This document shows positions 1 to 64,000 of a stretch of DNA of 64,000 nt, piece after piece. The notes below the pieces were generated by a model. That model was not told the DNA's origin. It did no database searches and saw only the letters and a list, made by a program, of their open reading frames with translations. Source of the DNA: Patescibacteria group bacterium (GTDB lineage: Bacteria; Patescibacteriota; Patescibacteriia; UBA10025; JAHIVO01); the NCBI GenBank assembly GCA_018816445.1, contig JAHIVO010000061.1, positions 305-64,304 of the forward strand, in the 5' to 3' direction. Positions within the stretch are counted from its first letter, which is position 1. Each line of letters begins with the position of its first letter. The position numbers were made by a program, and so were the translations under genes.

Positions 1-1308
1 CGTACGGAGGTTGTTCAGAACCAGCAGCTTGTATGTCTGCCAGAGGTTGTAGACCCGAGGCATGGCGTCAAGCATGACTGCCACCTGGAGTTGGAGGGCT
101 GTCATTCCCAGTGGCCGGAATGTCACATGGAGGCCGTCATACTTTGCCCAGTTATGGACAATAATCCGCCCTTGGTCGACAAAACGCCGGTATAGCGGGG
201 CGCCCGGGATAGGTACCAAAATAAGAAACTGCGTCGTTTCTATGCCCCAGCGGATACAGCAGCGGATTGTCTGTTTGACTGTCTCAATAGTGTCGTCGTC
301 AAACCCCAGCACCCACATGGCGTGGATGGCTATCCCATACCTGTGAAAAACCTTGGTCAGCTTACGCATGTCCGCGAATTTAAGTTTCTTCCCCGCGGCG
401 TCAAGGCTGCGCTGGTTGGTTGACTCATAGCCGACAAAGACGCGGGTCACGCCGGCCATACTCATCATGGCGACTATCCTCGGACGCTTGCCTAAATCAA
501 GGCGCACCTGGCAGGAAAACTCGCGGACGAGTCCATTGCTCACGATGCTGACACAGAGCTGTTTCAGCCGAGTCGGGTTGGCGGCGGCATTATCATCGGC
601 GATAAACACCGGTGTTTCGCCATAAATACTGTCATAGAATCTAAGGTCATCGATCACAAGTTCTTTTGAACGGAATCGGTATTCATTACCGAACATCTCA
701 TATTCGGAACAAAAGTCGCAGTCCCATGGACAGCCGCGCGAAGTAATCAGCGGGATGACGCTGGGCTTGTCAAACCCGACGATCAGCCGGAGGTCAGGAG
801 TCGGCAGAGTGTCCAGATCAACCCATTGTCTCGGCAGATTGGTCGTGTTGTGGTGGTTTTCGCTTCCCACCTTGAATGAAAGGTCGGGAATGTCGAAGAG
901 CTCGCGTGGATCACGCCCGTTCTCCCACCACTTCAGCCACATCGGGAAGCTGAGGTCAGCTTCGTGGCGGAAGACGTAGTCCGCGCCATGGTCGAGCGCT
1001 TCGTCAGGAAGAAACGTCACATGCGGCCCGCCGATGAGGATAGGGACCGTTAATTTGAGTTCTTTCCTGATTTTGCGGATGAAGTCATACGCCCGGGGGA
1101 TGGTTGAAGTAATAGAAGAAATGCAGATAATATCTGCCTGCCGGACCCTTTCCCAGTCAATGGGAGCAATATCTTCACAATAAATTTCACCTTGGTGTCC
1201 CATCTTCTTGGCCATGGTGAAAAGCAGCGGCAATCCCAACCGCGGTAATCGCACGCCGGTGAATATATGCATTCCTGGCGCTCGCGGTTCAATTCCAACA
1301 ATAAACAT
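1..1308 (-). CDS. B12-binding-domain radical SAM protein; 3' end runs off the window start
   Basis: Minus-strand ORF starts at ATG (rc of 1306-1308) with upstream AAGGAGAA RBS. CPWDCDFC (CxxxCxxC) radical SAM motif. The ORF track missed it because it runs off the window edge. GC-rich relative to neighbours. Confidence 0.6.
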   Translation of the reverse strand, partial: MFIVGIEPRAPGMHIFTGVRLPRLGLPLLFTMAKKMGHQGEIYCEDIAPIDWERVRQADIICISSITSTIPRAYDFIRKIRKELKLTVPILIGGPHVTFLPDEALDHGADYVFRHEADLSFPMWLKWWENGRDPRELFDIPDLSFKVGSENHHNTTNLPRQWVDLDTLPTPDLRLIVGFDKPSVIPLITSRGCPWDCDFCSEYEMFGNEYRFRSKELVIDDLRFYDSIYGETPVFIADDNAAANPTRLKQLCVSIVSNGLVREFSCQVRLDLGKRPRIVAMMSMAGVTRVFVGYESTNQRSLDAAGKKLKFADMRKLTKVFHRYGIAIHAMWVLGFDDDTIETVKQTIRCCIRWGIETTQFLILVPIPGAPLYRRFVDQGRIIVHNWAKYDGLHVTFRPLGMTALQLQVAVMLDAMPRVYNLWQTYKLLVLNNLRT

Positions 1309-1494
1309 TAAATTCTCCTTCTTTTTTATTAAGAAACGGTTTTTATTATCTTTTTGTTTGCCTAGTAATATTGCTAGCAAAATAGACTAAAGTCAAGCGG
1401 GGTGTGAAAAGTAGCAAAAAAAATTGAAAAAATTCACAAATTTTCTCACCAGGCAACTCGTTTAGTGAGGTGTTTTTTGGTATAATTTAAATAT

Positions 1495-1746
1495 ATGTAT
1501 CACCTCTACATAGTACGCTGTGCTGATAAAACATTATACACCGGCATAGCGCAGGACGTGAATAAAAGAGTAACCGAGCACAATACCTCCGAAGTTGGCG
1601 CTAAATATACCCGATCCAGGCGGCCTGTGAAGTTGGTATACACGCGCAGGTTTCGCAGCCGCTCTACCGCGTCCCGGGCCGAGGCACGCGTCAAACAGCT
1701 ATCGCGACAAGAAAAACTCGCTATGATACAGACAGCCAAGTGTTGA
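1495..1746 (+). CDS. GIY-YIG nuclease family protein (UPF0213-like)
   Basis: YIVRCADKTLYTGIAQDVNKRVTEHN...GAKYTRSRRPVKLVY matches the GIY-YIG motif pattern. Confidence 0.6.
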   Translation: MYHLYIVRCADKTLYTGIAQDVNKRVTEHNTSEVGAKYTRSRRPVKLVYTRRFRSRSTASRAEARVKQLSRQEKLAMIQTAKC

Positions 1747-1763
1747 TTTGATATATTTAAGAC

Positions 1764-2333
1764 ATGCAAAAGAGTATTAATTTAGATAATAACAAAATTA
1801 CTTATACCCTCAAGCAGAGTAGGCGGACGCGGAGGATGCGTCTGGCGGTTTATTGTGACGGCTCGGTGGTGGTGACTCAGCCATATCACCTTGGGGAATC
1901 TGTGGTAGAAAAGTTTTTGAGCGATAAAAGTGCGTGGCTTTTGGCAAAAGTTACTTTTTTTAAACAGTTACAGGACCGGGAAATTACCCATTATAGCAAG
2001 GCTGACTATTTGAAATATAAACAGAGCGCCTATGGATTAGCTTCAGAAAGACTGGCGTATTATAATAGATTTTATCAATTTTCTTTCAACCGAGTAAATA
2101 TTAGAAACCAAAAAACTAGGTGGGGAAGCTGTTCCAGGAAAGGCAACCTCAACTTTAATTATAAGATTCTGTTTCTGGACCATAAGACGCGGGATTATAT
2201 TATTGTGCATGAGCTGTGCCACCTCAAAGAGTTTAATCACTCCCAGAGATTTTGGGGCTTGGTGGAGAAAATATTTCCAGACTGGCGAGTGATTAAAAAA
2301 GAGCTGAGGAAGAATTCCCTGATTTTAGAATAA
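1764..2333 (+). CDS. YgjP-like metal-dependent hydrolase (DUF45, HExxH)
   Basis: HELCHLKEFNHS zinc motif near the C-terminus, typical of the YgjP/WLM-like family. Confidence 0.5.
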   Translation: MQKSINLDNNKITYTLKQSRRTRRMRLAVYCDGSVVVTQPYHLGESVVEKFLSDKSAWLLAKVTFFKQLQDREITHYSKADYLKYKQSAYGLASERLAYYNRFYQFSFNRVNIRNQKTRWGSCSRKGNLNFNYKILFLDHKTRDYIIVHELCHLKEFNHSQRFWGLVEKIFPDWRVIKKELRKNSLILE

Positions 2334-2369
2334 TATTAGTTATAGGTATGGTTATAATCGTGAGTATGG

Positions 2370-2401
2370 TTGACAGTTGACAGTAGGCTGTCAACTGTCA
2401 A
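2370..2401. promoter_or_regulatory. Perfect 14-bp inverted repeat TTGACAGTTGACAG-N4-CTGTCAACTGTCAA
   Basis: Read directly in the intergenic region upstream of the helicase gene. Each arm is a tandem TTGACAG. No T-run follows, so an operator is more likely than a terminator. Confidence 0.45.
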
Positions 2402-2706
2402 TGAGACAGCGGCACAAATACGAAATAAAAAATTATGCATAGGTAAAATTATAGGTTTATCTATTACAGGTAGTTAAAAAGGATTTGATGTTATTAGTGA
2501 AGTCTAGAATTTAAAAATATATATTTATACTCCGGAAGAAATGAAGCAAGCCCAGTAGCTGATAGATAGGATACTGATTTTATGGGAATACTGTAGCTGT
2601 TTTATGTATTTCGTGCTAGTATGCATCTGTAAAGAGCATCAATCAAGGCACATAGTAGGGTACTGCGCCTTGCTCTAATTTTTTATTATCAATTAATATC
2701 ATCAGT

Positions 2707-3909
2707 ATGACACACGAACCCGCAATAAATTTTTATGGACTTGGGATTGCTCCCAAGCTTCTGGAGATACTTAAAAAAAATCGATTTACTAAACCGACGC
2801 CAATTCAGGCAAAAACCATTCCGCTGGCAATTGAGAGCAAGGACCTGATCGGCATAGCGCAAACCGGGACAGGGAAAACACTTGCCTTTGGCATGCCCAT
2901 GATGCAAAACATCGCACGCTTAAAAACGCGAGGGCTTATTTTGGTTCCCACGCGTGAGTTGGCCGCGCAAGTAGATGAGGTACTTGTGAATTTAGGTAAA
3001 TCATTTGGACTTAAAACAGTGCTCATTATCGGCGGCGCGTCCGCCGGCCAGCAGATACGCGCGCTCAAAGCCACGCCGCATATCATCATAGCCACGCCGG
3101 GCAGGCTCATTGACCACCTCTCAAAACAACCCACCTTACTGCAGGGAATCGGCATTGTCGTGCTTGATGAAGCTGATCGGATGCTTGATATGGGATTTGC
3201 ACCGCAGATTGAAAAGATTCTTATCCGTACTCCCAAACAGCGGCAGACAATGCTTTTTTCGGCAACCATGCCGCAGTCTATAGTCGCGATCGCTAACCGG
3301 CATATGCACTTGCCGTTGCGCGTTGAAATTGCGAAATCCGGAACCACAGTCAAGGAAATAGATCAGGAAGTGATTTTTCTTTCAGCCAACGATAAACGCC
3401 CCACCCTAAAGATTCTTCTTGAGCGCTATAGCGGTTCTATTTTGATATTTTCCCGCACGAAATGGGGCGCGAAAAAACTTGCCAATACAATCCGCCATAT
3501 GGGGTATACGGCATCGGAGATTCATTCAAATAGAAGTTTGGCCCAGCGGCGGTCAGCCATTGAAGGATTTAAAAAAGGTGCGCATCGTATTCTGGTCGCT
3601 ACTGATATCGCCGCCCGCGGTCTTGACGTGAATAACATTGAAGTCGTCATTAATTATGATTTGCCGGGCACGCCAGATGATTATGTCCACCGCATCGGGC
3701 GTACTGCGCGAGCTGGTAAAAAAGGTAAAGCAATTTCATTCGCCACCCCTGACCAAAGACGGGACGTTCAGGACATTGAACGGCTGATACGGACGCAGCT
3801 CGTTGTCGGGAAGGAAACCTCGGTGTCTAAATTGCCCCAGCATCAAGCGCATCATCCGCGGAAACGGCATTCTCGTTACCGTTCACGCCAACATCGCAGA
3901 CGACGATAG
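2707..3909 (+). CDS. DEAD-box ATP-dependent RNA helicase
   Basis: Q-motif, AQTGTGKT, DEAD, SAT and HRIGRTARAG motifs are all present. Basic C-terminal tail. Confidence 0.9.
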   Translation: MTHEPAINFYGLGIAPKLLEILKKNRFTKPTPIQAKTIPLAIESKDLIGIAQTGTGKTLAFGMPMMQNIARLKTRGLILVPTRELAAQVDEVLVNLGKSFGLKTVLIIGGASAGQQIRALKATPHIIIATPGRLIDHLSKQPTLLQGIGIVVLDEADRMLDMGFAPQIEKILIRTPKQRQTMLFSATMPQSIVAIANRHMHLPLRVEIAKSGTTVKEIDQEVIFLSANDKRPTLKILLERYSGSILIFSRTKWGAKKLANTIRHMGYTASEIHSNRSLAQRRSAIEGFKKGAHRILVATDIAARGLDVNNIEVVINYDLPGTPDDYVHRIGRTARAGKKGKAISFATPDQRRDVQDIERLIRTQLVVGKETSVSKLPQHQAHHPRKRHSRYRSRQHRRRR

Positions 3910-3963
3910 TTGTGCGGGTAGTATAAAGTTTTTGGTTTATTTATTTGTGCTATAATTGTTTTA

Positions 3964-4784
3964 TGGAAGCAGAATACGTCATAAAAAATGGTGAATTAAT
4001 TTCCAAGGAAAAGGCCTGTATCTCTGTTTACAATAAGGCCATGTTTTTTGATTTTTGCGTTTATTCAAACATCAAAGTGGTACAGGGCCAGATGATAATG
4101 GCCGAGATAGAAGTAGATCGGCTAATCTCTTCAGCAAAAATAATTGGACTGGATCATAAGTTTAAAAAAGAGGAAATTATTAATTGGGCTAAGCAATTAG
4201 TTGAGAAAAATAATTTACACGACTCATTAATTCGTTTACTGTTAATTGGTCCGGAACAGGATTCTGAAGCGCAGTTATTTTTGTTTCCGGTCGGCCTGAC
4301 TTTCCACCAAAAGCAGTGGTATAAGCAGGGCGCTAAGCTGATTACCTTTCAGGGCGAGCGATTTATGCCCACGGCTAAAGTAAAAAGCCTGTTTATGTCT
4401 TATATGGCTTATAGCCAAGCCAGGAAAGCTGGCGCTTATGATGCGCTCCTAATTGACCGTGATGGGAATATTAGGGAAGGGACACGCTCCAGCTTTTTTG
4501 TTATTAAAGACAATGTGTTAATAGCACCGCCAGCAGAAAAGGTATTGGTCGGAGCCACCCGGACGATTTTAATGGCTATAGTGCCAGATATTATGCAGGT
4601 AAAAGAGGAAGATATCCCCTTAAGCAGGATTAAAGAATATGATGAATATTTTGTGACTGGCACTTCAGTTAAGGTGATGCCGGTTCGGCAGATTGATGAT
4701 ACAGTAGTTAAACAAGGAGAGAGCGAGATGGTTATGAAGTTAAGACAGGCATTTAAGGATTATTGTAAAAAGACAATAGCGTAA
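3964..4784 (+). CDS. Class IV aminotransferase (branched-chain / D-amino-acid aminotransferase family)
   Basis: N-terminal IKNGELISKEKACISVYNKAMFFDFCVYS resembles the class IV N-terminus. EGTRSSFFVIKDN motif. Start chosen at the internal ATG (3964); the track ORF begins at 3945. Confidence 0.6.
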
Positions 4785-4900
4785 TTTAGTATAATAGTTA
4801 TATACAGCTAACCAGGCTGTTTTTTCCTTGACAATAAAAATATTTATGATAATATGCGGGATTAAGAAGATGAATATTTTAAAAGGTATCAAGAGGAATA

Positions 4901-5152
4901 ATGGGCAAAGGAAAATTGGTACAGTTCTCTGAATTGCCCTGGAATAGCTGCTTTCGATTACCAGACGGGGATGAGGTGTTATGGAAACACGCATGTGCTG
5001 TTTATCTCCTCAAATCAAACGGAGGTACGGATGGCTGGTTTCTTGGTTCTGACCATGAGATTTTACCTACTACAGAGGTAGTGTTAGTTGATAAATCTGA
5101 GATAAGCCCTACTGAGATTCCGATAATACAAAATTGCAATGGTGTTACTTGA
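4901..5152 (+). CDS. Hypothetical small protein
   Basis: 83-aa ORF followed by a terminator. No recognisable family. Confidence 0.3.
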   Translation: MGKGKLVQFSELPWNSCFRLPDGDEVLWKHACAVYLLKSNGGTDGWFLGSDHEILPTTEVVLVDKSEISPTEIPIIQNCNGVT

Positions 5153-5167
5153 GATATCCAATTCTCC

Positions 5168-5198
5168 GGGCCCTGCTTTTTCTAAGAGGGCCTTTTTT
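5168..5198 (+). terminator. Rho-independent terminator (GGCCCT...AGGGCC + T6)
   Basis: 6-bp GC stem with a 12-nt loop, followed by TTTTTT. Confidence 0.5.
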
Positions 5199-5283
5199 AT
5201 TTGACTAAATAGTACTTAATGGTATGATAAACTAATTAATAAAAACAAATAAACAAAGGGTTTTTTAACAAGGAGGTGTACAA

Positions 5284-6795
5284 GTGAGTACACAAGAATT
5301 TGATAAGCTGATTGAATTACTTCAGCCAGCAAATCAAAAGGGAAGTATTGCTGCCCGTTTGCATTTTGATGATCAGACAGGCAGTCCACCGGATGAGGAG
5401 GCCAAGAAACAATTAGCCCAGTTAATGGCTCTGGCTGAGCGCGAAGCGCACGAGCTGTTTACAGCCGATTCGATTAGCCAAGCACTCACTGGACGTACCG
5501 GCTTATCCTTAACCGAGCAGCGCATGGTTGACCGTTTACAACTTTCTCATGATATGGCCAAACGGATACCGCCGGAGTTCGTACAGAAGCAGAGAGAGCA
5601 TATTCAGGCCGCTAATCGGGTCTGGATCGAGGCGCGTCAAAAAAGCGACTTTACCCTGTTCCAAAATACTTTTACAAAATCGGTGGAACTGGCGCGGGAA
5701 GAAGCGATCATGCTGGGGGCTGATTCCGGCCGGCCGGAAACTTATTATCCGGCCTTACTGCCGATTTACGAGCCGGGCATGGATTTTGCGCGTCTAAGAG
5801 AAATCATTGAGGCAGTGCAGGGACCGACCGTTGACTTGCTAGGCCGGATCACCAGTTCCGGCAAGGAGTTCACTGATAAGCTGTGGCGCGGTTATTTCGA
5901 AATTGACCGGCAAAAGTCTTTGGGTCAGACTGCCGCTTGGCTAATGGGCTATGATTTTAAGCGGGGCATACTGAAAGTCACAGTCCATCCGTTCATGTCC
6001 ACTGTCGGTTTGAATGATTGTCGGATTACTACTCGCTATGACCCGACCTACCTGCCTCAAGCACTGGGCGGCGTGATGCATGAGGCTGGTCACGGACTGT
6101 ATGAGCAGAATGTGGCTGAAGCGATTCGCCGTTTCATCACCGTACCGCTGGTTCATTCGCACGGCATCCATGAATCAAGTTCTCTGTTGTGGGAATGCTT
6201 TGTCGGGCGCAGTAAGCCGTTCCTGCAGTTCTTCCACCCGATCCTGACGGCTCTTTTTGAGCAGTACCGGGATGTGTCAGTGGATGAGCTGTATCAGGCA
6301 ATTAACCGGGTTATGCCCAGTTTTATTCGTGTGGAAGCGGATGAACTGACTTACAACCTGCACATTATTCTCAGGTTCGGTATGGAGCCGGAAATTTTGG
6401 CCGGCAATATCAAACCAGAGGATGTGCCAGCAGAGTGGAACCGCCGGTTTAAAGAGCTCTTTGGCATCGCGGTTGACACTGATGCAAATGGTTGTTTGCA
6501 AGATATCCACTGGTCGCACGGGTACTTCGGGTATTTCCCGACGTATTTGCTCGGCAAGCTGGGCGCGGCTCAGCTCTTTGCCGCCTTTGTTAAGGCTGTA
6601 CCAAGTTGGCAGGAGCAGTTCCGAATGGGCAATTTCAGAGTTTTGCTTGATTGGCTGTGTAAGAACGTCTATCCCTATGGACATGTTTCGGCTATGGACG
6701 ATCTGATGGTTAAAGCCACAGGTGAGAAGCTGAATCCGAAATATTGGTTTGATCATCTGGAGGAGAAGTTTGGCCAATTGTATGGCTTGAATTAG
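5284..6795 (+). CDS. M32 carboxypeptidase (Taq-type thermostable carboxypeptidase family)
   Basis: HEAGHGLYEQ (HExxH), GYFGYFPTY and DxRxT-like motifs. GTG start preceded by AAGGAGG. Confidence 0.8.
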   Translation: MSTQEFDKLIELLQPANQKGSIAARLHFDDQTGSPPDEEAKKQLAQLMALAEREAHELFTADSISQALTGRTGLSLTEQRMVDRLQLSHDMAKRIPPEFVQKQREHIQAANRVWIEARQKSDFTLFQNTFTKSVELAREEAIMLGADSGRPETYYPALLPIYEPGMDFARLREIIEAVQGPTVDLLGRITSSGKEFTDKLWRGYFEIDRQKSLGQTAAWLMGYDFKRGILKVTVHPFMSTVGLNDCRITTRYDPTYLPQALGGVMHEAGHGLYEQNVAEAIRRFITVPLVHSHGIHESSSLLWECFVGRSKPFLQFFHPILTALFEQYRDVSVDELYQAINRVMPSFIRVEADELTYNLHIILRFGMEPEILAGNIKPEDVPAEWNRRFKELFGIAVDTDANGCLQDIHWSHGYFGYFPTYLLGKLGAAQLFAAFVKAVPSWQEQFRMGNFRVLLDWLCKNVYPYGHVSAMDDLMVKATGEKLNPKYWFDHLEEKFGQLYGLN

Positions 6796-6860
6796 CTCTT
6801 TCGTAGGTAATTTTATGTTTATGGTGCGCAACGTACGTTGCGCACTTTTTTTAATAGGAG

Positions 6861-6890
6861 TATATTTAATTATGGGTATATATTCATAAT
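6861..6890. promoter_or_regulatory. Conserved ~30-bp upstream element TATATTTAATTATGGGTATATATTCATAAT (paralog at 21365-21394)
   Basis: Near-identical sequence about 100 bp upstream of both Gly-rich DUF5320-like genes. Confidence 0.45.
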
Positions 6891-6994
6891 AATTCATTGT
6901 TAATAGTATAAAGTTTATAGTCGATTGCCATTAACAATAAACTATCAACTAAAAATAAAGGTCATTAATTAGTTATCCACAAGGAAATAAAACT

Positions 6995-7261
6995 ATGCCA
7001 AATTACGATGGTCAAGGTCCCGGATGGGGCGGCGGACCAGGCGCTGGCTGGGGATATGGTCCGTGCACCTGCCCGCCATTGGCTTCGCCAACAGGCGAAG
7101 GCAGGCGGGGCGCTGGTCGCGGTTGGGGACGCGGCTGGAGACGTAGAATTAAATGGAGTAAAGAGGATGAGATGAAAATGCTGGAAGATGAAGAAGCGGC
7201 TATAACAGAAGAGCTGGCTGAAATCCAAAAAGCCAAGCAGGAACTTAAAGCTGAACAATAA
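6995..7261 (+). CDS. Glycine-rich DUF5320-like protein with C-terminal coiled coil
   Basis: MPNYDGQGPGWGGGPGAGWGYGPC... followed by EDEMKMLEDEEAAITEELAEIQKAKQELKAEQ. Paralog at 21486-21806. The family assignment is from memory of the MPrgDGTGPmG...coiled-coil pattern. Confidence 0.55.
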   Translation: MPNYDGQGPGWGGGPGAGWGYGPCTCPPLASPTGEGRRGAGRGWGRGWRRRIKWSKEDEMKMLEDEEAAITEELAEIQKAKQELKAEQ

Positions 7262-7439
7262 CACCAGTCCCACTTGTTAATTGACAAGAATTAGGCTAGA
7301 GTATAAGAAAACAAGTGGGGCTAATTCTAGCCATTTAATTAAAATATCAAAATACAAAATTTAAATGGCAATTAATAATTTAGTTTTTAATTTTTTCAAT
7401 GTTATTTTCAATTTTTATAATTAAATTTTCATTTTTATT

Positions 7440-7715
7440 ATGACCAGGCCTCGTTTATGCAGAAGAGTAAAATTCAGACCGCGGACTACCTTTTTTAAGC
7501 CGCGCGGAGTTCCTTTGCGATCTTTGGATATTGTTGAATTATCAAAAGAAGAAGTTGAAGCTATGCGTTTAAAAAATATTTCAGGCTTAGACCAAACCGA
7601 ATGTGCCAAAGCTATGCGTACTTCACAAAGCACTTTCCAGCGCATATTATCTTCTGCTTATAATAAAATCAGCCAGGCAATAATTAAAGGCAAGGCAATT
7701 TCAATTCAAAAATAA
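7440..7715 (+). CDS. DUF134/UPF0251-family predicted DNA-binding protein
   Basis: MTRPRLCRRVKFRPRTTFFKPRG...ELSKEEVEAMRLKNISGLDQTECAKAMRTSQSTFQRIL, sigma-70 region-4-like HTH. Paralog at 22109-22384. Confidence 0.7.
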   Translation: MTRPRLCRRVKFRPRTTFFKPRGVPLRSLDIVELSKEEVEAMRLKNISGLDQTECAKAMRTSQSTFQRILSSAYNKISQAIIKGKAISIQK

Positions 7716-7717
7716 TA

Positions 7718-8857
7718 ATGCTTAATAAGATATTAAAATTTATATTTATATTCTCGACACTGTTGTTTTTTGCATTGCCTGTTTCAGCTAAAGATAACGA
7801 TAGTGTTGAAATTAACTTTTTTTACAGCGATACCTGCCCTCATTGCGCCAAAGAAGAGGTTTTTTTAGATGGGCTGGAACAGGAATTAGGCGATACAATC
7901 TTAATTAGCCGATATGAGGTGTCTGATAAGGATAATTTGGAGATATTTGAGAAGTTTATTGAATCGTCAGGCCAGGAAGTTAGGGGCGTGCCGGCCACTT
8001 TCATCGGCGATAAGGAAGTAATTGTGGGGTTCAACTCCAGCACTGATACAGGCCAGCGCATCAGGAATGTAATTAATGAATGCTTAAGTGAGTGTCCGGC
8101 CGATAATTCATTATTAGTTGATTTGCCGTTGTTCGGTGAAACGGATTTATCAAAATATTCATTGTTCGGTTTAACCGCCGTTGTGGCAGCCATTGACGGA
8201 TTCAATCCCTGCGCTATGTGGGTGCTGATTATCCTGATTGGATTTTTATTGGGCATGGAAAACCGGCGGCGCATGTGGACACTGGGCCTGACGTTTATTG
8301 CGGCCTCGGCTTTGGTTTACTTTATATTTTTAGCCGCCTGGCTGAAGTTTTTTCAGTTTATCGGGGTAGTCAGGCCGGTGCAGATTATTATTGGCTTAGT
8401 GGCTATTAGCGTGGCTATATATTATTTCCGGCGGTTTTGGAAATCACGTCCGGGTGAGTGTGAAGTGACCAATGTGGATCAGCGCCGCAAGATTACAGTG
8501 CGCATGAAAGCGGTTATTCAAAAGCGTTCTTTATTACTTGCCCTAATAGGAATTATTGGATTAGCTTTTGTGGTCAATTTGATTGAACTAGCCTGTTCAG
8601 CCGGTCTGCCTGCTATTTTTGCGCAGGTGCTGGCCTTAAGCGACTTGCCGTCCTGGCAGTATTATTTCTATCTGTTATTATATGTGATTATTTTCATGCT
8701 TGATGACATGATTGTATTTGCCATAGCCATGATAACTATGAAAGCGGCTGGCACTACAGGTAAGTACAGCCGTTATGCCACTTTAATCGGAGCTATTGTA
8801 ATACTGTTTTTAGGACTTTTGTTAATGTTAAAGCCAGAGTGGATTATGTTTGGTTAG
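7718..8857 (+). CDS. Membrane thiol-disulfide oxidoreductase: N-terminal thioredoxin-fold (CPHC) fused to a CcdA/DsbD-like transmembrane domain
   Basis: Signal peptide, FYSDTCPHCAKEE, then a polytopic domain with Cys in TM segments (DGFNPCAMW, LACSAGLP). Confidence 0.45.
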   Translation: MLNKILKFIFIFSTLLFFALPVSAKDNDSVEINFFYSDTCPHCAKEEVFLDGLEQELGDTILISRYEVSDKDNLEIFEKFIESSGQEVRGVPATFIGDKEVIVGFNSSTDTGQRIRNVINECLSECPADNSLLVDLPLFGETDLSKYSLFGLTAVVAAIDGFNPCAMWVLIILIGFLLGMENRRRMWTLGLTFIAASALVYFIFLAAWLKFFQFIGVVRPVQIIIGLVAISVAIYYFRRFWKSRPGECEVTNVDQRRKITVRMKAVIQKRSLLLALIGIIGLAFVVNLIELACSAGLPAIFAQVLALSDLPSWQYYFYLLLYVIIFMLDDMIVFAIAMITMKAAGTTGKYSRYATLIGAIVILFLGLLLMLKPEWIMFG

Positions 8858-8949
8858 ATTAGTTTGTAGTGAGTAGTAGGTTGTAGGTAGTTACAATTAG
8901 TGATTACCTTTTTTGTTTTAAATGATTTTCTGGGATATAATAGGCTCAT

Positions 8950-9636
8950 ATGGCTTTTTTAAATAGTGCATTTGATAAGGTATTTCGCAGGAATAAAGAC
9001 ATCTGGAAAACGGATTTATTTGTGGTGGGAGTTTTTTTATTAATTACGCTGATTTATTTGTTCTGGCAGCCGAAATTACCCACACGCGAGGAAATTGAAC
9101 AGTTAACCTACCATTTTGGCAGTATTGGCCCCTTAGCAATTATTGGTGTAATAATCGTAGAAACAGTAATAGCTCCGATTCCCGGGGCGATAATTCCCAT
9201 AGCTGTCGGCGCTTTATACGGTATTTGGCCGGGCATATTATACGTTTGGATCGGCGATGTGGCCGGTTCAATCATTGCTTTTTGGATATCACGCAAGCTA
9301 GGCCGGCCGGTGGTTGAAAAAATTATAAATAGCAAGAAAATTGACCATTATGACAAGTTCTTGCACCGCAACCAGCTGTTTATTTGGCTGATTTATATTG
9401 TGCCGATATTCCCCATTGATATGATCAGTTTTGTTATTGGCTTGTCAAAAATATCCTTTAAACGGTTTTTATATATTGTTGGCGTGGGTTTTGTTTTGAA
9501 TCTTTTGATTTTAACCTTTTTTGGGGATCAATTAATTACTGCTTCTGGTACTGCAAAAATGTGGTATGCAATAATTATTATGGTTGTAATATTAGTAACA
9601 GTGTCCATTGAAAAGAAAGTGTTTAGAAAAGATTAA
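8950..9636 (+). CDS. DedA/TVP38-family membrane protein
   Basis: Polytopic membrane protein. The GxxxPIPGAIIPIAVG and RFLYIVGVGFV segments are typical of DedA. Confidence 0.6.
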   Translation: MAFLNSAFDKVFRRNKDIWKTDLFVVGVFLLITLIYLFWQPKLPTREEIEQLTYHFGSIGPLAIIGVIIVETVIAPIPGAIIPIAVGALYGIWPGILYVWIGDVAGSIIAFWISRKLGRPVVEKIINSKKIDHYDKFLHRNQLFIWLIYIVPIFPIDMISFVIGLSKISFKRFLYIVGVGFVLNLLILTFFGDQLITASGTAKMWYAIIIMVVILVTVSIEKKVFRKD

Positions 9637-9640
9637 AAAT

Positions 9641-10414
9641 ATGAAAATAAAAGAACTCACAAGTTCTGATAATGAGAAAATAAAGTCTTTGCGAAAATTG
9701 AACCAAAAGAAGTATCGGCTGGAGTCAAGACGTTTTTTTATTGAAAATGCGAAAATAATTAATGATGCTTTATCTTCTGGTACAGTTTTTGAATCATTAT
9801 TTATTACGGAGAATTTTGCAGAAAAAAATAAGGCCTGGCTGGACAAGATATTAAGCCAGGCAAAAACCACACAGTACTATTTAATAACGGACAGCATTAA
9901 TGCAACTTTTTCCAACCTTGATACTCCGCCTGGTATTGGGGCAGTTTATAAAAAAATTGAAAGGCCGATTAAATACAATTCGCATATAGTTTATCTGAAT
10001 GGCATTAATGATCCAGGTAACCTGGGTACAATTTTACGTTCAGCCCTTGCCTTTGGAATAAAAAATATTGTGCTGGACGAAGCGTGTGCGGATGTTTACA
10101 ATTTTAAAACTTTGCAGGCGGCCAAGGATTCAATTTTCAAATTAAACATTTCTTTTGATAAAAATTATCTGGAATTAAAGAAAATTAAATCAGCCATGAA
10201 AGTATATTCAACTAAAATGGATAATGCCGTATCAATGAAAAGCATGAAGCAGGATGATAAGTTCTGTTTGGTGCTAGGCAGTGAGGCGCATGGAGTGAGC
10301 CAGGCCATTCAGGATTTATCGGATGGTTTTGTTAAAATAGATATTAGACAAGACATGGAGTCATTAAACGTGGCCAGCGCTGCGGCCATTTTTTTCTATG
10401 AAATGTCCCAATAG
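9641..10414 (+). CDS. SpoU/TrmH-family RNA 2'-O-methyltransferase
   Basis: YLNGINDPGNLGTILRSALAFGI and LVLGSEAHGVS motifs. ATG at 9641 chosen to avoid overlap with the upstream gene. Confidence 0.7.
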   Translation: MKIKELTSSDNEKIKSLRKLNQKKYRLESRRFFIENAKIINDALSSGTVFESLFITENFAEKNKAWLDKILSQAKTTQYYLITDSINATFSNLDTPPGIGAVYKKIERPIKYNSHIVYLNGINDPGNLGTILRSALAFGIKNIVLDEACADVYNFKTLQAAKDSIFKLNISFDKNYLELKKIKSAMKVYSTKMDNAVSMKSMKQDDKFCLVLGSEAHGVSQAIQDLSDGFVKIDIRQDMESLNVASAAAIFFYEMSQ

Positions 10415-10540
10415 GCTTGACTGATTGTTTAAACTAGTATATACTTTATAAGCTATGAAATATTTATACGCTGAATTGAATAATAATTCAAATAACCGAC
10501 TCCTGCCGGCGTAATTTTGTTTATTTCAATAGCGTTAATT

Positions 10541-10568
10541 GCCGGCACCAAAAGAGCCGGTATTTTTT
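10541..10568 (+). terminator. Rho-independent terminator (CCGGC...GCCGG + T-run)
   Basis: Hairpin followed by TATTTTTTAT. Three self-complementary GCCGGC copies allow alternative pairings. Confidence 0.4.
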
Positions 10569-10672
10569 ATTCCTCCTTCGCCCTTCAGGCCACGGAGGAC
10601 TAGTAGTCTGGGGTAGTTCAATTGGTACCCCGTAAAGGATACGGGGCAGGCAACGCCGCAAGTCTATTAAAT

Positions 10673-10879
10673 TCTAGGGTAGTTTCCGCCAAAGGCGGAT
10701 CCGCCTATGGCGGACAATTGGCCCCGCCACAATGTTCTGGGATAGTTTAATTGGTAAAACCCTGCACTGTTAATGCAGTGATCCTGGTCCGAGTCCAGGT
10801 CCCAGAGTTTTGTGGCGGGGTAAAATAGAACGCTCCGCTGTTAACGGAGAGGTTGGAGGTCCAAGTCCTCCCCCTAGAG
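10673..10879 (+). tRNA. Outer tRNA-Asn (GTT)-like gene interrupted in the D-arm by ~135 nt that contain the complete inner tRNA-Asn
   Basis: Acceptor TCTAGGG (10673-10679) pairs with CCCTAGA (10872-10878). Anticodon stem CTCCG/CGGAG with loop CTGTTAA, T-arm GGAGG-TCCAAGT-CCTCC. D-stem GTTT (10682-85)/GAAC (10828-31). Insert clamped by CCCCGCCACA (10722-31)/TGTGGCGGGG (10811-20). Confidence 0.35.
10736..10807 (+). tRNA. tRNA-Asn (GTT), inner gene of a nested pair
   Basis: Cloverleaf by hand: acceptor TCTGGGA/TCCCAGA, D-stem GTTT/AAAC, anticodon stem CTGCA/TGCAG with loop CTGTTAA, T-arm CCTGG-TCCGAGT-CCAGG. 72 nt, no encoded CCA. T-loop has C at position 55, which is unusual. Confidence 0.65.
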
Positions 10880-11134
10880 TTCAGCGGGTAGATAAGTTAA
10901 CGGTAGTTTAGGTTCGCCCAATCATCCGATTGGGCGCCCCGTCGTATGACGGGGCAAGCCCTCCCCCTAGAGTTCGTCAGGTAGTTAAATTGTATAATAT
11001 TTTGGTTCGCCGTGAACCACTAAAGGGTTCACGGCGCCATGTACCCTTGAGTGGTACATGGCGATCCCAGCCCCCAGAGTTTAGCAGGCTTGTCCCGTAG
11101 GAGCGTCAGCGACTTACGGGATTCGAATCCTGCT

Positions 11135-11446
11135 CCCCGAGCCAATTGCCGAAAGTGACAACTTCTGTGGATAAGTCATAAAAGCCTTTAAATATCGGGT
11201 GAAAGTTGTACCCACTAGTTTTCTGTTTCGCAACTAAAATCTCCCCACCCAAGTAGGATTCGAATTTCTCATTCTTTTTAGCCTAAAATTCTTCCTTGTC
11301 CATCAGCAGTTTGAAGAGGTTTATAAGGTTTTCAGCCATGAGCCAGGCTTCGTCATCCGATATTTCTTCCCCATATTGCTTTTTGTAGATTTCCTTGAAT
11401 TTATCTATGTGATGTTGTTCAAGAGGCATTGATATCACCCCCTCAC
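11135..11446. repeat. Direct repeat copy 1 (~312 bp, ~90% identical to 15443-15756), encodes a 48-aa ORF
   Basis: Hand alignment of the two copies. They bracket the DGR-containing modules. Confidence 0.8.
11283..11429 (-). CDS. Conserved 48-aa protein (MPLEQHHIDKFKEIYKKQYGEEISDDEAWLMAENLINLFKLLMDKEEF)
   Basis: Strong RBS GAGGGGGTGATATCA before the ATG. The two copies differ at 12 nt but only 1 aa, which indicates purifying selection. Below the 60-aa track cutoff. Confidence 0.6.
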   Translation of the reverse strand: MPLEQHHIDKFKEIYKKQYGEEISDDEAWLMAENLINLFKLLMDKEEF

Positions 11447-11529
11447 TTATGCATGATTAATTGTTACTTCCAGCAATTGACAATATCCCGTCAGCTGTCA
11501 GAATTAAGGTATAATTACATAAAATTTTA

Positions 11530-11925
11530 GTGATCAAAATGAGCAAAAAGAACGTCGTCACATTGATTATTATACTTATATTTGGGCTAACTTGGGGTAT
11601 GAGTAGTATTTTTTATATCAACGGTTTTTGTGAAGACACGCATTTAAAAACCAACGAGACATTTACAGAGACACCCACTGATATTAGTCGTCCATGTGCG
11701 TATACAATGCCAGGGTCAATCTTGGCGTTTCCTGCCTGGCTGACTGCGCGATTTATTACGCCTGACGGCATTATTGTCTATAACGGTCCAAATAACGATA
11801 CTGACAATCCCGTTTTATATATCCTCTCCGGGTTAATTGGTATGCTCGTTGCAGGGATTGTGTGGCTGATATTATACGCACTGTTACTTCGTAAGACGCC
11901 GAAAGCGCAATCAAATGCGACGTAG
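11530..11925 (+). CDS. Hypothetical membrane protein
   Basis: 131-aa ORF with N- and C-terminal hydrophobic helices. Confidence 0.4.
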   Translation: MIKMSKKNVVTLIIILIFGLTWGMSSIFYINGFCEDTHLKTNETFTETPTDISRPCAYTMPGSILAFPAWLTARFITPDGIIVYNGPNNDTDNPVLYILSGLIGMLVAGIVWLILYALLLRKTPKAQSNAT

Positions 11926-12370
11926 CATTAATAGTAAAATTATGGAAAACCAACAACCTCAGCGGCCAACACTCAAGTCGGAAATACCTAAGAAGTGGTT
12001 TTATAGATATTTTGGATTAATTTTTATTTTGTTTGGATTTATTTATTACTTAATACTTCCATTTATTTTTGTTTTACTTGACCCCTCACCTGATAGGTAT
12101 CATTGCCCGTCGGAATTTACTGAATTTTCAGAATATATTTATACACCTCCAATTTCGTTGATTATTTTAATTATTCTTTTTATCGTCACTTTAATAATTA
12201 CCATACTGAGATATTTACCAAAATATAAAAATAACTCCGATATAATTTTTATTTATAAAAGAATTAATTTTATTGTATTTATTCTGTTTGTCATTTTTTA
12301 TTTTATAGCAATGCTTATTGTAGTCCCAATGGAATTTTTACCTGCAGAGGGGTGGGTTTCTCCTTGTTAA
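11915..12370 (+). CDS. Hypothetical polytopic membrane protein
   Basis: 151-aa ORF, very hydrophobic, overlaps the upstream ORF by 11 nt. Confidence 0.4.
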   Translation: MRRSINSKIMENQQPQRPTLKSEIPKKWFYRYFGLIFILFGFIYYLILPFIFVLLDPSPDRYHCPSEFTEFSEYIYTPPISLIILIILFIVTLIITILRYLPKYKNNSDIIFIYKRINFIVFILFVIFYFIAMLIVVPMEFLPAEGWVSPC

Positions 12371-12451
12371 TATAAATAACCAAAAATACATCTCATTAAA
12401 TTGGGGGATGTCCTTTCTTCGTTGTACAACTTATTTTTAATTAAGTTGTTA

Positions 12452-12494
12452 CTTCCCGCAAATAGGTTCTAACGTCCTCTACGACCCCGAGCCA
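12452..12494. repeat. Module-boundary motif copy M1 (CTTCCCGCAAA-GGTTCTAACGTCCTCTACGACCCCGAGCCA)
   Basis: Same ~45-nt motif also at 15410-15451, 17093-17138 and 28241-28310. A variant is at 11101-11146. Confidence 0.6.
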
Positions 12495-12610
12495 TCATTT
12501 CACTCCCATAAACATTGACCTTTCTGACATAGGCAAGTAGGACACTCGAACCTTCACTAGAAAAGCCAGTAAATACAGGGATATAAATTATCATCTGTGG
12601 ATCACTGATC

Positions 12611-12639
12611 TTGACAGATTGCCGTATCCATGGTAGCAT
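12611..12639 (+). promoter_or_regulatory. Sigma-70-like promoter TTGACA-N17-TAGCAT upstream of the DGR target gene
   Basis: Perfect -35 and a 4/6 -10 with 17-nt spacing, about 190 nt upstream of the target start codon. Confidence 0.4.
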
Positions 12640-12830
12640 CCATTGTTACTTTCCGCACTTTGTAATCCAAGAGCTAAAATCACGTTACCTCTTCATTTAA
12701 GAGCGGCTCCTTGCTGTAATCTCCGGACAGAGATTTCCAGAGAGCTGTTCTTAAATAACCGAAAGGTATCGCCTGGAAACCACAGTGGTTGACAGGCAGA
12801 TGTTTTTCAAAAACCAAGGAGGATGACGCC

Positions 12831-13448
12831 ATGGCAAAGACCATGACCCCATCTATGACTGATGGCCAGATTGACAAGGTTGTCGAAAACATCACAGCAG
12901 GGTTTCGCAAGAGACTTCGCGATCACAGGGATGAACTATCTTCAGACACAGTTCAAACCGTCCTCGGCCAGAAGGATTTTATTTCTGCCCTGTTCGCCGA
13001 GTTTCGCCAGCGCGTGGAAGCGGTCAGCAACATGATCGTTCGTAAGGTCAAGGTGGATCGCACCAGAACCTCGCAAGAGGCGCTGGACGTGACAGGACGT
13101 AAGCAGTATACCGACGACGATGTTGTGAAGTCCATGCCGAACGGCAAGGGCGATGAAACCGAGGTTATTTTCTTCAAGGTAGGTCGTACAATAAGTGACG
13201 ACGATCTGGAGAAAGAATATGAACTGCGCGGCCTGGTACCGGCTGATCCGTATTCACTCTGTGCCGTAAATGGAAATGATCCGGCGTTTGCCGATGAACA
13301 TCCCAATGGCACCCACTGGAAAGATTCCAACGGAAAATGGTGTTTCGCCTCCTTCGGCCGGTGGATCGACGAGCGCGGGGTGAGCGTCGACCGCGACGGT
13401 CGTGACTGGGCTGACTGCTGTTGGTTTGCCGGTGTCCGCAAGAATTAG
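12831..13448 (+). CDS. DGR target (variable) protein; C-terminal ligand-binding-type domain carries the VR
   Basis: AGGAGG RBS 8 nt before ATG 12831. C-terminus ...FGRWIDERGVSVDRDGRDWADCCWFAGVRKN is encoded by the VR. Confidence 0.75.
   Translation: MAKTMTPSMTDGQIDKVVENITAGFRKRLRDHRDELSSDTVQTVLGQKDFISALFAEFRQRVEAVSNMIVRKVKVDRTRTSQEALDVTGRKQYTDDDVVKSMPNGKGDETEVIFFKVGRTISDDDLEKEYELRGLVPADPYSLCAVNGNDPAFADEHPNGTHWKDSNGKWCFASFGRWIDERGVSVDRDGRDWADCCWFAGVRKN
13340..13441 (+). repeat. DGR variable repeat (VR)
   Basis: 102-nt homolog of TR 13778-13879. The 20 differences are all at TR adenines; every other position is identical. Confidence 0.85.
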
Positions 13449-13498
13449 GCACTTGGTCGCTTGAACGCATGGCACTTGATTGGTGCCCTTGGATACTA

Positions 13499-13528
13499 CA
13501 CTCTGCATGAGCTTGCTCATGCAGAGTG
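13499..13528 (+). terminator. Perfect 13-bp hairpin (CACTCTGCATGAG-CTTG-CTCATGCAGAGTG) + T-run, 58 nt downstream of VR
   Basis: Read directly. Candidate target-gene terminator and/or the DGR VR-flanking hairpin used in homing. Confidence 0.55.
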
Positions 13529-13777
13529 ATTTTTATCTGACAACGTGATATAATTTTATTTGGAGAGTAAGCGATTCAGCTTGCGGGCACGCCTGCAGGC
13601 GGCTGAAATCCGGATCATTGGGAAAGCCGGAATGCCTGTGGTTATGGCGACAGGCAGCGCGCTCCTTGATTCAATACCAACAAAGATACTTGGTGCAATA
13701 TGCTGGCGGAGCTTTTCTCCCGAATAAAATACAGCCCGGAGAGAATTCAACGGGCAGTGGTACGGAAGGCATGTTGC

Positions 13778-13879
13778 ATAATTCGCCAACTTCAACCGGT
13801 GGAACGACGAGCGCAAGGTGAACGTCAACCGCAACGATAATGACTGGAATGACAACTGTTGGTTTGCCGGTGTCCGCAA
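13778..13879 (+). repeat. DGR template repeat (TR), noncoding, rich in AAC/AAT codons in the VR frame
   Basis: In the VR frame TR reads FNRWNDERKVNVNRNDNDWNDNCWFAGVRN. 20 of its 30 adenines are substituted in VR. Confidence 0.85.
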
Positions 13880-13901
13880 CTATCTTTTTTGGAGCAATCC
13901 G

Positions 13902-14309
13902 CTATTTTGGCGGATTGTTTTTCATCAGTTGTTTTCGCCACCCGCCCAGCATTTTTCCAACCTCTACCAATGGAGGCGTGAGTTGGCTATATTTTCTGGT
14001 ATCCAGAACTTTCATTTCCCAGGCGATCTGCAGGAAAAATTTTAGGGCATCAAGCTTGGTTGAAGCACGCTCCACTACAGAGAGCTTCTTTTCCCTGGGT
14101 GAGTATCCGGCCAGAAGAATTAGTTCCAGAGCATCATAAAACAGCAGGTCAATCTTAGACCCGAGCGTAAAGCGGGACAGCCGCGGCAGGTTCGTCAAAT
14201 TCGCGTGCCATAACCTATACCCTGCCGCCAGTTTCTGTATAATGGGAATATCGACCGACAAATCCCTGGGGGGGGTAATCTTATTAATATGAAAACGCTT
14301 TTGACTCAT
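13902..14309 (-). CDS. avd: Avd-like accessory variability determinant (four-helix-bundle protein)
   Basis: LLAGYSPREKK (compare NIAEGYGR), FFLQIAWEMKVL and LVEVGKMLGGWRKQL resemble Avd / 23S-rRNA-IVS proteins. On the strand opposite to TR and RT, overlapping the RT start by 21 nt. Confidence 0.6.
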   Translation of the reverse strand: MSQKRFHINKITPPRDLSVDIPIIQKLAAGYRLWHANLTNLPRLSRFTLGSKIDLLFYDALELILLAGYSPREKKLSVVERASTKLDALKFFLQIAWEMKVLDTRKYSQLTPPLVEVGKMLGGWRKQLMKNNPPK

Positions 14310-15284
14310 GGGTTTAAGGATATTGTATCGATAGACAATCTATTGTCAGCCTGGCGTGAGTTTGTCCCGGGCAAAGCCGGGAAAAAGGATGTCAGGGAAT
14401 TTTACCGCCATCTGGCTGATAATATTATATCACTCCACGAGGAGCTTGAAAACGACACTTACCGACATGGCGGGTATATTCACTTCAGGATCTCCGATCC
14501 CAAGCCTAGGGATATTCACAAGGCAACCATCCGGGACAGGCTGGTGCACCATGCCATCTATCGCGTACTCTACCCCTTTTTAAGTGATACATTCATCGCC
14601 GATTCATATTCCTGCCAGTTGGGAAAGGGAACGCATCGGGCTATCAGAAGATTCCGGACTTTCGCCGGTCAGGTAAGCAGAAACAATACCCAAACCTGCT
14701 GGATATTAAAATGCGATATCAGGAAATTCTTTGCCAGCATTGACCATGCTATATTGATGAATATGCTAAGTGAGTATATTACTGACCAAAGAATTAATAC
14801 TTTATTGCGCGAGGTTATCCAGAGTTTCTGCTGGCAACCGGGCAAAGGTTTGCCGCTTGGCAATCTGACATCCCAGTTGTTCGTTAATGTGTATATGAAT
14901 GAGTTTGACCAATTCATGAAACATACATTAAAAGTCAAGTATTATCTGCGTTATGCTGATGATTTTGTTGTAATGTCTGATAACAGATCGTGGTTAAAAG
15001 GACTCATACCGATTATCAGTAATTTTCTGACGGTCAAACTCAAACTCACGCTTCATCCGAGCAAGGTATTTATTAAAACACTGGCTTCAGGAGTTGATTT
15101 TCTGGGCTGGGTGCATTTTCCGTATCATCAGGTACTCCGCACTTCCTCCAAAAGGCGCATGTTAAACAGGATTACTGAAAACCCGGAAACATCTACTATG
15201 CAGTCATATTTGGGTCTACTACAACATGGCAATGCATACAAGCTGGCAGAGCAGGTGATTAATCAGACCTATCTATGGAAGTAA
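14289..15284 (+). CDS. DGR reverse transcriptase
   Basis: RT motifs 1-7, YADDFVV (YxDD). The DGR-specific LGNLTSQLFVNVY ([I/L]GxxxSQ) replaces the retroviral QGxxxSP. N-terminal NLLSAWREF...VHHAIYRVL is typical of DGR RTs. Confidence 0.85.
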   Translation: MKTLLTHGFKDIVSIDNLLSAWREFVPGKAGKKDVREFYRHLADNIISLHEELENDTYRHGGYIHFRISDPKPRDIHKATIRDRLVHHAIYRVLYPFLSDTFIADSYSCQLGKGTHRAIRRFRTFAGQVSRNNTQTCWILKCDIRKFFASIDHAILMNMLSEYITDQRINTLLREVIQSFCWQPGKGLPLGNLTSQLFVNVYMNEFDQFMKHTLKVKYYLRYADDFVVMSDNRSWLKGLIPIISNFLTVKLKLTLHPSKVFIKTLASGVDFLGWVHFPYHQVLRTSSKRRMLNRITENPETSTMQSYLGLLQHGNAYKLAEQVINQTYLWK

Positions 15285-15409
15285 CCTTATCCACATTTAT
15301 TGTTGGAATACGCAATTGCAAACAAAGTGATTGAAGTATACAGTAAGATTGGGGCACGAGAATATTTCTTAATTTATTTAAAACAGTTTTCAGGAGAATT
15401 AAGTTGTCG

Positions 15410-15451
15410 CTTCTCGCAAAAAAGTTCTAACGTCCTCTACGACCCCGAGCC
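15410..15451. repeat. Module-boundary motif copy M2
   Basis: CTTCTCGCAAAAAGTTCTAACGTCCTCTACGACCCCGAGCCA, immediately followed by direct-repeat copy 2. Confidence 0.6.
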
Positions 15452-15756
15452 AATTGCCTAGAACGACAACTTACTGTGGATAAGTCATATTAACCTTTAA
15501 ATATCGGGTGAAAGTTGTACCCAAGAGTTTTCTATTTACGCAATTAAAATCTCCCCACCCAGGTAGGATTCGAATTTCTCTATCTTTTTAGTCTAAAATT
15601 CTTCCTTATCCATCAGCAGTTTGAAAAGATTTATCAAGTTATTGGCCATGAGCCAGGCTTCGTCGTCCGATATTTCTTCTCCATATTGTTTTTTGTAGAT
15701 TTCCTTAAATTTATCTATGTGATGTTGTTCAAGAGGCATTGGTTATCACCCCCTTT
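15443..15756. repeat. Direct repeat copy 2 (~312 bp)
   Basis: Aligned to 11135-11446 by hand. Confidence 0.8.
15593..15739 (-). CDS. Conserved 48-aa protein, copy 2 (differs at one residue, E33N)
   Basis: Same RBS and frame as copy 1. 10 of the 12 nucleotide differences are synonymous. Confidence 0.6.
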   Translation of the reverse strand: MPLEQHHIDKFKEIYKKQYGEEISDDEAWLMANNLINLFKLLMDKEEF

Positions 15757-15823
15757 GTATAAAAAAACAAAAAACTACTGTAGGTATTGCTTACAGTAGC
15801 CAATGTAAAAAGTTTAACTTAGT

Positions 15824-16153
15824 TTAAATATTTTTAAGCTCTTCAAAATTAACCTCTGGAATTTCAGTGTTTAGTTTTCGTTTGCTGTTCTTTTGTTTTT
15901 CAACAATTGCAAACATCTGATTTACTTCAGGAGATATGTTTTGATAGCTCACTTTTTTAAAGTTCCAGAATTTGTTATGCTGGTCTTTAAGTTGTAGTAA
16001 TTCATGCGCGGCCGAGCGAGAAATAAAAGAGATATTTGAGAAATCCAAAACTACACGACGGTCTGTAGTTTCCTGAATCCGCTGTTTTATAATGCTAATT
16101 ACATCCCTCGATGAGAGCATTGGGGATATATCTTTTAATGCAATATTATTCAT
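15824..16153 (-). CDS. STAS-like / DUF4325-type anti-sigma-factor-antagonist-like protein
   Basis: RVVLDFSNISFISRSAAHELL has a STAS/DUF4325-like signature. Lies downstream of the GHKL gene in the same operon. Confidence 0.45.
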   Translation of the reverse strand: MNNIALKDISPMLSSRDVISIIKQRIQETTDRRVVLDFSNISFISRSAAHELLQLKDQHNKFWNFKKVSYQNISPEVNQMFAIVEKQKNSKRKLNTEIPEVNFEELKNI

Positions 16154-16194
16154 ATATAATCATTATATCACAGTTATATTGTGGATATCCAATT

Positions 16195-17076
16195 TTACTC
16201 TGTATAGGGTGTTATGTCAATAGGACCTTTGGGATAAGGTATTTGATAGGAGATAATAACTCCTTGCCAGTAGAAATTTGGGAGCTGTACAATTACTTGT
16301 TTACCTTGTGAACCTAAAAAGACGCTATTACCAGTGAGAAGTAAAAATTGGCCACCTAGTGCTTTCCTAACTACCAACTGTGATGTACTTAATCCGTAAC
16401 CTCTTCCTTCCATTTTTTTGGTTGACTGTCCTTGAAATGCACGTCGAATTGCTTCATCGTCACCAACTTCTTGTTTCTGAACATCAAAGTATCTTCCAGC
16501 AATGCCCCTGCCGGTGTCAATTATACAAATATCTAATAACTTCTTCTTCGGATAATGTTGTGCAAATATCCAACCATAATTCTTTTGGCTATGTTCGAAT
16601 ATGTTGCCGACTAATTCGCTAATAGGGTACAAGATTGCATTGCTTGCACCCGCTACATTACCTGTTAGTTTTTCGATAATTCTATAAAAATTACTTTCCA
16701 GACCTTGTCTACTTGTTTCGTCTGCTTTCTTAAGAAAACCAATTGGAATTGTATAGCTTAATAAGCTCAATTGATTGGCATTCTCTATTCCATTAGGAAA
16801 AGAAATATCTCTTAAATATCTCTTTACTTGTTCTGATTGAGGTTGTTGATAATTGCTCTGATATTCTCTAACGTGGGCACACACAGTAAGTGTTAATAAA
16901 GGGTGCATCCAAGTACAGGACGATAATCGAAAATTAACTGGATTTTGTTTTATCCCTTTAAAAGTATCATATAGAGCTTTGATTTGATCTTTAAGGTCGT
17001 CAGATTTAGGATTGTTGACCCTTACTTCCTTTAGCATTAATATTTTATTATAGATTATTTGTATATAGTATACCAT
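16195..17076 (-). CDS. GHKL-family ATPase (histidine-kinase-like ATP-binding domain) with ~140-aa N-terminal extension
   Basis: N-box ELVGNIFEHS, G1 box IDTGRGI, G2 box GRGYGLS. Confidence 0.55.
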   Translation of the reverse strand: MVYYIQIIYNKILMLKEVRVNNPKSDDLKDQIKALYDTFKGIKQNPVNFRLSSCTWMHPLLTLTVCAHVREYQSNYQQPQSEQVKRYLRDISFPNGIENANQLSLLSYTIPIGFLKKADETSRQGLESNFYRIIEKLTGNVAGASNAILYPISELVGNIFEHSQKNYGWIFAQHYPKKKLLDICIIDTGRGIAGRYFDVQKQEVGDDEAIRRAFQGQSTKKMEGRGYGLSTSQLVVRKALGGQFLLLTGNSVFLGSQGKQVIVQLPNFYWQGVIISYQIPYPKGPIDITPYTE

Positions 17077-17092
17077 CTAGTAATTAATCTTT

Positions 17093-17138
17093 TAAGTTGT
17101 CTCTTCCCGCAAAAAAGTTCTAACGTCCTCTACCACCC
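17093..17138. repeat. Module-boundary motif copy M3 with an inserted GC hairpin CACCCAGAGCTGGGTG
   Basis: CTTCCCGCAAAAAAGTTCTAACGTCCTCTAC + hairpin. The 3' CCCCGAGCC part is missing. Confidence 0.55.
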
Positions 17139-17290
17139 AGAGCTGGGTGCTTATGCGCAGTGAAAGACGAAATATTGTTTCGTCTTCTTTGGATTGATTT
17201 TAATCCCTTTATGAGGGATAATATAGGCGGGATTACTTGGTTATTATTGAAAATCATGCTGAAGCGAAAAATTAAAATAATCAATAATTT

Positions 17291-17866
17291 ATGGCTAAAA
17301 AGATAAAACCTAATTGGGAAGCTTATCCCGTATCTGATAATGCCTTAGATGAAATGAATTTTCTTTTACTTTGCCCGAGATGTTTAAAAAAGACAGACCT
17401 TACTGATTATACCGTGAAAGTAGGAAAGAAAAAAAGAAAGAAAAAAATGACCATGCCTATCTGCCAGCCGTGCAAGAAGGCGGCGGTTCGGAAATTAAGA
17501 AAAGAGATGTTAATAATATTTGCTATTTGGGCTCCGGTGTCCTGGGGTCTTTTTATAGTTTTAGCAAAAACAGGTATTCTGGGAAGAACTATAGAAGCCT
17601 TGGGATTTCCTTGGGGGCTATTTCTTCCGGCGATTTTGCTTGGGATACCCCTGTATGCCCTGTACCTGCTTATTAGTTGCTTTATTCCTCCGAAAAAAGG
17701 AGGTTGGCCAATTGAATTGAAAGAACCATTATGGTCTCTCATGTTTGAAAACGAGACTTATGTCAGAGAGTTTACAAAGGCCAACGTCCAAAGGCTTAAT
17801 AGTGTTACGAATTACAACGTCGAGCCGCCTGAAGAGTTAATGAAAGATGGTCGTCTGCTTATCTAA
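17291..17866 (+). CDS. Hypothetical membrane protein with N-terminal CxxC...CxxC zinc-ribbon-like region
   Basis: LLCPRCLKK...MPICQPCKK followed by three hydrophobic helices. Confidence 0.4.
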   Translation: MAKKIKPNWEAYPVSDNALDEMNFLLLCPRCLKKTDLTDYTVKVGKKKRKKKMTMPICQPCKKAAVRKLRKEMLIIFAIWAPVSWGLFIVLAKTGILGRTIEALGFPWGLFLPAILLGIPLYALYLLISCFIPPKKGGWPIELKEPLWSLMFENETYVREFTKANVQRLNSVTNYNVEPPEELMKDGRLLI

Positions 17867-18022
17867 GCGGTGGTACACTCAAGAGGAAACCAAGAAAATT
17901 TTTTATCACCTGTCGCATAAGACTTTTGGAGGTGGGTCAGTTCGTCTTTCTTGGAGTGTGGGGTGTTGATTTTTAGTATATTTTTTCTTGATTAATGGGC
18001 TAAGTTGCGGGATAATCAAGGT

Positions 18023-18050
18023 GTATGATTATTATTATTATAAATCATGC
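18023..18050. promoter_or_regulatory. Putative NikR operator GTATGA-N16-TCATGC
   Basis: Matches the E. coli NikR site GTATGA-N16-TCATAC at 11 of 12 half-site positions. Lies ~190 bp upstream of nikR. Only a TCATGC half-site is present in the related repeat at 17237-17290. Confidence 0.4.
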
Positions 18051-18242
18051 TGAAACGAAAAACTAAAAAAATTAATAAAGCGGATCCGCCTTTGGTGAAG
18101 ATTTTGGCCCACGGAGTTCGGGGTTTATTATGTTGTTTTGATTTAAGGTGAGAGTCTCAGAGCACCGCGGCCGCGGGGTGAAAATCCCGCCATATGGCGG
18201 GGCGACTCGCGAAGTTAGGATCTGATGTGATATAATTAAATT

Positions 18243-18662
18243 ATGAGTACAATAAAGAGATTTAGCATTTCTCTCGACAACGCCCTCCTGGAAAAATTTA
18301 AGAGGAAGATAATGACCAAAGGCTATGCCAACCGCTCACAGGCCATGGCGGATTTAATTAGGAAATCTTTGGTAAATATAGAATGGGATGCTTCGCAAGG
18401 CGAGGTTATTGGGACAGTTACCCTCGTGTACAACCATCACCGTAAGGATATCGTCAATCAGCTTGTCTCTTTACAGCATCAATTTCACCAAGGCATTCTC
18501 GCCACGACACACATTCACATGGACAAGGAAAATTGTTTGGAGGTTTTAGTGGTTAAGGGTAAGGCGAAAAAGATTCGAGAGGTTTATAATCAGTTGGGGA
18601 GACTTAAAGGAATTAAATTCAGCGATTTATCCACAGCCACCACCGGCAGGCATTTGACTTGA
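18243..18662 (+). CDS. nikR: Nickel-responsive regulator NikR
   Basis: N-terminal ribbon-helix-helix (KRFSISLDNALLEKF) and C-terminal metal-binding domain with H-rich motifs (HHRKD, HIHMD). Confidence 0.75.
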   Translation: MSTIKRFSISLDNALLEKFKRKIMTKGYANRSQAMADLIRKSLVNIEWDASQGEVIGTVTLVYNHHRKDIVNQLVSLQHQFHQGILATTHIHMDKENCLEVLVVKGKAKKIREVYNQLGRLKGIKFSDLSTATTGRHLT

Positions 18663-18740
18663 TCCTTAATTTTTTTTATAATAACAGTGTTACGATATTT
18701 AAATTCGTAATACTTATTAACTATTAAACTATAATAATTT

Positions 18741-19436
18741 ATGCACATTCCAGACGGATTTTTGAATTCCGGCACCTCGGGAAGCCTGATTGTGGCAGCA
18801 GTTGGGTTTTTAAGCTTGGCAGTGAGCCGGGTGAGGCAGGGATTTTTTGAGAAAGTAAGAACGGCAACACTGGCAACGCCAGAGGGCGCTGAATTCGGCA
18901 GCACTACGGTTGCCAAGCTGACCTCATACGGCCGAAATAAAATGTTTCGCATGGCGGTAGTCGGTGCTTTTGTGTTCGCCGCGCAGATGGTAGATTTTCC
19001 GGTGGTGCACGGAACATCCGGTCATCTTTTGGGCGGTGTGCTAGCGGCAATCCTGCTCGGACCCTGGGCAGGCATGTTGGTTATTGCCGCGGTTTTGGCC
19101 GTGCAGTCGCTGATGTTCGCTGACGGCGGCCTGGTGGCTTTGGGCGCTAATATTATTAATATGGGTGTTATTGGCGCTGTTGGCGGTTATTATGCTTATA
19201 GGTTTTTGTTTAAGCGAATTAAAAAAGTTTTGCCAGCGGCTTTTATTGCGGCTTGGCTGTCCGTGGTGGTTGCCGCTTCGGTTTGCGCGGTTGAATTGTC
19301 AGTTTCAGGCACGGAAAACCTGGCGCAGTCTTTTTCAGCCATGGCAGGTATTCACGCCCTGATTGGTTTGGGAGAGGGTCTGATTACCGTTATGGTTTTA
19401 ATCGGATTAAAGCATAAGGAGAAAAACAATGAATAA
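18741..19436 (+). CDS. cbiM: ECF-type cobalt/nickel transporter substrate-capture component CbiM/NikM
   Basis: Begins MHIPDGFL, the canonical CbiM N-terminus. Polytopic. Confidence 0.8.
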   Translation: MHIPDGFLNSGTSGSLIVAAVGFLSLAVSRVRQGFFEKVRTATLATPEGAEFGSTTVAKLTSYGRNKMFRMAVVGAFVFAAQMVDFPVVHGTSGHLLGGVLAAILLGPWAGMLVIAAVLAVQSLMFADGGLVALGANIINMGVIGAVGGYYAYRFLFKRIKKVLPAAFIAAWLSVVVAASVCAVELSVSGTENLAQSFSAMAGIHALIGLGEGLITVMVLIGLKHKEKNNE

Positions 19437-19722
19437 AAAATATATTTATTTAGCCCTTATTGCGTTTTTAATTGGTGGCATTGTTTCCTTGTTTGCTTCT
19501 TCGTCACCAGACGGCCTGGAAAAAGTAGCTGAAGACAAAGGTTTTATTCAAACAGCTCTGGACTATCCTTTTCAAACATTGTTGCCGGATTATACTTTCC
19601 CAGTGAACAATGAATACTTAGCTACTGCCTTGGCTGGTACTATTGGTACAGTCGTGGTTTTTCTGATTATTTTGCTGGCAGGGAAGGTTTTATTTCCCGC
19701 CCGGCCCGGGGCAGGGACATGA
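19429..19722 (+). CDS. PDGLE-domain small membrane protein (CbiN/NikN-like)
   Basis: SSPDGLEKV motif and two TM helices. Overlaps the cbiM stop. Confidence 0.55.
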   Translation: MNKKYIYLALIAFLIGGIVSLFASSSPDGLEKVAEDKGFIQTALDYPFQTLLPDYTFPVNNEYLATALAGTIGTVVVFLIILLAGKVLFPARPGAGT

Positions 19723-19793
19723 AATGCGGGATAGTGTCGTCACCAGAAAATTTTTTTAGTTAAAAACGACGGTAATTTTCCACTCCAGTTATT

Positions 19794-20840
19794 TCAATCA
19801 CCTAATACGTAGGCAAAAATGAGAGGCGCCACGATTGTAGCGTCGCTTTCGATGATGAAGCGCGGGGTTTCCGGTTCCAATTTATTCCAGGTGATTTTTT
19901 CGTTAGGTACGGCGCCGCTGTATGAGCCGTATGAAGTGGTACTGTCGGATATCTGACAGAAGAATTGCCACGGTCGGCATTTTCTCTGCAGGTCAAGGCG
20001 GATCAGCGGCACCACGCAAATGGGGAAATCTCCGGCTATGCCGCCGCCGATTTGGAAAAAGCCGATTCCCGCTCCCGCAGCGTCAGTTTTTTCGTACCAT
20101 TGTACAAGTTCAAGCATGTATTCAATTCCCGATTTGACCGTGTGCGGATTTTTCAATGTTTTTTGCATGATGAGTTCACTGGCGAAACTATTGCCCATAG
20201 TGCTGTCTTCCCAACCTGGTACGAATAGGGGAAGGTTTTTTTTCGCGGCCGCCAATACCCAGGAGTCTCTGGGGTTAATTTCATAGTATTGTTCAAGCTT
20301 TCCCGATAGCAAAATTTCGTAAAAGAATTCGTAAGGAAATTTGCGCTGGCCTGATTTTTCAGCTAAGGACCAGATTTCTACCATTATCTGGTCGATTTTT
20401 GTCATTGCCTCATCTTCGGGAATACAGGTATCCGTGACCCGGCTTAGGCCGCTTTGGCGGAGTTCGTTTTCCTGCTGCGCGGTCAGTTCGCGATAATGAG
20501 GCAGACGTCGGTAGTGATTATGGGCCACGAGATTGAAGATGTCCTCTTCCAGGTTGGCTCCGGTGCAACTGACGGCGTGGATTTTGTCCCGACGGATCAT
20601 TTCTGCCAGCGACACGCCCAGTTCAGCTGTACTCATAGCTCCGGCCAGAGTAGCCATCATTTGGCCGCCTTTTTGCAAGTGTTCGCAATAGGCATGAGCT
20701 GCGTCTTTGACAACTGCCGCGTTAAAATGACGGTAGTTATGGTTGATAAACTGCCGTATTTCCTTATAATTATTTTTATTTTTTGTATTGATTATCTCAT
20801 ATTGGTTATTTGTAGCCATAATTAAAAAACAGTTATTCAA
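19794..20840 (-). CDS. Deoxyhypusine synthase-like protein
   Basis: HAVSCTGANLEEDIF, QIGGGIAGDFPI and SDSTTSYGSYSGA align with DHS family motifs. Confidence 0.7.
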   Translation of the reverse strand: MNNCFLIMATNNQYEIINTKNKNNYKEIRQFINHNYRHFNAAVVKDAAHAYCEHLQKGGQMMATLAGAMSTAELGVSLAEMIRRDKIHAVSCTGANLEEDIFNLVAHNHYRRLPHYRELTAQQENELRQSGLSRVTDTCIPEDEAMTKIDQIMVEIWSLAEKSGQRKFPYEFFYEILLSGKLEQYYEINPRDSWVLAAAKKNLPLFVPGWEDSTMGNSFASELIMQKTLKNPHTVKSGIEYMLELVQWYEKTDAAGAGIGFFQIGGGIAGDFPICVVPLIRLDLQRKCRPWQFFCQISDSTTSYGSYSGAVPNEKITWNKLEPETPRFIIESDATIVAPLIFAYVLGD

Positions 20841-21364
20841 TTTAGTTAGAATGTCTTGTTAAATTAAAAATGGCTAGGCCGCAAACACCAAGTGAATAAA
20901 ATTGATGCTAGTTTTTTTCTGAATGAATATACGAAAAAATACTGCTCAAATTTGTTGAAAGCAAGATGGTTTGACTGCGGCCGTTTAATATAATTTTTAT
21001 AACGCATCTGATTGGAAAAAATATTTATTTTATTATACTACATCTGTTTTATTATACTATAATATTTGGCAATGTAAAGGTTTTTTAAAAATATTTTTTT
21101 AGGCACTTTAAAAGGAATTGAGTTATAAAATTAGAGGCGAAGAATTTCTAAGATTATATTCATTTATCTTATTGAACATTTTAAATGATTAAAAGGGTAG
21201 AGTGATAATTTTGGAGAATATGGCAGAGTTAGTGAAGTTGGTGAAGAGTAGAATAAGGGTAAGATAAGAAATTATTAAACAATTAAGTAAGTATTTAGAA
21301 AAAAGCAATATAGATTTAAAAAATGGTGATTGGTTCCTATACTTGACAAAAGAAGTTGGAGGAA

Positions 21365-21394
21365 TATACTTAATTATGGGTATATATTCATAAT
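21365..21394. promoter_or_regulatory. Conserved upstream element (paralog of 6861-6890); a TTGACA hexamer lies at 21343-21348
   Basis: ATATACTTAATTATGGGTATATATTCATAAT versus TATATTTAATTATGGGTATATATTCATAAT. Confidence 0.45.
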
Positions 21395-21485
21395 TGTTGA
21401 TAACTCATTAATTTAGCTAGTTTTGGGTAAATATTCAATATCAAAAAAGTCGAATTTAATAATTAACCAATAAGGAAATAAATAT

Positions 21486-21806
21486 ATGCCAAGACAAGAT
21501 AGTCAAGGTCCCAGATGGGGCGGCGGTCCAGGCGCTGGTTGGGGCATGGGACCCTGCGGTGCAGGTTGGGGTGGCGGCCCATGTTTCGGTAGAGGTGGAA
21601 GGCGAGGCCGAGGACGCGGCATGGGCTGGGGTTTCATGCCCAGCAGAATGTACGGCGGATATAATTACGGCTACCAACTAAGCAAGGATGACGAGCTGAA
21701 AATGATAGAAGATGAGGAAGCAGCCCTTAAAGGTGAGCTTGAGGCCTTACAGCAGGCCAAGCAGCAATTGCGATCCGAAAAAAATCCGCCAAAAGCGGGC
21801 AAGTAA
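21486..21806 (+). CDS. Glycine-rich DUF5320-like protein with C-terminal coiled coil (paralog of 6995-7261)
   Basis: MPRQDSQGPRWGGGPGAGWGMGPCGAGWGGGPC... followed by ELKMIEDEEAALKGELEALQQAKQQL. Confidence 0.55.
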   Translation: MPRQDSQGPRWGGGPGAGWGMGPCGAGWGGGPCFGRGGRRGRGRGMGWGFMPSRMYGGYNYGYQLSKDDELKMIEDEEAALKGELEALQQAKQQLRSEKNPPKAGK

Positions 21807-21916
21807 GATAGTCCTGTTCCATTAACTCTAAATAATGGGCTAGAGCTTTGAACATTCAACAGGACTATCTTTAGCCCAATTTTTAATCAGTTTATAATAG
21901 TAAATCAAATAAATTT

Positions 21917-22099
21917 ATGACAATAGGAGATCAGGCAGGAGGTGGCCGTGTATTAAGTGGCCGTGGTTTGGGACCGGCCGGTTCAAGTATTTGCGTTTGT
22001 CCGAAGTGTGACTATAAAGAAGCACACAAACGTGGTGTGCCCTGCAATCAGATATCGTGTCCTAAATGTGGAACAAAGATGAGGGGTGAAAATTGCTAG
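21917..22099 (+). CDS. Small Gly-rich N-terminus + 7-Cys zinc-ribbon-like protein
   Basis: GGGRVLSGRGLGPAG followed by CVCPKC...CNQISCPKC...C. Present only in cassette 2. Confidence 0.4.
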   Translation: MTIGDQAGGGRVLSGRGLGPAGSSICVCPKCDYKEAHKRGVPCNQISCPKCGTKMRGENC

Positions 22100-22108
22100 G
22101 GTATACAT

Positions 22109-22384
22109 ATGCCACGACCCCAATTATATCGGAGAATTAAATTTAGCCCACGAGTCACTTATTTTAAGCCGCAGGGTATTCCTTTGCGTGCTCTTGAAGT
22201 TGTAGAGTTAAGTAAAGAAGAAGCTGAAGCCTTGCGTTTGAAGAACGTGACCGGACTTGATCAGCATGAGTGCGCTAAAAAAATGCATACTTCGCAAAGC
22301 ACGTTTCAGCGTATTTTATCGTCAGCCTATCGTAAAATCAGCTATGCCCTGATAAAAGGTAAGGCCATTTCAATAGAGAAATAA
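22109..22384 (+). CDS. DUF134/UPF0251-family predicted DNA-binding protein (paralog of 7440-7715)
   Basis: About 70% identical to the 7440 product by eye. Confidence 0.7.
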   Translation: MPRPQLYRRIKFSPRVTYFKPQGIPLRALEVVELSKEEAEALRLKNVTGLDQHECAKKMHTSQSTFQRILSSAYRKISYALIKGKAISIEK

Positions 22385-22495
22385 AATATCATAAAAAGTA
22401 ATTAATTTTTTATATAAACCGTCTCATCTTCATTGTTGACAATTTTTTATTATGGTGATAATTTTAAAGTTAAGTATACTTAACTTATAATCACT

Positions 22496-22900
22496 ATGGT
22501 TAAACAAAACCAGGAAGATTATTTGCGAGCAATCTATAACTTTTGGGAACACCATGATAGAGTTATTCGTTCCGTGGATATTGCCGGGTATTTGAATATT
22601 TCCAAAGCGTCAGTTTCTCAAATGTTAAAAAAGCTGGCTCAACAGAGGTACGTAAAAATTAAGCCTTATTCATATGTATTATTTACCACTAAAGGTTTAG
22701 CATTGGCCAAAAGATTGATGTACAAACATAGAATTATTGAAGTTTTTTTAAGGGAGATACTGGGTATTAATAAAAAGAATGTTCATGAGGAGGCAAACAG
22801 ACTCGAACACGGTTTTTCTGATGAGACAATCAGGAAATTAGCAAAATTTATAAATAATCCGAAATATTGCCCAGGTGGTAAAAAAATTCCAAAATTATAA
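22496..22900 (+). CDS. DtxR/MntR-family metal-dependent transcriptional repressor
   Basis: EDYLRAIY, ISKASVSQMLKKL HTH and a dimerisation helix. Confidence 0.75.
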   Translation: MVKQNQEDYLRAIYNFWEHHDRVIRSVDIAGYLNISKASVSQMLKKLAQQRYVKIKPYSYVLFTTKGLALAKRLMYKHRIIEVFLREILGINKKNVHEEANRLEHGFSDETIRKLAKFINNPKYCPGGKKIPKL

Positions 22901-22906
22901 AAAATT

Positions 22907-23134
22907 ATGAAACAAGCTTTAATTACTTTTAGGGAGGGCGACAAGGTAAAAATAGAATGTGTGCATTGCGGGAAGAATTTTAGGAAGCGGTTGATTGATT
23001 TAGGTTTGTTTGATGGCGCAGAAATAGAGATTATTAAAAATGATAAATACGGTCCCCTGATTCTTAAAATTTTTAATTCCCAAATTGCCTTGGGTCGAGG
23101 CCAGGCTGCTAAAATATATGGAAATAAAATCTAA
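22907..23134 (+). CDS. feoA: FeoA
   Basis: 75-aa SH3-like protein. [12 protein letters not shown]...[11 protein letters not shown] is a FeoA pattern. Confidence 0.7.
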
Positions 23135-25175
23135 TCTAATTATTGGTTTAGCCGGCAATCCTAATGTTGGTAAATCTACCTTGTTTAACACTTTAACCGG
23201 GGCTCATCAGCATGTCGGTAATTGGCCGGGCAAGACCGTAGAGAAGAAGCACGGGGAATTTACTTATTTAGACAAAAAGATTAAGGTCGTTGATTTACCC
23301 GGTTCCTACAGTCTGACTGCCTATACTGAAGAAGAGACAATCACGGCTGATTTTATTTTAGAAGAAAAACCGGATGTAGTGGTGCAGATAATTGATGCAC
23401 AGAATCTGGAAAGGAATTTGTTTCTGACCATCCAATTGATTGAACTGGGTGCTCCTTTAGTTATTGCTTTAAATATGGTTGATTTGGCAATAAATACTGA
23501 TCAGAAAATAAATATAAAAGCACTGTCTGAACTCTTATGCGTACCGGTTGTTGAAATGGATGCCAGAAGTAAAAAACATCTTGGTAGTTTTATGAAAGCT
23601 GTTTTTGAAAAAGCTTTTTCCGATAAAAAAGCGGATAAAATAAAATTAACGTACGGCACTGATATTAATGATGAGTTGGGAAAAATTAGGCAGTTTTTAC
23701 GAGAAAAAGAAAATAATGTTACTGAAGAGGAAATAAATTGGACAGCAATAAAGTTATTAGAAGGTGATTACCGGGCTGAGCAAAAAGCCAGCAATAAAGC
23801 CCATTATTCGGAACTTAAATTGTTAGTAAAAAGAAGCATTGCGCGTTTGCATAAAATTTGTAATAAGGATATTAATACAATTTTAGCTCGTGCTCGCTAT
23901 GGTTTTATCAAAGGTTTAAGCGAGGATGTTATTGGTCGACATACAATTTCCGGGCATAAAAAGTTGGCAGACAAATTTGATCACATCGTTACAAATAAGT
24001 ATTTAGGTATTCCGTTTTTTGCGATTGTGGCCTGGGTTTTGTTTCAGACGACATTTAAGTTATCAAAACCACTGATGGGCTGGATAGAGTTACTTTTTGA
24101 ATTTCTCGGCGCCAACCTCACTTCTTTAATGGCAACATGGAATGCACCTACCTGGGTAAGCTCATTGTTAGTTGATGGTGTTATTGGCGGAGTGGGCGGT
24201 GTATTGGTATTTGTCCCAATTATTGGTATTTTATTTTTACTAATGGCTTTATTGGAAGATTCCGGATATATGGCGCGAGTGGCTTATGTAATGGATAAAT
24301 TTATGCACCGCATTGGTTTGCATGGCAAAGCTTTCATCCCTCTCATATTGGGTTTTGGATGTAATGTACCTGGCATAATGGCTACACGTACTCTGCCAAC
24401 AAAAAAAGACAGGTTATTGACCATTTTAATTAATCCTTTTATGTCTTGTGGGGCCCGCTTGCCCGTATATATTTTATTTGCCGGTGCTTTTTTCTCTGCA
24501 TATCAGGGCTGGGTAATATTCTCATTATATTTTTTAGGAATTATCGTAGCTATTGTTATGGGATTCCTATTTAAAAAATTCTTATTCAAGAAACTTTCCT
24601 CGCCATTTGTAATTGAATTACCACCATATCGCTGGCCAGCCATTAAGGGTGTATTAATTCACGTTTGGGAGCGGGTTTGGATTTTTATTAAAAAAGCAGG
24701 CACAATAATTTTAGCCTTCTCTATTATAATTTGGTTGTTGGCAAGTGCGCCATTTGGCGTAGATTATGGTTCGCAGGATAGTTTGGCAGGTTCAATCGGC
24801 CAGACAATATCGCCGGTATTCAGGCCGTTGGGTTTTGACAATTGGCAGTCTTCCGTTGCTTTGATGTTCGGTTTTGTAGCAAAAGAAGTCATAGTCAGTA
24901 CCTTTGGCACGCTTTACGGCATTGATGATGTAGAAGATGGCGAGGGAGGCACTTCGTTGAGTAATGCTTTACAGGATAATTTTACGCCTTTGGCTGCATA
25001 CGCGTTTATGATATTTGTTTTATTATATGCTCCATGCTTGGCTGTTTTAGCAGTAGTTAAGCGTGAGACTAATTCTTGGAAATGGCCGTTATTTATGGTT
25101 GGGTATACAACAGCTGTTGCTTGGATTTTTGCCTTTATTGTTTATCAAGGAGGGAATTTATTAAACTTTGGATAG
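23118..25175 (+). CDS. feoB: Ferrous iron transporter FeoB
   Basis: G-domain [17 protein letters not shown]. Gate motifs in the membrane domain. Start taken at ATG 23118. Confidence 0.85.
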
Positions 25176-25176
25176 T

Positions 25177-25323
25177 ATGAATTTATTAGGGATTTTAATT
25201 GTTATATTAATTACCATAGCGTGTTTGGCGTATATTGTTTCTTATATAAAGAAGACATTTAATAAAGTAAATAGTTCGTGCGAGGAGTGTCCCTATTCGG
25301 ACGCTTGCAGTAAGAAGCAATGA
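25177..25323 (+). CDS. FeoB-associated Cys-rich small membrane protein
   Basis: 48 aa: one TM helix plus CEECPYSDAC. Starts 2 nt after the feoB stop. Below the track cutoff. Confidence 0.5.
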   Translation: MNLLGILIVILITIACLAYIVSYIKKTFNKVNSSCEECPYSDACSKKQ

Positions 25324-25397
25324 TTTGGTAAGTAAAATATTATTTTTTAATATTATTATTAATAAAAAAATTGCATCTAATTAGTATGGGATTCTTT

Positions 25398-26543
25398 ATG
25401 AAAAAATATTTATTTATCATTGTTATCGCTTGTTTGTTTGTTGTTCCGCTGTTAGTCAATTCGCAAGAGGTTAATATCGGCGAAGAAGAAGTTCTTAAAG
25501 CTCGTGTCATTGAAGTTATTGAACAAAATATTGTTACTTCAGAGGATGGTTCTTCCGTAATACAACAAAAACTGAAATTAAAAGGTTTATCAGGCAATTG
25601 GGCAGACAAAGAGTTTATTTTTGACGGTACACAGTATGAAGTCATTTCCGCTAGTGCATATAAAATAGGCGATAAAGTAATGGTATCTTACTCTCCGGAT
25701 ATGGAAGGTAATGACATTTTTTACGTTACTGATTATGTCAGGCAAGGTAAGATATATTGGTTAGCCTTGTTGTTTGCGATTGCAGTGATTGCAGTTGGCC
25801 GGCTAAAAGGAGTCAGGGCGTTAGTTGTTTTGGTATTAACCTTTCTGATTATTCTTGGATTTATTATCCCCAGAATTTTAGCTGGCAACAGTCCTTTGTT
25901 TATTAGTATTATTGGGTCATTATTTATTCTGATTTTAGCTATTTACATCACTGAAGGGTTTAAACGTACCTCAACAATTGCTGTTGTTTCAATATTCATT
26001 TCTTTGATTATCACCGGATTTTTATCAGTTTGGTTTACGGCACTGACTAAATTAACTGGCTTTGCGAGCGATGAAGCTATTTATTTAATGGGGCTAAAGG
26101 GCGGAGATATCAATGTTCAGGGTTTGCTTTTAGCCGGTATAATTATCGGCGCGCTTGGTGTTTTGGATGACGTGATTATTTCCCAGGTAACGTTAGTGCG
26201 GGAATTAAAACAGGCAAATCCACATCTGCCAATAAAGCAGTTGTACGGCAAGGCAATGAAGGTCGGCGTTTCCCATATGAGTGCCATGGTAAATACTCTG
26301 TTTTTGGCGTACGCGGGTGCTGCATTGCCATTACTAATATTATTCAGCGTGAAAGAACCGCCGTTTTTAACTTTAGGGCAGGTTTTAAATAATGAGATGA
26401 TTGCCACGGAAATAGTTCGGACAATAACGGGCAGTATTGGTTTGGTATTAGCCATACCGATCGCTACTCTGTTGGCGGTTCATTTTATACGGTTCACTGG
26501 GCATAAAGAGAGTGTGACGAATGAATTATCCACAATGAACTAA
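25398..26543 (+). CDS. YibE/F-family membrane protein
   Basis: Signal-anchor, extracellular domain, then 7-8 TM helices with the YibE/F-like GxxDDVIISQ region. Confidence 0.45.
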   Translation: MKKYLFIIVIACLFVVPLLVNSQEVNIGEEEVLKARVIEVIEQNIVTSEDGSSVIQQKLKLKGLSGNWADKEFIFDGTQYEVISASAYKIGDKVMVSYSPDMEGNDIFYVTDYVRQGKIYWLALLFAIAVIAVGRLKGVRALVVLVLTFLIILGFIIPRILAGNSPLFISIIGSLFILILAIYITEGFKRTSTIAVVSIFISLIITGFLSVWFTALTKLTGFASDEAIYLMGLKGGDINVQGLLLAGIIIGALGVLDDVIISQVTLVRELKQANPHLPIKQLYGKAMKVGVSHMSAMVNTLFLAYAGAALPLLILFSVKEPPFLTLGQVLNNEMIATEIVRTITGSIGLVLAIPIATLLAVHFIRFTGHKESVTNELSTMN

Positions 26544-26588
26544 TTGCAAATCATTTGCAATTATATTCATGCCGTGCTACCATAGGTT

Positions 26589-26975
26589 ATGCCTATGGAT
26601 TTTGTGGATAACATCAAAAGAAACGATTACAAGCTGACACAGCCCCGGCTTAAGATACTACGCTGTCTTCAGAATAATCAGAAGCCGCAGACTCCTCAGG
26701 AAATTCATTTGTCATGCCGAAAACAAGGAATTGATTTAGTAACGGTATATCGCACGTTGGAGCTATTTCAACGTATTGGAATAGTTCATCGTGAGGAAAT
26801 TTTTAGAGAAACAAGATATTACCTTGACCAGAATGAACACCATCACATTGCCTGCCGAAAATGCCTTACGATTAAGTGTATCCCGTGTAAAATGGAGTTT
26901 TCTAAGATCAAAGGTTTTTCCAATATTCAGCATTTCCTAACGCTGACCGGCATATGCAAACAATGCAGTAGTTAA
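26589..26975 (+). CDS. Fur-family metalloregulator
   Basis: Winged-helix N-terminus (TVYRTLELFQRIGIVHRE), HHH, and CxxC pairs. Confidence 0.7.
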   Translation: MPMDFVDNIKRNDYKLTQPRLKILRCLQNNQKPQTPQEIHLSCRKQGIDLVTVYRTLELFQRIGIVHREEIFRETRYYLDQNEHHHIACRKCLTIKCIPCKMEFSKIKGFSNIQHFLTLTGICKQCSS

Positions 26976-27031
26976 TTCAGTCGTTTAGTTATAAAATAAT
27001 CTTTATTAATTATAAAATGTATTAGTGTTAT

Positions 27032-27781
27032 ATGACAGAAGTTTGGTTATATACAATTTTAAGTGTTTTTATCGTTAGTCTCGTTTCTCTGATAGGTATT
27101 TTGACGATTTCAGTAAATATGGAGAAGTTAAAAAAGATTCTTCTGTTTTTAGTTAGTTTTGCGGCGGGTTCATTACTTGGTGGTGCTTTTATTCATTTAT
27201 TACCGGAAGCGTTCGGGGAGTTAGAAGATACAGCACTTTTACCCTTTTATATCCTTCTAGGGATTGTTCTATTTTTTATTTTGGAGAAAATATTGAATTG
27301 GCGCCACTGTCATATACCAACGTCAGATAAACATCCTCATCCTTTAGGTATTAATAATATTATTGGTGACGGATTCCATAATTTTATCGATGGTATGATT
27401 ATTGCCGCTAGTTATATGGTAAGTGTACCGTTGGGTATTGCTACTACAATCGCCGTTTTGTTGCATGAAATTCCGCAGGAAATAGGTGATTTTGGCATTC
27501 TTGTTTACGCTGGATACACAAAAAAGAAAGCATTATTTTTTAATTATCTTTCCGCTTTTACGGCTGTTGTGGGTGCGGTTTTAACTCTTATTATCGGTTC
27601 ATCAATTACTGGCATGAAAGATTTTTTAATTCCCTTTACCATTGGCGGTTTTATTTATATTGCCACGGCGGATTTGATCCCTGAATTAAAGAAAGAAACT
27701 GATCTTGGTAAATCAGCCTTACAGCTCGTAGCCTTTTTATTTGGGATAGGGATTATGACACTCTTACTATTATTAGAATAG
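27032..27781 (+). CDS. zupT: ZIP-family zinc transporter (ZupT-like)
   Basis: HEIPQEIGDFGIL and H-rich motifs, 8 TM helices. Confidence 0.75.
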   Translation: MTEVWLYTILSVFIVSLVSLIGILTISVNMEKLKKILLFLVSFAAGSLLGGAFIHLLPEAFGELEDTALLPFYILLGIVLFFILEKILNWRHCHIPTSDKHPHPLGINNIIGDGFHNFIDGMIIAASYMVSVPLGIATTIAVLLHEIPQEIGDFGILVYAGYTKKKALFFNYLSAFTAVVGAVLTLIIGSSITGMKDFLIPFTIGGFIYIATADLIPELKKETDLGKSALQLVAFLFGIGIMTLLLLLE

Positions 27782-28030
27782 TTAATATTACGCTGAAGTA
27801 AGCCAAATGAGTCTCAGCCAGAGGCTGATCCGCCTTTGGCGGAAATAATGAGACACCCCTATGTACTGTCTTACTTGTTCCGTTACGAGCGCGAGTTTAC
27901 GGGATTTGTCTCATTTCCTGCCCCGTTGAATGACGGGGTCGCTTCTTGAAAGACTCCCTAAAAGTTTTTGAAAAAAGCAAGCCTAATCTCGGCTCTTATT
28001 AAAAGGGATTAGCTGCTCTGTAAACAACTA

Positions 28031-28219
28031 AGGACAATACTGTTGCCATTGAGGACTCGGCATCCGGCGTTAAGTCAGCAAAAGCTGCGGGTATTAAATG
28101 TATCGCTGTCCTTCATACTACTCATAAGGATCGCCTGTGGGAAGCTGATAAGATTGTAAATTCGATCATGGGCATTGATAGCTCGACAATCCAACAAGTA
28201 TTCCCTCATTTGCAATGAA
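28031..28219 (+). pseudogene. C-terminal fragment of a HAD-family hydrolase (beta-phosphoglucomutase-like)
   Basis: Translates to KDNTVAIEDSASGVKSAKAAGIKCIAVLHTTHKDRLWEADKIV..., with no N-terminal half or start codon. Confidence 0.5.
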
Positions 28220-28240
28220 TCACAGACAGTTTATTGTCCC

Positions 28241-28310
28241 TTTCCGCAAAAAGGTTCTAACATCCTCTACCCAGCCTCTCGCGAGAGGCTGGGTCTACAA
28301 CCCCGAGCTA
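28241..28310. repeat. Module-boundary motif copy M4 with inserted GC hairpin CCCAGCCTCTCGCGAGAGGCTGGG flanked by duplicated TCTAC
   Basis: CTTTCCGCAAAAAGGTTCTAACATCCTCTAC-[hairpin]-TCTACAACCCCGAGCTA. Confidence 0.55.
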
Positions 28311-28390
28311 ATTTATAAGTATTACTTGACTAAGTTTATAAAATTGATTACAATTTATTAATCAAATTATTAATAACTAACAATAAATTT

Positions 28391-28696
28391 ATGGGCGATC
28401 CAGAAAATAGAGAATTCGATCCAGGTGAAAACCGCGTTGAAGCAGAAATAAATCACGTTGCTAATGACACAGCTAGAAAAGACTGGCCAGAGGTTTTACA
28501 GGAGCTTCAATCAGAAGTGCCTCGTGAGCTTGATGAGGCTTTAAGTGGTGGAATATTGAATGCCAAGCAAAGGGTTGATTATTTTAAAACGTTAACTGGA
28601 GTAGCGGATAAGGTAAAGGCAGAGGATGATTTTGAACAGAAGCAACAGATACTTGATGCGATTGAAAAAATCCAAAAAAAATTAGAAATTAGCTAG
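28391..28696 (+). CDS. Hypothetical acidic protein
   Basis: 101-aa ORF with no recognisable family. Confidence 0.3.
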   Translation: MGDPENREFDPGENRVEAEINHVANDTARKDWPEVLQELQSEVPRELDEALSGGILNAKQRVDYFKTLTGVADKVKAEDDFEQKQQILDAIEKIQKKLEIS

Positions 28697-28755
28697 AAGG
28701 TTAATTTTTTTAAAGGCGTATATTTAAGTCGCTTGATTTGTGTTATTTTTAGAAT

Positions 28756-29748
28756 ATGGACATAGACCGACTGGAAAAAATATTAAAGGACGAGAAGCCA
28801 TACCGCCTGCGGCAGGTTCGGCGCGCGGTTTTTCATGACTTTATTGATGATTGGAGTCAGGCTACCACCTTGGCGGCTGATTTGCGGAAAAAATTGAACA
28901 GCCAGTGCCCGCTGGGGGTTAAAAATAAATTATTTATTTCAGCTGACAAAAAAACAATTAAAGCACTGCTGGAATTTGCCGACGCACAAAAGGCGGAGGC
29001 GGTGCTGATGCGGCATCGGGACGGCCGCAATACGGTTTGTGTTTCTTCCCAGATTGGCTGTCCGGTAGGCTGCGTTTTTTGTGCTACCGGCCAAATGGGG
29101 CTTAGAAGAAATCTGGCGCTGGGTGAGATTATTGAACAGGTGCTGGTTTTTAGCCGATTTTTGAAAAAAGATTCAGGCCGGATTACCAACGTTGTATTCA
29201 TGGGCATGGGCGAGCCGTTTCTAAATTATGATAATGTCGTAGCCGCTCTGCGTCTGCTGAATTCTCCGGACTACTTCGGTTTGGGTTCTAGAAAATTGTC
29301 CATTTCAACTGCGGGCATCGTGCCCGGAATAGAAAAGTTTGGCCGGGAAGATTGGCAGGTCAATCTAGCTGTCTCGCTGCACGCGCCCGACAATGCTTTG
29401 CGAACCAAGCTGATGCCCATCAATAAGGTCTATCCAATTGAAAAAGTTTTGGCAGCGGTTGATGATTATATTGCAAAAAAGAATAGAAGGGTGATGTTTG
29501 AATACTTGATGATCAAAGGAGTCAATGATTCTGAGGAGCAGGCCCGGCAGCTTGCCAAAATTTTAAATAAGCCGCTGTATATGGTTAATCTAATCAGATA
29601 CAATCAGACCGGCTCGTATTACCCTTCTGAAAGCGATACAATTTCAAAATTTATGCAGGCACTGCTTGATGCCGGCCTGACTGCTACCCAGCGCTACAGC
29701 TTTGGCCATGACATCAAAGCGGCGTGTGGACAGCTGGCAGCCCAATAG
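28756..29748 (+). CDS. rlmN: 23S rRNA (adenine2503-C2)/tRNA methyltransferase RlmN (radical SAM)
   Basis: VCVSSQIGCPVGCVFCATGQMGLRRNL and GMGEP motifs closely resemble RlmN/Cfr. Confidence 0.8.
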   Translation: MDIDRLEKILKDEKPYRLRQVRRAVFHDFIDDWSQATTLAADLRKKLNSQCPLGVKNKLFISADKKTIKALLEFADAQKAEAVLMRHRDGRNTVCVSSQIGCPVGCVFCATGQMGLRRNLALGEIIEQVLVFSRFLKKDSGRITNVVFMGMGEPFLNYDNVVAALRLLNSPDYFGLGSRKLSISTAGIVPGIEKFGREDWQVNLAVSLHAPDNALRTKLMPINKVYPIEKVLAAVDDYIAKKNRRVMFEYLMIKGVNDSEEQARQLAKILNKPLYMVNLIRYNQTGSYYPSESDTISKFMQALLDAGLTATQRYSFGHDIKAACGQLAAQ

Positions 29749-29879
29749 TAAATATATATTTAGAGAAAATTCCGTATTGGTTCATTTGATGCTGGGGTAA
29801 GTTTGACAATTATTAATCTAAATGATAATTATTAAGTACAAATAAAAACACACACAGCAACTTTTGGTGGAGGACCTTT

Positions 29880-30062
29880 ATGGAATGGCAACAGGTAGGA
29901 TTAGGCATAAAAGTACAATGTACAAAAGATGGCAGCCGCACTGGCTCAGGAGAAGTCACCAAACTTCACCCTGATAGGCAGCGGTTTGATATGAGTCAGG
30001 AATGCGATGGTGCTACTGCAAACGTGCTAAACTGCAATCCAGAGGATTTTGATCCAGCATAA
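29880..30062 (+). CDS. Small Cys-containing protein; candidate precursor peptide for the downstream rSAM-SPASM enzyme
   Basis: 60 aa with three Cys in the C-terminal half. Its own terminator follows at 30080-30107. Confidence 0.3.
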   Translation: MEWQQVGLGIKVQCTKDGSRTGSGEVTKLHPDRQRFDMSQECDGATANVLNCNPEDFDPA

Positions 30063-30079
30063 ATAGTGATTAGGCATAT

Positions 30080-30107
30080 AGCAGCTCCCATGGGGCTGCT
30101 TTTTTTG
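30080..30107 (+). terminator. Rho-independent terminator (GCAGCTCCCATGGGGCTGC + T8)
   Basis: Read directly. Confidence 0.5.
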
Positions 30108-30177
30108 TTGACATAAAGCTTTGGCCTTGATAAGGTGTGGGGAATTGATCTTTTCATGCATGAAGGAGGATGTGCAA

Positions 30178-30300
30178 ATGGCTAAATTGGCTAAATCTGC
30201 AATTATCTGGGTAATTACCTCGGTCGTTACAGTACGGTTGTATCTTTGGGTCTCAGTTGCCTTTTTTTACTGTCAAACGCTTGGCGCAAGAATTGGGTAG
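30178..30300 (+). CDS. 40-aa hydrophobic peptide (MAKLAKSAIIWVITSVVTVRLYLWVSVAFFYCQTLGARIG)
   Basis: GAAGGAGGA RBS 6 nt upstream. Below the track cutoff. Confidence 0.35.
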   Translation: MAKLAKSAIIWVITSVVTVRLYLWVSVAFFYCQTLGARIG

Positions 30301-30335
30301 CCCTTACCTATCGGCAGGTAGGTTCCGAAGAGTTT

Positions 30336-31361
30336 ATGAGATGGATTACTACGCTGGAGAAGACGCTAGCCAACAGTTCCAAGAACAGAAAGCTACGCCA
30401 GGAAGGGCTGCTGTTTCCGTCCGCGCAGACTTGGTTTATCACAGATGAATGCACCAAACATTGTGCCGGCTGTCCAAATGCGGATGGCAAGCTGGACGGC
30501 GATATGTCTGAAGACGATTGGGTTGCCTTGGGGCAAGAGTCGATCAAGTTTGGCTGTATGATCGCCATGATTTTAGGTGGAGAACCGATGCTGAAGAAGG
30601 AGATGGTCAAGCGCATTAAGCAGCGTCTGGGCAATCAAATGTTATTTCTGGTTTTCACCAATGGTGATTTAATTACCGATCAGGACATGCAGGACTTCCG
30701 GCGTTTGGGAATTGCCCTGGCTGTGAATATCGGCTCGGGCAGGAAAAGTGATGATGGCGCCTTGCGGACGCTACAGCTGGCCAAGAAGCACGGAGTAATG
30801 GCTGGCGCTTCGATTACCATAACCCAGCAAAATTATAAGCAGGTAACTTCACAGGCCTATATGGATTGGCTGGTATTACAAGGCGCACTGTTCGCCTTCC
30901 ACTTCCATTATGTTCCGACCGGTTGCGATGCTGATCAACGTTTTACGTTGCAAGGCGACACTTTTTACGACGTGGAAAGGCGCTTAATTGCTTTACGCGG
31001 ACCGATTCGGGTAATTCACTACTCTCAATGCCGTGCCGCGCATGCGTTGGCTTCAGTAGACCTGGACGGCAACGTGAAGCTATGCGCGTTTTGCGGCGGC
31101 AAGAAATCTGTCGGGAATGTACTGGGTTCGTCGATGCTGGACGTGTTCAATAATGATCGCTTCGGTCAGCTTCGTAGATTAAATAAGGGTCAGGCTTGCA
31201 TGGTTCTGCAGCATACTGATAGGCTGGGTGAACTTGGTTATTTGCCGGCTAAAACAGTACAAGCTGTCAATCAGTGCCAGTATCCGCGCGGCTATATCCG
31301 AAGACCAGGCTGGTGGCACGAGTTAAGCGTTAGGCTCAGAGATTGGGCCTGGGCTCGATGA
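30336..31361 (+). CDS. Radical SAM / SPASM-domain peptide-modifying enzyme
   Basis: CTKHCAGC (Cx3Cx2C) near the N-terminus and a C-terminal Cys cluster (CAFCGG...). Start taken at ATG 30336; the track ORF starts at 30246 in the same frame. Confidence 0.6.
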   Translation: MRWITTLEKTLANSSKNRKLRQEGLLFPSAQTWFITDECTKHCAGCPNADGKLDGDMSEDDWVALGQESIKFGCMIAMILGGEPMLKKEMVKRIKQRLGNQMLFLVFTNGDLITDQDMQDFRRLGIALAVNIGSGRKSDDGALRTLQLAKKHGVMAGASITITQQNYKQVTSQAYMDWLVLQGALFAFHFHYVPTGCDADQRFTLQGDTFYDVERRLIALRGPIRVIHYSQCRAAHALASVDLDGNVKLCAFCGGKKSVGNVLGSSMLDVFNNDRFGQLRRLNKGQACMVLQHTDRLGELGYLPAKTVQAVNQCQYPRGYIRRPGWWHELSVRLRDWAWAR

Positions 31362-31430
31362 TAGTTGAGCGGAAATTCATTTTGGACTTCCGCTTTTTAA
31401 TTAATCTTATTATGTTAATATAAACTTATT

Positions 31431-32184
31431 ATGGACTTAAGCACCTATGGAGTTATTATAATACTTGCGCTTTTATCCGGCATGACCACGATCGTGGGCG
31501 TGTCGCTTGCGTACGTATTTAACAAAAAACAGAAAAAATTTTATTGTCATCGGCATTAGTTTTTCTACCGGGATCATGGTGCTGGTCTCTGTTTTTGAAT
31601 TAGTGCCGGCCGCACTTATTAATGGAAGTTTTTTTTCGGTTGCAACAGCAGTCTTAGCAGGAATTTTTTTGGCAGTCTTGGCCAATCATCTGGTGCCTCA
31701 TTCACATATCATTAAGGAAGAACATAGGCACAGACGCATTGCCCTAAAAACAGCATATTTAATTGCTGCCGGCCTGATACTGCATGATTTTCCCGAAGGC
31801 TTTGCTATGGCCAATTCGTATGTTTATGCCCCGTCGTTGGGTATTATAGTAGCCATGGCCATTGCCTTGCATAATATTCCAGAAGAATTTGCCATGGCTA
31901 TGCCATTGATTGCCGCTGGTGAGAAAAAGAAAACAATTTATAAAATTGCATTTTTGTCCGGTTTGGCTGAGCCAGTCGGGGCTGTAATTTGCTTACTGGC
32001 TATCCAGTTTTTTATCGGCCTGAATGCCTGGCTCATGGCCTTTGCCGCGGGGATTATGGTTTACGTGGCAATTCATGAGCTATGGCCCATGGCGAGATCA
32101 TACGAAAAACCTCGGTATTTACCAATTGGAATATTACTAAGTCTAATTGTTTATTTAATTTTAATTTATGCTGTACCAAGCTAG
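31431..32184 (+). CDS. ZIP-family metal transporter interrupted by a frameshift at an A-run (~31521-31536)
   Basis: Frame-0 ORF from ATG 31431 encodes the TM1 segment MDLSTYGVIIILALLSGMTTIVGVSLAYVFNKKQKK. The rest (KNFIVIGISFSTGIMV... HNIPEEFAMAMPL) is in the +1 frame starting at 31507. Confidence 0.55.
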
Positions 32185-32302
32185 AGCAGGAATTATTTTT
32201 TGTATTAATTATGTATTTGCTTAAAATTAATATTATTGATAAAATTAAGGCAGAAATTAGCCAAGAATTTAAAATACTATTAAGTAATTAACAATCACAA
32301 TT

Positions 32303-32725
32303 ATGGATGATCAAAAAATTTCCACCAGCGTAAAAACAAATGTAACTACTGGCCAAAAAGTGTTGCTAGTTTTAGCCGTGGTGGGATTGATAGGATTTGG
32401 TTTTGCTATTGCTCTGGTTTCTAGCAAGTCGCTAGGGATTGAATCTAAGCCAGTAACTTATACTTTTGCTGGTACAACGCTTGATGCGGTAAAGGAGCAA
32501 ATGTATAAAGAAGCAGAAAATATGTACTATAACCAAACAGAAGTTGATATGATAGTTGATATTTTTTCTAAGTACAGCAGTGATGTAGAAAAAGGCATTA
32601 TCAAATGCCGACCATGTGATTTTGATAGTGAGAGTGGAGTTTGCGCTTTAGGCGCTTGTGTTGGCGGTCATGCGCGCCCGGGCGATTATGAAATTAGGGT
32701 GACTATACATTTTGATGTTTGGTAA
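32303..32725 (+). CDS. Membrane-anchored Cys-rich small protein, paralog A
   Basis: N-terminal TM (GQKVLLVLAVVGLIGFGF) and C-terminal CRPCDFDSESGVCALGACVGG. Confidence 0.45.
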   Translation: MDDQKISTSVKTNVTTGQKVLLVLAVVGLIGFGFAIALVSSKSLGIESKPVTYTFAGTTLDAVKEQMYKEAENMYYNQTEVDMIVDIFSKYSSDVEKGIIKCRPCDFDSESGVCALGACVGGHARPGDYEIRVTIHFDVW

Positions 32726-32747
32726 TTATCATTAATAATAGTCAAAT

Positions 32748-33200
32748 ATGGAGAACAGCCAGGATTTGAAAAAAACTAACATTACCACAAAAACCCAAAC
32801 TACAGTCGGGCAAAAGGTCTTATTAATTCTGGGAGTTATTGGTTTAATTGGTTTTGGCATGATGGCGGCTGTTATAGCCAATCAGGCCACCGTGGTTGAG
32901 CATGAAACGCCGAACTACAAAACAGCCAGCTTTACAGCAATTTCCTTGGCAGAAGTTGAGGATAAGACCAAGGAAGCAATTATGGACATCCGGCCGCAGA
33001 CCACTCCTACTGATCTTAATACCTATACTCAGAATATGGTAAATTTTGTTGAAGAGCAGGATGAAGGTATGATTACTTGGCCCAGTTTCAGATGCAGCGG
33101 ATGCGGAGGGGGTTCAGGCGCGTGTTTAGGTGACATGCTGTGTGGCAATGCCAGTGGCAGTTTTAACCGCTGGCGGGCAACTATTACTTACCACTTTTAA
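32748..33200 (+). CDS. Membrane-anchored Cys-rich small protein, paralog B
   Basis: N-terminal TM (GQKVLLILGVIGLIGFGM) and C-terminal CSGCGGGSGACLGDMLCG. Confidence 0.45.
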   Translation: MENSQDLKKTNITTKTQTTVGQKVLLILGVIGLIGFGMMAAVIANQATVVEHETPNYKTASFTAISLAEVEDKTKEAIMDIRPQTTPTDLNTYTQNMVNFVEEQDEGMITWPSFRCSGCGGGSGACLGDMLCGNASGSFNRWRATITYHF

Positions 33201-33209
33201 ATGTAGAAC

Positions 33210-34751
33210 ATGCCCAGATCATGGTTTAAGGAGCTGACAGCTTCAATTATTGAGAGGATTGAGCAAAGGAAGCTGCCATTAATTTACTGGCTGCTTTCTT
33301 TTGTTGTGATTGCGCTATTAAGGATGTATATCGAAGATTTTACCGTACCGGGCGGCAGCCGGGGATTTTTTAATGCCGGTAATCAAATCCATGAATTTAT
33401 GTTTTATGCCGTGGCCATGCTGGTGATTGCGGCAATTTTGCATTTATTTACCAGGACGGAAATCAAAAATGTATTTAAAACAGTAATCAGCTTTTCACCG
33501 ATTATACTAGCTGCTCCGGTGATTGATTATATTGTGACCTTGGGCCAAGGTTGGCGCATATCGTATGTGTATGATTTAACTGTGCAGAGTCCCTGGATAC
33601 GATTTATAACTTTAGGCGGAGAATGGAGCGGGGGCGGAGCCACGCCCGGGATAAAGATAGAGATCCTGTTTATTTTAGCATTTATTTTCCTTTATATTTG
33701 GTCTAAGACGGGGAGAAAAATAAAGTCAATGGCCGGCTCGTTCTTATTGTATTGTTATTTATCAGTAGCCGCTTTACTGCCGTGGTGGGTAGCGCAATAT
33801 TATTCTTGGTTTGGATTAGTGGGGGAGGGCGAGCATACCATCTTTGGGATTAAACTTCTGCTGTTGGTATTTTTAATAATTTCCCTTTGGCTATATAAAA
33901 GTAAAAGCCAGAAAATTTTTCTTGCTATACTGGCTGAATTGCGCATATCCAGAATTATTTTTTATCTTGCCCTGCTAGGCATGGGCTTGGTTCTGTCGGT
34001 AATGACCATTGTTAATAATAAACCGACTCCAGAATTAATTATTGATGCAGTATTAGCTGCGGAGGCGATTATATTATCATCTGTATTCCTGATGATGGTT
34101 AATGATCGGGAAGATTACGAGATTGATAAAGTATCAAATCCAGAGCGGATTTTACCCTCGGGCCGCATAAGCGAGTTATCTTACAGCCAGATTGGCATTT
34201 TCTGCATTATATTTGCTTTATTATTTGCAGCAGCTGTAGGTGTAGAAATATTCTTTTTAATTTTATTGGGCAATTTACTGTTTGTGCTATATTCAGCGCC
34301 CCCGTTTAAACTAAAGAATTACATTATATTATCAAAAATGACTATTGCCAGTGCAGGTGTAGTTGTCATGACTACCGGGTTTCTGTTAGACCATACCAGG
34401 TGTTCAGCTTTTCTGCCTACGCCAATTTTAATATCCCTCTGGATTGGAGTGTTGGCAGGATCGTTTGTTATTGATCTGAAAGACTTTGAGGGTGATAAAA
34501 AAGCCGGTGTGATTACCTTGCCAGTTAAAGTGGGTTTAAAAAATGCTAAATTGATTATCAGTACCTTGGTCATTATTGCCTTTGTAGCAATTACCCTATT
34601 ATTGGAAAAAAGTGGATATATATTGTATTCGATAATTCTCGGATTGCTAGTGGCTGCAGCCATGCATAAAAAACCATATAATGAACCATTAGTATTTTTT
34701 GGATTCATTTTGAGTTTGATATATTTTTCTATAGTATACTTATTTTTTTAA
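33210..34751 (+). CDS. Polytopic membrane protein with C-terminal UbiA-family prenyltransferase domain
   Basis: NDREDYEIDKVSNP (NDxxDxxxD) and DLKDFEGDKKAGV (DxxxD) motifs. An extra N-terminal ~280-aa TM domain. Confidence 0.55.
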   Translation: MPRSWFKELTASIIERIEQRKLPLIYWLLSFVVIALLRMYIEDFTVPGGSRGFFNAGNQIHEFMFYAVAMLVIAAILHLFTRTEIKNVFKTVISFSPIILAAPVIDYIVTLGQGWRISYVYDLTVQSPWIRFITLGGEWSGGGATPGIKIEILFILAFIFLYIWSKTGRKIKSMAGSFLLYCYLSVAALLPWWVAQYYSWFGLVGEGEHTIFGIKLLLLVFLIISLWLYKSKSQKIFLAILAELRISRIIFYLALLGMGLVLSVMTIVNNKPTPELIIDAVLAAEAIILSSVFLMMVNDREDYEIDKVSNPERILPSGRISELSYSQIGIFCIIFALLFAAAVGVEIFFLILLGNLLFVLYSAPPFKLKNYIILSKMTIASAGVVVMTTGFLLDHTRCSAFLPTPILISLWIGVLAGSFVIDLKDFEGDKKAGVITLPVKVGLKNAKLIISTLVIIAFVAITLLLEKSGYILYSIILGLLVAAAMHKKPYNEPLVFFGFILSLIYFSIVYLFF

Positions 34752-34943
34752 TATTTTAGGGTTGACAAGGGAACGTTGATGTGATAATATTGGACGTTGA
34801 ACATTGAATATTAAACTCAAGGAGTCCTAATGCGTTTTATTGCAGTTTTGTTGGTACTGATCATATTTCTGTTTTCTGGCTGTGCTTGGAAAAGCAAGCT
34901 GGCCTGAAAAGGCGGTCAAGAACCCGCTGGTCAGCGGATAACC

Positions 34944-35171
34944 ATGGTCAGGTTGATACCTTCGGAGCAGGGCCAAGATAGCCTACAGTTAGTATTATCC
35001 AGTGATTTCCGCCGGGAGGTTATGTCTATTGCCAGAGATCAAATCGAATTTAAATATGATTCTGGCGTGAAGGACTATCCTATTCTGGCCCAGGAACTGA
35101 CTGGTTATGTAGTATATTGTAGGGATTGGGAACAGAAAATGAAGAAGTTCCCCTTCGCTCTTATGGATTGA
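34944..35171 (+). CDS. Hypothetical protein
   Basis: 75-aa ORF. Confidence 0.25.
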   Translation: MVRLIPSEQGQDSLQLVLSSDFRREVMSIARDQIEFKYDSGVKDYPILAQELTGYVVYCRDWEQKMKKFPFALMD

Positions 35172-35295
35172 TAAACCGGGGGTTTCACGACTGCCGGTTT
35201 TTTTTATCCTGCATCATACTGGGGCGGGGGTAAATTTGACTTTTTTTGTGTGACTCGCTAGACTTAGGACTATTAACAATTAATATTTTTTCAAT

Positions 35296-35547
35296 ATGCC
35301 ATCAGCTAAGAAAAAATCTAAGCCAAAGAAGAAAATTAAAAAAATTAAGCCAGCTATTACAAAAAAAATATTAATGGGTGAGCTAATTGAAAAATATCCT
35401 GGGTCAGCCGAAGTATTAGCTGATTACGGTATTCACTGTATTGGCTGTATGTTTTCACCTTATGAATCGTTAGAAGCAGGCGCAACAGTACATGGCATAC
35501 CTTTGCAGCCATTAATAAAAAAACTTAACGCTGCTATTAAAAAATAA
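35296..35547 (+). CDS. DUF1858 (hybrid-cluster-protein-associated redox disulfide) domain protein
   Basis: ILMGELIEKYPGSAEVLADYGIHCIGCMFSPYESLE pattern with a CxxC. Confidence 0.6.
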   Translation: MPSAKKKSKPKKKIKKIKPAITKKILMGELIEKYPGSAEVLADYGIHCIGCMFSPYESLEAGATVHGIPLQPLIKKLNAAIKK

Positions 35548-35649
35548 GCATTATTTTATTAAAACATTAACCGAATAGTAGGATAGTGTTTTTATTACTA
35601 TTGATTTTTTCAGTAAAATATAGTATAATAGAATATATAATGACTTAAA

Positions 35650-36582
35650 TTGCTTTATATGTCTTTAAAGACGGTAGCCATTTTTAAGTTACGGTGGATT
35701 CATATCAGCCCTATCTCTGATGAGGATATTGGCTACTTGGAGCAGAATTTTCGTTTCCACAACTTGGATCTAAAAGACTGCCGCGAAGGGGTTCAGCGGC
35801 CTAAGCTTGATATTTATAAACATTATTTATTCATGATTTTTCACTTTCCCATGTTCAACAAGCAGACCAGGCGGGTGGGCATACAGTCCTTGAATGTATT
35901 TTTGGGGGAAGATTATTTGATTACCGCCACCAATGACAGGGATCATTTTTTAGAAAGATACTTCAACCGCTTTCGCAAGAGCGGCAAGCGCAGTTTGCAC
36001 TATGATCCGTTTAAAAATAACGCCAGTTACCTGCTTTATAAAATAATTGACATCATGTACCATCGCACTTTGCCTGTTATTAATGAGATTGGAGTTTACT
36101 TAAGTGAGGTTGAGGAAGAGGTTTATTCTCATAAAAACAAGGATGCAACCACCAACTTGTCAATTATACGCCGCAATATCCTGAATTTGAGGAGGATTCT
36201 GGAACCCCAGCTGAAAATGGTAGATCGCTTGGTACACATGAAGGCCAGCTTTTTTTCAGAAAAATTGTCAGTTTATTATGATGATGTACATGATTACCTG
36301 GAAAACATGTGGGCTGCCCTGGGCAATTATAAGGATACTCTTGATGGTTTATTCAATACTAACGAGTCATTCATTAACCAAAGAACCAATGAGGTTATCA
36401 AGACATTGACCGTTATTTCAGTGGCCTTGCTGCCGATGACTTTAGTGGCCAGTATTTATGGCATGAATGTCACAAATTTACCGCTAGCTGATCACCCTAT
36501 CGGCATTTGGGTGATCCTTTTTATTTTAGCCAGCATTGTTTTGGCTAGCATATATTTTGCCAAACGAAAAAAAATTATTTAG
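35650..36582 (+). CDS. corA: CorA magnesium/cobalt transporter
   Basis: YGMNV (GMN) motif before the last TM pair. Confidence 0.8.
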   Translation: MLYMSLKTVAIFKLRWIHISPISDEDIGYLEQNFRFHNLDLKDCREGVQRPKLDIYKHYLFMIFHFPMFNKQTRRVGIQSLNVFLGEDYLITATNDRDHFLERYFNRFRKSGKRSLHYDPFKNNASYLLYKIIDIMYHRTLPVINEIGVYLSEVEEEVYSHKNKDATTNLSIIRRNILNLRRILEPQLKMVDRLVHMKASFFSEKLSVYYDDVHDYLENMWAALGNYKDTLDGLFNTNESFINQRTNEVIKTLTVISVALLPMTLVASIYGMNVTNLPLADHPIGIWVILFILASIVLASIYFAKRKKII

Positions 36583-36591
36583 GGTCATAGT

Positions 36592-36669
36592 TAATGGTTG
36601 ATAGTTTATCTCCCTACGGGAGATCACCCGAAGGGTGATTGTATATGGTTAATGGTTGATAGTTGATGG
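36592..36669. repeat. Tandem TAATGGTTGATAGTT motif (x2) flanking two small hairpins; related to the 2366-2383 half-palindrome
   Basis: ATGGTTGATAGTTGATGG here versus ATGGTTGACAGTTGACAG at 2366-2383. Confidence 0.4.
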
Positions 36670-36722
36670 TCATGTATTAATAAACTCGATTTCAGTTAAA
36701 AATTAAAAAAATAATATAAAAC

Positions 36723-38252
36723 ATGCCTTTTTTTCTCAGGGCCAGGAAACTAGATTTTTCCTCAGGCGGACAGCCATGGGTCGTAGTCCTGCAGGAAAAG
36801 GAAGCGCGCACTCTCGGCATAGTCATGGGCGACCTGATTGAGATACGCTGGGGACGCCAGCGGGCTATTGTTATTGCTTATTATACCCGTAAAAAGGTTA
36901 CCTCAGGTGAAGTCGGCTTGTTCAGGGAAATCTGGAAATACCGGCACGTTAAGAACGGGGAGGTTGTGTCTGTGAAAGTGCTGTCCCGGCCGCCTTCCAT
37001 TGAAGCTATCACAAAAAAACTATTGGGCGAGGAATTGTCATATAATGAGATGCGGTCAATAATCAGCGATATTGTCCATCATAAGCTGAGCAAAGTTGAA
37101 ATCACATATTTTGTGGCCTCCAGTTTTTCCAAAGAGTTTACAGACCAGGAACTGTATTACATGACCAAAGCTATGGCAGAAACCGGCGAGATGCTTCATT
37201 TACCCAGTAAGGTAGTGGCGGATAAGCATTCTGTCGGCGGCGTGGCCGGTAACAGAACAACCATGGTGGTTATCCCGATAGTTGCTTCATACGGCGTGGT
37301 AATTCCTAAAACCTCTTCTCGGGCTATCACCTCACCGGCTGGTACAGCTGATACCATGGAAGTATTAGCTCCTGTTTCATTGCGGTTCAGCAAAGTTAAG
37401 GAGATTATCAAGAAAATTAATTGTTGTATGATCTGGGGCGGAAGCGTGAGGATGGCCCCGGCTGATGATTATATTATTCGCGTCCAGCGTTCATTAGCGC
37501 TGGAGCCGCTGGATAAAATGGTAGTCAGCATTATGGCTAAGAAAGTGGCCATGGGCGTTACCCACCTGGTGGTTGATATGCCTTATGGCACGAATATAAA
37601 AATTAAAAGCCTTCAGGACGCCTTAGAGGTAAAAAGGAAGTTTGAATATTTGGCCAAGCGTTTTGGCATAAAAATTGAGGTAGTCATGGCTGATACCAAG
37701 GAGCCGGTAGGCCGCGGCATAGGGCCATCTTTGGAAGCGCGGGACGTACTTCGTGTTTTACAGCGTAAGGATTACCGGCCTTCAGATTTAGAGAAAAAAA
37801 GCATTAAATTAGCCGGCCGCTTGCTGGAGTTGTGCGGCCGGGCGCGCAAAGGCAAAGGCCATATGATGGCTTCCGAGGCCCTGACTTCAGGCCAGGCCTG
37901 GAAAAAAATGCAGCAGATTATTAAAGCACAAGGCGGCAACTCCACCGTAGACTCAGAAGACTTGACCATGGCCGCGGTCAGGCATCGTTTTCATGCGCCT
38001 TACAGCGGTAAGGTGGTGGTAGTAAATGATAAGATGGTTGACCAGGTAGCCCGTATTTTGGGTGCGCCGCATGAGAAATTAGCCGGTATTTACATTAACA
38101 AGAGATACGGCCAAAAAGTACGGAAAGGTGAGAGGCTGTATACTTTGTATGCAAAAAATAATGACAGGATTAAACTTGCCCTGGAAGCCTTAAAGCTGAA
38201 AAAAATATTTGAAATCAAGAGGATGAATATCCGCGAAAGCAAAAAGGGGTAA
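36723..38252 (+). CDS. AMP phosphorylase (archaeal-type DeoA, thymidine-phosphorylase family)
   Basis: KHSVGGVAGNRTTMVVIPIVAS, KTSSRAITSPAGTADTMEV and the N-terminal AMPpase-specific domain are collinear with T. kodakarensis AMPpase. Confidence 0.85.
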   Translation: MPFFLRARKLDFSSGGQPWVVVLQEKEARTLGIVMGDLIEIRWGRQRAIVIAYYTRKKVTSGEVGLFREIWKYRHVKNGEVVSVKVLSRPPSIEAITKKLLGEELSYNEMRSIISDIVHHKLSKVEITYFVASSFSKEFTDQELYYMTKAMAETGEMLHLPSKVVADKHSVGGVAGNRTTMVVIPIVASYGVVIPKTSSRAITSPAGTADTMEVLAPVSLRFSKVKEIIKKINCCMIWGGSVRMAPADDYIIRVQRSLALEPLDKMVVSIMAKKVAMGVTHLVVDMPYGTNIKIKSLQDALEVKRKFEYLAKRFGIKIEVVMADTKEPVGRGIGPSLEARDVLRVLQRKDYRPSDLEKKSIKLAGRLLELCGRARKGKGHMMASEALTSGQAWKKMQQIIKAQGGNSTVDSEDLTMAAVRHRFHAPYSGKVVVVNDKMVDQVARILGAPHEKLAGIYINKRYGQKVRKGERLYTLYAKNNDRIKLALEALKLKKIFEIKRMNIRESKKG

Positions 38253-38369
38253 TTAATAAAAAAATCAGCCAGTTTAATAATGGCTAGTTTTGTGTTGGCT
38301 TTGAGTGGCGCTGGGTTAGTCTGGGAGATTATCCAGGGCTGAAGCAAGCTCTGAGGTACATAGGCATTT

Positions 38370-38567
38370 TTAATCAGCTTCCCCGGCGAATCTAACGATG
38401 TAGAATGGGCCTTGTTCAGAAGAACTGGGATTACTGGCAAGAGTTGCCCTATTTGAAATAGCGAACGTCATAACCTCAGTAAATGACGGTTTTTCGCCGT
38501 CTCCCAGTTGCACGCAATTTATGGCGCCGATTTCAGTATGATTACCCTTGGCTGGTATAGCCAGCAT
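38370..38567 (-). CDS. Hypothetical 65-aa protein
   Basis: AAGGAGG RBS 5 nt before the ATG. GC-rich. Confidence 0.35.
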   Translation of the reverse strand: MLAIPAKGNHTEIGAINCVQLGDGEKPSFTEVMTFAISNRATLASNPSSSEQGPFYIVRFAGEAD

Positions 38568-38689
38568 ATCTGCCTCCTTGAATATGGTAATAATTTACGA
38601 TTTTTATTATTAGGGAAGTATAGGTAAATATAAGGGATGTGTCAAGACTAGTAATTGATTTTCATTAGTAATATGTGTAAAATTTAAAT

Positions 38690-39448
38690 ATGAAGGTAGT
38701 TAAAAAAACCATAAATATATTGCTAGTACTTAGTATTATTGTATTTGCAGCTACCTTTTTTTTGCGCCATAGCTTGCCGGCTGTAGAAGCGATAATGCCC
38801 GAGGTTTATATTGCGCCGCAACAGGAGCAGGTTCAAGAAAACGTTGTGTCTATTGAAAAGGACGGTTTTGTGGCAGTGGTTACAAAAAAGTATAAGTATA
38901 ATTTAAGCGGCCTGGTGGTTTCCCAGCATAATTCTAATGTTTGGTATGATTATTATCACAAGTCAGATCCATTCAACACTAAAGATTTATGCGTTACCTG
39001 GGGGGATAATATTACGAATGGCAGCTACCTGAATGGTAAATACAAAAGCGGGGACTTTACATGTTATTGGGATTTTAAAACCTGGGAGGATTATGAAGAG
39101 CTTGACGATTACCAGATTGCCAACAACCATTTAATTCCGGCTAATGACGAGATTGAAAAGAAAATTAAGAGCGTTAAAATTGGCGACCAAATTTCCTTTT
39201 CCGGTTATTTAAGCAATTATTCCACCACTACGGCTGATGGGCAGACATTAGGTACACGCGGCACCAGTATTACCAGGGAGGATACGGGTGATAATTCCTG
39301 CGAGGTGGTTTATGTTACGGATTTTAATGTTTTAAAAAAAAATACTAACATTTTCGTTTTAGCTTACCAGTATTCAATATATTTGGTGGCAGGTTTTTTA
39401 ATTTTCAGGATAGCGCTGTTTTTCACCGGGGGAGTGAGATGGAACTAA
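38690..39448 (+). CDS. Hypothetical secreted/membrane-anchored protein
   Basis: N-terminal signal anchor and C-terminal TM helix. Confidence 0.4.
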   Translation: MKVVKKTINILLVLSIIVFAATFFLRHSLPAVEAIMPEVYIAPQQEQVQENVVSIEKDGFVAVVTKKYKYNLSGLVVSQHNSNVWYDYYHKSDPFNTKDLCVTWGDNITNGSYLNGKYKSGDFTCYWDFKTWEDYEELDDYQIANNHLIPANDEIEKKIKSVKIGDQISFSGYLSNYSTTTADGQTLGTRGTSITREDTGDNSCEVVYVTDFNVLKKNTNIFVLAYQYSIYLVAGFLIFRIALFFTGGVRWN

Positions 39449-39575
39449 AAAAAGACCGAGAGAGTATTTTGTCCGTCTTTTTGAATACCATCGGTTAGAA
39501 TGCGTATTCTTGGATTTTCCCCTGGTTCGAGAATCAGAGGCGCGGTTTTGGTTTTCCTCTCTCGGTTAATTTGTG

Positions 39576-39782
39576 CTAGTCAGAGGAGTTGACACTACAA
39601 GGTTTATCATCGGGTACGATTCCGATGACTGTCTCACCTTCTTGACATCGTTTTGCAGCGTTTTGCATGCGCTCATCTTCAGTCTGGCCGGTTATCCCAT
39701 GGATTTCCCGTGTGCCACTGGTTTTACATCGGATTGTAGCAATAAATTTACCTACTCCGCCGCCACCATCTTCAATACCCAT
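39576..39782 (-). CDS. Hypothetical 68-aa protein (MGIEDGGGGVGKFIATIRCKTSGT...)
   Basis: AAGGAGGAAAAA RBS directly upstream of the internal Met. The track ORF extends to 39824. Three Cys. Confidence 0.35.
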   Translation of the reverse strand: MGIEDGGGGVGKFIATIRCKTSGTREIHGITGQTEDERMQNAAKRCQEGETVIGIVPDDKPCSVNSSD

Positions 39783-39965
39783 TTTTTCCTCCTTTTGGTG
39801 CTTTTCTATTTTTAAATTTATCATAGATAATTTATTTTTACAACTTGGTTTTAAAAAAGTACCATTAGTATTATATTATTAGGTAGTAATCCGTTTTTCA
39901 ATTGACAAATAATTAGCATAGTAGTAAAATTCTTATTAAGAATCATTCCTAATAAGGATTTTAAT

Positions 39966-40517
39966 ATGGCTACAAAAATAGCTAAAATAAGCGAAAAACG
40001 TGATTATAGGCTGACAAAACAGCGATTGATTATCTTGGAACAGGTCCGTAAGAATTATGCGCATCCTACGGCTGATGTAATTTTTAATCAGGTTAAAAAA
40101 AGAATTTCTAGTATTAGCCTAGGAACGGTTTACCGCAATTTACGGTGGTTGGCCGAACACGGATTATTAAAGGAATTTATGATTGGTAAAGTGTCGCATT
40201 TTGAAGCGCGGGTGGACTCACACGTGCATTTTGTGTGTGAACAATGCCATGGCATTGAAGATTTAGAAGGCTATAAAGACAAAGGTTTAATCAAGCAGCT
40301 ACAGAGTTTAGCCAAGAAAAATAAGTTTATGATTCGATCAGAAAACTACGAGGTCAGAGGAATATGCAAAAAGTGCCGTAAGACCGCGTCGCCGAAAAAA
40401 CTGGTACCTGAATTATTTTGCATTGCTTGCGGGTCATTAAATGATGATCTTAAACAGGAGACACCGGTATGTCAGGCATGTTCGTTTAAGGTTAATTGTA
40501 ATTATATTAAGAAATGA
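39966..40517 (+). CDS. Fur-family regulator with Cys-rich C-terminal extension, upstream of the suf operon
   Basis: Fur-like DNA-binding domain (LGTVYRNLRWLAEHGLL), HVHFVCEQCHG, plus additional CxxC pairs. Confidence 0.6.
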   Translation: MATKIAKISEKRDYRLTKQRLIILEQVRKNYAHPTADVIFNQVKKRISSISLGTVYRNLRWLAEHGLLKEFMIGKVSHFEARVDSHVHFVCEQCHGIEDLEGYKDKGLIKQLQSLAKKNKFMIRSENYEVRGICKKCRKTASPKKLVPELFCIACGSLNDDLKQETPVCQACSFKVNCNYIKK

Positions 40518-40560
40518 CCAATAATCAATTTCCAATTATTCAATAACCAATATTTTAAAT

Positions 40561-41295
40561 ATGTCACAATTACAGATAAAAGACCTTCACGTATCAATTG
40601 AAGGAAAGAAAATATTAAAAGGCATTAACTTGAATATAAAGCCCGGGGAGATTCATACGCTTATGGGCCCCAACGGTTCTGGCAAGTCCACCTTAGCTTC
40701 TACGCTGATGGGGCATCCGAATTTCAGGATCACCAAGGGAACGATTTTACTGAACAAAAAAATGATAAATACCAAATCTCCGGATGACAGGGCGCAGTTA
40801 GGTTTGTTTTTATCATTTCAGTATCCAGTAGAAATTGCCGGGCTGTCATTTGAACATTTTTTACGCCAAGCCTATAACACGTTAAATTCTGATGCAATTT
40901 CTCCAATTGATTTTAGAAAACTTGTTGAACAGAAGATGAAATTACTGCGAATAAAAAAAGAATTCATGGAGAGATACTTAAATGAAGGATATTCCGGCGG
41001 AGAAAAGAAAAAGTCAGAAATTTTACAAATGGCTGTATTGCAACCCAAGGTGGCAATTCTTGACGAAACGGATTCCGGGCTTGACGTTGACGCACTAAAA
41101 GACGTGGCTCAGGGAATCAATAAAGTAAAAACGCCAGAGATGAGCATTTTACTGATTACGCATTATTATAGGATCCTAAAATATATAAAGCCAGATAAAG
41201 TACATATCATGGTGGATGGCCGGATTGTAAAATCAGGGGGTAGGGATTTGGCAACTCGGGTTGAGAACAATGGATATAATGGATTAACCGGTTAA
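40561..41295 (+). CDS. sufC: SufC Fe-S cluster assembly ATPase
   Basis: Walker A GPNGSGKST, ABC signature and D-loop. Confidence 0.85.
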   Translation: MSQLQIKDLHVSIEGKKILKGINLNIKPGEIHTLMGPNGSGKSTLASTLMGHPNFRITKGTILLNKKMINTKSPDDRAQLGLFLSFQYPVEIAGLSFEHFLRQAYNTLNSDAISPIDFRKLVEQKMKLLRIKKEFMERYLNEGYSGGEKKKSEILQMAVLQPKVAILDETDSGLDVDALKDVAQGINKVKTPEMSILLITHYYRILKYIKPDKVHIMVDGRIVKSGGRDLATRVENNGYNGLTG

Positions 41296-41301
41296 ACTCT
41301 A

Positions 41302-42699
41302 ATGCCCAGTCATCCAATTATAAATAAGTCTTTTACCAAGCAACGACCGGATAAGGTCAGTTATTTGTATAGGACAAAAAAAGGCTTAAATGAGCGTATT
41401 GTTAAGGAAATATCGCATATAAAGAATGAGCCAGACTGGATGCGTAATGTCCGTTTAAGGGCCTATCAGACTTTTAAAAAAAAGCCCATACTGAGCTGGG
41501 GGGCTGATTTGTCCGCTTTAGATCTGGACGATATTTATTATTATATGAAACCGACGGACAAGGTTGGACGAAAGTGGTCGGAAGTGCCGCAGAATATTCG
41601 TAAAACCTATGATAGACTAGGTATACCTGCTGCGGAAAAAAAATGGCTGGGCGGAGTCATGGCCCAGTATGAATCAGAAGCCGTGTACCACAGTATAAAA
41701 AATAAAATGTCCAACCTCGGCGTAATTTTTGAAGATATGGACACGGCTTTGAAAAAGTATCCGGATATAATTAAAAAATATTTCAGTACAGTAGTACCAG
41801 CTGGTGATAATAAATTTTCTGCCTTAAATACAGCGGTCTGGTCAGGCGGCAGTTTTCTGTATGTACCCGAGGGTGTGCATGTACAATTTCCTTTGCAATC
41901 GTATTTTAGGATAAATGCAGAAAAAGTTGGTCAGTTTGAGCGTACGCTTATCATTGCCGAGCCGGGTTCGTTTGTGCATTATATAGAAGGCTGCACTGCG
42001 CCGATCTATTCTACCAGCTCGTTGCACGCGGCAGTGGTTGAAATCATAGTCAAACCGGGCGCGCGGGTCAGATATACCACTGTTCAGAACTGGTCAAAAA
42101 ATGTGTTCAACCTGGTGAGCAAGCGGGCCTTTGTCTATGAGGAAGGAATTATGGAATGGGTAGACGGAAATCTGGGCAGCCAGGTGACTATGAAGTACCC
42201 GTCGATTTATTTGCTCGGCCGCAAAGCTAAAGGTGACGTGTTATCAATTGCCATGGCCAATAATGGCCAGCACCAAGACGTTGGTTCCAAGGCCATTCAC
42301 GGGGCGCCAGAAACCTCCTCGTCAATTATTTCAAAATCTGTTTCCAAGGGCTCAGGCCGAACTTCTTATCGTGGCCTTGTTAAAGTACCAAAATGCATGA
42401 AAGGCTGTAAGTCAAGCGTTGTTTGCGATGCCTTGCTGTTGAGTAGAAATTCCAGGTCAGATACTTATCCAACTATGGACATAGAAGAAGCTGATACGCA
42501 AATTAGCCATGAGGCCTCGGTTGGCAGGGTGGGCGAGGAGCAATTGTTTTATTTAATGAGCCGGGGGTTGTCTGAGCAAGAAGCCGTGTCCATGATTGTG
42601 TCGGGATTTATAGAACCAATTGCCAAAGAACTGCCCATGGAGTTTGCCGTAGAATTAAACCGTTTAATTGAATTAGAAATGGAAGGAAGCGTGGGTTAA
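41302..42699 (+). CDS. sufB: SufB
   Basis: 465 aa with SufB-family C-terminal motifs (RGLSEQEAVSMIVSGF). Confidence 0.85.
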   Translation: MPSHPIINKSFTKQRPDKVSYLYRTKKGLNERIVKEISHIKNEPDWMRNVRLRAYQTFKKKPILSWGADLSALDLDDIYYYMKPTDKVGRKWSEVPQNIRKTYDRLGIPAAEKKWLGGVMAQYESEAVYHSIKNKMSNLGVIFEDMDTALKKYPDIIKKYFSTVVPAGDNKFSALNTAVWSGGSFLYVPEGVHVQFPLQSYFRINAEKVGQFERTLIIAEPGSFVHYIEGCTAPIYSTSSLHAAVVEIIVKPGARVRYTTVQNWSKNVFNLVSKRAFVYEEGIMEWVDGNLGSQVTMKYPSIYLLGRKAKGDVLSIAMANNGQHQDVGSKAIHGAPETSSSIISKSVSKGSGRTSYRGLVKVPKCMKGCKSSVVCDALLLSRNSRSDTYPTMDIEEADTQISHEASVGRVGEEQLFYLMSRGLSEQEAVSMIVSGFIEPIAKELPMEFAVELNRLIELEMEGSVG

Positions 42700-42703
42700 A
42701 TAT

Positions 42704-43363
42704 ATGAAACCGATATTATTAAATAAAAACCAAGTATTAGAAATAGGCCAAAAAAAGGCTGAATTTGTGATAAATTCGGGCATAAAAGCAGTTTTAATTA
42801 TTAAAAAAAGTGGTAAATTTACAGTTAATATTAAAAAGGATGGCAATGTACAAGTGCTGTATTTTATTCGGCATCAGTCCGCGCTTGATAGTAAAGTAAT
42901 AATTAATCTTGAAGGTACAGGAGCCGAAGCCAGGGTATCCGGCGCTTTGCATGGTCATAGGAATGACAGACATCAGGTTAAAATTAATCTAAATCATAAT
43001 GTTAAACAAACTAAGGGATATATTCTTGTTAAAGGAGTGTATGAAGGCAAGTCACGCGGTAATATTAATGGATTAATAAAAATTGATAAAAAAGCGCAAC
43101 AGGTTGATTCATTATTTACTAATAATGTATTATTATTAGATCAAGCTATGGCTATTTCAAAGCCTCAGCTGGAAATTGAAGCCAATGATGTCAGAGCTTC
43201 CCATGGTTCCACGACCAGCCGCGTTGACCAAGAGCAATTGTTTTACCTTACCTCGCGGGGGATTAAAAAAAAGGTGGCAGAAAAAATGATCATTAGCGGA
43301 TTTTTGAATGAAGCCATAAGGCGTTTTCCCAGGAAAGTTTTACCATTAATTGTTAAAAAATGA
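42704..43363 (+). CDS. sufD: SufD-like (short form)
   Basis: The C-terminal QEQLFYLTSRGI...ISGFL is shared with SufB/D. Only 219 aa. Confidence 0.6.
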   Translation: MKPILLNKNQVLEIGQKKAEFVINSGIKAVLIIKKSGKFTVNIKKDGNVQVLYFIRHQSALDSKVIINLEGTGAEARVSGALHGHRNDRHQVKINLNHNVKQTKGYILVKGVYEGKSRGNINGLIKIDKKAQQVDSLFTNNVLLLDQAMAISKPQLEIEANDVRASHGSTTSRVDQEQLFYLTSRGIKKKVAEKMIISGFLNEAIRRFPRKVLPLIVKK

Positions 43364-43513
43364 CTAATCTAATATAGACAATATTAATTATATCTTTCGG
43401 CGGAGATAAATCTCCACCTACGCGGTTGAATGTAATCCCATTCGCTACGCGTAACTGGGGATTCATCCCTAGTTAATAATTAAATAAATTTTTCTATTAA
43501 TTATAGAAAAACA

Positions 43514-44017
43514 ATGCAAATAAATCGTTATAAACAAAAAAATAAATTATCCTGCGGGCCAGTGGTTTTAAAGATGACTCTATCTTATTGCAGCAAAAGT
43601 GTATCCGAAAGGGATATTATTAACGGGGTGGGTGGCTTAAAGAAATTCGGCGTAAGAACTGTAAAATTGGCGGAGTTTGCCAGGAAATTAGGATTTAAAG
43701 TTGCGTATTATTCATTTAATAGGCAATTAGCTGATAATAGAGCGGTTATAAAGAAGCCATCCATTAAAGATGTTAAAAAGTTTTTAAAGAGAAAGATTCC
43801 GGTAATTTTATCAGTAAATTCTAGGATCTTATATAACAATTTAAAGCAGAAAATCACCGGTCATTTTATCGTCATCACAAAGTATAAGAATGGAATTTTT
43901 TGGTATAATGATCCTAAGGATGGAAGACGACATTCAATTAAAGAAGACGATTTAATTTTTGCATGGCATAATAATATTTTGGATTCAAGCGGTTATTTAT
44001 TAATAATAGAAAAATGA
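43514..44017 (+). CDS. Papain-like peptidase C39-like domain protein
   Basis: Catalytic Cys context KLSCGPVVL and His context GHFIVITKY. Confidence 0.45.
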   Translation: MQINRYKQKNKLSCGPVVLKMTLSYCSKSVSERDIINGVGGLKKFGVRTVKLAEFARKLGFKVAYYSFNRQLADNRAVIKKPSIKDVKKFLKRKIPVILSVNSRILYNNLKQKITGHFIVITKYKNGIFWYNDPKDGRRHSIKEDDLIFAWHNNILDSSGYLLIIEK

Positions 44018-44844
44018 AAACAATTTTAGTGACAAGATCGTGGGATGATATAAAGATTAAAGAATTTACCAAGAGAATGATTGGCGCGGTTGATCATATA
44101 ATCGTATGTATCAACGTAAAAAAGGAGAATAAAGTTGATACAAGAGCGTTATTGCAGGAAATGAAGAATATGACAACTATTCCTATTGAACAGTGGGGAG
44201 CTTCTAATCCATTGAATATTGGCTTTACAGAGGCAATAAAAAGAAAGGCAGATTTTATTTTAGCAATATCGCCCGAAGTTAATCAGTTAAAGAAAGAGCA
44301 CATTGATGAAATGGAAAAGGAATTAAATAAAGATACAGAAAATAATTTAGTGATTGGTTATTCACTTAAAAGTGAATGGCCAAAAAAGAGGAAATGGCCT
44401 AAGGATTGTCGAAACAAAGACTTTTTTAAAAAAGATTTTATTAAAGGACATAGTTCAAATTCAAGTGAATTTGCCTATCGGATACCATGGAATACATGCG
44501 CCTTATGGAACGCTAAATTATTTAGAAAATATGTAATTACATTTAACACCATATGTGACGTGAATGAATTTGATGAAATACCAGTAAAGATTGGTAAATG
44601 TTATTATTGTACGCCTGTAGAAGGTATGGAGGACGGTTTAGCGATTATGCAGGCTTACGAAAGAAATTGCAAATTAAAGTGTTTTTTAATCAAAAGGCCA
44701 CAGGTTTGGGATAAGATGGAATTTGATGAGCATAAATTATTGGGTGATCAAAAAAAATTAAGCAGAAAACAAAAAGTATTAGAAGTTTATCGGAAAAAAT
44801 TTGATTTGGAGTTTCCTCCTGCCAGTAATGTGCTAATTATATGA
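44014..44844 (+). CDS. Hypothetical protein
   Basis: 276 aa, inserted in the suf cluster. No recognisable family. Confidence 0.35.
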   Translation: MKTILVTRSWDDIKIKEFTKRMIGAVDHIIVCINVKKENKVDTRALLQEMKNMTTIPIEQWGASNPLNIGFTEAIKRKADFILAISPEVNQLKKEHIDEMEKELNKDTENNLVIGYSLKSEWPKKRKWPKDCRNKDFFKKDFIKGHSSNSSEFAYRIPWNTCALWNAKLFRKYVITFNTICDVNEFDEIPVKIGKCYYCTPVEGMEDGLAIMQAYERNCKLKCFLIKRPQVWDKMEFDEHKLLGDQKKLSRKQKVLEVYRKKFDLEFPPASNVLII

Positions 44845-46067
44845 AAGATATTTTAGGCAAACAAATAAAAAAAGATTTCCCAATTTTTAAGAACAATCCG
44901 GATTTAATTTTTCTGGATTCTGCGGCCAGCACCCAAAAACCCCAAGTGGTTATTGATGCGATAAAAGACTGTTATGAAAAATATTACGCTAATGTGCATC
45001 GCGGCCTGTATCAATTATCAGCAAAGTCTTCTGAAGCGTATGAAGGTGTACGTGACAAGGTGGTTAAGTTTATTAATGCCAGCAGTATTTCAGAAATTAT
45101 TTTTACCAAAAATACAACTGAAAGCATCAATCTAGTAGCTTATGCCTGGGGCCGGCAGAATATTGATAAGGGCGATGAGATAATTCTCACTGCCATGGAG
45201 CACCACGCCAATATTGTGCCTTGGCAGCAATTAGCCAAGGAAAAGAGTGCTGTTTTAAAATTCATTCCGGTTGATAAGGATTATCGATTAGGTATCAGCG
45301 AATTAAGCAAGCTGTTAACAAAAAAAACGAAGTTAGTTGCAGTAACTCATATGTCTAATGTGCTGGGGACGATAAATCCGGTTAAGGATATTATCAATAA
45401 AGCGAAAAGCTTTAATAAGGATATCAAGGTAATTGTTGACGGGGCGCAGTCTGTGCCACACTTTGCAGTTGATGTGCAGGATTTAAACGCTGATTTTTTT
45501 GCTTTTTCCTCGCATAAAATGGCAGGCCCTGGCGGAGTTGGTGTTTTGTATGCCAAGCAGGAATTATTGGAAAAAATGCCGCCTTTTTTAACCGGCGGCG
45601 ACATGATTACAGAGGTAACATTAAAACAGGCTACCTGGAATGAGCTGCCGTACAAATTTGAAGCAGGTACGCCGGCTATTGCTGAGGTTATTGGTCTGGG
45701 AGCGGCCATTGATTATTTGTATAAAGTAGGTTTGGATAAGGTTTTCCAGCATGAGGAAGAGCTGACTAAAATAGCTCTTAAGAAAGTTAGCGCAATTCCC
45801 GGTGTTGAGATATTCGGCCCTAAACAAGTTAAGGATCGGGGCGGGGCAGTAGCCTTTACAGTTAAGGATGTGCATCCGCATGATGTAGCTTCCATTTTGG
45901 ACAACCAGGGAGTGGCAGTCCGAGCTGGCAACCATTGTACCCAGCCTTTGCATGATAAGTTTGGCATACAGTCTACTGTGCGGGCCAGTTTTTATTTATA
46001 CAATCAGCCAGAGGATATTGATGCATTAGTTAAGGGCATTAATAAAGTAAAGGAGGTTTTTAAATAG
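44841..46067 (+). CDS. sufS: Cysteine desulfurase SufS
   Basis: PLP-binding lysine context SSHKMAGPGG. Class-V aminotransferase fold, group II desulfurase loop. Confidence 0.85.
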   Translation: MKDILGKQIKKDFPIFKNNPDLIFLDSAASTQKPQVVIDAIKDCYEKYYANVHRGLYQLSAKSSEAYEGVRDKVVKFINASSISEIIFTKNTTESINLVAYAWGRQNIDKGDEIILTAMEHHANIVPWQQLAKEKSAVLKFIPVDKDYRLGISELSKLLTKKTKLVAVTHMSNVLGTINPVKDIINKAKSFNKDIKVIVDGAQSVPHFAVDVQDLNADFFAFSSHKMAGPGGVGVLYAKQELLEKMPPFLTGGDMITEVTLKQATWNELPYKFEAGTPAIAEVIGLGAAIDYLYKVGLDKVFQHEEELTKIALKKVSAIPGVEIFGPKQVKDRGGAVAFTVKDVHPHDVASILDNQGVAVRAGNHCTQPLHDKFGIQSTVRASFYLYNQPEDIDALVKGINKVKEVFK

Positions 46068-46069
46068 AA

Positions 46070-46378
46070 ATGCTAGTTTGGATTTTGATTTTTATAATCT
46101 GTGCAATAATCGGCTACGTAGTGGCTAAACTAACCTCAGGGCCAAGCGAAGGGGTAACTGGAAAATGGCCTTCGTTACGTTTTAGTATCGGAGAATATAC
46201 GATTTGGCTGCACCATTGGTTTTACTTGAGTATGGTAATAATAATTTTGATTTTTTTCAGAATTAGCTATGCCTGGCTTTATGGTCTTTTTTTTGGAGCA
46301 ATAATCCAAGGATTGGGATATAAAGATTTTTATTATTTATTTTTTAAAACTAAAAATTATCCATACAAAAAAATATGA
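46070..46378 (+). CDS. Hypothetical small membrane protein
   Basis: 102 aa, three TM helices. Confidence 0.35.
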   Translation: MLVWILIFIICAIIGYVVAKLTSGPSEGVTGKWPSLRFSIGEYTIWLHHWFYLSMVIIILIFFRISYAWLYGLFFGAIIQGLGYKDFYYLFFKTKNYPYKKI

Positions 46379-46755
46379 GTTTAGATATGTATAGGGAAAT
46401 TATCCTTGACCATTACAAAAATCCCAGGAATTTTGGGGAGCTTAAAAAGCCAGATAAAAAAGCAGGCAAGAGCAACGCTGTCTGCGGCGATCATATTGAT
46501 ATTGCTTTGAAACTTGATAAGAGAGGTAAGATTGTTGATATCAAGTTTTCAGGTGCAGGTTGCAGTGTTTCCCGCGCTGGAGGCTCAATATTAACAGAGA
46601 TTGTAAAAGGGAGAACCGTTAATACAATAAAGAAATATACAGATAAGCAATTTATGGCTGACATGGACGTCCCGATAACGCCAGCCAGGAAAAGGTGTGC
46701 TTTGTTAGCTTTGGAAACATTACGCCAGGCTTTAGATATTCCCAAAAAAAAGTAA
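46375..46755 (+). CDS. sufU: SufU/IscU-like Fe-S scaffold (NifU N-terminal domain family)
   Basis: AVCGDHIDIAL, GAGCSVSRAG and a C-terminal Cys. Confidence 0.7.
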   Translation: MSLDMYREIILDHYKNPRNFGELKKPDKKAGKSNAVCGDHIDIALKLDKRGKIVDIKFSGAGCSVSRAGGSILTEIVKGRTVNTIKKYTDKQFMADMDVPITPARKRCALLALETLRQALDIPKKK

Positions 46756-46875
46756 TCCCGTTAGAAATCAATTAAAAAATAAAAACATTGCGATGATTAT
46801 AAATTTCTAACGGGATAAAATGCACGTTTTGCATTTATCAAAATATAAGCTTATACTAGATAAGCAAGATTTTTA

Positions 46876-47502
46876 ATGTTCAAATTTATGAAAAAACAGT
46901 ATCAAACTCCAGAACTTCCCTATAAGTATGATGCTCTTGAGCCTTATATTGATAAGGAAACAATGGCCATTCACCATGATAAACACCACGAAGCTTATAC
47001 AAAAAAACTAAACTCCACTTTAGAAAATAACCCAAAAATGTTTGACAAAACACCAGTAGAGTTATTAATGGACTTAAGCGCTATTCCAGAGTCTATACGC
47101 ACAGCAGTTAGAAATAACGGTGGCGGCCATGTTAACCATAATCTTTTTTGGGAAGTTATGGGTTCAGAAGCAGGCGGCCAGCCGCAAAGCGATTTACTGG
47201 CAGCTATTAAAAAGAATTTTGGCAGTTTTGAAGAATTCCAAGAGGAATTTGAACAGGCTGCTACCACTCAGTTTGGTTCAGGTTGGGCCTGGCTGACTCT
47301 AAGTGGCGGCAAGTTAATGGTAGAAAAAACTGCTAACCAGGATACGCCTTTATCAGAGGGTCGTACTCCATTGCTGGCGCTTGATGTATGGGAGCATGCT
47401 TATTACCTGAAATACCAGAACAAGCGCCCTGATTATATCAAAGCCTTTTGGCAGGTAGTGAATTGGGACGCAGTTAATGAAAAGTATCAGCAAGCTAAAT
47501 AA
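46876..47502 (+). CDS. sodA: Fe/Mn superoxide dismutase
   Basis: [21 protein letters not shown]. Confidence 0.9.
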
Positions 47503-47529
47503 TTTTAAAATTAAATTTGGAACAAGTTT

Positions 47530-48024
47530 ATGATTAATAAAAAGATTGAATCCGCAATTAATGGCCAAATACAGGCTGAACTGTATTCATCTTATCTGTA
47601 TTTAGCCATGTCAGCCTATTGCCAGTCCCTGAATTTCAAGGGATTTGCGCATTGGTTAAAAATGCAGGCCGAGGAAGAGGTTGAGCATGCTCTGAAGTTT
47701 TATAACTTTCTGCTGGATAGAGGCGGCACAGTAGAACTATTAGCCATTCAAAAGCCACCAGTGTCGTTCGTGACGCCAGCCAAGGCATTTTCCCAGGCTT
47801 ATGGACATGAACAGAAAGTAACTGGTCTGATTAATAAGCTCTATGAATTAGCAAGACAGGAAAAAGACTATGCTTTTGAGCAGTTACTGCACTGGTTTAT
47901 TGACGAGCAGGTGGAAGAGGAAGCGCAAACCCAGGAAATTTCTGAAATATTAGCCAAGCTAGGCGGCAAGGGCAATGGGATATGGATGCTGGACCACCGC
48001 CTGGGCAAACGTAAGGGAGAATAG
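47530..48024 (+). CDS. ftn: Non-heme ferritin
   Basis: Ferroxidase-centre residues (E..EEE.H pattern). 164 aa. Confidence 0.75.
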   Translation: MINKKIESAINGQIQAELYSSYLYLAMSAYCQSLNFKGFAHWLKMQAEEEVEHALKFYNFLLDRGGTVELLAIQKPPVSFVTPAKAFSQAYGHEQKVTGLINKLYELARQEKDYAFEQLLHWFIDEQVEEEAQTQEISEILAKLGGKGNGIWMLDHRLGKRKGE

Positions 48025-48106
48025 TATTCATATGATTTAAAAATATAAGCAGTATGTGCTATAATTAGCAGGTACTGTTTTTATCATTAATAATAAAACA
48101 TAAAGT

Positions 48107-48316
48107 ATGAAAATAAAAATTCTACGAGATAAATGCATTTCTGCCGGCACTTGCGTGGCTATTGCGCCGGATGTTTTTGAATTGGATGACGAGGGTAAGG
48201 TAACCCTAAAAAATGAAAAAGGGGCGGACGAACAAACAATTATTGATGCTGCCAAGTCATGCCCAACCCAGGCCATTGAAATTTATGATGACGAGGATAA
48301 GAGACTATTTCCATAA
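48107..48316 (+). CDS. Single-cluster [4Fe-4S]/[3Fe-4S] ferredoxin
   Basis: DKCISAGTC...SCP pattern, 69 aa. Confidence 0.65.
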   Translation: MKIKILRDKCISAGTCVAIAPDVFELDDEGKVTLKNEKGADEQTIIDAAKSCPTQAIEIYDDEDKRLFP

Positions 48317-48322
48317 AAAATT

Positions 48323-49033
48323 ATGGATAACAAAGAAAATTATAAGTCAGCTTCCACAACAAAATCTAAAAAGAAAAAGAAATGGCCATGGATTGTGGGT
48401 GCAGTTTTGTTAATATTTATTATCCTGATTTTTTATTTCTACTCGCTAGTTGTAAATAACCTGGAAAATTTAAATGCCGGTATTGATGGTGAAGGCACTT
48501 TTACCAGGATTACCACCACTGACGATCCTTATCTTGGCAATCCGGATGCGGATATTGTTATTGTTGAATTTTCTGATTTCCAATGCCCTTACTGTTTCCA
48601 GACATTTCCCATTATGCATGATGTTGTAGATAAGTATGCTGATGAAATTAAATATATTTATAGAGATTTTCCATTATCTGATATTCACCCCCAAGCGCAA
48701 ATGGCTGCTGAAGCCGGAGAATGTGCCCAGGACCAGGGTAAGTTTTGGGCCATGCATGACAAGATGTTTATTAACAGGGATGACCTGTCGTTAGCTTCTT
48801 TAAAAAACTATGCTACAGAGATTGGATTAAATATTGCTGAATTTGTTGTATGTTTAGAAGGAAACAAATATAAGGAAGAGGTGGAAGAGGACTATTTTGA
48901 TGGGCTGATAGCCGGCGTAGATGGCACTCCTACTTTTTATGTAAATGACCATAAATTTGAGGGCGTGCCGACTTATGAGAATTTCCAGGAGCTTATTGAG
49001 GAATTAATTACAATATACGAAGCAGAACAATAA
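48323..49033 (+). CDS. DsbA-like thioredoxin-fold protein (CPYC)
   Basis: Signal anchor and FSDFQCPYC. Confidence 0.7.
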   Translation: MDNKENYKSASTTKSKKKKKWPWIVGAVLLIFIILIFYFYSLVVNNLENLNAGIDGEGTFTRITTTDDPYLGNPDADIVIVEFSDFQCPYCFQTFPIMHDVVDKYADEIKYIYRDFPLSDIHPQAQMAAEAGECAQDQGKFWAMHDKMFINRDDLSLASLKNYATEIGLNIAEFVVCLEGNKYKEEVEEDYFDGLIAGVDGTPTFYVNDHKFEGVPTYENFQELIEELITIYEAEQ

Positions 49034-49112
49034 TTATTTAATCTTGACATAACAATGTGTTTTGTTATGATGTAATATAAGTATTAATTAATAATTAACT
49101 AGGAGTAATAAT

Positions 49113-49871
49113 ATGTCTGAACATGATCAGGAGAATAAAGAAAATGTAGTGTATAAAACTCCCCCAAAAATTGCTTTTATATTAGGCATTTTAGTTGGAG
49201 TTTCCGTAGCTTCGTTAACCGCCTTTGGATTGACCTACTCTCTTCTAAGGGCAGAGACTGGTGATGGGACAACCAATACTAACGCAAAAGTAGCTGGAGT
49301 GGAAGCTAATACGAATACTGCCGTTGTCAATACAGCACCTACAGTACCAACTAAGGTTGATATTGAGGTTAAAGATGGGGAATATGTTAGAGGTGATGCA
49401 AATGCAGCAGTAACTCTGATTCAGTATTCCGATTTTGAGTGCTCATACTGCGGCCGCGTACAACCAACTTTGGATCAATTGTTAGAAGATTATGACGGCC
49501 AAATTAATCTTGTCTACCGCCATTTTCCGTTGAGCTTTCACACTACCGCCCAAAAAGCTGCGGAAGCATCAGAGTGCGCCGGAGAACAGGGTAAATTTTG
49601 GGAGATGCACGATATGATGTTTGCCAACCAAACGGCTCTTAGTGTAGACAACTTAAAGAGTTATGCAAAAGATTTGGGTTTAAGCACATCCCAATTTGAT
49701 AGTTGTCTAGATGATGGAAAATTTGCTCAAAAGGTAGAAGATGATTTTAATGAGGGCGCTGCTTATGGCGTACAAGGCACACCTGCCACTTTTGTAAATG
49801 GTACCATGGTATCTGGTGCACAGCCATATGAGAATTTTCAGTCTGCAGTGGAGAATGCATTAAACGAGTAG
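49113..49871 (+). CDS. DsbA-like thioredoxin-fold protein (CSYC), paralog
   Basis: Signal anchor and SDFECSYCGR. Confidence 0.7.
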   Translation: MSEHDQENKENVVYKTPPKIAFILGILVGVSVASLTAFGLTYSLLRAETGDGTTNTNAKVAGVEANTNTAVVNTAPTVPTKVDIEVKDGEYVRGDANAAVTLIQYSDFECSYCGRVQPTLDQLLEDYDGQINLVYRHFPLSFHTTAQKAAEASECAGEQGKFWEMHDMMFANQTALSVDNLKSYAKDLGLSTSQFDSCLDDGKFAQKVEDDFNEGAAYGVQGTPATFVNGTMVSGAQPYENFQSAVENALNE

Positions 49872-49899
49872 ATTACATTTCGTGCCAATATAATAGGAG

Positions 49900-50706
49900 A
49901 TGAATATTCTTCATTCAGCTTATCCAAATTATGTTGCTTTTTCACTATTTGGCCTGGATATCCGCTGGTATGGAATAATTCTGGCCTTGGCCATACTTAT
50001 AGGTTTTATACTCATTTTAAAAATAGCCAAAGAAAAGCAGGTTGATACGAACCATTTCTACAACCTGTTTTTCTTATTTGTTTTTTTTGGCTTAGTTGGC
50101 GGCCGGCTTGGTCATGTAATTGCTGAATGGAGTTATTATTGTACTAACCTTTTGCAGATACCTAAAATATGGGAAGGAGGATTAGCAATACATGGGGTTA
50201 TAATTGGCAGTATTATCACGCTATTTTTATACAGCAGATACAAGAAAATATCATTTTGGCTGATATCAGATATAATTATTGTTATCTTACCTCTGATGCA
50301 GGCTATTGGCCGCTGGGGGAATTATTTTAATCAGGAGATATTTGGTACGCCTAGTAATTCAGCCTGGAGCATTCCTATTGCTCAAATCAACAGACCAGCT
50401 GGATTTGAAAGTTATGAGTTTTTTCATCCGTTATTTTTATATGAGTCAGGTTTGATGCTTTTAGTATTTTTAATAATGGTGTTATTATTCAGATCTGAAA
50501 AATTAAAAACAGGGCAGTTAACTCTGGTATATTTTATCTTATTTTCTGTAGTTAGATTTTGTCTTGAATTTCTGCGTATTGAGGCGCCAGTAGTTTGGTG
50601 GTTGAATCTTGGCCAGTGGGTAAGTCTGTTATTTTTTGTAATGCCGCTGATTATTTTGTTACGGAAGTCGGGTCAGATCAGAAAGGGTAAAGTGCCAGTA
50701 CAATAA
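49900..50706 (+). CDS. lgt: Prolipoprotein diacylglyceryl transferase Lgt
   Basis: Lgt signature GRWGNYFNQEIFG. Confidence 0.8.
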   Translation: MNILHSAYPNYVAFSLFGLDIRWYGIILALAILIGFILILKIAKEKQVDTNHFYNLFFLFVFFGLVGGRLGHVIAEWSYYCTNLLQIPKIWEGGLAIHGVIIGSIITLFLYSRYKKISFWLISDIIIVILPLMQAIGRWGNYFNQEIFGTPSNSAWSIPIAQINRPAGFESYEFFHPLFLYESGLMLLVFLIMVLLFRSEKLKTGQLTLVYFILFSVVRFCLEFLRIEAPVVWWLNLGQWVSLLFFVMPLIILLRKSGQIRKGKVPVQ

Positions 50707-51205
50707 ATAATCCTAAATATAAAATTTGAATGGCTACTCCCAAACCACTGGGGGTAATTTTTTTATTGACTAGGCTATCAATATAATTATGAATTTTTCG
50801 GTGGTGGTTGAGTATCCTTTCCAGCTGTGACTTAACCATAGGATAACGAAAAACCCTAAATTGTTCAAAGTATCTTTTATACAGTTCATAGATAACCCAA
50901 AGCACGTCCGGCAGCATGCCGCCGATTATGGCAGCCGCGAATATCGGGGCGGAGGGGAAGGCCATTTTCTGCGATAAAGTGAAAAAGAAAATGGTAATTA
51001 AGATTATGTCAGTAAAGAATACCGTAATGGCGCGTTTGAAATATGATCCACGCTTAATCCATTCGTCTATCGGCTTATCGCCATGAGGCACAAGATCAAG
51101 CAGGTAATGTGATAATAAGGAAATAAAAAAAGCCCACCAGGGACTGGGAGTATGCTGACTTATTACTACACTAGCTAAAACGTGCGTAGTAGCAAACATA
51201 CATAC
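50678..51205 (-). CDS. DUF457-like membrane-bound metal-dependent hydrolase
   Basis: HVLASVV...HYLLDLVPHGD motifs. Start set at the internal Met. The longer track ORF runs into the GC-rich tRNA-flanking segment. Confidence 0.45.
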   Translation of the reverse strand, partial: VCMFATTHVLASVVISQHTPSPWWAFFISLLSHYLLDLVPHGDKPIDEWIKRGSYFKRAITVFFTDIILITIFFFTLSQKMAFPSAPIFAAAIIGGMLPDVLWVIYELYKRYFEQFRVFRYPMVKSQLERILNHHRKIHNYIDSLVNKKITPSGLGVAIQILYLGLFIVLALYPF

Positions 51206-51240
51206 ATTATTGTTAATGATTTTATATTTGTCAACTAAAG

Positions 51241-51258
51241 TAGCAGGGGGGGGATTCT
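51241..51258. repeat. 18-bp duplicate of the tRNA-Met 3' end (GTAGCAGGGGGGGGATTC)
   Basis: Identical to 51450-51467 inside tRNA-Met. About 190 bp of GC-rich, hairpin-rich sequence lies between the copies. Confidence 0.6.
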
Positions 51259-51446
51259 CGTCCTGGGCAGCGGTAATAGAATCACTTTTCCCGGGGTGCC
51301 ACGGCGGTTCCCGCACCGTGCCACCCGCGTTCGCGGCCTCGACTGAAACTATTCAGTCGCTCTTCTCCGCTCACGCCCCGTTCGAATCCATTTATTTTAA
51401 TATACTCGTGTTGTTTTAATCTGTTTTGGATTTAAAAATTGGCTTA

Positions 51447-51523
51447 TGGTAGCAGGGGGGGGATTCGAACCCCCGGCCTAAGGCTTATGAGTCCTTCGCT
51501 CTAACCAACTGAGCTACCCTGCC
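51447..51523 (-). tRNA. Elongator tRNA-Met or tRNA-Ile2 (anticodon CAT), CCA encoded
   Basis: Folded by hand: acceptor GGCAGGG/CCCTGCT (G1-U72), D-arm GCTC-AGTTGGTTA-GAGC, anticodon loop CTCATAA, T-arm GGGGG-TTCGAAT-CCCCC. Confidence 0.75.
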
Positions 51524-51529
51524 GCGTCA

Positions 51530-51589
51530 GAATCGTACTTCGCCTTCCGTTTCCAGTAATGGCTGAAAACTACAGGCTTCGTACGATTC
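51530..51589 (-). promoter_or_regulatory. Conserved ~60-nt structured leader upstream of tRNA-CAT (copy 1)
   Basis: About 85% identical to 52135-52194. Terminal 9-bp inverted repeat GAATCGTAC...GTACGATTC. Confidence 0.4.
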
Positions 51590-51684
51590 TTCTTTGCCTC
51601 GCTCAAACTACTATTTGAGCTCGGTTTTTATTTTAATAGTTGACTTACCAGCCAAAACTTCCAAGGGAAACGAAGGTTGGTTAT

Positions 51685-51927
51685 TTAAATTAATCTTTTA
51701 TTCATAAAAGCTATACCAGATCCTGACTTTAAATACCTTTCAAAGGTTAATGCTTTCTGTTTGGTAGTAAAAACGCAATAAAAGATTAATTTCCAAGGTT
51801 TATATTTTGCAGAATAAGTAGTACTTTTTGAGTTATGTTTTTTAAGGCGCTGCTGTAGATTAGTGGTATATCCTTTATATATCATTTTTGGATATTTTAT
51901 ACTCCTTAATATATAAACTATATGCAT
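51685..51927 (-). CDS. GIY-YIG nuclease family protein
   Basis: MHIVYILRS...IYKGYTTNLQQRLKKHN. Confidence 0.55.
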   Translation of the reverse strand: MHIVYILRSIKYPKMIYKGYTTNLQQRLKKHNSKSTTYSAKYKPWKLIFYCVFTTKQKALTFERYLKSGSGIAFMNKRLI

Positions 51928-52052
51928 ATTATTTCTTGATGCCCACCTTCGCTAAAGCTTCGGTGGACAACCTTCTCTGAATGGTGAAATACTTAGTTGG
52001 TAATTTATATATGGTTGGCGTGCCAACCGAAGCTTCCGAAGGAAGCGGAGGT

Positions 52053-52127
52053 TGGTTGCCGGGGGGGGATTCGAACCCCCGACCTCGGGATTATGAGCCC
52101 CGCGAGCTGCCACTGCTCTACCCGGCG
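52053..52127 (-). tRNA. Initiator tRNA-fMet (CAT), CCA encoded
   Basis: C1xA72 mismatch, three consecutive G-C pairs in the anticodon stem (CGGGG/TCCCG), anticodon loop CTCATAA, T-arm GGGGG-TTCGAAT-CCCCC. Confidence 0.75.
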
Positions 52128-52134
52128 GCGTTAG

Positions 52135-52194
52135 GAATCGCACTCCGCCTTCCGTTTCCAGTAGTGGCTGAAAACTGCAGGCTGCGTGCGTTTC
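52135..52194 (-). promoter_or_regulatory. Conserved ~60-nt structured leader upstream of tRNA-CAT (copy 2)
   Basis: GAATCGCACTCCGCCTTCCGTTTCCAGTAGTGGCTGAAAACTGCAGGCTGCGTGCGTTTC. Confidence 0.4.
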
Positions 52195-52387
52195 CTCCTT
52201 TCCTCGCAAATATCTCTTAACTTTTAGCTTGGATTTTTTTATTTAGTTAAAATCAAAGTATCTCTAGTATTATAAGTTATTAAAGATAAAATAGCAAGGT
52301 TTAGGTATTTATTGGTGCCGGGAGAGACCCCGTATAATTTCTCACTACGTTCAAAATATACGGGGCAGGGAGTCTCACTAATTCACA

Positions 52388-52569
52388 TGCCGAAGGTGGG
52401 AGTCGAACCCACACGAGGTTGCCCTCATGCGATTTTGAGTCGCACGCGCCCGCCTGCCTCTGCCGAGAGGGAGAGTCGAACTCCCATGAGGTTGCCCCCG
52501 CAGGATTTTGAGTCCTGTGCGTCTACCAGTTCCGCCATCTCGGCAAAGGCAGGCGGGCGCCACTTCGGC
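52388..52569 (-). tRNA. Outer tRNA-Leu (CAA)-like gene with the D-arm replaced by a 13-bp clamp helix that carries the inner tRNA-Leu
   Basis: Acceptor GCCGAAG (rc 52563-69)/CTTCGGC (rc 52389-95). Clamp GCGCCCGCCTGCC/GGCAGGCGGGCGC. Anticodon stem TGCGA/TCGCA with loop CTCAAAA, T-arm GTGGG-TTCGACT-CCCAC. Confidence 0.4.
52461..52544 (-). tRNA. tRNA-Leu (CAA), inner gene of a nested pair
   Basis: Acceptor GCCGAGA/TCTCGGC, D-arm GCGGAACTGGTAGACGC, anticodon stem CAGGA/TCCTG with loop CTCAAAA, 15-nt variable arm, T-arm GGGAG-TTCGACT-CTCCC. 84 nt. Confidence 0.75.
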
Positions 52570-52813
52570 TTATTAACTATTTCGCTAATTACGTCTACCA
52601 ATGGAGTTTATCCCGTACTTGGAGTGGTAGCGACATAGTACGGGACCATCCCGGCATGTAGTTATTTGAATGAATCAGCCATTAAAATATATTAGGCCCC
52701 TCGCTTGCGCTCGGGGTGAGTTTGTTGAGTTGATCAACAAACTCAATTCTAAATAAAAACGCTGTTTTTGTCAATGAATATTTGCTATAATATACGTATC
52801 AATTTACCAATAT

Positions 52814-53581
52814 ATGCCAAGAATTATTTCAATTGTTAATCAGAAAGGCGGAGTAGGCAAAACCACCACGGCGGTTAACTTAGCCGCTTATTTAGCAAAT
52901 ATGGGTAAGTTTGTGTTACTTGTAGACCTGGATCCGCAGGGCAATGCTTCATCAGGCATTGGCATTGATTACCGTTCAATAGCCAAAGGGATTTATGATC
53001 CCTTAGTATCTGAAACTTCAATAAAAGATATAATAGTTCCGTCCAAAGTTGACGGCTTAAGTGTAGCTCCAGCTACGGCAGATTTAGCCGGAGCCCGGAT
53101 TGACCTGGTTGACCTGGAACTAAGGGAATTCCGGTTGCATAATAATGTACTAGAAGTACGCAATGATTATGAATATATAATTATTGATTGTCCTCCTTCA
53201 TTGTGTTTATTAACAGTTAATGGTTTAGTAGCTTCTGAAGAGGTTCTAATACCAGTACAAACTGAATATTACGCCATGGAAGGGCTTAGCCAGCTGATGA
53301 ATACGATAAGTTTAGTCAAAGACAGCCTCAAACCCGAATTGAAAATTTTAGGCGCTTTAATGACGATGTATGACACTAAGAGTAAATTATCAGGCGATGT
53401 CTTCAATGAATTATATAAATTTTTTCCTGATAAAATTTTCAGAACGGTAATTCCCCGTAATGTCAAGCTGGCAGAAGCACCCAGTTTTGGTAAGAGTATT
53501 CTGCATTATGATAAGCATTCGTCAGGCAGTAGGGCTTATAAACGATTGGCTCAGGAAGTTGTGGCTCAAGAAAATTCTTAA
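52814..53581 (+). CDS. parA: Chromosome partitioning ATPase ParA
   Basis: KGGVGKTT deviant Walker A. Confidence 0.85.
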   Translation: MPRIISIVNQKGGVGKTTTAVNLAAYLANMGKFVLLVDLDPQGNASSGIGIDYRSIAKGIYDPLVSETSIKDIIVPSKVDGLSVAPATADLAGARIDLVDLELREFRLHNNVLEVRNDYEYIIIDCPPSLCLLTVNGLVASEEVLIPVQTEYYAMEGLSQLMNTISLVKDSLKPELKILGALMTMYDTKSKLSGDVFNELYKFFPDKIFRTVIPRNVKLAEAPSFGKSILHYDKHSSGSRAYKRLAQEVVAQENS

Positions 53582-53591
53582 TATAAAAATA

Positions 53592-54455
53592 ATGCCAACA
53601 AGTACATTAGGTAGGGGATTGGAATCGTTAATCCCGCAAAAACAAATAAGGGGTAATGTGGGTTCGGTTCCTGATGCATCAGCCAAGGATCAGATCAAAG
53701 AGATTGAGGTAGGTTTAATACAGCCCAATCCTCACCAGCCAAGAGAGGACTTTGACAGGGCATCCCTGGAAGATCTTATTAATTCCATTAAGGAGCACGG
53801 CATAATTCAGCCTTTGGTGGCCCAAAAGCATGAGGATGGGTACCAGCTGATAGCTGGGGAGCGCAGACTGAGGGCGGCTAAGGTTTTGAAAATGAAAAAA
53901 GTGCCGGTAGTAATCAGAAGCGCCACCGAGCAGCAAAAACTGGAATTAGCTCTGGTTGAAAATGTCCAGCGTCAGAATTTAAATGCTATTGAAAGGGCTT
54001 ATGGTTATCTGCAGTTAGTTGATGAGTTTAATATTACCCAGGAAGAAGTAGCAAAAAAAGTCGGCCAAAGCCGGGCAGCTGTGACTAATACCATTCGCTT
54101 GCTAACTTTGCCTATTGACATCCAGACTGCCATTAAGAGCAAAAAGATTACAGAAGGCCATGCCAAGGTACTGCTGGGTGTTAAATCCCAGGAAGAGCAG
54201 AACAAAATATTTAAGGATATTTTAAGAGACAATTTAAGCGTTCGCTCAGTTGAGTCAGCAGTAAAAAAAGTAGTTGTCAGAAAACATACTCGTAGCAGGA
54301 GTAAAGATCCTAATTTAGAAGCCAAAGAGCAGCAGCTGCAGGAAGCTTTGGGCACTAAAGTGGAGATAAGCAAAACAGGGCAGCAAGGGACTGTTAAAAT
54401 TCATTTTTATTCAGGGGAAGAATTATACGAAATTATTAAAAAAATAAGCAGATAA
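53592..54455 (+). CDS. parB: ParB
   Basis: GERRLRA ParB box and HTH. ATG at 53592 (MPTSTLGRGLESLIP). Confidence 0.85.
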   Translation: MPTSTLGRGLESLIPQKQIRGNVGSVPDASAKDQIKEIEVGLIQPNPHQPREDFDRASLEDLINSIKEHGIIQPLVAQKHEDGYQLIAGERRLRAAKVLKMKKVPVVIRSATEQQKLELALVENVQRQNLNAIERAYGYLQLVDEFNITQEEVAKKVGQSRAAVTNTIRLLTLPIDIQTAIKSKKITEGHAKVLLGVKSQEEQNKIFKDILRDNLSVRSVESAVKKVVVRKHTRSRSKDPNLEAKEQQLQEALGTKVEISKTGQQGTVKIHFYSGEELYEIIKKISR

Positions 54456-54457
54456 AT

Positions 54458-56671
54458 ATGTGGCGGAAATTTTTATTTAGAAAAAAAACATTTGAAGTGC
54501 CTGACCAAAAACAGGATTCTTTTATTAAGGTAGCGCGCTGGCTGATAATAGCTGTTGTCTTCCTGACGCCAATTTTTTTCCTGCCGATTAGTTCTGATCC
54601 TTTTGAATTGAATAAGGTTTTCTTGTTCAATATTATTATTTTGGTATCTGCCTTGTGCTACCTAATTTCTGAATTTAGAAAAAGAGAGGTTATGTTTTTT
54701 TCCGGGCCATGGCAATGGTGGATGGCAGGATATTGCTTTTTTTATTTATTATCGTTTTTTCTTTCTAAAAGCTATTACCAGAGTGCCGTTGGCGTGAGCG
54801 GTTATTTCAGTGCCAGTATAATCAGTGCGTTTTGTTTTGCTATATTTTTCTATTTAATAATTAAATTATTCCGTACGAGGCGAATAATTTATTATCTGCT
54901 AGGATCACTGCTGGCCTCTTCCTTTGTAATAATAATACTAAATTTATTTCAGCTATTTGAGGTTTATTTGCTGCCTTGGGACATGACCAAGAATGCAAAT
55001 TTTAACCTGCTGGCCAACTCATCAACTACCTTAGCGGTTTTTTGCGCGACGACTTTGTTTATCGGCTTTGGGCTGTTTCTATTTACTAAGATCCGCTGGC
55101 AAAAAATTGTTCTGGGAGTGTATCTGCTGGCGGCGCTGGCATTATTATTCTTTATTGACAAGGAAATCGCTTTTTATCCTTTAGCCCTTGTGTTATTTGC
55201 CTGGTTGATATTTATCAGCCTGAAAGCCAAACAATTTTCCAACTGGTGGGTTATTTTACCTACCTTAATTTTATTAATTGTGGTGGTTTTTATTTTTATT
55301 AATGGTTCAGCCTTGTTAAAGAATCCGGTCAGTGAAAGCATATTCCTGGATAATGAAACGTCTTTATCAATAACCTGGCAAAGCATACTGAAGTCGCCAT
55401 TATGGGGTTCTGGACCGCAGACCTTTAGTTATGATTTCGCAACTTATCGGCCGGTTGAATTCAATGATTCTGCATTTTGGAGCTTAAGGTTCATCAAAGC
55501 TTCCAATGAGTGGTTTACCCAAGCCGCTACCCTGGGTCTAGCTACCGGCCTGGCCATGCTCGGCTTGGTACTCTGGGTATTAGTAAAAAGTGTGAATAAG
55601 ATTGTCACTGCCAAAGGCGATGAGAAAGACTGGGTATTGGGCTTAATCATATTACTGGCCTGGTTCATGATTTTTGTAACTAGCTTAATGATGCCCTTTA
55701 ATTTTATTTTATTTTTATTGGATTGGCTGTTATTAGCATTAGCGGCCAGGATATTCGTTGTTAACCGCGATAAGATAAAAGTTTTCAAGCTAAATAAAAA
55801 CACGGCCGTGAGATTAGTTATTATGGGCGGCCTGGCTTTAATGTCAATAAGTATAGTCTTATTGTTTTTATTCGGCGGCCGGGTGTGGCTGGCTGATTAC
55901 TATACTCAGCAGGCGCAATCCGGCATTGCTGCCAAGCAGGAGTTTAAAGATATTGAAAAGAATTTAATCAGGTCTACGGAATTAAATCCATATGAGATTC
56001 AGCCCTATATTACCTTGGCTCAAGGGTATGCTACGCAGGCGCAACTAGCTGCCCTGGAAGGCGAAACACAAACCGTGCCTGCCCAGCAATATACCCAGCA
56101 GGCCTTAGACACATTAAAATCATTAAAAGAAAAACAACCTGACAATCCAATAATATATCGGCAGGAGGCTCTGTTGTATGAATCATTGCGTAGTTTAGTT
56201 GGTAATGTGGATGAATTAGCAGAAAAAGCTTATACCAGGATTGTTGAGCTGGAGCCGAATGACGCCCTGGCACGTTTTAACTTGGGGCGCACTAGGCTGT
56301 TTTACGGCCAGACGCTGTTAGCCAGTAATCCGGAACTGGCACAGGAAATATTAATTAAGGCAATAAGCGATTTCCGGCAAGCTGCTGAATTAAAGACAGA
56401 TTACCACGCCGCCTTGTTGAATACGGGATATGCGTATGAAGCTTTGGGCGACCCGCAGGCCGCCCTGACTAATTACACCACACTGGCACCTGATGAATCA
56501 GTAGATTCAGAAATCAGGGCAGAAGCGTACTGGCGGCAGGGCAATATTTATGAAGCACTGGAGCAAACGGATTTAGCTATTAGTGCTTATGAGGCTATAT
56601 TGTTATTAAGTCCTGAAAATCAGGTAGTTAATGAAAAATTAAATCAGCTGCGGGTTCCGGCAGAAGAATAA
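54458..56671 (+). CDS. O-antigen ligase (Wzy_C)-family membrane protein with C-terminal TPR repeats
   Basis: Polytopic N-terminal domain with a large periplasmic loop. The C-terminal ~250 aa carry TPR-like repeats. Confidence 0.55.
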   Translation: MWRKFLFRKKTFEVPDQKQDSFIKVARWLIIAVVFLTPIFFLPISSDPFELNKVFLFNIIILVSALCYLISEFRKREVMFFSGPWQWWMAGYCFFYLLSFFLSKSYYQSAVGVSGYFSASIISAFCFAIFFYLIIKLFRTRRIIYYLLGSLLASSFVIIILNLFQLFEVYLLPWDMTKNANFNLLANSSTTLAVFCATTLFIGFGLFLFTKIRWQKIVLGVYLLAALALLFFIDKEIAFYPLALVLFAWLIFISLKAKQFSNWWVILPTLILLIVVVFIFINGSALLKNPVSESIFLDNETSLSITWQSILKSPLWGSGPQTFSYDFATYRPVEFNDSAFWSLRFIKASNEWFTQAATLGLATGLAMLGLVLWVLVKSVNKIVTAKGDEKDWVLGLIILLAWFMIFVTSLMMPFNFILFLLDWLLLALAARIFVVNRDKIKVFKLNKNTAVRLVIMGGLALMSISIVLLFLFGGRVWLADYYTQQAQSGIAAKQEFKDIEKNLIRSTELNPYEIQPYITLAQGYATQAQLAALEGETQTVPAQQYTQQALDTLKSLKEKQPDNPIIYRQEALLYESLRSLVGNVDELAEKAYTRIVELEPNDALARFNLGRTRLFYGQTLLASNPELAQEILIKAISDFRQAAELKTDYHAALLNTGYAYEALGDPQAALTNYTTLAPDESVDSEIRAEAYWRQGNIYEALEQTDLAISAYEAILLLSPENQVVNEKLNQLRVPAEE

Positions 56672-56959
56672 TAAAGTAAATAATAAATATTGGGGAATAC
56701 CTATATTTAGCTTATTTTTGTTGATTAATTTGACAATTATTTAAATATGTGTCATTAATAAGGCATGTACATTGAGAAGAGATATTTTTTCGTTTTTACC
56801 TATTAGCAGGTAATTCTTATCACATTTATACTATTTTACGAAAGGAGGGAGTATTTTTCGTTTACGCATAATTATGTGATAAGTATCTTTGAGTATGCAT
56901 TTGGTAAAATGCGAAAAGTGTCGACATGGAGTTAACCTTTTCTAGAAGAGGAGTACAGT

Positions 56960-57580
56960 ATGTCAAAGAAGTTGTTTTTCTTCGCTGTATTCATTCTCGC
57001 TCTTGCAGTTCTGACAAGCACAGCGTGTTCGTACTCATTGATGGGGCATTCGAGCGCCATCAACCCGAACGGTGAGCAGCAGATCACGAGCGAGAAGGCG
57101 ATTCTGGCAAATTTGCATAACCCGATGACCCAGAACTATCCGAATCCGTTTAACTATGCTGATGGTATTAACTCGGCGTGGATGATCAACGTCCAAAACT
57201 TGCCTTCCGCGAGTATCGAGAACAATGCCAATGTGACGGACGAGGAGAATACCCCCACGTATCCTGATAGGGAAATGTGGGGTGGCGATACCGGTTTACG
57301 GCGTTCGAGTGAGGTTTCGATGCCCAATAAAGCGATGATCGCCGACGATTCCGAGGATAACTCGCTGGCCAAGCTAGCACCATTTGCGACGCCAGTTGGT
57401 ATCTACAACGTTTCTGGGAATTCAATGTTTGACGGCTCCGGTAGTGGACCGATGGCAGTAGTTGACGAAGAGAATAGTCGCGGCGACCCACACTCTGTTT
57501 TACAGTGTGAGAATCCGAATATTATGGCCACCGGTATCGCGAATCTGACTACGACGACGGCCAGCACCTGCCACGCTTGA
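56960..57580 (+). CDS. Hypothetical secreted protein / lipoprotein, GC-rich
   Basis: Signal peptide with LTSTAC lipobox-like cysteine. GC content far above the surrounding sequence. Confidence 0.45.
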   Translation: MSKKLFFFAVFILALAVLTSTACSYSLMGHSSAINPNGEQQITSEKAILANLHNPMTQNYPNPFNYADGINSAWMINVQNLPSASIENNANVTDEENTPTYPDREMWGGDTGLRRSSEVSMPNKAMIADDSEDNSLAKLAPFATPVGIYNVSGNSMFDGSGSGPMAVVDEENSRGDPHSVLQCENPNIMATGIANLTTTTASTCHA

Positions 57581-57607
57581 CGGGAAATGGTCGTGAATTC
57601 TACAAGC

Positions 57608-57641
57608 CCCTGCTGTTTTACAGCTGGGGCTTTTTTTAATA
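57608..57641 (+). terminator. Rho-independent terminator (AGCCCC...GGGGCT + T7)
   Basis: Read directly. Confidence 0.55.
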
Positions 57642-57737
57642 CAGACAAGCTCACCCGCGGAGAGGTGAGCTTGGGGTTTGGAAGTTGGATCCGCACGCTG
57701 GAGAGCGTTTATTCCGCACCCTAGAAAGGGTGCGGTG
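57641..57737. repeat. Hairpin pair A (GCACGCTGGAGAGCGT + TTATTCCGCACCCTAGAAAGGGTGCGG)
   Basis: The same two hairpin motifs recur in permuted order at 60701-60755. Confidence 0.45.
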
Positions 57738-60164
57738 TTAGTGTTCTTCTATGTAGTGGTTAATAAGCCCGCGGCTGTTGCCTAGGGCATCAAGTAATTC
57801 CTGTTCTTGTTCTTCGGTAAAGCTATAATATGGTTTTAGAATTTCTGATTGGTTGGCAAACAGCATAGCCAGATTTTCAATAGGATTAAACTTGGCATAA
57901 TATTCCAGATCAGAAAATTCCAAAATAGGATGGTCATCTGTATGCAGATCTTTACCATAAACCAGATCACCAACATCTTCTTCTCCTAACAGCAGGGTAG
58001 CACTTAGGTCATAAGCATTATTTATGGCAATGCTCTGTAGGTCGGTAGCCACAGGTTCTATTTTAGCAGCCAGTGTATTGATATCAATAACCAATTTTTC
58101 TGGAGTACCGATAAATACCAAGAAGCCAGTTGGTTCTGGGTAATAATACCAAATAGTAGTATGCGGGAAAATTGATTTAAAGCTGGCAATCAATATGGTT
58201 AGGTCATCAGGGGAAATACCGCCTAAAGGCGCCCAGGCAGCAGCTACGCCACGGGGAGTTAACTGGTCTTTCATTATCTGGAAATAGTCAGTGGTGTATA
58301 AATACGGATTATTTTTATACTTCAGGTTAGTAACATCAGTAACAATAGTATCAAATTTCTGATCAGTATTTTTTAAATAATTTCGCGCATCATCAATAAC
58401 TATGTCAACGTTAGATTTTGTATCAGCGCGGTGATTAACATCGCTAAATTGGTCTTTTGCTGCTTCGACAACTTGCTGTTCAATTTCCAAAGCGGTTACT
58501 TGTGCATCATAAAGTGACATACTATAAGTAGTAATGCCAGAACCATAGCCGATGGTGGAAATTTGTTCTGGGCTATCAGTTAATAAAACAGGCAGATGAG
58601 CAAGAATTTTAGCATCAATTATTCCGGTTAAATAAGTACCAGCCACGGTCTGACTGTCTACATTAAGGTATTTATTTTGTGAGTCACCAATTGTTTCACC
58701 ATGTACAGTGATGGTGGCTGATAGCCCTTCCGCATAAAACAATTGTTCGTTATCAGCCGGCGAGCGGTAAAAAGTCGGGCCGGTAAAAAATATTATCAAA
58801 ATAGTGATTACAATTGAAGTAATTGAAAAAGTTATCAACTTTTTATTATTTCGTAATTTTATTAAAAAATAAATACCGATCAGCAGGCACATGGCAATTA
58901 GTATGATGGCTGTGTTTTTAATACCCGCGAAAGGTATCAAGACAAATCCGGCTGCCAAACTGCCCGCTATCATACCCAGGGAGTTGATAAAATATGCCCG
59001 GCCGGTTTTTTTCCCGATTAGGTTTTTATTGCCGGCATAAAGGCGGACACCCAGCGGAAAAAAGGTACCCAGTACAATGGCAATTATAAATGACAAACCA
59101 AAGCCGATCCATGATTCTGAAAGAAGTACGAAATAACTGCCAAACTGGTCTGATAATATACTCTGTAAACGACTAAAAATAAAAAGTATGATAGCGCTAA
59201 GCAATCCAGCCATGACAGCATATACAGAAAAATGCCAGGTCATGTTTTTCATTCGGTCAATTACCCTGGAAATATAAATACTGCCTATGACAAAGCCAAT
59301 TAAAAAACCGCCCAGTATTAAAGTAGAAGCTAGGGTTGTGCCTGAACCGAAATTTGTCAGTACCCTAATCCACAGCACTTCCAGGCCAAGGGTTATAAAC
59401 CCGGTTAAAAAAAGTATCGGCAGCATACATTTATTTGGTTTAAAATTTTTTTCATCAGCACTATCTATAATTTCGTGTTGGTCAATGTCATTTGGCCGGA
59501 TATTTTTCTTTGCTAACAGTACAATTATGGCAAAAATCATCAGATTAATGATTACCGCTGTGGCAAAGGTTATGATTGTGCCAAAAAACCTGACCAGCAG
59601 TAAGCCGGTTAACATAGCACCACAGAAAGCGCCTAGAGTGTTCAGATAGTATATAACGCTGAATTGGGAGCCCAGTTTTTTATTGCTCTTCACCAGACAT
59701 TTTGTAACTACGGGGACAGTGCCGCCCATAGCAATAGTTGGGGCTATTAGTATAACTGCAGCTATTACCAGTCTAATGATTGACTGCCCATAAAAACCAA
59801 ATTGGTTATAGCTGGTTGACATGATTTGGTCAAAAAACGAGGTATACTGCAGGATAATAAATATTGAGGCTGATAATAAGCCAATACTAAGTTCTAGCCA
59901 GGCGTAGAGTTTAAGAATGTTTTTTGTTTTTTCTGATTTTTTGCCAAAAAATATACTGCCCAAACCTAAGCCAAGCAAGAAAATTGCAAAGACCGTGGCT
60001 ACAGCACAACTACTGACCCCGAAAGTAAGGTTCAATAGGCGGATCCAGACAAGCTCATAGATCAGGGCGGCTAAGCCTGAAAAAAAGATTAAGGCATACA
60101 ATAAATTACGGCTGGCGAGCCAGCCAGCAGTGTTTATTTTTTGTTCGTTTTGTATTTTTTCCAT
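57738..60164 (-). CDS. Fused MFS-like transporter / spermidine-synthase-like (aminopropyltransferase fold) membrane protein
   Basis: About 12 TM helices, then IGYGSGITTYSM...ALEIE...DIVIDDARNYL...DTIVTDVTN (SAM-binding fold). Confidence 0.55.
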   Translation of the reverse strand: MEKIQNEQKINTAGWLASRNLLYALIFFSGLAALIYELVWIRLLNLTFGVSSCAVATVFAIFLLGLGLGSIFFGKKSEKTKNILKLYAWLELSIGLLSASIFIILQYTSFFDQIMSTSYNQFGFYGQSIIRLVIAAVILIAPTIAMGGTVPVVTKCLVKSNKKLGSQFSVIYYLNTLGAFCGAMLTGLLLVRFFGTIITFATAVIINLMIFAIIVLLAKKNIRPNDIDQHEIIDSADEKNFKPNKCMLPILFLTGFITLGLEVLWIRVLTNFGSGTTLASTLILGGFLIGFVIGSIYISRVIDRMKNMTWHFSVYAVMAGLLSAIILFIFSRLQSILSDQFGSYFVLLSESWIGFGLSFIIAIVLGTFFPLGVRLYAGNKNLIGKKTGRAYFINSLGMIAGSLAAGFVLIPFAGIKNTAIILIAMCLLIGIYFLIKLRNNKKLITFSITSIVITILIIFFTGPTFYRSPADNEQLFYAEGLSATITVHGETIGDSQNKYLNVDSQTVAGTYLTGIIDAKILAHLPVLLTDSPEQISTIGYGSGITTYSMSLYDAQVTALEIEQQVVEAAKDQFSDVNHRADTKSNVDIVIDDARNYLKNTDQKFDTIVTDVTNLKYKNNPYLYTTDYFQIMKDQLTPRGVAAAWAPLGGISPDDLTILIASFKSIFPHTTIWYYYPEPTGFLVFIGTPEKLVIDINTLAAKIEPVATDLQSIAINNAYDLSATLLLGEEDVGDLVYGKDLHTDDHPILEFSDLEYYAKFNPIENLAMLFANQSEILKPYYSFTEEQEQELLDALGNSRGLINHYIEEH

Positions 60165-60187
60165 TAACTGTATTATATAGGCTGAAG

Positions 60188-60700
60188 CTATTTTTCGCCA
60201 GCCTGGGAAAATTTACATGCCTTATTTGAGCAGCGAATTTTATTGTTGGCAGTAATGGTTAAAAGCGAATTACAGTCAGAGCACTTTTCTCCGGTAGGTT
60301 TTTGCCATAGTGCAAATTTGCACTCAGGATATTTATTGCATGAATAGAAAATCCGGCCCTGACGAGAACGCTTGGCTACTATGTCGCCCTGCTTGCATTT
60401 CGGACAGGCAACGCCGGTTGATTGTTCAATATTCTTGATATTCCTGCAGTCAGGATAACCACTGCAGGCGATAAAAGGGCCATAACGGCCGTTTTTTTCA
60501 ACCATTGCTGAGCCGCATTTTTCACATTTTTCATTAGTAGGTTTTACTGCTGGAGGTTTATTGAAGTTTCCGTTGTCATTTAGGGGTTTAGTCGTTTTAC
60601 AATCCGGATAACCAGAGCAAGCAAAAAACTGGCCAAAACGACCTTCCTTGATGTTCATGGTGGAGCCGCATTTGGGGCAAATTTCGTTGTTTTCAGTCAT
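60188..60700 (-). CDS. Stand-alone topoisomerase-I-type zinc-ribbon protein (YrdD-like)
   Basis: Four repeats of CPKCG...GRFGxFxxCSGYPDC. Confidence 0.65.
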   Translation of the reverse strand: MTENNEICPKCGSTMNIKEGRFGQFFACSGYPDCKTTKPLNDNGNFNKPPAVKPTNEKCEKCGSAMVEKNGRYGPFIACSGYPDCRNIKNIEQSTGVACPKCKQGDIVAKRSRQGRIFYSCNKYPECKFALWQKPTGEKCSDCNSLLTITANNKIRCSNKACKFSQAGEK

Positions 60701-60755
60701 ATGCTTTTATTCCACATCCTAGAAAGGATGCTTTTCGCATGCTGGAGAGCATGCG
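60701..60755. repeat. Hairpin pair B (TTATTCCACATCCTAGAAAGGATGC + GCATGCTGGAGAGCATGC)
   Basis: Lies between the topA stop and the Zn-ribbon gene start. Confidence 0.45.
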
Positions 60756-62957
60756 TTACTTTAGTTTATGCGGATTATGGTTAGGGCAGGTTTTATCACT
60801 GCATCTTTCAGGAATGGTTTTGGTACCTTCCATCATCAGGGCGCCACAAGTTCCACTCTCCCTGACGTAGTCGCAATTTTTTCCAGTCGGTTTAGCTTTA
60901 ATCGCGTATTTGCATTTTGGATATTCAGAGCAGCTGTAAAACAGTCCAAAACGACCCCGGCGTTCAACCAGTTCTCCTTTTTTGCATTCTGTACATTTAA
61001 TGCCGGTTGAATTTTGATTATTTTCGCTATTTTTTATATGTTTGCATTTCGGATAATTTGAACACGAAATAAATTTTCCAAACCGCCCTTCCCTTTCTAC
61101 TAATTTTCCATCTTTGCAATCCGGGCACTTTTCTCCAGTTTCTTTCGGTCCTTCCAATTCTATACCCTCAATAGTCCTGGCGCCGACACAGTCGGGGAAC
61201 TTAGCGCAACTTAGAAATTTTCCAGAACGTCCTAGTTTGATAACCATTTTTAATCCGCATTTAGGGCATTTGATGTTTTTATCAGCCTCGCCAAGAGTAG
61301 TAATTTTTTTAATATTTTCTTTGTCTTTTACGTCTTTGGAAAAAGGGCCATAAAAATCTTTTAGGGTTTTTAAATATTCCCTCTTACCGTTGGCGATTTC
61401 ATCAAGCTCATCTTCCAATTCGGCTGTAAAGGAATCGCTGATATACTTAGCAAAATTATTTTCCAGGAATTCGCTGACTACTTCACCCGTGTCAGTCGGA
61501 TGCAGTGACCTGTTTTCTCGTTCAACATAACCTCGATCAACAATAGTCTTGATAATTGCAGCGTAAGTACTGGGTCGCCCAATACCTCGTTTTTCAAGTT
61601 CTTTAACTAGTCCAGCCTCAGAATAACGCGGTAAAGGCTGGGTTTGCTTTTCTTCAGAATTAATATCAATAAGAGTTAAGGGATCTTTGGCAGCAACTTT
61701 TGGCAGATCCACTTCTTTATTACGCGCGGCGGGATCAGCCAGCAGCCAGCCGGGGTAGGTAATTCGTGAACCATTAACAGAGAAGTCCGGAATTTTTTGC
61801 TTATTGATGGTGGCGATAATTTTAGTTTTTTTCAGTTGTGCATCAGCCATTTGCGAAGCCAGGGTCCTTTGCCTGATTAATGTATAAAGCCTTTTTTGTT
61901 CATCATTGTGGCCGGCAATTTGCTTGTATAGTTTAGTTGGCCGAATAGCTTCGTGAGCTTCTTGTGCGTTTTTGGAAGTGGTTTTGTAATTCTTAAGTTG
62001 CAGGTGCTCCTGGCCGTATTCTTTATTAATTACTGATGCTATTTGTGGAATTATTTCTTTACTAATATTAACACTATCCGTCCTCATATAAGTAATGTGT
62101 CCGGCTTCATATAGCCGCTGGGCAGTACGCATGGTGCGTGATGGCGCATAACCCAGGCGTGAACTGGCAGTCTGCTGCAGGGTTGAGGTGGTGAAAGGAG
62201 CTCGCGGCACGCGGGTCATTTTTGATTCTTTAACCTCAGCTACCTGCCATGGTTCCTTTTTCCCGGCTTGCAGTATTCCTTCAACGGTTTTTTTATCTTT
62301 CGGCTCTTTGTGGCAGGTGAATTTGATTTTATCTCCGGCTTTTGTTTTCAGGTCAGCGGTTATTGACCAATAGGTGACAGGTTTAAAAGCTTTAATTTCC
62401 CGTTCCCTTTCTACTAAGATTCTTAGGGCAGGTGACTGTACGCGGCCGGCTGATAAGCCGTACCTTACTTTTTTCCAGATTAGCCCGCTTAAATCATAAC
62501 CAACCAGCCGATCAAGCACGCGGCGTGCTTCCTGAGCCTTTCTGAGCGATTGGTCAATCAGCCGCGGATTTTTTATGGCCTCTTCAATGGCTGATTTAGT
62601 GATTTCATGAAAGACCACCCTTTTAATATCATATTGCTTGGGATTATCACCATTTTTTAAGATTTCTGCTATATGCCAGGCAATAGCTTCTCCTTCCCGG
62701 TCAGGGTCAGTAGCCAGGTAGATTTGATCTGCTTTGGTTGCTAGTTTTTTCAGTTCCTGGACAATTTTTTCTTTGCCTTTGGAAATTTCATAATGCGGGA
62801 CAAAACCCGCTTTAATGTCAATTGCTTTTTTATTGCTCTTCGGCAGATCTCGGATATGGCCTACGCTGGCTTTAACATCAAAAGGCAGACTGCTTAAGTA
62901 TTTAGAAACAGTTCTTGCTTTGGTGGGGGATTCAACTATAATTAAATTTTTCGCCAT
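60756..62957 (-). CDS. topA: DNA topoisomerase I
   Basis: TOPRIM (IVESPTKA), active-site region, three C-terminal Zn ribbons. Confidence 0.9.
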   Translation of the reverse strand: MAKNLIIVESPTKARTVSKYLSSLPFDVKASVGHIRDLPKSNKKAIDIKAGFVPHYEISKGKEKIVQELKKLATKADQIYLATDPDREGEAIAWHIAEILKNGDNPKQYDIKRVVFHEITKSAIEEAIKNPRLIDQSLRKAQEARRVLDRLVGYDLSGLIWKKVRYGLSAGRVQSPALRILVEREREIKAFKPVTYWSITADLKTKAGDKIKFTCHKEPKDKKTVEGILQAGKKEPWQVAEVKESKMTRVPRAPFTTSTLQQTASSRLGYAPSRTMRTAQRLYEAGHITYMRTDSVNISKEIIPQIASVINKEYGQEHLQLKNYKTTSKNAQEAHEAIRPTKLYKQIAGHNDEQKRLYTLIRQRTLASQMADAQLKKTKIIATINKQKIPDFSVNGSRITYPGWLLADPAARNKEVDLPKVAAKDPLTLIDINSEEKQTQPLPRYSEAGLVKELEKRGIGRPSTYAAIIKTIVDRGYVERENRSLHPTDTGEVVSEFLENNFAKYISDSFTAELEDELDEIANGKREYLKTLKDFYGPFSKDVKDKENIKKITTLGEADKNIKCPKCGLKMVIKLGRSGKFLSCAKFPDCVGARTIEGIELEGPKETGEKCPDCKDGKLVEREGRFGKFISCSNYPKCKHIKNSENNQNSTGIKCTECKKGELVERRGRFGLFYSCSEYPKCKYAIKAKPTGKNCDYVRESGTCGALMMEGTKTIPERCSDKTCPNHNPHKLK

Positions 62958-62975
62958 GAAATTAAGTTATTAATA

Positions 62976-63995
62976 CTAGTCTGAGAGAACGTAGTACGCT
63001 CCTCCTAAGTTTCTTACAAATCCTTTCATTTCCAGCATGGTCAGGCAGGAATTTACGATACTGCTTTTTAGTTTACTACTCTTAATTATTTCGTCAATAT
63101 GCAGGGCTTCAGATGATAAATATTCCAAAATTATTTTTTCTTCCTGAGAAGCAGGAATAATTTTTTTATTAGTTTTAAATTGCTGTGCCTGCTCAATGTT
63201 AAGCGCCTGTAAAATATCATTAGCACTAGTCACAACTGAAGCGCCCATTTTTATCAATTTGTTAGGGCCGCGGGAAGACTGGCTGAAAATGTTGCCCGGT
63301 ACGGCAAAAACCTCGCGATTCTGTTCCAGGGCGAAGTTTGCCGTGATAAGCGAACCCGAATCCTGGCCGCCTTCAATTACTAGGACGCCTTTTGACAGGC
63401 CGGAAATAATCCTGTTTCTGGCTGGAAAATGGTATTTTAGCGGCTGGGTGCCAGGAGGGTACTCAGAGATTAAAGCGCCTTTCTCCCTGAGAATTTTTTC
63501 AGATAATTGGCGGTTAGTAGCTGGATAAATGATATCCAGGCCGCAGCCCAATACTGCTATTGTTATACCGCCCGCTTCAAGTGCTGCCTGGTGAGCCAGG
63601 GCGTCAATTCCCAGGGCTAGCCCAGAGATGATTGTTAGTCCAGCCTTGCTTAGTTCTGATGTAATCTCTAAAACCGCTTGGCGGCCGTAGCTGCTTGTTT
63701 TTCTTGTACCTACCACGGCCAGAGAATATTCTGAATCTACAGGCCATTGTCCTTTAACATATAAAAGAGCGGGTGGTAAGTGGATTTGCTTTAACAGATG
63801 CGGATAATTTGCATGTTTTATAGTAATAACTTGAATATTATTTTCTGTCAAATCTTCCCAAAGCTTATCAGGATTAATACCTCCCCTTTTAGTAAATATT
63901 GTTTCAGCATCTTTATTTGTTAATCCCGCAGCATGCAATTCTGAATAACTGGCTCGCCAGGCGTTTTTCATGCTGGAAAAATGATTGTAAAGCAT
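62976..63995 (-). CDS. dprA: DNA processing protein DprA
   Basis: Rossmann-fold motif GLALGIDALAHQAALEAGGITIAVLGCGLD. Confidence 0.85.
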   Translation of the reverse strand: MLYNHFSSMKNAWRASYSELHAAGLTNKDAETIFTKRGGINPDKLWEDLTENNIQVITIKHANYPHLLKQIHLPPALLYVKGQWPVDSEYSLAVVGTRKTSSYGRQAVLEITSELSKAGLTIISGLALGIDALAHQAALEAGGITIAVLGCGLDIIYPATNRQLSEKILREKGALISEYPPGTQPLKYHFPARNRIISGLSKGVLVIEGGQDSGSLITANFALEQNREVFAVPGNIFSQSSRGPNKLIKMGASVVTSANDILQALNIEQAQQFKTNKKIIPASQEEKIILEYLSSEALHIDEIIKSSKLKSSIVNSCLTMLEMKGFVRNLGGAYYVLSD

Positions 63996-64000
63996 TTTAA

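What the first reader, a model, noticed from the sequence alone, without database searches (positions are those of the whole stretch)
6861..7715. Two paralogous DUF5320-like (Gly-rich + coiled coil) / DUF134 cassettes with conserved upstream and intergenic elements, each preceding metal/redox genes
Cassette 1 is 6995-7715; cassette 2 is 21486-22384.
They share:
- a ~30-bp upstream element (6861-6890 versus 21365-21394)
- a Gly-rich MP..D.QGP.WGGGPGAGWG.GPC protein with a C-terminal coiled coil
- a long-range hairpin containing GGCTAGAG between the two genes (7262-7345 versus 21807-21890)
- a DUF134 HTH protein, ~70% identical between cassettes.
Cassette 1 is followed by a thioredoxin-CcdA membrane oxidoreductase. 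Cassette 2 has an extra 7-Cys zinc-ribbon ORF and is followed by DtxR-FeoA-FeoB plus a FeoB-associated Cys protein.
The pairing, duplication and conserved cis elements suggest an uncharacterised, possibly metal- or redox-responsive, regulatory pair.
Basis: partly seen in the sequence, partly recalled or inferred. Interest (0 to 1): 0.55.

Follow-up and report, generated by a model that had tools for sequence, protein, structure and literature searches.

The report
DUF134–DUF5320 autoregulated metal/redox switch
Two copies of an unstudied gene pair (a small DNA-binding protein and a glycine-rich partner) each follow an identical 20-base palindrome, and that palindrome sits in front of the same gene family in over a hundred bacterial and archaeal species, which points to an old, untested regulator of iron/sulfur and thiol-redox genes.

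Summary
Both cassettes encode genuine DUF5320 and DUF134 proteins (Pfam). The shared upstream element is a 20-bp palindrome, TTATGGGTATATATTCATAA. It occurs exactly twice in the window, directly after a -10 box.

A scan of one genome per species with TTATGRRTATATAYYCATAA returned 120 loci. In 102 of them a DUF134 and/or DUF5320 gene lies next to the site, nearly always just downstream on the same strand. In Bacteria the site carries the -10 box; in Archaea it abuts a TATA box. It is therefore most likely the DUF134 family's own operator, and DUF134 (a sigma-region-4-like HTH) most likely an autorepressor.

Natural fusions join DUF134, the DUF5320 N-terminal motif and the cassette-2 zinc ribbon in one polypeptide, so the three ORFs form one unit.

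Co-transcribed genes are mostly:
- NifX/IssA-like Fe-S proteins
- Trx/DsbD-like membrane proteins
- YibE/F, ZIP, EncFtn and MinD/NUBPL-type ATPases

The intergenic "hairpin" has two interleaved helices supported by covariation. It is absent from Rfam and restricted to this sub-lineage.

The signal sensed (Fe-S, metal or thiol state) is inferred, not shown. I found no literature on any of this.

The parts
6838..6866 (+). Cassette 1 putative promoter: TTGCGC (6838-6843), 17-nt spacer, TATATT (6861-6866). It follows the terminator of the upstream M32 carboxypeptidase gene (6823-6846 plus a T-run).
   Evidence: Read from the sequence. The terminator is listed. The same geometry (hexamer, N16/17, TATAYT, 3 nt, palindrome) occurs in cassette 2 and L004. 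The -35 is weak (3/6) and was not called by the scan tool.
6870..6889 (.). Operator 1: the 20-bp palindrome TTATGGGTATATATTCATAA, proposed DUF134 binding site.
   Evidence: two copies in the window, 0-0.09 expected; the same palindrome lies in front of DUF134/DUF5320 operons in 102 of 120 loci.
6957..6964 (+). AAAGGTCA, the cassette-1 version of the leader motif AAAGGUCG found between operator and DUF5320 start in many Patescibacteria.
   Evidence: AAGGTCG occurs in 18 of 102 loci within 60 nt downstream of the operator against 0.29 expected, and never on the antisense side. Cassette 1 has one mismatch. Its function is unknown.
6995..7261 (+). DUF5320 paralogue 1 (88 aa): N-terminal motif MPNYDGQGPGWGGGPGAGWGYGPC, a Gly/Arg/Trp-rich middle, and a C-terminal heptad-leucine helix.
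   Evidence: PF17253, 28.0 bits. (identical to P0007, NCBI 'DUF5320 family protein'). (third-position bias).
7265..7332 (+). Intercistronic RNA element 1. P1 pairs 7265-7278 with 7310-7323. P2 pairs loop 7294-7300 (GGCUAGA) with 7326-7332 (UCUAGCC). An A/U-rich tail follows.
   Evidence: covariation over 9 homologous elements. One search lists a competing small hairpin at 7319-7332. No Rfam match.
7440..7715 (+). DUF134 paralogue 1 (91 aa), a sigma-region-4-like HTH protein and the proposed operator-binding repressor.
   Evidence: PF02001, 62.4 bits. (75% identical to paralogue 2, with the identical recognition helix TSQSTFQRILSSAY).
7718..8857 (+). Effector of cassette 1: a 379-aa protein with an N-terminal thioredoxin-like domain (CPHC) fused to a DsbD_2/CcdA-like membrane domain. 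Its start lies 3 nt after the DUF134 stop.
   Evidence: weak Trx hits. (43% identical to the gene after DUF134 in L006). (a cluster of 21 such proteins in operator-linked operons; a representative hits DsbD_2 at E = 3.5e-4, below the cut-off).
21343..21370 (+). Cassette 2 promoter: TTGACA, 16-nt spacer, TATACT.
   Evidence: 11 of 12 matches.
21374..21393 (.). Operator 2, identical to operator 1.
21486..21806 (+). DUF5320 paralogue 2 (106 aa).
   Evidence: PF17253, 45 bits. (homologues 76-86% identical over the aligned part).
21804..21884 (+). Intercistronic RNA element 2. P1 pairs 21804-21818 (including the UAA stop) with 21858-21872. P2 pairs loop 21837-21845 (GGGCUAGAG) with 21869-21877 (CUUUAGCCC). 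A U-tract follows at 21880-21884.
21917..22099 (+). Zinc-ribbon ORF (60 aa, 7 Cys; ...GRGLGPAGSSICVCPKC...GVPC...CPKCG...), a third module of the system.
   Evidence: orthologue in L130. (the same motif fused to the C-terminus of DUF134 in at least 14 archaeal loci, and stand-alone in 6 others). (fusions of DUF134, N-motif and Zn ribbon). (the ribbon folds at pLDDT 85-95 in a fusion).
22109..22384 (+). DUF134 paralogue 2 (91 aa).
   Evidence: 67.4 bits. (AF2 pLDDT 89.3). (HTH superposes on ECF sigma region 4).
22467..22486 (.). A different perfect palindrome, AAGTTAAGTATACTTAACTT, between a TTGACA-N17-TAATTT promoter and the dtxR start. It is probably the DtxR-family operator and marks a separate transcription unit (dtxR-feoA-feoB...).
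   Evidence: Read from the sequence. Promoter-like site. Not tested further.

Best explanation
Each cassette is a self-regulated operon of a module widespread in Patescibacteria, DPANN and other archaea.

**Proposed mechanism**
- DUF134 is a ~90-aa protein with a sigma-70-region-4-like helix-turn-helix packed on a small beta-sheet. It binds, probably as a dimer, to the palindrome TTATGRRTATATAYYCATAA.
- In most bacterial loci the palindrome's centre is the -10 box. In the window's sub-lineage it lies 3 nt after the -10, over the transcription start. In archaea it lies directly after the TATA box. Binding at any of these positions should block initiation, so DUF134 is an autorepressor.
- The first gene, DUF5320, and in cassette 2 the zinc-ribbon ORF, are detachable partner modules of DUF134. 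They share an N-terminal Gly-rich, Cys-containing motif (MPxxDGxGPxxGxGPxxGxGxGxC). In other lineages this motif is fused to the C-terminus of DUF134.
- The partners most likely sense iron-sulfur, metal or thiol-redox state and relieve repression. That would switch on the co-transcribed effector: in cassette 1, the Trx/DsbD-like membrane oxidoreductase.
- A structured RNA directly after the DUF5320 stop codon (terminator-like hairpin; two interleaved helices in this sub-lineage) probably lowers read-through into DUF134. This would keep the partner in excess over the repressor.
- Both window operators and both recognition helices are identical. The two paralogous cassettes should therefore cross-regulate and form one regulon with two differently equipped inputs.

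**Shown:** gene families; operator identity and its genome-wide linkage to DUF134/DUF5320; promoter geometry; fusions; RNA pairing and covariation; effector families.

**Inferred:** that DUF134 itself binds the palindrome; repression rather than activation; a physical DUF134-partner interaction; the nature of the signal; the role of the RNA.
For: **1. Operator specificity**
- Exactly two copies in 64 kb, both in front of the cassettes.
- All six protein-derived related loci with upstream sequence have it (L004, L005, L006, L128, L131, L133).
- The pattern scan of one genome per species gave 120 loci. DUF134 lies in 91, DUF5320 in 73, both in 62 and at least one in 102, typically 10-70 bp downstream on the same strand.
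- Of the 18 remaining loci, 8 are the same operon cut by a contig or locus end and 3 precede NifX-like genes.

**2. DUF134 is the common denominator**
- The operator persists where DUF5320 was not detected (29 loci).
- The invariant residues of DUF134 cluster in the third helix, T61 S62 Q63 T65 Q67 R68.
- Operator half-sites containing G go with SQSTFQR. AA/AA operators go mostly with SQPTFHR.

**3. Repressor geometry**
- Bacterial consensus: cTTGACA, 8 nt, TTATGGGTA[TATAYT]CATAA.
- Archaeal consensus: AAA..TTTAAATA, 2-3 nt, then the palindrome.
- Window c2: TTGACA-16-TATACT, 3 nt, then the palindrome.

**4. DNA-binding fold**
- AF2 pLDDT 89.3.
- The HTH superposes on ECF sigma region 4 at rmsd 0.5-0.9 A over about 50 residues.

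**5. Partner modules**
- Natural fusions exist of DUF134 with the DUF5320 N-motif alone, with the N-motif plus coiled coil, and with the N-motif plus Zn ribbon.
- Among 65 long DUF134 representatives, 12 carry Nitro_FeMo-Co, 6 carry DUF5320, and several carry zinc ribbons or HypA-like ribbons.
- The Zn ribbon is fused to DUF134 in at least 14 archaeal loci. One 66-aa protein is N-motif plus Zn ribbon.

**6. Regulon theme**

| Family | Count |
|---|---|
| Nitro_FeMo-Co / NifX-like | 25 |
| DsbD_2-like, with or without Trx | 21 |
| YibE/F | 9 |
| MinD/NUBPL-type ATPase | 6 |
| ABC ATPase | 5 |
| ZIP | 4 |
| Thioredoxin | 4 |
| DtxR | 3 |

A CDF-NifX fusion and EncFtn genes also occur. One downstream protein (L069) reads like a 1-Cys peroxiredoxin by eye; it was not scanned.

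**7. RNA**
- 27 of 33 DUF5320-to-next-gene spacers of at least 40 nt fold at -16 kcal/mol or lower.
- In the window-type element, 11 of 26 pairs have changes on both sides (7 of 500 shuffles reach this). The covariation score is 0.272 against 0.191 (1 of 500). 81.6% of cells are paired against at most 49.8% when slid.
- The P2 duplex beats shuffles in 8 of 9 sequences.
Against: - No experiment exists. Binding of DUF134 to the palindrome rests on co-occurrence only.
- The scan started from the palindrome. It therefore shows that the palindrome implies the system, not that every DUF134 gene has this operator. Few Firmicute or deltaproteobacterial DUF134 loci appeared.
- The recognition-helix/operator correlation is confounded by phylogeny (Patescibacteria against archaea).
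- AF2 gave no confident structure or docking for the N-motif in a natural three-part fusion (residues 101-129 at pLDDT below 50, pTM 0.54). A direct interaction is unproven.
- The regulon mixes uptake (Feo nearby, ZIP), efflux (CDF), storage (EncFtn, IssA-like) and thiol-redox genes, so the signal cannot be read from it.
- In cassette 1 an AT-rich 100-nt spacer with promoter-like hexamers precedes DUF134. DUF134 may have its own promoter.
- Sterically the RNA is unusual: P1 and P2 3' strands abut or overlap by 0-2 nt. P1-base and P2 may be alternatives rather than a simultaneous pseudoknot.
Confidence: 0.7

Rival explanations
1. DUF134 is the autorepressor as above, but DUF5320 is cargo rather than sensor. 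On this reading it is an abundant Gly/Trp/Arg-rich, single-Cys, leucine-zipper protein that binds or nucleates anionic iron-sulfur species, like the C-terminal tail of the thioferrate storage protein IssA. It is simply the first effector of the regulon. Sensing is done by DUF134 itself or by the Zn ribbon.
For: - The IssA tail is described as cationic, aromatic (Trp) and Gly-rich, carrying the protein's only Cys, and is proposed to wrap thioferrate (PMC5524996, read). DUF5320 has the same chemistry (sequences).
- IPR003731/Nitro_FeMo-Co proteins are the commonest effectors. Some carry Gly/Arg tails.
- EncFtn sits beside DUF5320 in L004, L005, L130 and L131.
- DUF5320 comes first in the operon and is followed by a terminator-like hairpin, as expected for a highly expressed product.
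Against: - The N-motif is repeatedly fused to the C-terminus of the DNA-binding protein, and the Met-Pro is kept even in fusions. That is more typical of a regulatory module than of storage cargo.
- Fusions often lack the Arg/Gly-rich middle and the zipper.
Confidence: 0.2
2. The palindrome is the site of a different, global regulator (for example ArgR, Fur/PerR, DtxR or NikR homologues), and DUF134/DUF5320 are merely regulated genes.
For: - The archaeal and AT-rich version, TTATGAATATATATTCATAA, fits the ARG-box consensus. One scan hit (L047, Legionella) is a true tandem ARG box beside argR.
- The window encodes NikR, DtxR and Fur homologues.
Against: - Single boxes, not tandem ones, and no arginine genes nearby.
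- The G-rich Patescibacteria version departs from the ARG box.
- The site tracks DUF134/DUF5320 in both domains, irrespective of which other regulators a genome has.
- dtxR-feoAB in the window has a different palindrome (22467-22486).
- The conserved recognition helix of DUF134 parallels the conserved operator.
Confidence: 0.06
3. The pair is a type II toxin-antitoxin-like or other selfish two-gene module, with an HTH antitoxin, a small partner and an autoregulated palindromic operator.
For: - Two small adjacent genes behind a promoter-overlapping palindrome, duplicated in one genome.
- Weak Xre-like antitoxin HTH hits.
Against: - DUF134 is 70-85% identical across many Patescibacteria lineages, with more than 3000 close homologues. 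It is not patchy or rapidly evolving.
- It is constantly linked to housekeeping metal/redox effectors in the same operon.
- The two partners are frequently fused.
- No relevant PADLOC hit.
Confidence: 0.03
4. The intergenic RNA is only an intrinsic terminator or 3'-end stabiliser for the DUF5320 transcript. The loop-to-tail pairing (P2) has no separate regulatory role.
For: - Most Patescibacteria loci have a plain or two-tier hairpin at the same place, often with a U-tract.
- In 6 of the 9 window-type elements P2 is followed by a U-run.
- The motif is confined to one sub-lineage.
Against: - P2 is maintained by compensatory changes: GGCUAGA/UCUAGCC, AGGUUGA/UCAACCU, GUUGGGCU/AGCCCAAC.
- Loop lengths are nearly constant, L1 12-15 nt and L2 mostly 10 nt.
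- L004 and L133 lack a U-tract yet keep both helices.
- P1 includes the stop codon, so a terminating ribosome must open it, which suggests coupling to translation.
Confidence: 0.45

Closest known systems
ECF sigma-factor region 4 (-35 binding domain) with its anti-sigma factors, e.g. SigR/RsrA, SigD4/RsdA, SigL/RslA
   Same: The three-helix HTH of DUF134 superposes on sigma region 4 at rmsd 0.5-0.9 A over about 50 residues, and Pfam Sigma70_r4_2 gives a sub-threshold hit. In outline it is a small DNA-binding module controlled by a Cys- or zinc-containing partner, and thioredoxin-type genes are among the targets. That resembles the zinc-anti-sigma thiol switch.
   Different: DUF134 has no sigma region 2 and is only 91 aa. 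It has an N-terminal conserved strand region and a C-terminal strand. Its site is a 20-bp palindrome over the -10/TSS or after the TATA box, not a -35 element. It also occurs in archaea, which have no sigma factors. The partners (DUF5320, Zn ribbon) are unrelated to known anti-sigma domains.
IssA (PF2025) iron-sulfur (thioferrate) storage protein of Pyrococcus furiosus and 'IssX' relatives (PMC5524996)
   Same: IPR003731/Nitro_FeMo-Co proteins are the commonest genes in DUF134 operons. The IssA tail (Gly, Trp/aromatic, Arg, single Cys) has the same composition as the DUF5320 N-terminal two-thirds. issA is induced by sulfide only when iron is sufficient, according to that paper.
   Different: DUF5320 has no IPR003731 domain and ends in a leucine-zipper-like helix. 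No sequence homology to IssA was tested. The window cassettes themselves carry no NifX-like gene.
Classical autoregulated metallo-repressors (DtxR/IdeR, Fur, NikR), all present in the same window
   Same: A palindromic operator overlapping the core promoter of an operon that encodes the regulator plus metal-homeostasis genes.
   Different: The protein fold is unrelated. The minimal DUF134 has no recognisable metal-binding domain. Sensing seems delegated to separate or fused small modules. The operator sequence is conserved across the two domains of life.
ARG box / ArgR operators
   Same: The AA/AA form of the palindrome matches TNTGAATWWWWATTCANW. One scan hit is a real ARG-box pair.
   Different: Single site, not a tandem pair. 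The G-containing form in Patescibacteria does not fit. No arginine genes are nearby, and the linkage is to DUF134.
SorC/DeoR-type N-terminal HTH (B. subtilis DeoR-operator complex 7bhy/8r7y)
   Same: It is the best sequence-profile neighbour among solved structures (E = 0.086) and a Foldseek hit. It is a sigma-4-like HTH that binds a palindromic operator as a repressor.
   Different: The similarity is not significant. DeoR has a large sugar-phosphate-binding effector domain.

Membership tests
DUF134 / UPF0251 (PF02001) | Pfam score above the gathering cut-off over the full domain | tested here: met
   62.4 and 67.4 bits against a cut-off of 27, covering profile positions 5-91 of 98.
DUF134 / UPF0251 (PF02001) | Conserved N-terminal RP(R/K)..R...F.P....FKP.G and HTH with SQ(S/P)TF.R | tested here: met
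   these columns are invariant or nearly invariant, and both window copies have them.
DUF5320 (PF17253) | Pfam score above the gathering cut-off | tested here: met
   45.0 bits (c2) and 28.0 bits (c1, just above 27). The c1 protein is identical to an NCBI protein named DUF5320 family.
DUF5320 (PF17253) | N-terminal MPxxDGxGP...G.G.C motif followed by a C-terminal amphipathic helix | tested here: met
   Alignment. The heptad leucines were read from the sequence. The helix itself was not modelled.
Sigma-70 family sigma factor | Region 2 (-10 recognition and core binding) in addition to region 4 | tested here: not met
   The protein is 91 aa. Only region-4-like hits appear, all below the Pfam cut-offs, and NCBIfam sigma70-ECF scores 24.4 against 42.9. 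The family also occurs in archaea.
Autoregulated operator-repressor pair | A specific palindromic site overlapping the core promoter of the regulator's own operon, conserved with the regulator | tested here: met
Autoregulated operator-repressor pair | Direct binding of the regulator to the site and repression | not testable with these tools
   Needs EMSA, footprinting or reporter assays.
IssA-type Fe-S storage proteins | IPR003731 / Nitro_FeMo-Co globular domain | tested here: not met
   no PF02579 hit in either DUF5320 or in the Zn-ribbon ORF. The domain is present in neighbouring genes of other loci and fused to DUF134.
IssA-type Fe-S storage proteins | Cationic Gly/aromatic-rich tail with a single Cys | tested here: inconclusive
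   The composition matches by inspection against the description in PMC5524996. No alignment with IssA was possible.
Intrinsic (rho-independent) terminator | G+C-rich stem-loop followed directly by a U-tract | tested here: inconclusive
   One search lists only the small alternative hairpin at 7319-7332 in c1. One search lists nothing for c2 on the + strand, because loops over 8 nt are outside the tool's definition. c2 P2 is followed by AAUUUUU.
H-type RNA pseudoknot | Two interleaved helices, each supported by covariation | tested here: met
   P1 has 7 and P2 has 4 pairs with changes on both sides. One search gives the shuffle tests. Whether both helices form at once was not tested.
Any Rfam family | Match to a curated covariance model | tested here: not met
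   only tRNAs reach threshold, and nothing plausible appears at E up to 1-5 over the elements.
Type II toxin-antitoxin / defence module | Match to known TA or defence families; patchy, mobile distribution | tested here: not met
   (PADLOC: only a weak CARF-HTH hit). (highly conserved, vertical-looking distribution).
ARG box / ArgR regulon | Tandem 18-bp boxes 2-3 bp apart, upstream of arginine genes | tested here: not met
   single palindromes upstream of DUF5320/DUF134. Only L047 fits the ARG-box pattern.

The most novel reading that the evidence does not exclude
DUF134 with its Gly-rich Cys peptide (DUF5320 N-motif) and zinc ribbon is an ancient iron-sulfur status switch shared by Bacteria and Archaea.

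- The Gly/Trp/Arg peptide binds an FeS or thioferrate-like species, as the IssA tail is proposed to do, and so toggles a sigma-4-like repressor.
- The repressor sits on a 20-bp operator that has stayed almost unchanged across the two domains. The operator has been re-positioned to suit each transcription machinery: -10 box in Bacteria, TATA-proximal in Archaea.
- This would make it the regulator of IssA/NifX-like Fe-S storage and trafficking, for which no regulator appears in the papers I could read. It would also make it a core homeostasis circuit of the reduced genomes of Patescibacteria and DPANN.
- In the window's lineage an added pseudoknot would couple DUF5320 translation to DUF134 expression.
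Probability: 0.25. Interest if true: 0.85.

Novelty: new variant of a known kind. Interest (0 to 1): 0.66.

Why it matters
**A testable handle on two DUF families.** DUF134/UPF0251 comprises about 4100 clusters at 50% identity. Together with DUF5320 it is widespread in anaerobes, Patescibacteria and DPANN archaea. I found no functional literature on either.

This analysis supplies:
- a precise predicted operator
- a promoter geometry that predicts repression in both domains
- a predicted three-part protein unit
- a candidate regulon centred on Fe-S/NifX-like proteins, thiol-disulfide membrane proteins and metal transporters

**Why a specialist might care.**
- Few transcription-factor/operator pairs are conserved almost base-for-base between Bacteria and Archaea.
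- The papers on the Fe-S storage protein IssA that I could read name no regulator for it. That question becomes directly testable.

**For ultra-small-genome organisms.** Few regulators are retained in such genomes. A duplicated copy of this module beside nickel, iron and thiol-redox genes suggests it is a main homeostasis circuit.

**RNA motifs.** Two RNA motifs absent from Rfam come out of the same loci: the post-DUF5320 pseudoknot and the UAAAGGUCG leader hairpin.

Tried and rejected
- **Rfam.** Gathering threshold on the whole window, and E-value mode on both elements and 11 loci. Only tRNAs and noise.
- **PDB by sequence.** No solved relative of DUF134, DUF5320 or the Zn ribbon.
- **AF2 of a natural DUF134 + N-motif + Zn-ribbon fusion.** The aim was to see whether the motif docks on DUF134. 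The motif came out at pLDDT below 50 with no confident inter-domain packing, so the result is uninformative.
- **MAFFT alignment of the RNA elements.** It misaligned P2. I replaced it with motif-anchored segments of equal length. This anchoring is a caveat on the covariation numbers.
- **Literature searches.** DUF134, UPF0251, COG1342, PF02001, DUF5320 and the palindrome string found nothing functional.
- **Defence/TA reading.** Rejected on the PADLOC result and the conservation pattern.
- **Secreted Gly-rich peptide (bacteriocin/RiPP).** Considered because ABC transporters and thiol oxidoreductases follow some operons. Rejected: there is no leader or signal peptide, the motif is fused to a cytoplasmic DNA-binding protein, and the family occurs in archaea beside NifX/MinD genes.
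- **ArgR/ARG-box reading.** Rejected.
- **Not done.** I did not determine what fraction of all DUF134 genes outside Patescibacteria and archaea carry this operator.


Full report
**1. What is in the window**

ORF listing and sequence reading confirm both cassettes at the stated coordinates.
- Cassette 1: DUF5320 at 6995-7261 and DUF134 at 7440-7715. A 379-aa thioredoxin-like/membrane protein starts 3 nt after the DUF134 stop (7718-8857).
- Cassette 2: DUF5320 at 21486-21806, a 60-aa ORF with seven Cys at 21917-22099, and DUF134 at 22109-22384. DtxR, FeoA, FeoB, a FeoB-associated Cys-rich peptide, YibE/F and a Fur-family protein follow.

Pfam places both Gly-rich proteins in PF17253 (28.0 and 45.0 bits, cut-off 27) and both HTH proteins in PF02001 (62.4 and 67.4 bits). 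The DUF134 copies are 75% identical and the DUF5320 copies 43%.

The host is a member of the Patescibacteria (CPR). Both window proteins are identical to NCBI entries from 'Patescibacteria group bacterium'.

The Gly-rich ORFs are not artefacts of a GC-rich spacer. Among nine orthologues, differences in the first 25 codons fall 140/87/400 on codon positions 1/2/3. The invariant WGGGPGAGWG stretch changes only synonymously.

**2. The upstream element is an operator, not a generic promoter**

The two cassettes share 25 identical bases (6866-6890 and 21370-21394). No third copy exists in 64 kb even at 3 mismatches. The core is the palindrome TTATGGGTATATATTCATAA (6870-6889 and 21374-21393, 0.09 expected).

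The same palindrome stands upstream of the operon in every related locus that was fetched through its proteins and has upstream sequence: L004, L005, L006, L128, L131 and L133. In L004 and L005 an EncFtn gene has been inserted between the palindrome and DUF5320.

I then scanned one genome per species (GTDB representatives) for TTATGRRTATATAYYCATAA. For a 596-Gb collection, chance expectation is about 9 hits at even base composition and a few hundred if all DNA were 30% G+C (my own arithmetic).

HMMs built from the window and first homologues gave these counts:

| Gene found in the locus | Loci (of 120) |
|---|---|
| DUF134 ORF | 91 |
| DUF5320 ORF | 73 |
| Both | 62 |
| At least one | 102 |

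In most of these loci the first gene starts 10-70 bp after the palindrome on the same strand.

The 18 loci without a hit break down as follows:
- Eight are the same kind of operon cut by the contig or locus end. They are recognisable by the promoter, the leader motif or the first DUF134 codons.
- Three (L080, L084, L102) have the palindrome in front of a NifX-like gene.
- The remaining seven look like chance or other sites. One (L047, Legionella) is a real tandem ARG box beside argR.

Hosts include many Patescibacteria lineages, DPANN archaea, Methanobrevibacter, Asgard archaea, Babeliales, Omnitrophota and Kiritimatiellales.

**3. Promoter geometry predicts repression in both domains**

- **80 bacterial or unassigned loci.** The consensus is cTTGACA, 8 nt, TTATGGGTA[TATAYT]CATAA. 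The -10 hexamer is the centre of the palindrome.
- **24 archaeal loci.** The consensus is AAA..TTTAAATA, 2-3 nt, then the palindrome. The site fills the gap between the BRE/TATA box and the expected start.
- **The window's sub-lineage (c1, c2, L004).** The promoter is shifted: TTGACA-N16/17-TATAYT, 3 nt, then the palindrome. The site covers the start point. The scan tool scores c2 at 11 of 12 matches.

A protein bound at any of these positions should exclude RNA polymerase or TBP/TFB. This step is inference from established promoter architecture.

**4. Which protein binds?**

DUF134 is the common denominator. The palindrome persists in 29 loci where no DUF5320 was detected.
- An AF2 model of the cassette-2 protein is confident (pLDDT 89.3). 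It has three short strands and three helices at 36-48, 52-58 and 63-83.
- Foldseek aligns the helices to ECF sigma region 4 and to DeoR/SorC N-domains at rmsd 0.5-0.9 A over about 50 residues. No whole-protein match appears.
- No family member has a solved structure by sequence search.
- The invariant residues of 77 close homologues cluster at the start of the third helix: T61 S62 Q63 T65 Q67 R68.
- Operators with G in the variable dinucleotide go with SQSTFQR (32 of 34 scorable). AA/AA operators go mostly with SQPTFHR. This fits direct read-out but is confounded by phylogeny.

Both window paralogues have the same helix and the same operator, so cross-regulation is expected (inference).

**5. 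DUF5320 and the zinc-ribbon ORF are modules of the same unit**

A homologue search seeded with a fused protein from a Peregrinibacteria locus found many natural fusions:
- DUF134 with the DUF5320 N-terminal motif MPxxDGTGPxGxGPxTGRGLGxC (P0135-P0138 and others).
- The same plus a C-terminal coiled coil (P0139-P0141, P0172).
- DUF134 with the motif and a zinc ribbon CxCPxCG...GxPC...CPxCG (P0168, P0169, P0174-P0178, P0181, P0182, P0189, P0191).

The ribbon is the motif of the cassette-2 60-aa ORF. It also occurs in these forms:
- An orthologous stand-alone ORF in L130, and stand-alone ORFs in five further loci (L025, L036, L069, L104, L123).
- C-terminal fusions to DUF134 in at least 14 archaeal loci.
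- A 66-aa protein made of N-motif plus ribbon (L069).

Among 65 long representatives of the family, 12 carry a Nitro_FeMo-Co domain, 6 carry DUF5320, and several carry ribbons. The whole family has about 4100 clusters at 50% identity.

Such 'Rosetta-stone' fusions are standard evidence for a functional, usually physical, link. AF2 on one three-part fusion folded DUF134 and the ribbon well but left the Gly-rich motif unstructured and undocked. The interaction is therefore not shown.

**6. What the system controls**

Genes chained behind the operator cluster as follows:

| Family | Count |
|---|---|
| Nitro_FeMo-Co / NifX-like | 25 |
| DsbD_2-like membrane proteins, with or without an N-terminal thioredoxin domain | 21 |
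| YibE/F | 9 |
| MinD/NUBPL-type ATPases | 6 |
| ABC ATPases | 5 |
| ZIP | 4 |
| Thioredoxin | 4 |
| Split ArsP-type permease | 3 + 3 |
| DtxR | 3 |

- One of the NifX-like proteins is a CDF-transporter fusion.
- The DsbD_2-like cluster contains a close relative (L006) of the cassette-1 effector, which is 43% identical to it.
- EncFtn also occurs. One downstream protein (L069) reads like a 1-Cys peroxiredoxin by eye; it was not scanned.

The theme is iron-sulfur/metal handling and extracytoplasmic thiol chemistry.

A paper found through the Nitro_FeMo-Co domain gives a lead (PMC5524996, read). [quoted passage not shown] The gene is induced by sulfide only when iron is sufficient. DUF5320 has the chemistry of that tail, and several NifX-like proteins in DUF134 operons carry Gly/Arg tails. 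This is a resemblance, not a tested homology.

**7. The intergenic RNA**

A strong hairpin directly after the DUF5320 stop is general in Patescibacteria. 27 of 33 spacers of at least 40 nt fold at -16 kcal/mol or lower, and many have a U-tract or an A-tract/U-tract two-tier stem.

The window type is more elaborate and occurs in nine distinct sequences: c1, c2, L004, L127-L131 and L133.
- P1 is a 13-16-bp helix that starts at or within the stop codon.
- L1 is a 12-15-nt loop segment.
- P2 has its 5' strand, GGGCUAGAG or a variant, in the loop. About 10 nt separate it from the P1 3' strand. The P2 3' strand abuts or overlaps the end of P1.

Evidence for the two helices:
- The P2 duplex is better than shuffles in 8 of 9 sequences.
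- On motif-anchored segments, 81.6% of cells pair, against at most 49.8% when slid.
- 11 of 26 pairs change on both sides (7 of 500 shuffles reach this).
- The covariation score is 0.272 against 0.191 (1 of 500).

Caveats: only nine related sequences, and I chose the anchoring. No Rfam family matches.

Six of the nine elements have a U-run after P2, but L004 and L133 do not. I take the element to be a terminator or stability structure that sets the DUF5320:DUF134 ratio. Possible coupling to DUF5320 translation is a hypothesis.

**8. Comparison with the known, and verdict**

Mechanistically this is an ordinary kind of circuit: a small HTH autorepressor on a promoter-overlapping palindrome. The family, its operator, its partners and its regulon are undescribed in everything I could search.
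- It is not a sigma factor. It has no region 2 and it occurs in archaea.
- It is not an IssA family member. DUF5320 has no IPR003731 domain.
- It is not an ARG-box regulon, and it does not look like a toxin-antitoxin or defence module.

The cross-domain operator and the fusions take it further.

Still unknown: the signal, whether DUF5320 is sensor or cargo, and whether the operator holds for DUF134 genes in Firmicutes and other phyla that hardly appeared in the scan.

Noticed in passing
window 22436-22486: TTGACA-N17-TAATTT is followed by a perfect 20-bp palindrome, AAGTTAAGTATACTTAACTT (22467-22486), 10 nt before the dtxR start. It is probably a DtxR-family operator, so dtxR-feoAB is likely a separate, self-regulated unit next to cassette 2.
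   Followed up: partly
window 6957-6964 and about 21445-21453; L015, L017, L048, L055, L058, L067, L083, L099, L106, L118, L126 and others, 13-16 nt after the operator: A 5'-leader hairpin in Patescibacteria starts at the predicted transcript 5' end and has the conserved loop UAAAGGUCG. AAGGTCG occurs in 18 of 102 loci within 60 nt of the operator against 0.29 expected. Three of 4 consensus pairs covary. There is no Rfam match. In L004 and L005 the motif stays with DUF5320 although EncFtn is inserted after the operator. Its function is unknown.
   Followed up: partly
window 14289-15284 (+): A 331-aa reverse transcriptase (RVT_1, E = 5e-23) lies among ORFs without Pfam hits. It could belong to a retron, a diversity-generating retroelement or a group II intron.
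   Followed up: no
window 18243-19436 (+): NikR (NikR_C, 6e-29) is followed by CbiM, and by a PDGLE protein according to L001. This is a nickel/cobalt uptake unit just upstream of cassette 2. With DtxR, Fur and two DUF134 copies, the window is dense in metal regulators.
   Followed up: partly
L047 5885-5930 (Legionella MAG): The AT-rich form of the DUF134 operator is indistinguishable from an ARG box. This hit is a tandem ARG box next to argR. Motif-based regulon predictions could confuse the two.
   Followed up: partly
L004, L005, L130, L131 (relatives of the window cassettes): An 85-aa EncFtn-like (encapsulated-ferritin-type) gene sits directly beside DUF5320 in the same operon. L131 even has two DUF5320 genes flanking it. 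No encapsulin shell gene was seen in the fetched flanks.
   Followed up: no
L107 5760-5779: A perfect TTATGGGTATATACCCATAA lies 15 nt upstream of a [NiFe]-hydrogenase small-subunit gene, with no DUF134 within the 8 kb fetched. It is either a chance hit or a trans-regulated target.
   Followed up: no
P0192, P0196, P0200, P0201, P0208: Some archaeal DUF134 proteins carry an N-terminal domain listed as PF27353, which I did not look up.
   Followed up: no

Follow-up and report, generated by a model that had tools for sequence, protein, structure and literature searches.

Within the window, by which we mean the whole 64,000-nucleotide stretch of DNA analysed here, the region around positions 10560-11134 proved to be an ordered nest, in which a tRNA-Asn gene lies in the D-loop of an older tRNA-Asn gene that itself lies inside a still older one. 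We put the probability at about 0.55 that this array is a multi-generation tRNA-Asn nest produced by the repeated insertion of hairpin-armed cassettes into the loops of tRNA genes with the same anticodon. The order is strict, with the 5' pieces running from outer to inner and the 3' pieces from inner to outer: the 5' starts TCTGGGG (10607), TCTAGGG (10673) and TCTGGGA (10736) find their perfect 7-bp partners in reverse order (11072-78, 10873-79 and 10800-06, respectively). The first-pass annotation had described a scrambled hotspot of tRNA duplication and integration; a hotspot of repeated tRNA-Asn duplication or replacement is indeed what we find, but one that is strictly nested and not scrambled. 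The elements listed in that annotation are all present, at coordinates differing by 1-11 nt.

The features of the array are far beyond chance. The sequence TCTRGGRTAGTT occurs in three copies (0.01 expected) and the motif CCCYAGAGTT also in three (0.24 expected), and the RNA fold of 10560-11160 reaches -265 kcal/mol (z = -11.2). The array is not an assembly artefact: an ENA assembly carries the surrounding 1.1 kb without a difference, an NCBI MAG differs there by one base, and a Logan contig matches over the 314 nt that it covers. A search of Rfam over 10400-11300, at gathering and at permissive thresholds (E up to 10), returned no family except tRNA, with no match to group I introns or other intron families even at E = 10. 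Judged by the gathering threshold of RF00005 (29 bits) and a contiguous cloverleaf, the only canonical tRNA is 10736-10807 (64.7 bits); the segment 10817-10875 reaches 28.9 bits, and the other units were unmatched. Thus, the two foldable tRNA-Asn genes proposed earlier are reduced to one clean tRNA and the 3' two-thirds of another, the 5' part of which lies 134 nt upstream. GOLLD, ROOL, YrlA, tmRNA, T-box and group I elements were rejected on the Rfam result, and neither ARAGORN nor Rfam called a tmRNA or another described tRNA-like RNA; the known RNA family explaining all units, which had been named in advance as evidence against the array, did not appear.

Structure of the tRNA-Asn nest

The innermost tRNA-Asn (GTT), which we designate C, occupies 10736-10807 on the forward strand, as do all features of the array; it is called by ARAGORN, does not encode CCA and is presumably the working gene. 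An 11-bp GC-rich helix brackets it within the D-loop of the next shell (B), the insertion point lying after G18-G19. The 5' arm of this cassette is CCCCGCCACAA (10722-10732) and the 3' arm is TTGTGGCGGGG (10810-10820), within a 21-nt inverted repeat whose 3' side is 10800-10820. These arms covary with those of locus L111 (CCCCGCCGCAAAG / CTTGCGGCGGAG), and a remnant of the 5' arm, CTCCGCCACAAT, stands in front of the tRNA of locus L247, which has a C-type tRNA only.

Shell B is also a tRNA-Asn, with its 5' part at 10673-10685 and its 3' part at 10828-10879. The 5' part, TCTAGGG TA GTTT, supplies the 5' strands of the acceptor stem and the D-stem, of which the former forms 7/7 pairs with CCCTAGA (10873-79) and the GTTT of the latter pairs with GAAC (10828-31). 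The 3' part begins with the D-stem 3' strand, the GTT anticodon arm and the variable region (10828-10853), which are common to shells A and B, belong to the 28.9-bit Rfam match and are identical to the tRNA-Asn of locus L009 at 26/26 nt; it continues with the T-arm GGAGG-TCCAAGT-CCTCC, the acceptor 3' strand and G73 (10854-10879), as supported by Rfam and ARAGORN. A rare C55 in the T-loop is common to B and C. Deletion of 10686-10820 yields an ARAGORN call of tRNA-Asn(GTT), so that the host tRNA has the same anticodon and is restored by the removal, while deletion of the cassette alone gives no call because twin hairpins stay behind. These twins, each a 15-nt TCCGCC-NNN-GGCGGA element in the shell B D-loop (10685-99 and 10700-14, together 10685-10714), have a third, intergenic copy at 27829-43 (three in the window versus 0.02 expected), and the twin element also occurs in the outer D-loops of loci L133, L150, L153 and L207. 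It is a REP/MITE-like dispersed palindromic repeat, a label that does not extend to the tRNA cassette.

The oldest of the three generations, shell A, is divided into three pieces (10607-10627, 10828-10853 and 11062-11079), which ARAGORN calls as tRNA-Asn when they are joined. Its 5' piece, noted earlier as an orphan acceptor-like element at 10608-28, is TCTGGGGTAGTTCAATTGGTA at 10607-10627; it comprises the 5' strands of the acceptor stem and D-stem and the D-loop, matches the intact tRNA-Asn of L009 at 20/21 nt, and pairs 7/7 with 11072-78. A hairpin, CCCCGTA-AAGGA-TACGGGG (H1, 10628-10646), was inserted after this D-loop. In L009, the same VTT-TrmH-leader synteny as in the window accompanies an uninterrupted tRNA-Asn that is 92% identical to the rejoined shell A; this relative is uninterrupted at the same site, and shell A represents the ancestral tRNA-Asn of the locus.

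Outer units and the border of the adjacent module

Downstream of shell B lies a degenerate tRNA-like unit, D (10880-10972), the 3' end of which duplicates that of shell B. Its T-loop (GGTT|...|CAAGC) holds two inserted hairpins (10915-36 and 10937-54), both homologous to hairpins in unit 2 of L009, with compensatory changes. Unit E (10973-11079) carries the 3' piece of shell A, in which CCCCAGA, the 3' strand of the acceptor stem, is followed by G (11072-79); two hairpins, at 11008-36 and 11037-61, interrupt the T-loop of this unit (GGTT|...|CGATCC). The hairpins with 7-nt loops that had been compared to extended T-arms are real, their 11-bp arms (11008-18/11026-36 and 11035-45/11053-63) being 100% complementary, but instead of extending a T-arm they interrupt T-loops, as insertions between T55 and C56. 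The array is closed by a relic (11083-11144) that retains no 5' partner: a T-stem, AGCAGG / CCTGCT, surrounds a hairpin (11092-11122) and TCGAAT, followed by TCCCCGA-G-CCA, in which CCA is encoded. The homologous unit of L009 has a compensated stem and a conserved loop, and the outer shells of L073 and L111 likewise end in ...GAGCCA.

This part of the array bears on a model that follows from the possible attachment region of the first-pass annotation, in which tRNA-Asn served as an integrase attachment site, with a 3' segment duplicated at each integration and the remains compacted by later deletions. The array does pass into a direct repeat at its 3' end: copy 1, starting at CCCCGAGCCA (11135-11443), and copy 2 (15443-15754) are 90% identical, and this 312-nt repeat brackets the adjacent retroelement (DGR) module. 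CCCCGAGCCA is found three times (11135, 12485 and 15443). In addition, the four ends in CCC(C/T)AGAG or CCCAGAG followed by TT were confirmed (10801-07, 10873-79, 10966-72 and 11073-79), and the exact duplicate CCTCCCCCTAGAGTTC, formerly placed at 10865-80 and 10949-64, lies at 10867-82 and 10960-75, within a 21-nt duplication from the T-loop to the 3' end (10862-82 / 10955-75). However, integration duplicates 3' parts only, and here three 5' parts are strictly nested as well, with units less than 100 nt apart. As for the inner unit, an inverted repeat encloses a complete tRNA, and the whole sits in a D-loop; the parts of tRNA genes that integrases are known to use are the anticodon loop, the T-loop and the 3' end. 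No integrase domain was detected in the adjacent ORFs scanned, and more than 100 loci have the same architecture, with conserved arms and no island inside. Accretion of att sites therefore fits the terminal unit only, which marks the module boundary, and we regard it as a very improbable origin for the array as a whole.

A second nest and a family of cassettes

The window contains a second nest, of tRNA-Leu(CAA), on the reverse strand (52313-52655). Its inner tRNA (52544-52461) lies between inverted GC-rich arms, CCCGCCTGCC (52557-48) and GGCAGGCGGG (52458-49), which are a minor 5' variant and an exact 3' copy of the family consensus described below. CAA is also the anticodon of the outer tRNA-Leu, which has a 5' part at 52569-58 and a 3' part at 52448-52388; this tRNA lacks a D-loop and hence receives no ARAGORN call. 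An outermost shell ending in CCA is represented by 52655-38 and 52327-13. ARAGORN output at the nests of the window also includes an overlapping false tRNA-Leu.

We define the family as a complete tRNA enclosed by inverted GC-rich arms and inserted into the loop of an outer tRNA that has the same anticodon and is restored on removal of the insert; both the Asn and the Leu nests of the window show the tRNA between arms. A pattern scan with the arm consensus CCTGCCCGCC...GGCAGGCGGG recovered at least 120 metagenome loci, and 115 of the 120 listed have a complete tRNA between the arms. These tRNAs represent 12 or more amino-acid types, each lodged in one of three loops of another tRNA (D, anticodon or T), with nests of up to four generations. 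A scan of 185,579 species genomes gave four real matches, all in Patescibacteria; an earlier genome scan with the TrmH protein as query found nothing. The arm pattern had no match in viral contigs, and the 58 loci (61 sites) at which the 16-mer GGCGATGGCAGGCGGG matched such contigs, none of them beside a tRNA and the contigs having a mean of 59% GC, are read as chance matches. A phage or plasmid origin was rejected, as the blastn matches in phages were of a generic tRNA-Asn kind and plasmids gave none.

The arms themselves are strongly conserved, including their non-Watson-Crick pairs: among the 115 listed loci, U.G is found at position 3 in 112 and C.A at position 7 in 111. The helix extends to approximately position 17, with TA/AT and GC/CG swaps, and both cassette borders abut the first base pair of this single continuous helix. 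The Asn cassette of the window shares only the CCGCC/GGCGG core with the consensus, and its arm variant was found again only in L111, plus the remnant in L247. Clustering of the genes neighbouring the loci revealed no linked transposase, integrase or other enzyme; apart from spurious ORFs reading through the tRNAs, the only recurrent family was a small GIY-YIG ORF, at about 10% of loci. No close strain pairs with and without a cassette were found.

Fate of the outer shells

Exact excision, from the first arm C to the last arm G, restores the outer tRNA in 61 of the 115 listed loci, where the anticodon loop is again 7 nt long or the D- or T-loop is again normal (33 insertions in the D-loop, 21 in the anticodon loop and 7 in the T-loop among these listed matches), and the anticodon is the same in 53 of the 61. 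Such restoration speaks for a functional composite precursor, in which the cassette would be a new bacterial tRNA intervening sequence, spliced out or cut without re-ligation, with at least two usable tRNAs from each transcript, or with the shells as a scaffold that would aid the processing or stability of the inner tRNA. Several observations agree with this: by pair counts, which we used to measure intactness because ARAGORN brackets omit mismatches, 37 of the 53 cognate outer tRNAs at the listed loci keep at least 21 pairs, although they differ from the inner tRNA at about 18 positions (median); each shell has its own compensated acceptor stem (A, B and C in the window, and in L047 and L111); insertions occur in loops only; the conserved non-Watson-Crick arm pairs are as expected of a protein recognition site; and CCA is often encoded by the outermost shells and often not by the inner tRNAs.

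On the other hand, no known bacterial pathway cuts at these sites and re-ligates. Cleavage by RNase P and RNase Z would yield only halves of a tRNA, and outer tRNAs interrupted in the anticodon loop could not decode without ligation, yet these are no less intact than those interrupted in the D-loop (10/19 versus 14/25, by alignment-based sites that leave 66 of the 115 loci without a class). Many shells are broken: 54 of the 115 listed are not recognisable as tRNA, the outer shell of L106 is missing the anticodon arm's 3' half, that of L047 lacks the T-loop consensus, that of L073 has two mismatches in its acceptor stem, and in the window, where shell A lies in three pieces and the Leu outer tRNA has lost its D-loop, the damage grows with the age of the shell. 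Furthermore, in a survey that covered 95 complete Patescibacteria genomes, group I introns were the sole explanation given for missing tRNAs (PMC13011429), although its design was not aimed at the cassette. We therefore hold the composite precursor to be a possible but rather doubtful reading. An apparent excess of conservation in inner over outer tRNAs was discarded as selection bias, because the pairs had been picked by inner identity and unbiased group means show no consistent difference.

Under serial cassette insertion, the favoured explanation, the whole array would be transcribed as one unit, and RNase P together with 3' processing would free the innermost tRNA, which would decode. Each insertion would kill the host tRNA gene and would be tolerated since the cassette brings a replacement; the dead outer shells would then drift, with truncations, lost D-loops and odd T-loops, and may become landing sites for other small palindromic repeats. 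The cassette is probably non-autonomous, with an enzyme supplied in trans, as it encodes no protein. Since there is no target duplication and only cloverleaf loops are used, the target is probably recognised in folded, single-stranded form, as DNA or RNA. Against this model we count that about half of the outer tRNAs at the listed loci are perfect cloverleaves despite the median of about 18 differences, that window shells A and B keep 7/7 acceptor stems, and that the small hairpins in the supposedly dead shells are confined to loops. The preservation of the shells and the restriction of hairpins to loops could equally reflect selection on the shells.

Import or local copying

The three generations of the Asn nest belong to three tRNA-Asn lineages, each nearer to a tRNA of another genome than to the adjacent shell. 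The best relative of shell B is the inner tRNA of L073 (89%) and that of C is the outer tRNA of L073 (86%), so that the nesting order of the B-type and C-type tRNAs in L073 is opposite to that in the window. With closer relatives elsewhere for all three lineages, we consider it more likely that the cassettes came in from related bacteria than that the resident gene was copied.

Alternatively, a mobile empty arm hairpin might enter a tRNA loop, after which repair or template switching would copy the same gene between the arms, with no travel of tRNAs between genomes. This would account for arms that are conserved over 12 or more tRNA types with a cargo that is always cognate, and for L047 and L106, which have identical flanks of 21 and 19 nt but different tRNAs, each with the anticodon stem of its own outer tRNA. 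Empty arm hairpins are known from L160, L136, L207 and L226 and from the anticodon loops of L009 and L246; the C55 shared by B and C of the window points the same way. Moreover, the cargo resembles the outer tRNA of its own nest slightly more than those of other nests (p = 6e-4), and inner and outer tRNAs are identical in L141 and L147, observations which local copying fits as well as import does. Nevertheless, no known mechanism gives the arrangement 5' half, arm, whole gene, arm, 3' half, and most inner/outer pairs at the listed loci are only about 75% identical. Together with the lineages of the window generations and the opposite order in L073, these points make an on-the-spot origin unlikely in our judgement.

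Comparison with known systems

In the literature searched, where only the work on group I introns was relevant, we found no published description of, or category for, a complete tRNA gene nested in a loop of its own cognate tRNA gene. The closest parallels are the non-canonical tRNA introns and the split or permuted tRNA genes of archaea, reported from Thermoproteales, Nanoarchaeum and Caldivirga (reviewed in PMC3978253, PMC4033280). There, too, the D-, anticodon- and T-loops are interrupted, removal restores the cloverleaf, and related inserts are spread over many tRNA genes. In contrast, the insert described here contains a complete cognate tRNA, degeneration affects many of the outer genes, and the two borders lie opposite one another at the foot of a single helix, without bulge-helix-bulge geometry. 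The host is also bacterial: TopA, DprA, ParB, Lgt and DsbA are encoded in the window, with named homologues from Patescibacteria, and an archaeal host with bulge-helix-bulge splicing was rejected on this gene content.

Group I introns interrupt genes for tRNA-Asn and for tRNA-Asp in Patescibacteria at position 35/36 (PMC13011429), in the same phylum and in part the same tRNA, and there are cassettes that interrupt the anticodon loop at these same positions (34/35 to 36/37). The cassette inserts differ in being 100-130 nt long, in consisting of a tRNA plus a helix with no ribozyme core, and in using the D- and T-loops as well. A tRNA-Asn containing a group I intron was ruled out for the array, given the insertion in the D-loop after G18-G19 and no RF00028-type match. 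Fragments of tRNA genes left by integrase-mediated integration (PMC9897764) resemble the array in the partial tRNA copies beside an intact gene and in the repetition of CCCCGAGCCA at the module borders of the window; here, the 5' and 3' halves are nested, no island lies between them and the inverted arms are conserved.

Small palindromic mobile repeats that insert into genes include the Rickettsia palindromic elements, REP/MITE-like repeats and mitochondrial GC clusters. Like the cassettes, they are short, dispersed GC-rich hairpins that encode no protein and are tolerated in structured genes; none of them is known to carry a complete tRNA or to be specific to the loops of cognate tRNA genes. 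The intervening sequences of bacterial 23S rRNA are removed by RNase III without re-ligation. There, too, an extended helix has entered a loop of a structured host RNA, whose own stems could hold it together; the cassette differs in that its cargo is a tRNA, and a tRNA cut in its anticodon loop would be unable to decode.

We give about even odds that the cassette is a new, Patescibacteria-specific genetic element, in one of two forms: (a) a tRNA intervening sequence whose removal from the outer tRNA depends on a protein, and which would be the third kind of tRNA intron in bacteria and would itself encode a tRNA, or (b) a structure-guided mobile element that recognises the folded loops of tRNA genes and spreads by replacing the tRNA it destroys, with competing alleles invading across genomes. 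If the cassettes are mobile, they would be minimal selfish elements, made indispensable by replacing an essential single-copy gene, and they would explain fast turnover of tRNA alleles in reduced genomes; if they are spliced or processed, a bacterial pathway of tRNA maturation has gone unrecognised. On either reading, tRNA finders mis-annotate the nests, which affects tRNA-based estimates of Patescibacteria genome completeness, and the conserved arm sequence provides a handle for finding the partner enzyme.

Promoter and leader upstream of the array

A sigma-70-like promoter, TTGACT-17-TATACT (10417-10445, 10/12 matches), is predicted to serve the whole array, and the same arrangement is found in L009, L246, L247, L047, L106 and L111. 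It is followed by a leader ORF rich in Asn codons, MKYLYAELNNNSNNRLLPA and a stop (10455-10514), and by a putative intrinsic terminator, GCCGGC...GCCGG plus a T run (10541-10568). As read from the sequence, these elements constitute a probable Asn-codon leader-peptide attenuator ahead of the array. No signal over background was obtained for cognate-codon leader peptides before nests of other tRNA types; leader ORFs with runs of Asn codons precede tRNA-Asn in eight other loci. The GCCGGC motif of the terminator also occurs at 10505-10510, within the leader ORF.

Nested organization of the tRNA-Asn array

The tRNA-like array at about 10560-11144 (plus strand) was regarded as scrambled in the first-pass annotation, but the acceptor partners of its units stand in the reverse order of the 5' starts, as in a nest. 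The three tRNA-Asn 5' starts (10607, 10673 and 10736) are matched, in reverse order, by perfect 7-bp acceptor partners at 11072-78, 10873-79 and 10800-06. An 11-bp helix (CCCCGCCACAA / TTGTGGCGGGG) encloses the innermost unit, the intact tRNA C (10736-10807), and helix and C together lie in the D-loop of an interrupted tRNA-Asn, shell B, directly 3' of AATTGG. Shell B has the layout TCTAGGG-TA-GTTT ... GAAC-anticodon arm-T arm-CCCTAGA-G and is called tRNA-Asn by ARAGORN once 10686-10820 is deleted; the three pieces of shell A, the other interrupted tRNA-Asn (10607-27, 10828-53 and 11062-79), are likewise called tRNA-Asn when joined. A degenerate tRNA-like unit, D (10880-10972), and unit E (10973-11079), which forms the 3' piece of shell A, follow 3' of B, and an outermost relic (11083-11144) comprises a T-arm and an acceptor 3' strand with a terminal encoded CCA, without a 5' partner. 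The shell loops contain small GC-rich hairpins: a twin TCCGCC-NNN-GGCGGA element occupies the shell B D-loop, and hairpin pairs at 10915-54 and 11008-61 are inserted in two T-loops exactly between T55 and C56.

The elements initially listed for 10560-11160 are all present, at coordinates corrected by 1 to 11 nt: the orphan 5' element TCTGGGGTAGTTCAATTGGTA (10607-27), four acceptor-like 3' ends (10801-07, 10873-79, 10966-72 and 11073-79), an exact 16-mer duplicate (10867-82 and 10960-75) and two hairpins with 7-nt loops and perfect 11-bp stems (11008-36 and 11035-63). These features exceed chance by far, as TCTRGGRTAGTT occurs three times (0.01 expected), CCCYAGAGTT three times (0.24 expected) and folding of the array strand gives z = -11.2; three independent assemblies agree on the sequence, one base excepted. 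Of the two foldable tRNA-Asn genes proposed, Asn(GTT) at 10736-10807 was recovered as the only clean tRNA among the units (ARAGORN; Rfam 64.7 bits), but the other match (10817-75; 28.9 bits, slightly below the Rfam threshold) is missing its 5' acceptor strand. The Rfam search of the array returned no family besides tRNA, even at E = 10, and thus no known RNA family that explains all units.

U or pseudouridine is nearly universal at T-loop position 55. This position is C in the presumed working tRNA-Asn (TCCGAGT, 10785-10799) and in shell B (TCCAAGT, 10855-10871), whereas the window's tRNA-Met and tRNA-Leu genes have the normal TTCGA. The twin-hairpin element of the shell B D-loop also occurs in outer D-loops of other contigs and as an intergenic copy at 27810-27850 (TCAGCC-AGA-GGCTGA TCCGCC-TTT-GGCGGA, flanked by GAGTCTC / GAGAC). 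Another hairpin, GTCCCGTA...TACGGGAT with the conserved loop GGAG..AGCGAC, is shared by the terminal Asn relic (11092-11122, plus strand) and the outermost shell of a tRNA-Leu nest (52610-52646); its DNA orientation is the same at both sites and therefore opposite relative to the tRNAs. A copy of this type with a compensated stem is carried by L009, a locus in another genome.

A tRNA-Leu nest and the cassette family

The tRNA-Leu(CAA) nest has three levels (52313-52655, minus strand). The inner tRNA-Leu (52544-52461, minus strand), with arms CCCGCCTGCC and GGCAGGCGGG, the latter being the family's canonical arm, is located in the D-arm of the outer tRNA-Leu(CAA), which itself lies within a CCA-ending shell. 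ARAGORN reports two overlapping tRNA-Leu genes here (52388-52463 and 52460-52545), the former corresponding only to the 3' segment of the outer, interrupted tRNA-Leu.

In a scan with each species represented by a single genome, pairs of tRNA-Asn 5' starts spaced by less than one tRNA length were found at 114 loci, with a tRNA present in only four, all Patescibacteria. At L047, L073 and L106 the cassette, a complete tRNA between inverted GC-rich arms (CCTGCCCGC(C)...GGCAGGCGGG), is inserted in the anticodon loop, and L111 is of the D-loop type as in the window, with a covarying helix. Scanning metagenomes with arms plus T-loop as the pattern yielded at least 120 loci; among the matches listed, a complete tRNA lies between the arms in 115 of 120, the cargo types being Arg, Thr, Leu, Val, Pro, Ile, Gly, Asn, Gln, Glu, Cys and Ala. 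When the insert was cut out exactly, first C and last G of the arms included, and the junction scored with ARAGORN, a tRNA was restored in 61 of 115 among the matches listed; cargo and restored outer tRNA share the anticodon in 53 of these 61, and the insertion sites are the D-loop (33), anticodon loop (21) and T-loop (7). Seven multi-level nests and four 'empty' arm hairpins were found among the matches listed, and no cassette was found in the viral contigs scanned.

Among the matches listed, arm position 3 is a U.G pair in 112 of 115 and position 7 a C.A pair in 111 of 115, with Watson-Crick pairs permitted at both positions by the search pattern; the helix extends as far as roughly position 17 and shows TA/AT and GC/CG swaps. 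The only recurrent neighbour among these matches is a small GIY-YIG ORF (9-12 of 120 loci; 7 of 12 copies less than 700 nt from the nest, p about 0.03), and no cassette-linked enzyme was found around the listed nests.

Proposed serial insertion and alternative explanations

The most likely explanation, which we favour, is that the nests result from serial insertion of a non-autonomous cassette bringing a replacement tRNA. On this view the working gene would be the copy at the centre of the nest, with the shells as relics. This reading is supported by the greater damage of older shells (A in three pieces, B with a cluttered D-loop, C intact) and by the many broken outer genes elsewhere, including a truncation in L106, a non-canonical T-loop in L047, acceptor mismatches in L073 and, among the matches listed, an unrecognisable outer gene in 54 of 115. 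The outer tRNA-Leu of the window has no D-loop. However, about half of the outer tRNAs among the matches listed are perfect cloverleaves despite some 18 differences from the cargo, and even the small shell hairpins are confined to loops. These observations fit either a recent invasion with recognition of the folded target or functional shells, in which the insert would act as an intron or, as in rRNA, as an intervening sequence; we consider functional shells unlikely. If the outer tRNA functioned as two unligated pieces, anticodon-loop nests should be less intact, whereas intact outer tRNAs are about equally frequent in anticodon-loop (10 of 19) and D-loop nests (14 of 25) among the matches listed.

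Cargo and target always have the same anticodon, whereas the arms are shared across the tRNA types. This cognate pairing could be due to selection alone, since inserting a non-cognate tRNA destroys an essential gene present in one copy. It is also possible that the cargo is copied locally from the resident gene, as the cargo resembles its own outer tRNA slightly more than other outer tRNAs, identical inner/outer pairs exist, and L047 and L106 have identical flanks around different tRNAs.

Serial insertion is further supported by A, B and C, which belong to three tRNA-Asn lineages: A is nearest to L009 (92%), B to the inner tRNA of L073 (89%) and C to its outer tRNA (86%), so that the latter two lineages are nested in opposite order in that genome. 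The window is bacterial chromosome from a Patescibacteria MAG (GCA_018813575.1), encoding TopA, DprA, ParB, Lgt and DsbA, and the locus was compared in relatives sharing the neighbouring VTT-TrmH synteny. L009 has an uninterrupted tRNA-Asn with 92% identity to rejoined shell A, followed by a hairpin-laden pseudo-unit; L246 has another tRNA-Asn allele and a similar pseudo-unit; and L247 has a C-type tRNA only, with a 5' arm remnant upstream. Shell A was therefore the resident gene, and turnover at the locus is fast.

Group I introns at 35/36 are known in tRNA-Asn of Patescibacteria (PMC13011429); the nests differ from them in site and size, and the array gives no ribozyme match. In layout, the closest parallel is with archaeal non-canonical introns and split tRNAs, but host and geometry differ and here a tRNA is the cargo. 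Neither tRNA-in-tRNA nests nor the arm motif were found described in the full-text literature searched, which lacks most subscription journals, and earlier work may exist.

The diversity-generating retroelement and other elements

The proposal of an integration or attachment hotspot suits only the terminal unit, with its repeated CCCCGAGCCA (11135, 12485 and 15443) and direct repeats, but leaves the nested 5' pieces and inverted arms unexplained. A 312-nt direct repeat beginning at CCCCGAGCCA brackets the diversity-generating retroelement; its copies (11135-11443 and 15443-15754) are 90% identical, each with a minus-strand ORF of about 48 aa. The module comprises a target ORF (12789-13448) with the VR at 13344-13441, the TR (13782-13879), at whose adenines the VR differs, bAvd (13902-14309, minus strand) and the RT (14289-15284). 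A 56-nt motif ending in CCCCGAGCCA occurs at 12439-94 and 15397-15452.

Upstream of tRNA-Asn, a promoter, a short leader ORF containing consecutive Asn codons and an intrinsic terminator are found at nine Patescibacteria loci (window, 10417-10568; L009, 2560-2710; L246, 1975-2120; L247, 1130-1270; also L047, L073, L106, L111 and L234). The leader peptide is MKYLYAELNNNSNNRLLPA in the window and NNNNNN, NNNNNNNNN and similar elsewhere, and GCCGGC occurs both within the leader ORF and in the terminator stem. From its sequence, this arrangement looks like ribosome-mediated attenuation, in which the tRNA gene would be controlled by Asn-tRNA supply; we know of no precedent for this. No comparable leader was found upstream of other tRNA types.

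Two tRNA-Met genes (85% identical; within 51447-52207, minus strand) have conserved, hairpin-forming leaders of about 73 nt (51530-51602 and 52135-52207; 86% identical) that match no Rfam family. Between these genes lies a GIY-YIG-like 66-aa ORF (51685-51885) with 47-nt flanking repeats (51636-82 and 52011-57). The genome scan also returned regularly spaced direct repeats with TCYGGGRTAGTT (e.g. GACCTCTGGGGTAGTTTGTCC in L013), unrelated to tRNAs, in L013, L024, L058 and other Lachnospiraceae loci, in L021 and L060 (Ruminococcus) and in L026 (Gemmatimonadota). These arrays of interspersed repeats may be CRISPR-like or of another kind.

What the first reader, a model, noticed from the sequence alone, without database searches (positions are those of the whole stretch)
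10673..10879. Nested tRNA-in-tRNA (Asn/GTT): a complete tRNA gene sits in the D-arm of a second tRNA of the same anticodon
Inner tRNA-Asn (10736-10807) folds canonically.
Around it, a second set of elements forms another tRNA-Asn: acceptor TCTAGGG...CCCTAGA, D-stem GTTT/GAAC, anticodon stem CTCCG/CGGAG with loop CTGTTAA, and T-arm GGAGG-TCCAAGT-CCTCC. Its D-loop is replaced by ~135 nt that contain two small hairpins, a perfect 10-bp clamp CCCCGCCACA/TGTGGCGGGG and the whole inner tRNA.
Inner and outer genes differ in sequence in every stem yet each keeps perfect pairing. That compensatory covariation argues that both are maintained as structured RNAs rather than one being a decayed pseudogene.
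Processing of the inner tRNA by RNase P/Z would leave the outer tRNA as two halves held together by the clamp helix. That would be a bacterial analogue of archaeal split tRNAs. I am not aware of a described precedent.
Basis: seen in the sequence. Interest (0 to 1): 0.85.

Follow-up and report, generated by a model that had tools for sequence, protein, structure and literature searches.

The report
tRNA gene nested inside another tRNA
A complete asparagine tRNA gene really does sit inside the D-loop of a second, interrupted asparagine tRNA gene; the same nested layout recurs in many ultra-small (Patescibacteria) bacteria, but the outer copy looks dispensable rather than a proven working split tRNA.

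Summary
A canonical tRNA-Asn(GUU) gene (10736-10807) is bracketed by a perfect 10-bp leader/trailer helix. It lies between the 5' and 3' pieces of another tRNA-Asn gene (10673-10721 and 10821-10879). With the insert removed, ARAGORN calls those pieces a normal tRNA-Asn.

It is not an artefact. Three independent assemblies carry the same sequence. The same window holds a second case, tRNA-Leu(CAA) nested in tRNA-Leu(CAA) at 52388-52569 on the minus strand. About 20 further clamped or nested tRNAs (Leu, Val, Ser, Asn) turned up, mostly in Patescibacteria.

The interpretation as a working bacterial split tRNA is not supported, but not excluded.
- Outer 5' pieces are lost or decayed in roughly 40% of loci.
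- Some shells lack an anticodon arm.
- Here the outer D-loop carries a repeat element found elsewhere in the genome.
- The inner/outer compensatory differences reuse stem variants seen in uninterrupted genes of relatives.
- The clamp persists and covaries in relatives that have no outer 5' piece.

My best reading is that the inner gene is the working one and the outer is an interrupted, co-transcribed isoacceptor copy. I found no published description of this layout in four of six literature searches. In passing, a conserved Asn-codon leader-peptide attenuator precedes the locus.

The parts
10417..10445 (+). Sigma-70-like promoter (TTGACT-17-TATACT) that would drive the whole locus
   Evidence: 10 of 12 matches. 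The site is conserved in syntenic relatives L160, L163 and L167.
10455..10514 (+). Leader ORF MKYLYAELNNNSNNRLLPA*, with five Asn codons in a run of six. Presumed ribosome-stalling sensor of a transcription attenuator.
   Evidence: Orthologues carry six consecutive Asn codons in L160, L163 and L167.
10540..10568 (+). Terminator hairpin plus T-run of the attenuator. An upstream GCCGGC segment that overlaps the end of the leader ORF can pair with its 5' arm.
   Evidence: Fold. The terminator sequence covaries in L160, L163 and L167.
10607..10627 (+). Piece A: 5' acceptor strand, D-stem 5' strand and D-loop of a tRNA-Asn (TCTGGGGTAGTTCAATTGGTA). It lies where the plain gene starts in relatives.
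   Evidence: 20 of 21 bases identical to the first 21 nt of the plain tRNA-Asn of L160. ARAGORN calls A joined to D a tRNA-Asn.
10628..10650 (+). Small palindromic hairpin element CCCCG-loop-CGGGG followed by CAGG, inserted after the D-loop of A
   Evidence: The same element type occurs at 10937-10958, 52328-52369 and 27921-27938, and in tRNA loops of other Patescibacteria loci.
10673..10685 (+). Piece B: outer tRNA 5' acceptor strand TCTAGGG, then TA, then D-stem 5' strand GTTT
   Evidence: It pairs 7 of 7 with 10872-10878. The A4-U69 pair is unique to B and D.
10685..10714 (+). Double hairpin (TCCGCCAAAGGCGGA / TCCGCCTATGGCGGA). This is a repeat element, not a tRNA part.
   Evidence: inverted repeat I5. 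It recurs at 27814-27845 at 90.6% identity, and in part at 18080-18095.
10715..10721 (+). Remnant of the outer D-loop, CAATTGG (G18 and G19 retained)
10722..10731 (+). Clamp, 5' arm CCCCGCCACA (leader of the inner tRNA)
   Evidence: (inverted repeat I2)
10736..10807 (+). Inner complete tRNA-Asn(GUU), with discriminator G and no encoded CCA. Presumed working gene. Its T-loop reads TCCGAGT, with C at position 55.
   Evidence: (64.7 bits), alignment. It is the positional orthologue of the plain tRNA-Asn of L160 and L163.
10811..10820 (+). Clamp, 3' arm TGTGGCGGGG (trailer of the inner tRNA)
   Evidence: It is homologous to the trailers TTTTGGAGGG (L160) and TTTTGAGTGT (L163), each of which pairs with its own leader.
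10821..10879 (+). Piece D: outer 3' part. It holds the D-loop end, D-stem 3' strand GAAC, anticodon arm (GTT), T arm, acceptor 3' strand CCCTAGA and discriminator G.
   Evidence: (28.9 bits). The segment GAACGCTCCGCTGTTAACGGAGAGGT is 26 of 26 identical to the plain gene of L160.
10880..10972 (+). Unit E: decayed tRNA-Asn-like unit with two hairpins inserted in the T-loop after TTCG. It ends in CCTCC-CCCTAGA-G.
   Evidence: direct repeats D1, D8. It is orthologous to 'unit 2' of L160, with compensatory changes in both hairpins.
10973..11079 (+). Unit F: tandem paralogue of E. It has a degenerate acceptor 5' strand, a D-arm, no anticodon arm and two 11-bp hairpins in the T-loop. Its acceptor 3' strand CCCCAGA is complementary to that of A.
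   Evidence: (D1, D4, I10, I11)
11080..11144 (+). Fragment G: T arm (with a hairpin element inserted before TTCGAAT), acceptor 3' strand and CCA of another tRNA-like gene. No 5' partner is present. A ~300-bp direct repeat starts at its 3' end.
52388..52569 (-). Second nest in the same window. The outer tRNA-Leu(CAA) has its D-loop replaced by a clamp (52548-52557 with 52449-52458) that holds a complete inner tRNA-Leu(CAA) at 52461-52544.
   Evidence: the minimum-free-energy fold is a double cloverleaf, z = -8.8.

Best explanation
The locus is a 'matryoshka' tRNA locus. One intact tRNA-Asn(GUU) gene, the inner one, is the working gene. It is embedded, together with a 10-12 bp leader/trailer helix, in the D-loop-coding part of an older, interrupted isoacceptor gene copy (5' pieces A and B, 3' piece D). 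Further decayed tRNA-Asn copies stand in tandem behind it (E, F, G).

How it works (inferred):
1. One transcript starts at the promoter at 10417-10445.
2. That transcript is gated by an Asn-codon leader-peptide attenuator.
3. It reads through the shell pieces.
4. The clamp closes the insert, so the inner cloverleaf folds as its own domain.
5. RNase P and RNase Z release the inner tRNA, possibly after RNase III cuts the long helix. CCA is then added.

The outer halves are co-transcribed by-products. They can reassemble into a tRNA-shaped two-piece RNA but are not needed for decoding.

How it arose (inferred, less certain): repeated DNA-level insertion or partial duplication of isoacceptor copies at positions that encode tRNA loops. 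The same positions are also colonised by small palindromic hairpin elements. Gene conversion between inner and outer copies keeps the longer 3' shells tidy, while the short 5' shells decay.
For: Shown:
- The inner is a canonical tRNA. It is the positional orthologue of the single plain tRNA-Asn found after the same promoter, leader ORF and terminator in L160 and L163.
- The layout recurs. There is a Leu-in-Leu nest in the same window. About 20 further clamped or nested tRNAs occur in other uncultivated bacteria, mostly Patescibacteria.
- Clamps are far commoner than chance: 6 observed against 0.02 expected for helices of at least 10 bp.
- The clamp belongs to the inner gene. It is kept, with a compensatory change (cAc/gTg versus cTc/gAg), in L160 and L163, which have no 5' shell. 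It is also kept in L126 after deletion of the 5' shell.
- Shells are dispensable:
  - the 5' acceptor strand is missing or mismatched in L019, L105, L126, L067 and L111;
  - the D-stem is lost in L075 and L143;
  - the anticodon arm is replaced by the clamp in the middle shell of L123;
  - the insert lies in the anticodon loop in L068;
  - hairpins sit in the anticodon and T loops of the L160 and L163 shells;
  - outer 3' shells carry 6 stem mismatches in 130 pairs, against 1 in 130 for inner genes.
- The double hairpin in the outer D-loop of this window is a genomic repeat, with a 90.6% identical copy at 27814-27845.
- Small hairpin elements occur in both orientations relative to the tRNA, so they are DNA-level inserts.
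- Inner and outer of one locus are more alike than inner and outer of different loci: 0.777 against 0.713, permutation p < 1e-4. There are no separate inner and outer clades, and in L123 the innermost copy equals the outermost shell. This fits concerted evolution or self-copying.
Against: - In this window the outer copy keeps all 21 base pairs, the GTT anticodon and the G73 discriminator.
- Its A4-U69 pair is unique among the eight sequences compared. That could mean both halves changed together after they were separated.
- Several Leu shells (window, L061, L092, L106, L129) are also flawless. Many keep the G18-G19 part of the D-loop, with the insert at the structurally tolerant end of that loop. 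Selection on a working L-shape would produce this.
- There are no expression or processing data.
- No recombinase or transposase gene was found among the 40 ORFs scanned with Pfam, of 64 ORFs of at least 90 aa in the window. The insertion mechanism is therefore unknown.
- The inner tRNA has C instead of the near-universal U at position 55. Another tRNA-Asn gene elsewhere in the genome cannot be ruled out from 64 kb.
Confidence: 0.55

Rival explanations
1. Functional bacterial split tRNA. RNase P and RNase Z cut out the inner tRNA as if it were an intervening sequence. The two outer pieces, held by acceptor stem, D-stem and clamp, then act as a second, two-piece (or re-ligated) tRNA-Asn that is charged and used in translation.
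For: - The outer has 21 of 21 pairs, the GTT anticodon and G73, and it retains G18-G19.
- It has a unique compensatory A4-U69 pair.
- The insert sits at the variable end of the D-loop in most nests.
- Seven Leu shells are intact, with stem sequences that differ between loci.
Against: - Shells are defective or partly deleted in roughly 40% of loci, and some cannot decode at all.
- The clamp persists without an outer 5' piece.
- A 29-nt genomic repeat sits between the D-stem and A14 of this outer copy.
- The stem variants of the outer copy exist in plain genes of relatives.
- Inner/outer similarity within loci points to gene conversion as the source of shell integrity.
Confidence: 0.2
2. A selfish or mobile tRNA cassette. 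A palindromic element of REPIN or MITE type (arms CCCCGC...GCGGGG) carries a tRNA gene in its loop and inserts into single-stranded, loop-coding positions of tRNA genes. Only insertions into a gene of the same identity survive, because the cargo replaces the function that the insertion destroys.
For: - The clamp ends G-CCCCGC...GCGGGG-T match the empty hairpin element in the L160 shell.
- Empty hairpin elements of this type sit in D, anticodon and T loops, in both orientations, and outside tRNA loci.
- All inserts lie in loop positions.
- In L167, 10-bp direct repeats (GCCCATTAAA) flank an extra plain tRNA-Asn.
Against: - Clamp sequences differ widely between nests.
- Inner tRNAs are as diverged between loci as the shells, so there is no recently spread cassette.
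- No transposase was found among the 40 ORFs scanned.
- No target-site duplication is visible at the Asn or Leu nests of the window.
Confidence: 0.15
3. Ordinary debris of integrative elements. Partial tRNA copies are att-site duplications left by phages or islands that integrated into tRNA-Asn and were later deleted. The nested look and the clamp are then incidental.
For: - tRNA fragments from integration are common in prokaryotes (PMC9897764).
- Fragment G ends where a ~300-bp direct repeat that flanks a diversity-generating retroelement (DGR) island begins.
- E and F are 3'-biased copies in tandem.
- A viral contig (L005) shows the mundane form, a tRNA plus a 3' fragment.
Against: - This model does not explain 5' fragments placed so that they pair with the 3' fragments.
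- It does not explain the gap of only 14 nt or less between the inner gene and the shell.
- It does not explain perfect 10-15 bp inverted repeats at more than 15 independent nests, against 0.02 expected.
- It does not explain inserts in the D-loop.
- There is no integrase, and the outer and inner copies are only about 75% identical, so they are not direct-repeat copies.
Confidence: 0.08
4. Assembly chimera of two tandem tRNA-Asn genes.
For: None was found. The window comes from a metagenome-assembled genome.
Against: - The sequence is 100% identical across the region in an 82-kb ENA contig and a Logan contig. An NCBI genome contig differs by 1 base in 901.
- The same layout occurs for tRNA-Leu in this window and in dozens of unrelated assemblies.
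Confidence: 0.01

Closest known systems
Archaeal split and tri-split tRNAs, and archaeal tRNA introns at non-canonical positions (Nanoarchaeum, Caldivirga, Thermoproteales; cited in PMC10714607 and PMC3978253)
   Same: A tRNA gene is interrupted outside or inside the anticodon loop, including the D-loop. GC-rich complementary flanks bring the two parts together. Interrupting sequences appear to move between tRNA genes.
   Different: - Here both parts are on one transcript in a bacterium.
- The junction is a plain perfect helix with no bulge-helix-bulge motif.
- The interrupting sequence is itself a complete tRNA of the same identity. The cuts would be made by RNase P and RNase Z, which leave ends that the archaeal ligation pathway does not use (established enzymology, my knowledge).
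- The outer copy is frequently decayed.
Partial tRNA genes left by integrating mobile elements (attL/attR duplications; PMC9897764; Williams 2002 as cited there)
   Same: Extra fragments of the same tRNA stand next to a complete gene. The locus also borders an island flanked by direct repeats that start at a tRNA 3' end.
   Different: - The fragments lie on both sides and are mutually complementary.
- They are separated from the live gene by only a short inverted repeat.
- There is no integrase and no kilobase-scale element.
- The breakpoints lie in the D-loop.
[quoted passage not shown]
   Same: The phylum and the tRNA identity are the same. A relative (L167) carries such an intron-bearing tRNA-Asn right next to the orthologous locus. 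tRNA genes of this phylum are unusually often interrupted.
   Different: The insert here is in the D-loop rather than at anticodon-loop position 35/36. It contains no group I intron (no Rfam match). It is a tRNA plus a helix.
Intervening sequences in bacterial 23S rRNA that RNase III removes without re-ligation, and rRNA leader/trailer processing stems (my knowledge)
   Same: A helix-closed insert lies in a loop of a structured RNA. In the Leu nest the D-stem, clamp and inner acceptor stem form about 23 bp of continuous duplex. Removal would leave a fragmented but still assembled RNA.
   Different: The host RNA is a tRNA and the cargo is a functional tRNA. No processing data exist.

Membership tests
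Canonical bacterial tRNA gene (inner, 10736-10807) | Cloverleaf that scores above the Rfam RF00005 gathering threshold and is called by a tRNA finder | tested here: met
   64.7 bits against a threshold of 29. ARAGORN calls tRNA-Asn(gtt).
Canonical bacterial tRNA gene (inner, 10736-10807) | Conserved T-loop T54-U55-C56 | tested here: not met
   The T-loop is TCCGAGT, with C at position 55 (alignment). Relatives have TTCGAG. The outer T-loop, TCCAAGT, shares the oddity.
Canonical tRNA gene (outer, B/A + D) | Contiguous cloverleaf recognised by standard tools | tested here: not met
   It is not called in the genome. The 3' part alone scores 28.9 bits, just under 29.
Canonical tRNA gene (outer, B/A + D) | After removal of the insert: all four stems paired, correct anticodon and discriminator | tested here: met
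   ARAGORN calls tRNA-Asn(gtt) for A+D and for B+TA+D. All pairs are standard. If the extra AAATA is kept in the D-loop, it is not called.
Archaeal-type split or intron-containing tRNA | Bulge-helix-bulge motif at the exon/insert junctions | tested here: not met
   The junction is an uninterrupted 10-12 bp helix without 3-nt bulges.
Archaeal-type split or intron-containing tRNA | Complementary flanks that juxtapose the two tRNA parts | tested here: met
   Clamp 10722-10731 with 10811-10820. The helix is also present where no 5' part exists.
Archaeal-type split or intron-containing tRNA | Splicing endonuclease and ligase that produce a covalently joined mature tRNA | not testable with these tools
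   Only 64 kb of the genome is available. No such gene appeared among the 40 ORFs scanned. There are no RNA data.
att-site tRNA fragment from an integrative element | The fragment is a direct-repeat copy of part of the complete gene, separated from it by an element with an integrase | tested here: not met
   Outer and inner are only about 75% identical (direct repeat D2). The spacing is 14 nt or less. No integrase was found among the scanned ORFs. Fragment G and the direct repeats at 11138 and 15446 fit this family better.
Group I intron-interrupted tRNA | Insert matches a group I intron model and lies in the anticodon loop | tested here: not met
   No intron family was found even at E up to 10. 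The insert is in the D-loop.
Leader-peptide transcription attenuator (side finding, 10455-10568) | Short ORF with a run of codons for the regulated amino acid, plus an overlapping alternative pairing with an intrinsic terminator | tested here: met
   Leader peptides NNNSNN or NNNNNN occur in four lineages. Terminator hairpins covary and are followed by T-runs. GCCGGC at the ORF end can pair with the terminator 5' arm. Function was not tested.

The most novel reading that the evidence does not exclude
The nest is a maintained gene architecture. The inner tRNA acts as an 'intron' that the ordinary tRNA-end-processing enzymes (RNase P and RNase Z) excise. The outer halves, clamped together, then form a working two-piece tRNA. 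This would be the first bacterial split tRNA, and the first case of one tRNA matured out of another. As a variant, the clamp plus tRNA is a new kind of mobile gene cassette that homes into tRNA loops of its own isoacceptor.
Probability: 0.2. Interest if true: 0.92.

Novelty: new variant of a known kind. Interest (0 to 1): 0.7.

Why it matters
Interrupted tRNA genes (introns, split genes, permuted genes) have been central to ideas about how tRNA evolved. In bacteria they have been limited to self-splicing introns in the anticodon loop. This locus shows a further kind: a live tRNA gene embedded in a loop of another copy of itself, sometimes three shells deep, and recurrent across Patescibacteria.

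Practical consequences:
- tRNA finders report overlapping or spurious second genes at such loci. ARAGORN called the outer Leu 3' part as a 76-nt tRNA.
- Counts of tRNA genes in these tiny genomes can therefore be wrong.

Conceptual consequences:
- The locus offers a natural experiment on how much insertion a tRNA fold tolerates.
- It can show how tRNA genes are replaced without loss of function.
- It allows a test of whether RNase P and RNase Z can act as a 'splicing' system.

The neighbouring Asn-codon attenuator would, if functional, be a rare case of a tRNA gene whose transcription senses the charging level of its own product.

Tried and rejected
- Known RNA families: Rfam at gathering and at permissive thresholds, over the region and the whole window, gave only tRNA hits. 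No tmRNA, intron, ribozyme, GOLLD/ROOL or CRISPR family reached a believable score.
- Link to the nearby DGR reverse transcriptase: the 11138/15446 repeat is a plain 90% duplication that includes a 48-aa ORF, not a TR/VR pair. The true TR/VR pair is at 13720-13860 and 13380-13448. Inner/outer differences are not adenine-specific. No link was found.
- 5' partner for fragment G: no TCGGGGA is present nearby.
- Viral origin: the Leu pattern in viral contigs gave only tight tandem tRNAs and one att-type fragment, and no nests.
- 'Outer is ancestral, inner is a newcomer': I held this view. The collinear alignment weakened it. The inner is the positional orthologue of the plain gene, and the clamp and 3' shell already exist in L160 and L163.
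- Ancient single nest with separate inner and outer lineages: rejected, because inner-inner, outer-outer and inner-outer identities across loci are all 0.713.
- Leu-codon leader peptide upstream of the Leu nest: only two UUG codons, not convincing, so dropped.
- Literature: four of six searches aimed at nested, embedded or split bacterial tRNAs found no description. The library does not hold most subscription-journal papers.
- Not done: orthologues of the Leu locus in close relatives, and scanning of the remaining 24 window ORFs.
Full report
**1. What is in the sequence**

- ARAGORN calls one tRNA-Asn(gtt) at 10735-10808. Rfam RF00005 scores 10736-10807 at 64.7 bits.
- A perfect 10-bp helix brackets it: CCCCGCCACA 10722-10731 with TGTGGCGGGG 10811-10820. 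It extends to 12 bp if the G-U end pair is counted.
- Outside the helix lie TCTAGGG-TA-GTTT (10673-10685), a double hairpin (10685-10714) and CAATTGG (10715-10721) on the 5' side.
- On the 3' side lie TAAAATA-GAAC-G, the anticodon arm CTCCG-CTGTTAA-CGGAG, the T arm GGAGG-TCCAAGT-CCTCC and CCCTAGA-G (10821-10879).

The minimum-free-energy fold of 10673-10879 is the double cloverleaf, with z = -8.5 against shuffles. At a permissive threshold, Rfam scores the outer 3' part at 28.9 bits against a gathering score of 29. With the insert deleted in silico, ARAGORN calls the outer a tRNA-Asn(gtt).

**2. Not an artefact, and not alone**

The region is 100% identical in an 82-kb ENA contig and a Logan contig. 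An NCBI genome contig (GCA_018813575.1) differs by 1 base in 901. NCBI names the organism 'Patescibacteria group bacterium', taken from the source name of the adjacent SpoU/TrmH protein.

The same window holds a second nest on the minus strand at 52388-52569. There the outer tRNA-Leu(CAA) has the form GCCGAAG-TG-GCG [CCCGCCTGCC-TTT-inner-GA-GGCAGGCGGG] CGC-G-TGCGA-CTCAAAA-..., and its whole D-loop is replaced by a clamp that holds a complete tRNA-Leu(CAA). That fold is also a double cloverleaf, z = -8.8. D-stem, clamp and inner acceptor stem form about 23 bp of continuous duplex.

**3. Breadth**

I scanned 185,579 species genomes and the JGI metagenomes with a DNA pattern. The pattern asks only for a T-loop followed too closely by a Leu(CAA) anticodon loop and another T-loop. 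It gave 70 and 74 loci.

Scripts then looked for an upstream strand complementary to the downstream acceptor strand, and for leader/trailer helices around ARAGORN-called tRNAs. They found the nested layout as follows.
- Genome loci: L019, L021, L061, L069, L075 and L082. L067 has a complete tRNA-Leu followed by an outer 3' part, but no 5' piece was found.
- Metagenome loci: L092, L105, L106, L123, L126, L129 and L143.
- Other identities: tRNA-Val in L068 (three shells, insert in the anticodon loop), tRNA-Ser in L028, and tRNA-Asn in L111, L132 and L151.
- By record title, the named hosts include Patescibacteria, Gottesmanbacteria, Doudnabacteria, Saccharibacteria, Parcubacteria and WOR-1.

The pattern did not require the inner tRNA to be Leu, yet the inner gene always has the same identity as its shell.

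Watson-Crick leader/trailer helices of at least 10 bp occur at 6 of 200 tRNAs in the fetched loci, against 0.02 expected from shuffled flanks. Clamp sequences differ between nests, but each pair of arms is complementary.

**4. The wider Asn locus**

The finding's coordinates cover only part of the locus.
- Upstream, piece A (10607-10627, TCTGGGGTAGTTCAATTGGTA) is a second 5' piece. ARAGORN also accepts A joined to D as a tRNA-Asn.
- A small hairpin element follows A: CCCCG-loop-CGGGG plus CAGG.
- Downstream, units E and F are tandem, decayed tRNA-Asn-like copies, each with two hairpins inserted in the T-loop after TTCG.
- G is a T arm plus acceptor 3' fragment with CCA. It has no 5' partner.

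The double hairpin inside the outer D-loop is a genomic repeat, with a 90.6% identical copy at 27814-27845. The CCCCG...CGGGG-CA(A/G)G element recurs in D, T and anticodon loops of shells in many loci. It occurs in both orientations and also outside tRNA loci. These hairpins are therefore DNA-level inserts, not parts of a designed RNA.

**5. Syntenic relatives give the history**

Homologues of the SpoU gene led to loci L160, L163 and L167, whose SpoU proteins are 66%, 69% and 60% identical. All three keep the same promoter, a short leader ORF with six Asn codons, and a terminator hairpin. A plain tRNA-Asn then follows.
- L167 has no shell at all. It carries a second tRNA-Asn with what looks like a group I intron at position 35/36, as described for this phylum (PMC13011429).
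- L160 and L163 have the plain gene flanked by a 7-10 bp leader/trailer helix (CTCAAAA with TTTTGAG). Behind it lies a 3' shell ('unit 2') with a hairpin in its anticodon loop and a double hairpin in its T-loop. They have no 5' shell.

A 261-column collinear alignment (E = 4e-22) matches window 10736-10995 to the L160 plain gene plus unit 2. Three points follow.
- The inner gene is the positional orthologue of the plain gene.
- The clamp is ancestral and covaries (cAc/gTg versus cTc/gAg).
- Unit E is the orthologue of the T-loop part of unit 2, with compensatory changes in both hairpins.

**6. Does the inner/outer covariation prove that the outer is functional?**

I aligned the inner gene, the two spliced outer versions, four plain genes of relatives and one other inner gene. 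All 167 cells are standard pairs, and 13 of 21 pairs show double changes. The outer is thus a perfectly formed tRNA.

However, its anticodon stem (CTCCG/CGGAG) is that of the L160 plain gene, and its T stem (GGAGG/CCTCC) is that of L163. The differences from the inner gene can therefore be inherited from pre-existing alleles. They need not have accumulated under selection after nesting. Only the A4-U69 pair is unique to the outer, which is weak evidence for continued constraint.

**7. Are shells maintained in general?**

Among 13 Leu nests, outer 3' shells carry 6 stem mismatches in 130 pairs (anticodon and T stems), against 1 in 130 for inner genes.

The 5' shells fare worse.
- The acceptor strand is absent or non-complementary in L019 and L067.
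- It pairs at only 5 of 7 positions in L105.
- It is deleted in L126.
- The D-stem is lost in L075 and L143.

Some shells cannot decode at all.
- In L123 the clamp replaces the anticodon arm of the middle shell.
- In L068 the insert sits in the anticodon loop.
- L160 and L163 unit 2 is a chimera of two anticodon-stem halves joined at a hairpin.

Inner and outer of one locus are more similar (0.777) than inner and outer of different loci (0.713; permutation p < 1e-4). Inner genes do not form a clade apart from outer genes. In L123 the innermost gene is identical to the outermost shell over 15 + 62 nt. This pattern fits repeated self-copying or gene conversion. It would keep the long 3' shells tidy without selection while the short 5' pieces decay.

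The clamp survives when the shell does not (L126, L160, L163). Its role therefore belongs to the inner gene.

**8. Most likely mechanism**

Steps marked as shown rest on the results above. The rest is inference.
- Shown: a single promoter (10417-10445) and an Asn-codon leader ORF with terminator precede the locus.
- Inferred: transcription reads through A, B, the inner gene, D and beyond.
- Inferred: the clamp closes the insert so that the inner cloverleaf folds on its own.
- Inferred: RNase P and RNase Z release the inner tRNA, perhaps after RNase III cleaves the extended duplex. CCA is then added, since none is encoded.
- Inferred: the outer halves are by-products that can anneal into a tRNA-shaped two-piece RNA.

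The origin is also inferred. It would involve insertion or partial duplication of isoacceptor copies at loop-coding positions, which are the same sites favoured by the small palindromic elements. None of the 40 ORFs scanned with Pfam, of 64 ORFs of at least 90 aa in the window, matched an integrase or transposase family. The matched neighbours are housekeeping genes such as ParA/ParB, topoisomerase I, DprA, Suf and FeoB.

I put this reading at about 0.55. The functional split tRNA stands at about 0.2, a mobile tRNA cassette as the driving force at about 0.15, plain att-site debris at under 0.1, and an assembly error at about 0.01.

**9. Comparison with known systems**

The layout works somewhat like archaeal split or intron-bearing tRNAs, in that complementary flanks juxtapose the parts. 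It fails their defining bulge-helix-bulge test and lies on one transcript. It resembles integration debris in having extra fragments of the same tRNA (PMC9897764). It fails on spacing, on symmetry, on the inverted repeats and on the absence of an element. It is not a group I intron case.

Searches of the paper library for nested, embedded or split bacterial tRNAs found nothing that describes it. The library lacks most subscription-journal papers, so this is absence of evidence only. I file it as a new variant of the known class of disrupted tRNA genes.

**10. Verdict**

Interest is high for tRNA biology and for the annotation of Patescibacteria genomes, even under the conservative reading. It would be very high if the outer halves prove to be a working tRNA.

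Noticed in passing
window 10417-10568 (+); L160 2560-2711; L163 1994-2127; L167 1540-1690: A conserved promoter is followed by an almost leaderless 19-codon ORF with a run of Asn codons (NNNSNN here, NNNNNN in three relatives). A covarying intrinsic terminator comes next, directly upstream of the tRNA-Asn gene. The end of the ORF (GCCGGC) can pair with the terminator 5' arm. It looks like a classical leader-peptide attenuator that controls a tRNA gene. One literature search turned up no example of this.
   Followed up: partly
window 52388-52569 (-): A second nested tRNA. A complete tRNA-Leu(CAA) sits inside the D-arm of another tRNA-Leu(CAA), held by a 10-bp clamp that continues the D-stem. 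ARAGORN reports the outer 3' part as an overlapping 76-nt tRNA-Leu.
   Followed up: yes
window 12789-15284: A complete diversity-generating retroelement (DGR). The target gene is at 12789-13448, with its variable repeat at its 3' end. The template repeat is at about 13720-13860; every mismatch lies at a template adenine. bAvd is at 13902-14309 (-) and the reverse transcriptase at 14289-15284.
   Followed up: partly
window 11138-11430 and 15446-15740: About 300-bp direct repeats, 90% identical, each with a 48-aa ORF on the minus strand, flank the DGR island. The first copy begins exactly at the CCCCGAGCCA 3' end of tRNA-like fragment G, as at an integration site. No integrase lies between them.
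   Followed up: partly
window 10685-10714, 27814-27845, 18080-18095: A REP-like double hairpin (TCCGCCAAAGGCGGA-TC.GCC...GGC.GA) is repeated in the genome. One copy sits in the outer tRNA's D-loop and another downstream of a ZIP transporter gene.
   Followed up: partly
window 10628-10650, 10937-10958, 27921-27938 (-), 52328-52369; L019, L068, L092, L105, L106, L143, L160, L163: A family of small hairpins, CCCCG-loop-CGGGG with CA(A/G)G on one side, is found in both orientations. It sits preferentially in the D, anticodon and T loops of tRNA gene copies across Patescibacteria. The mechanism and the reason for the loop preference are unexplained.
   Followed up: partly
window 10860-10866 and 10789-10795: Both the inner and the outer tRNA-Asn have C at T-loop position 55 (TCCGAGT, TCCAAGT), where U is nearly universal. 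Plain tRNA-Asn genes of four relatives have TTCGAG. It may be a shared derived oddity or the result of gene conversion.
   Followed up: no
window 51524-51600 (-) and 52128-52204 (-): A conserved structured element of about 75 nt (nested hairpins with compensatory changes; 87% mean column identity between the two copies) lies directly upstream of both the elongator-type and the initiator-type tRNA-Met genes. It has no Rfam match.
   Followed up: partly
window 51685-51927 (-): An 80-aa stand-alone GIY-YIG nuclease-domain ORF lies between the two tRNA-Met genes. Similar hairpins (CCAACC...GGTTGG) flank it.
   Followed up: no
L167 1691-1820 and 1845-2102: In a relative, 10-bp direct repeats (GCCCATTAAA) flank the plain tRNA-Asn. 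A second tRNA-Asn follows, interrupted after CTGT (position 35/36) by what looks like the group I intron reported for Patescibacteria.
   Followed up: no
L123 (minus strand, about 3380-3710) and L068 3827-4230: Three-level nests. In L123 the innermost tRNA-Leu is identical to the outermost shell, and the middle shell has lost its anticodon arm to the clamp. In L068, tRNA-Val shells with TAC and CAC anticodons enclose a Val(CAC) gene through anticodon-loop inserts.
   Followed up: partly
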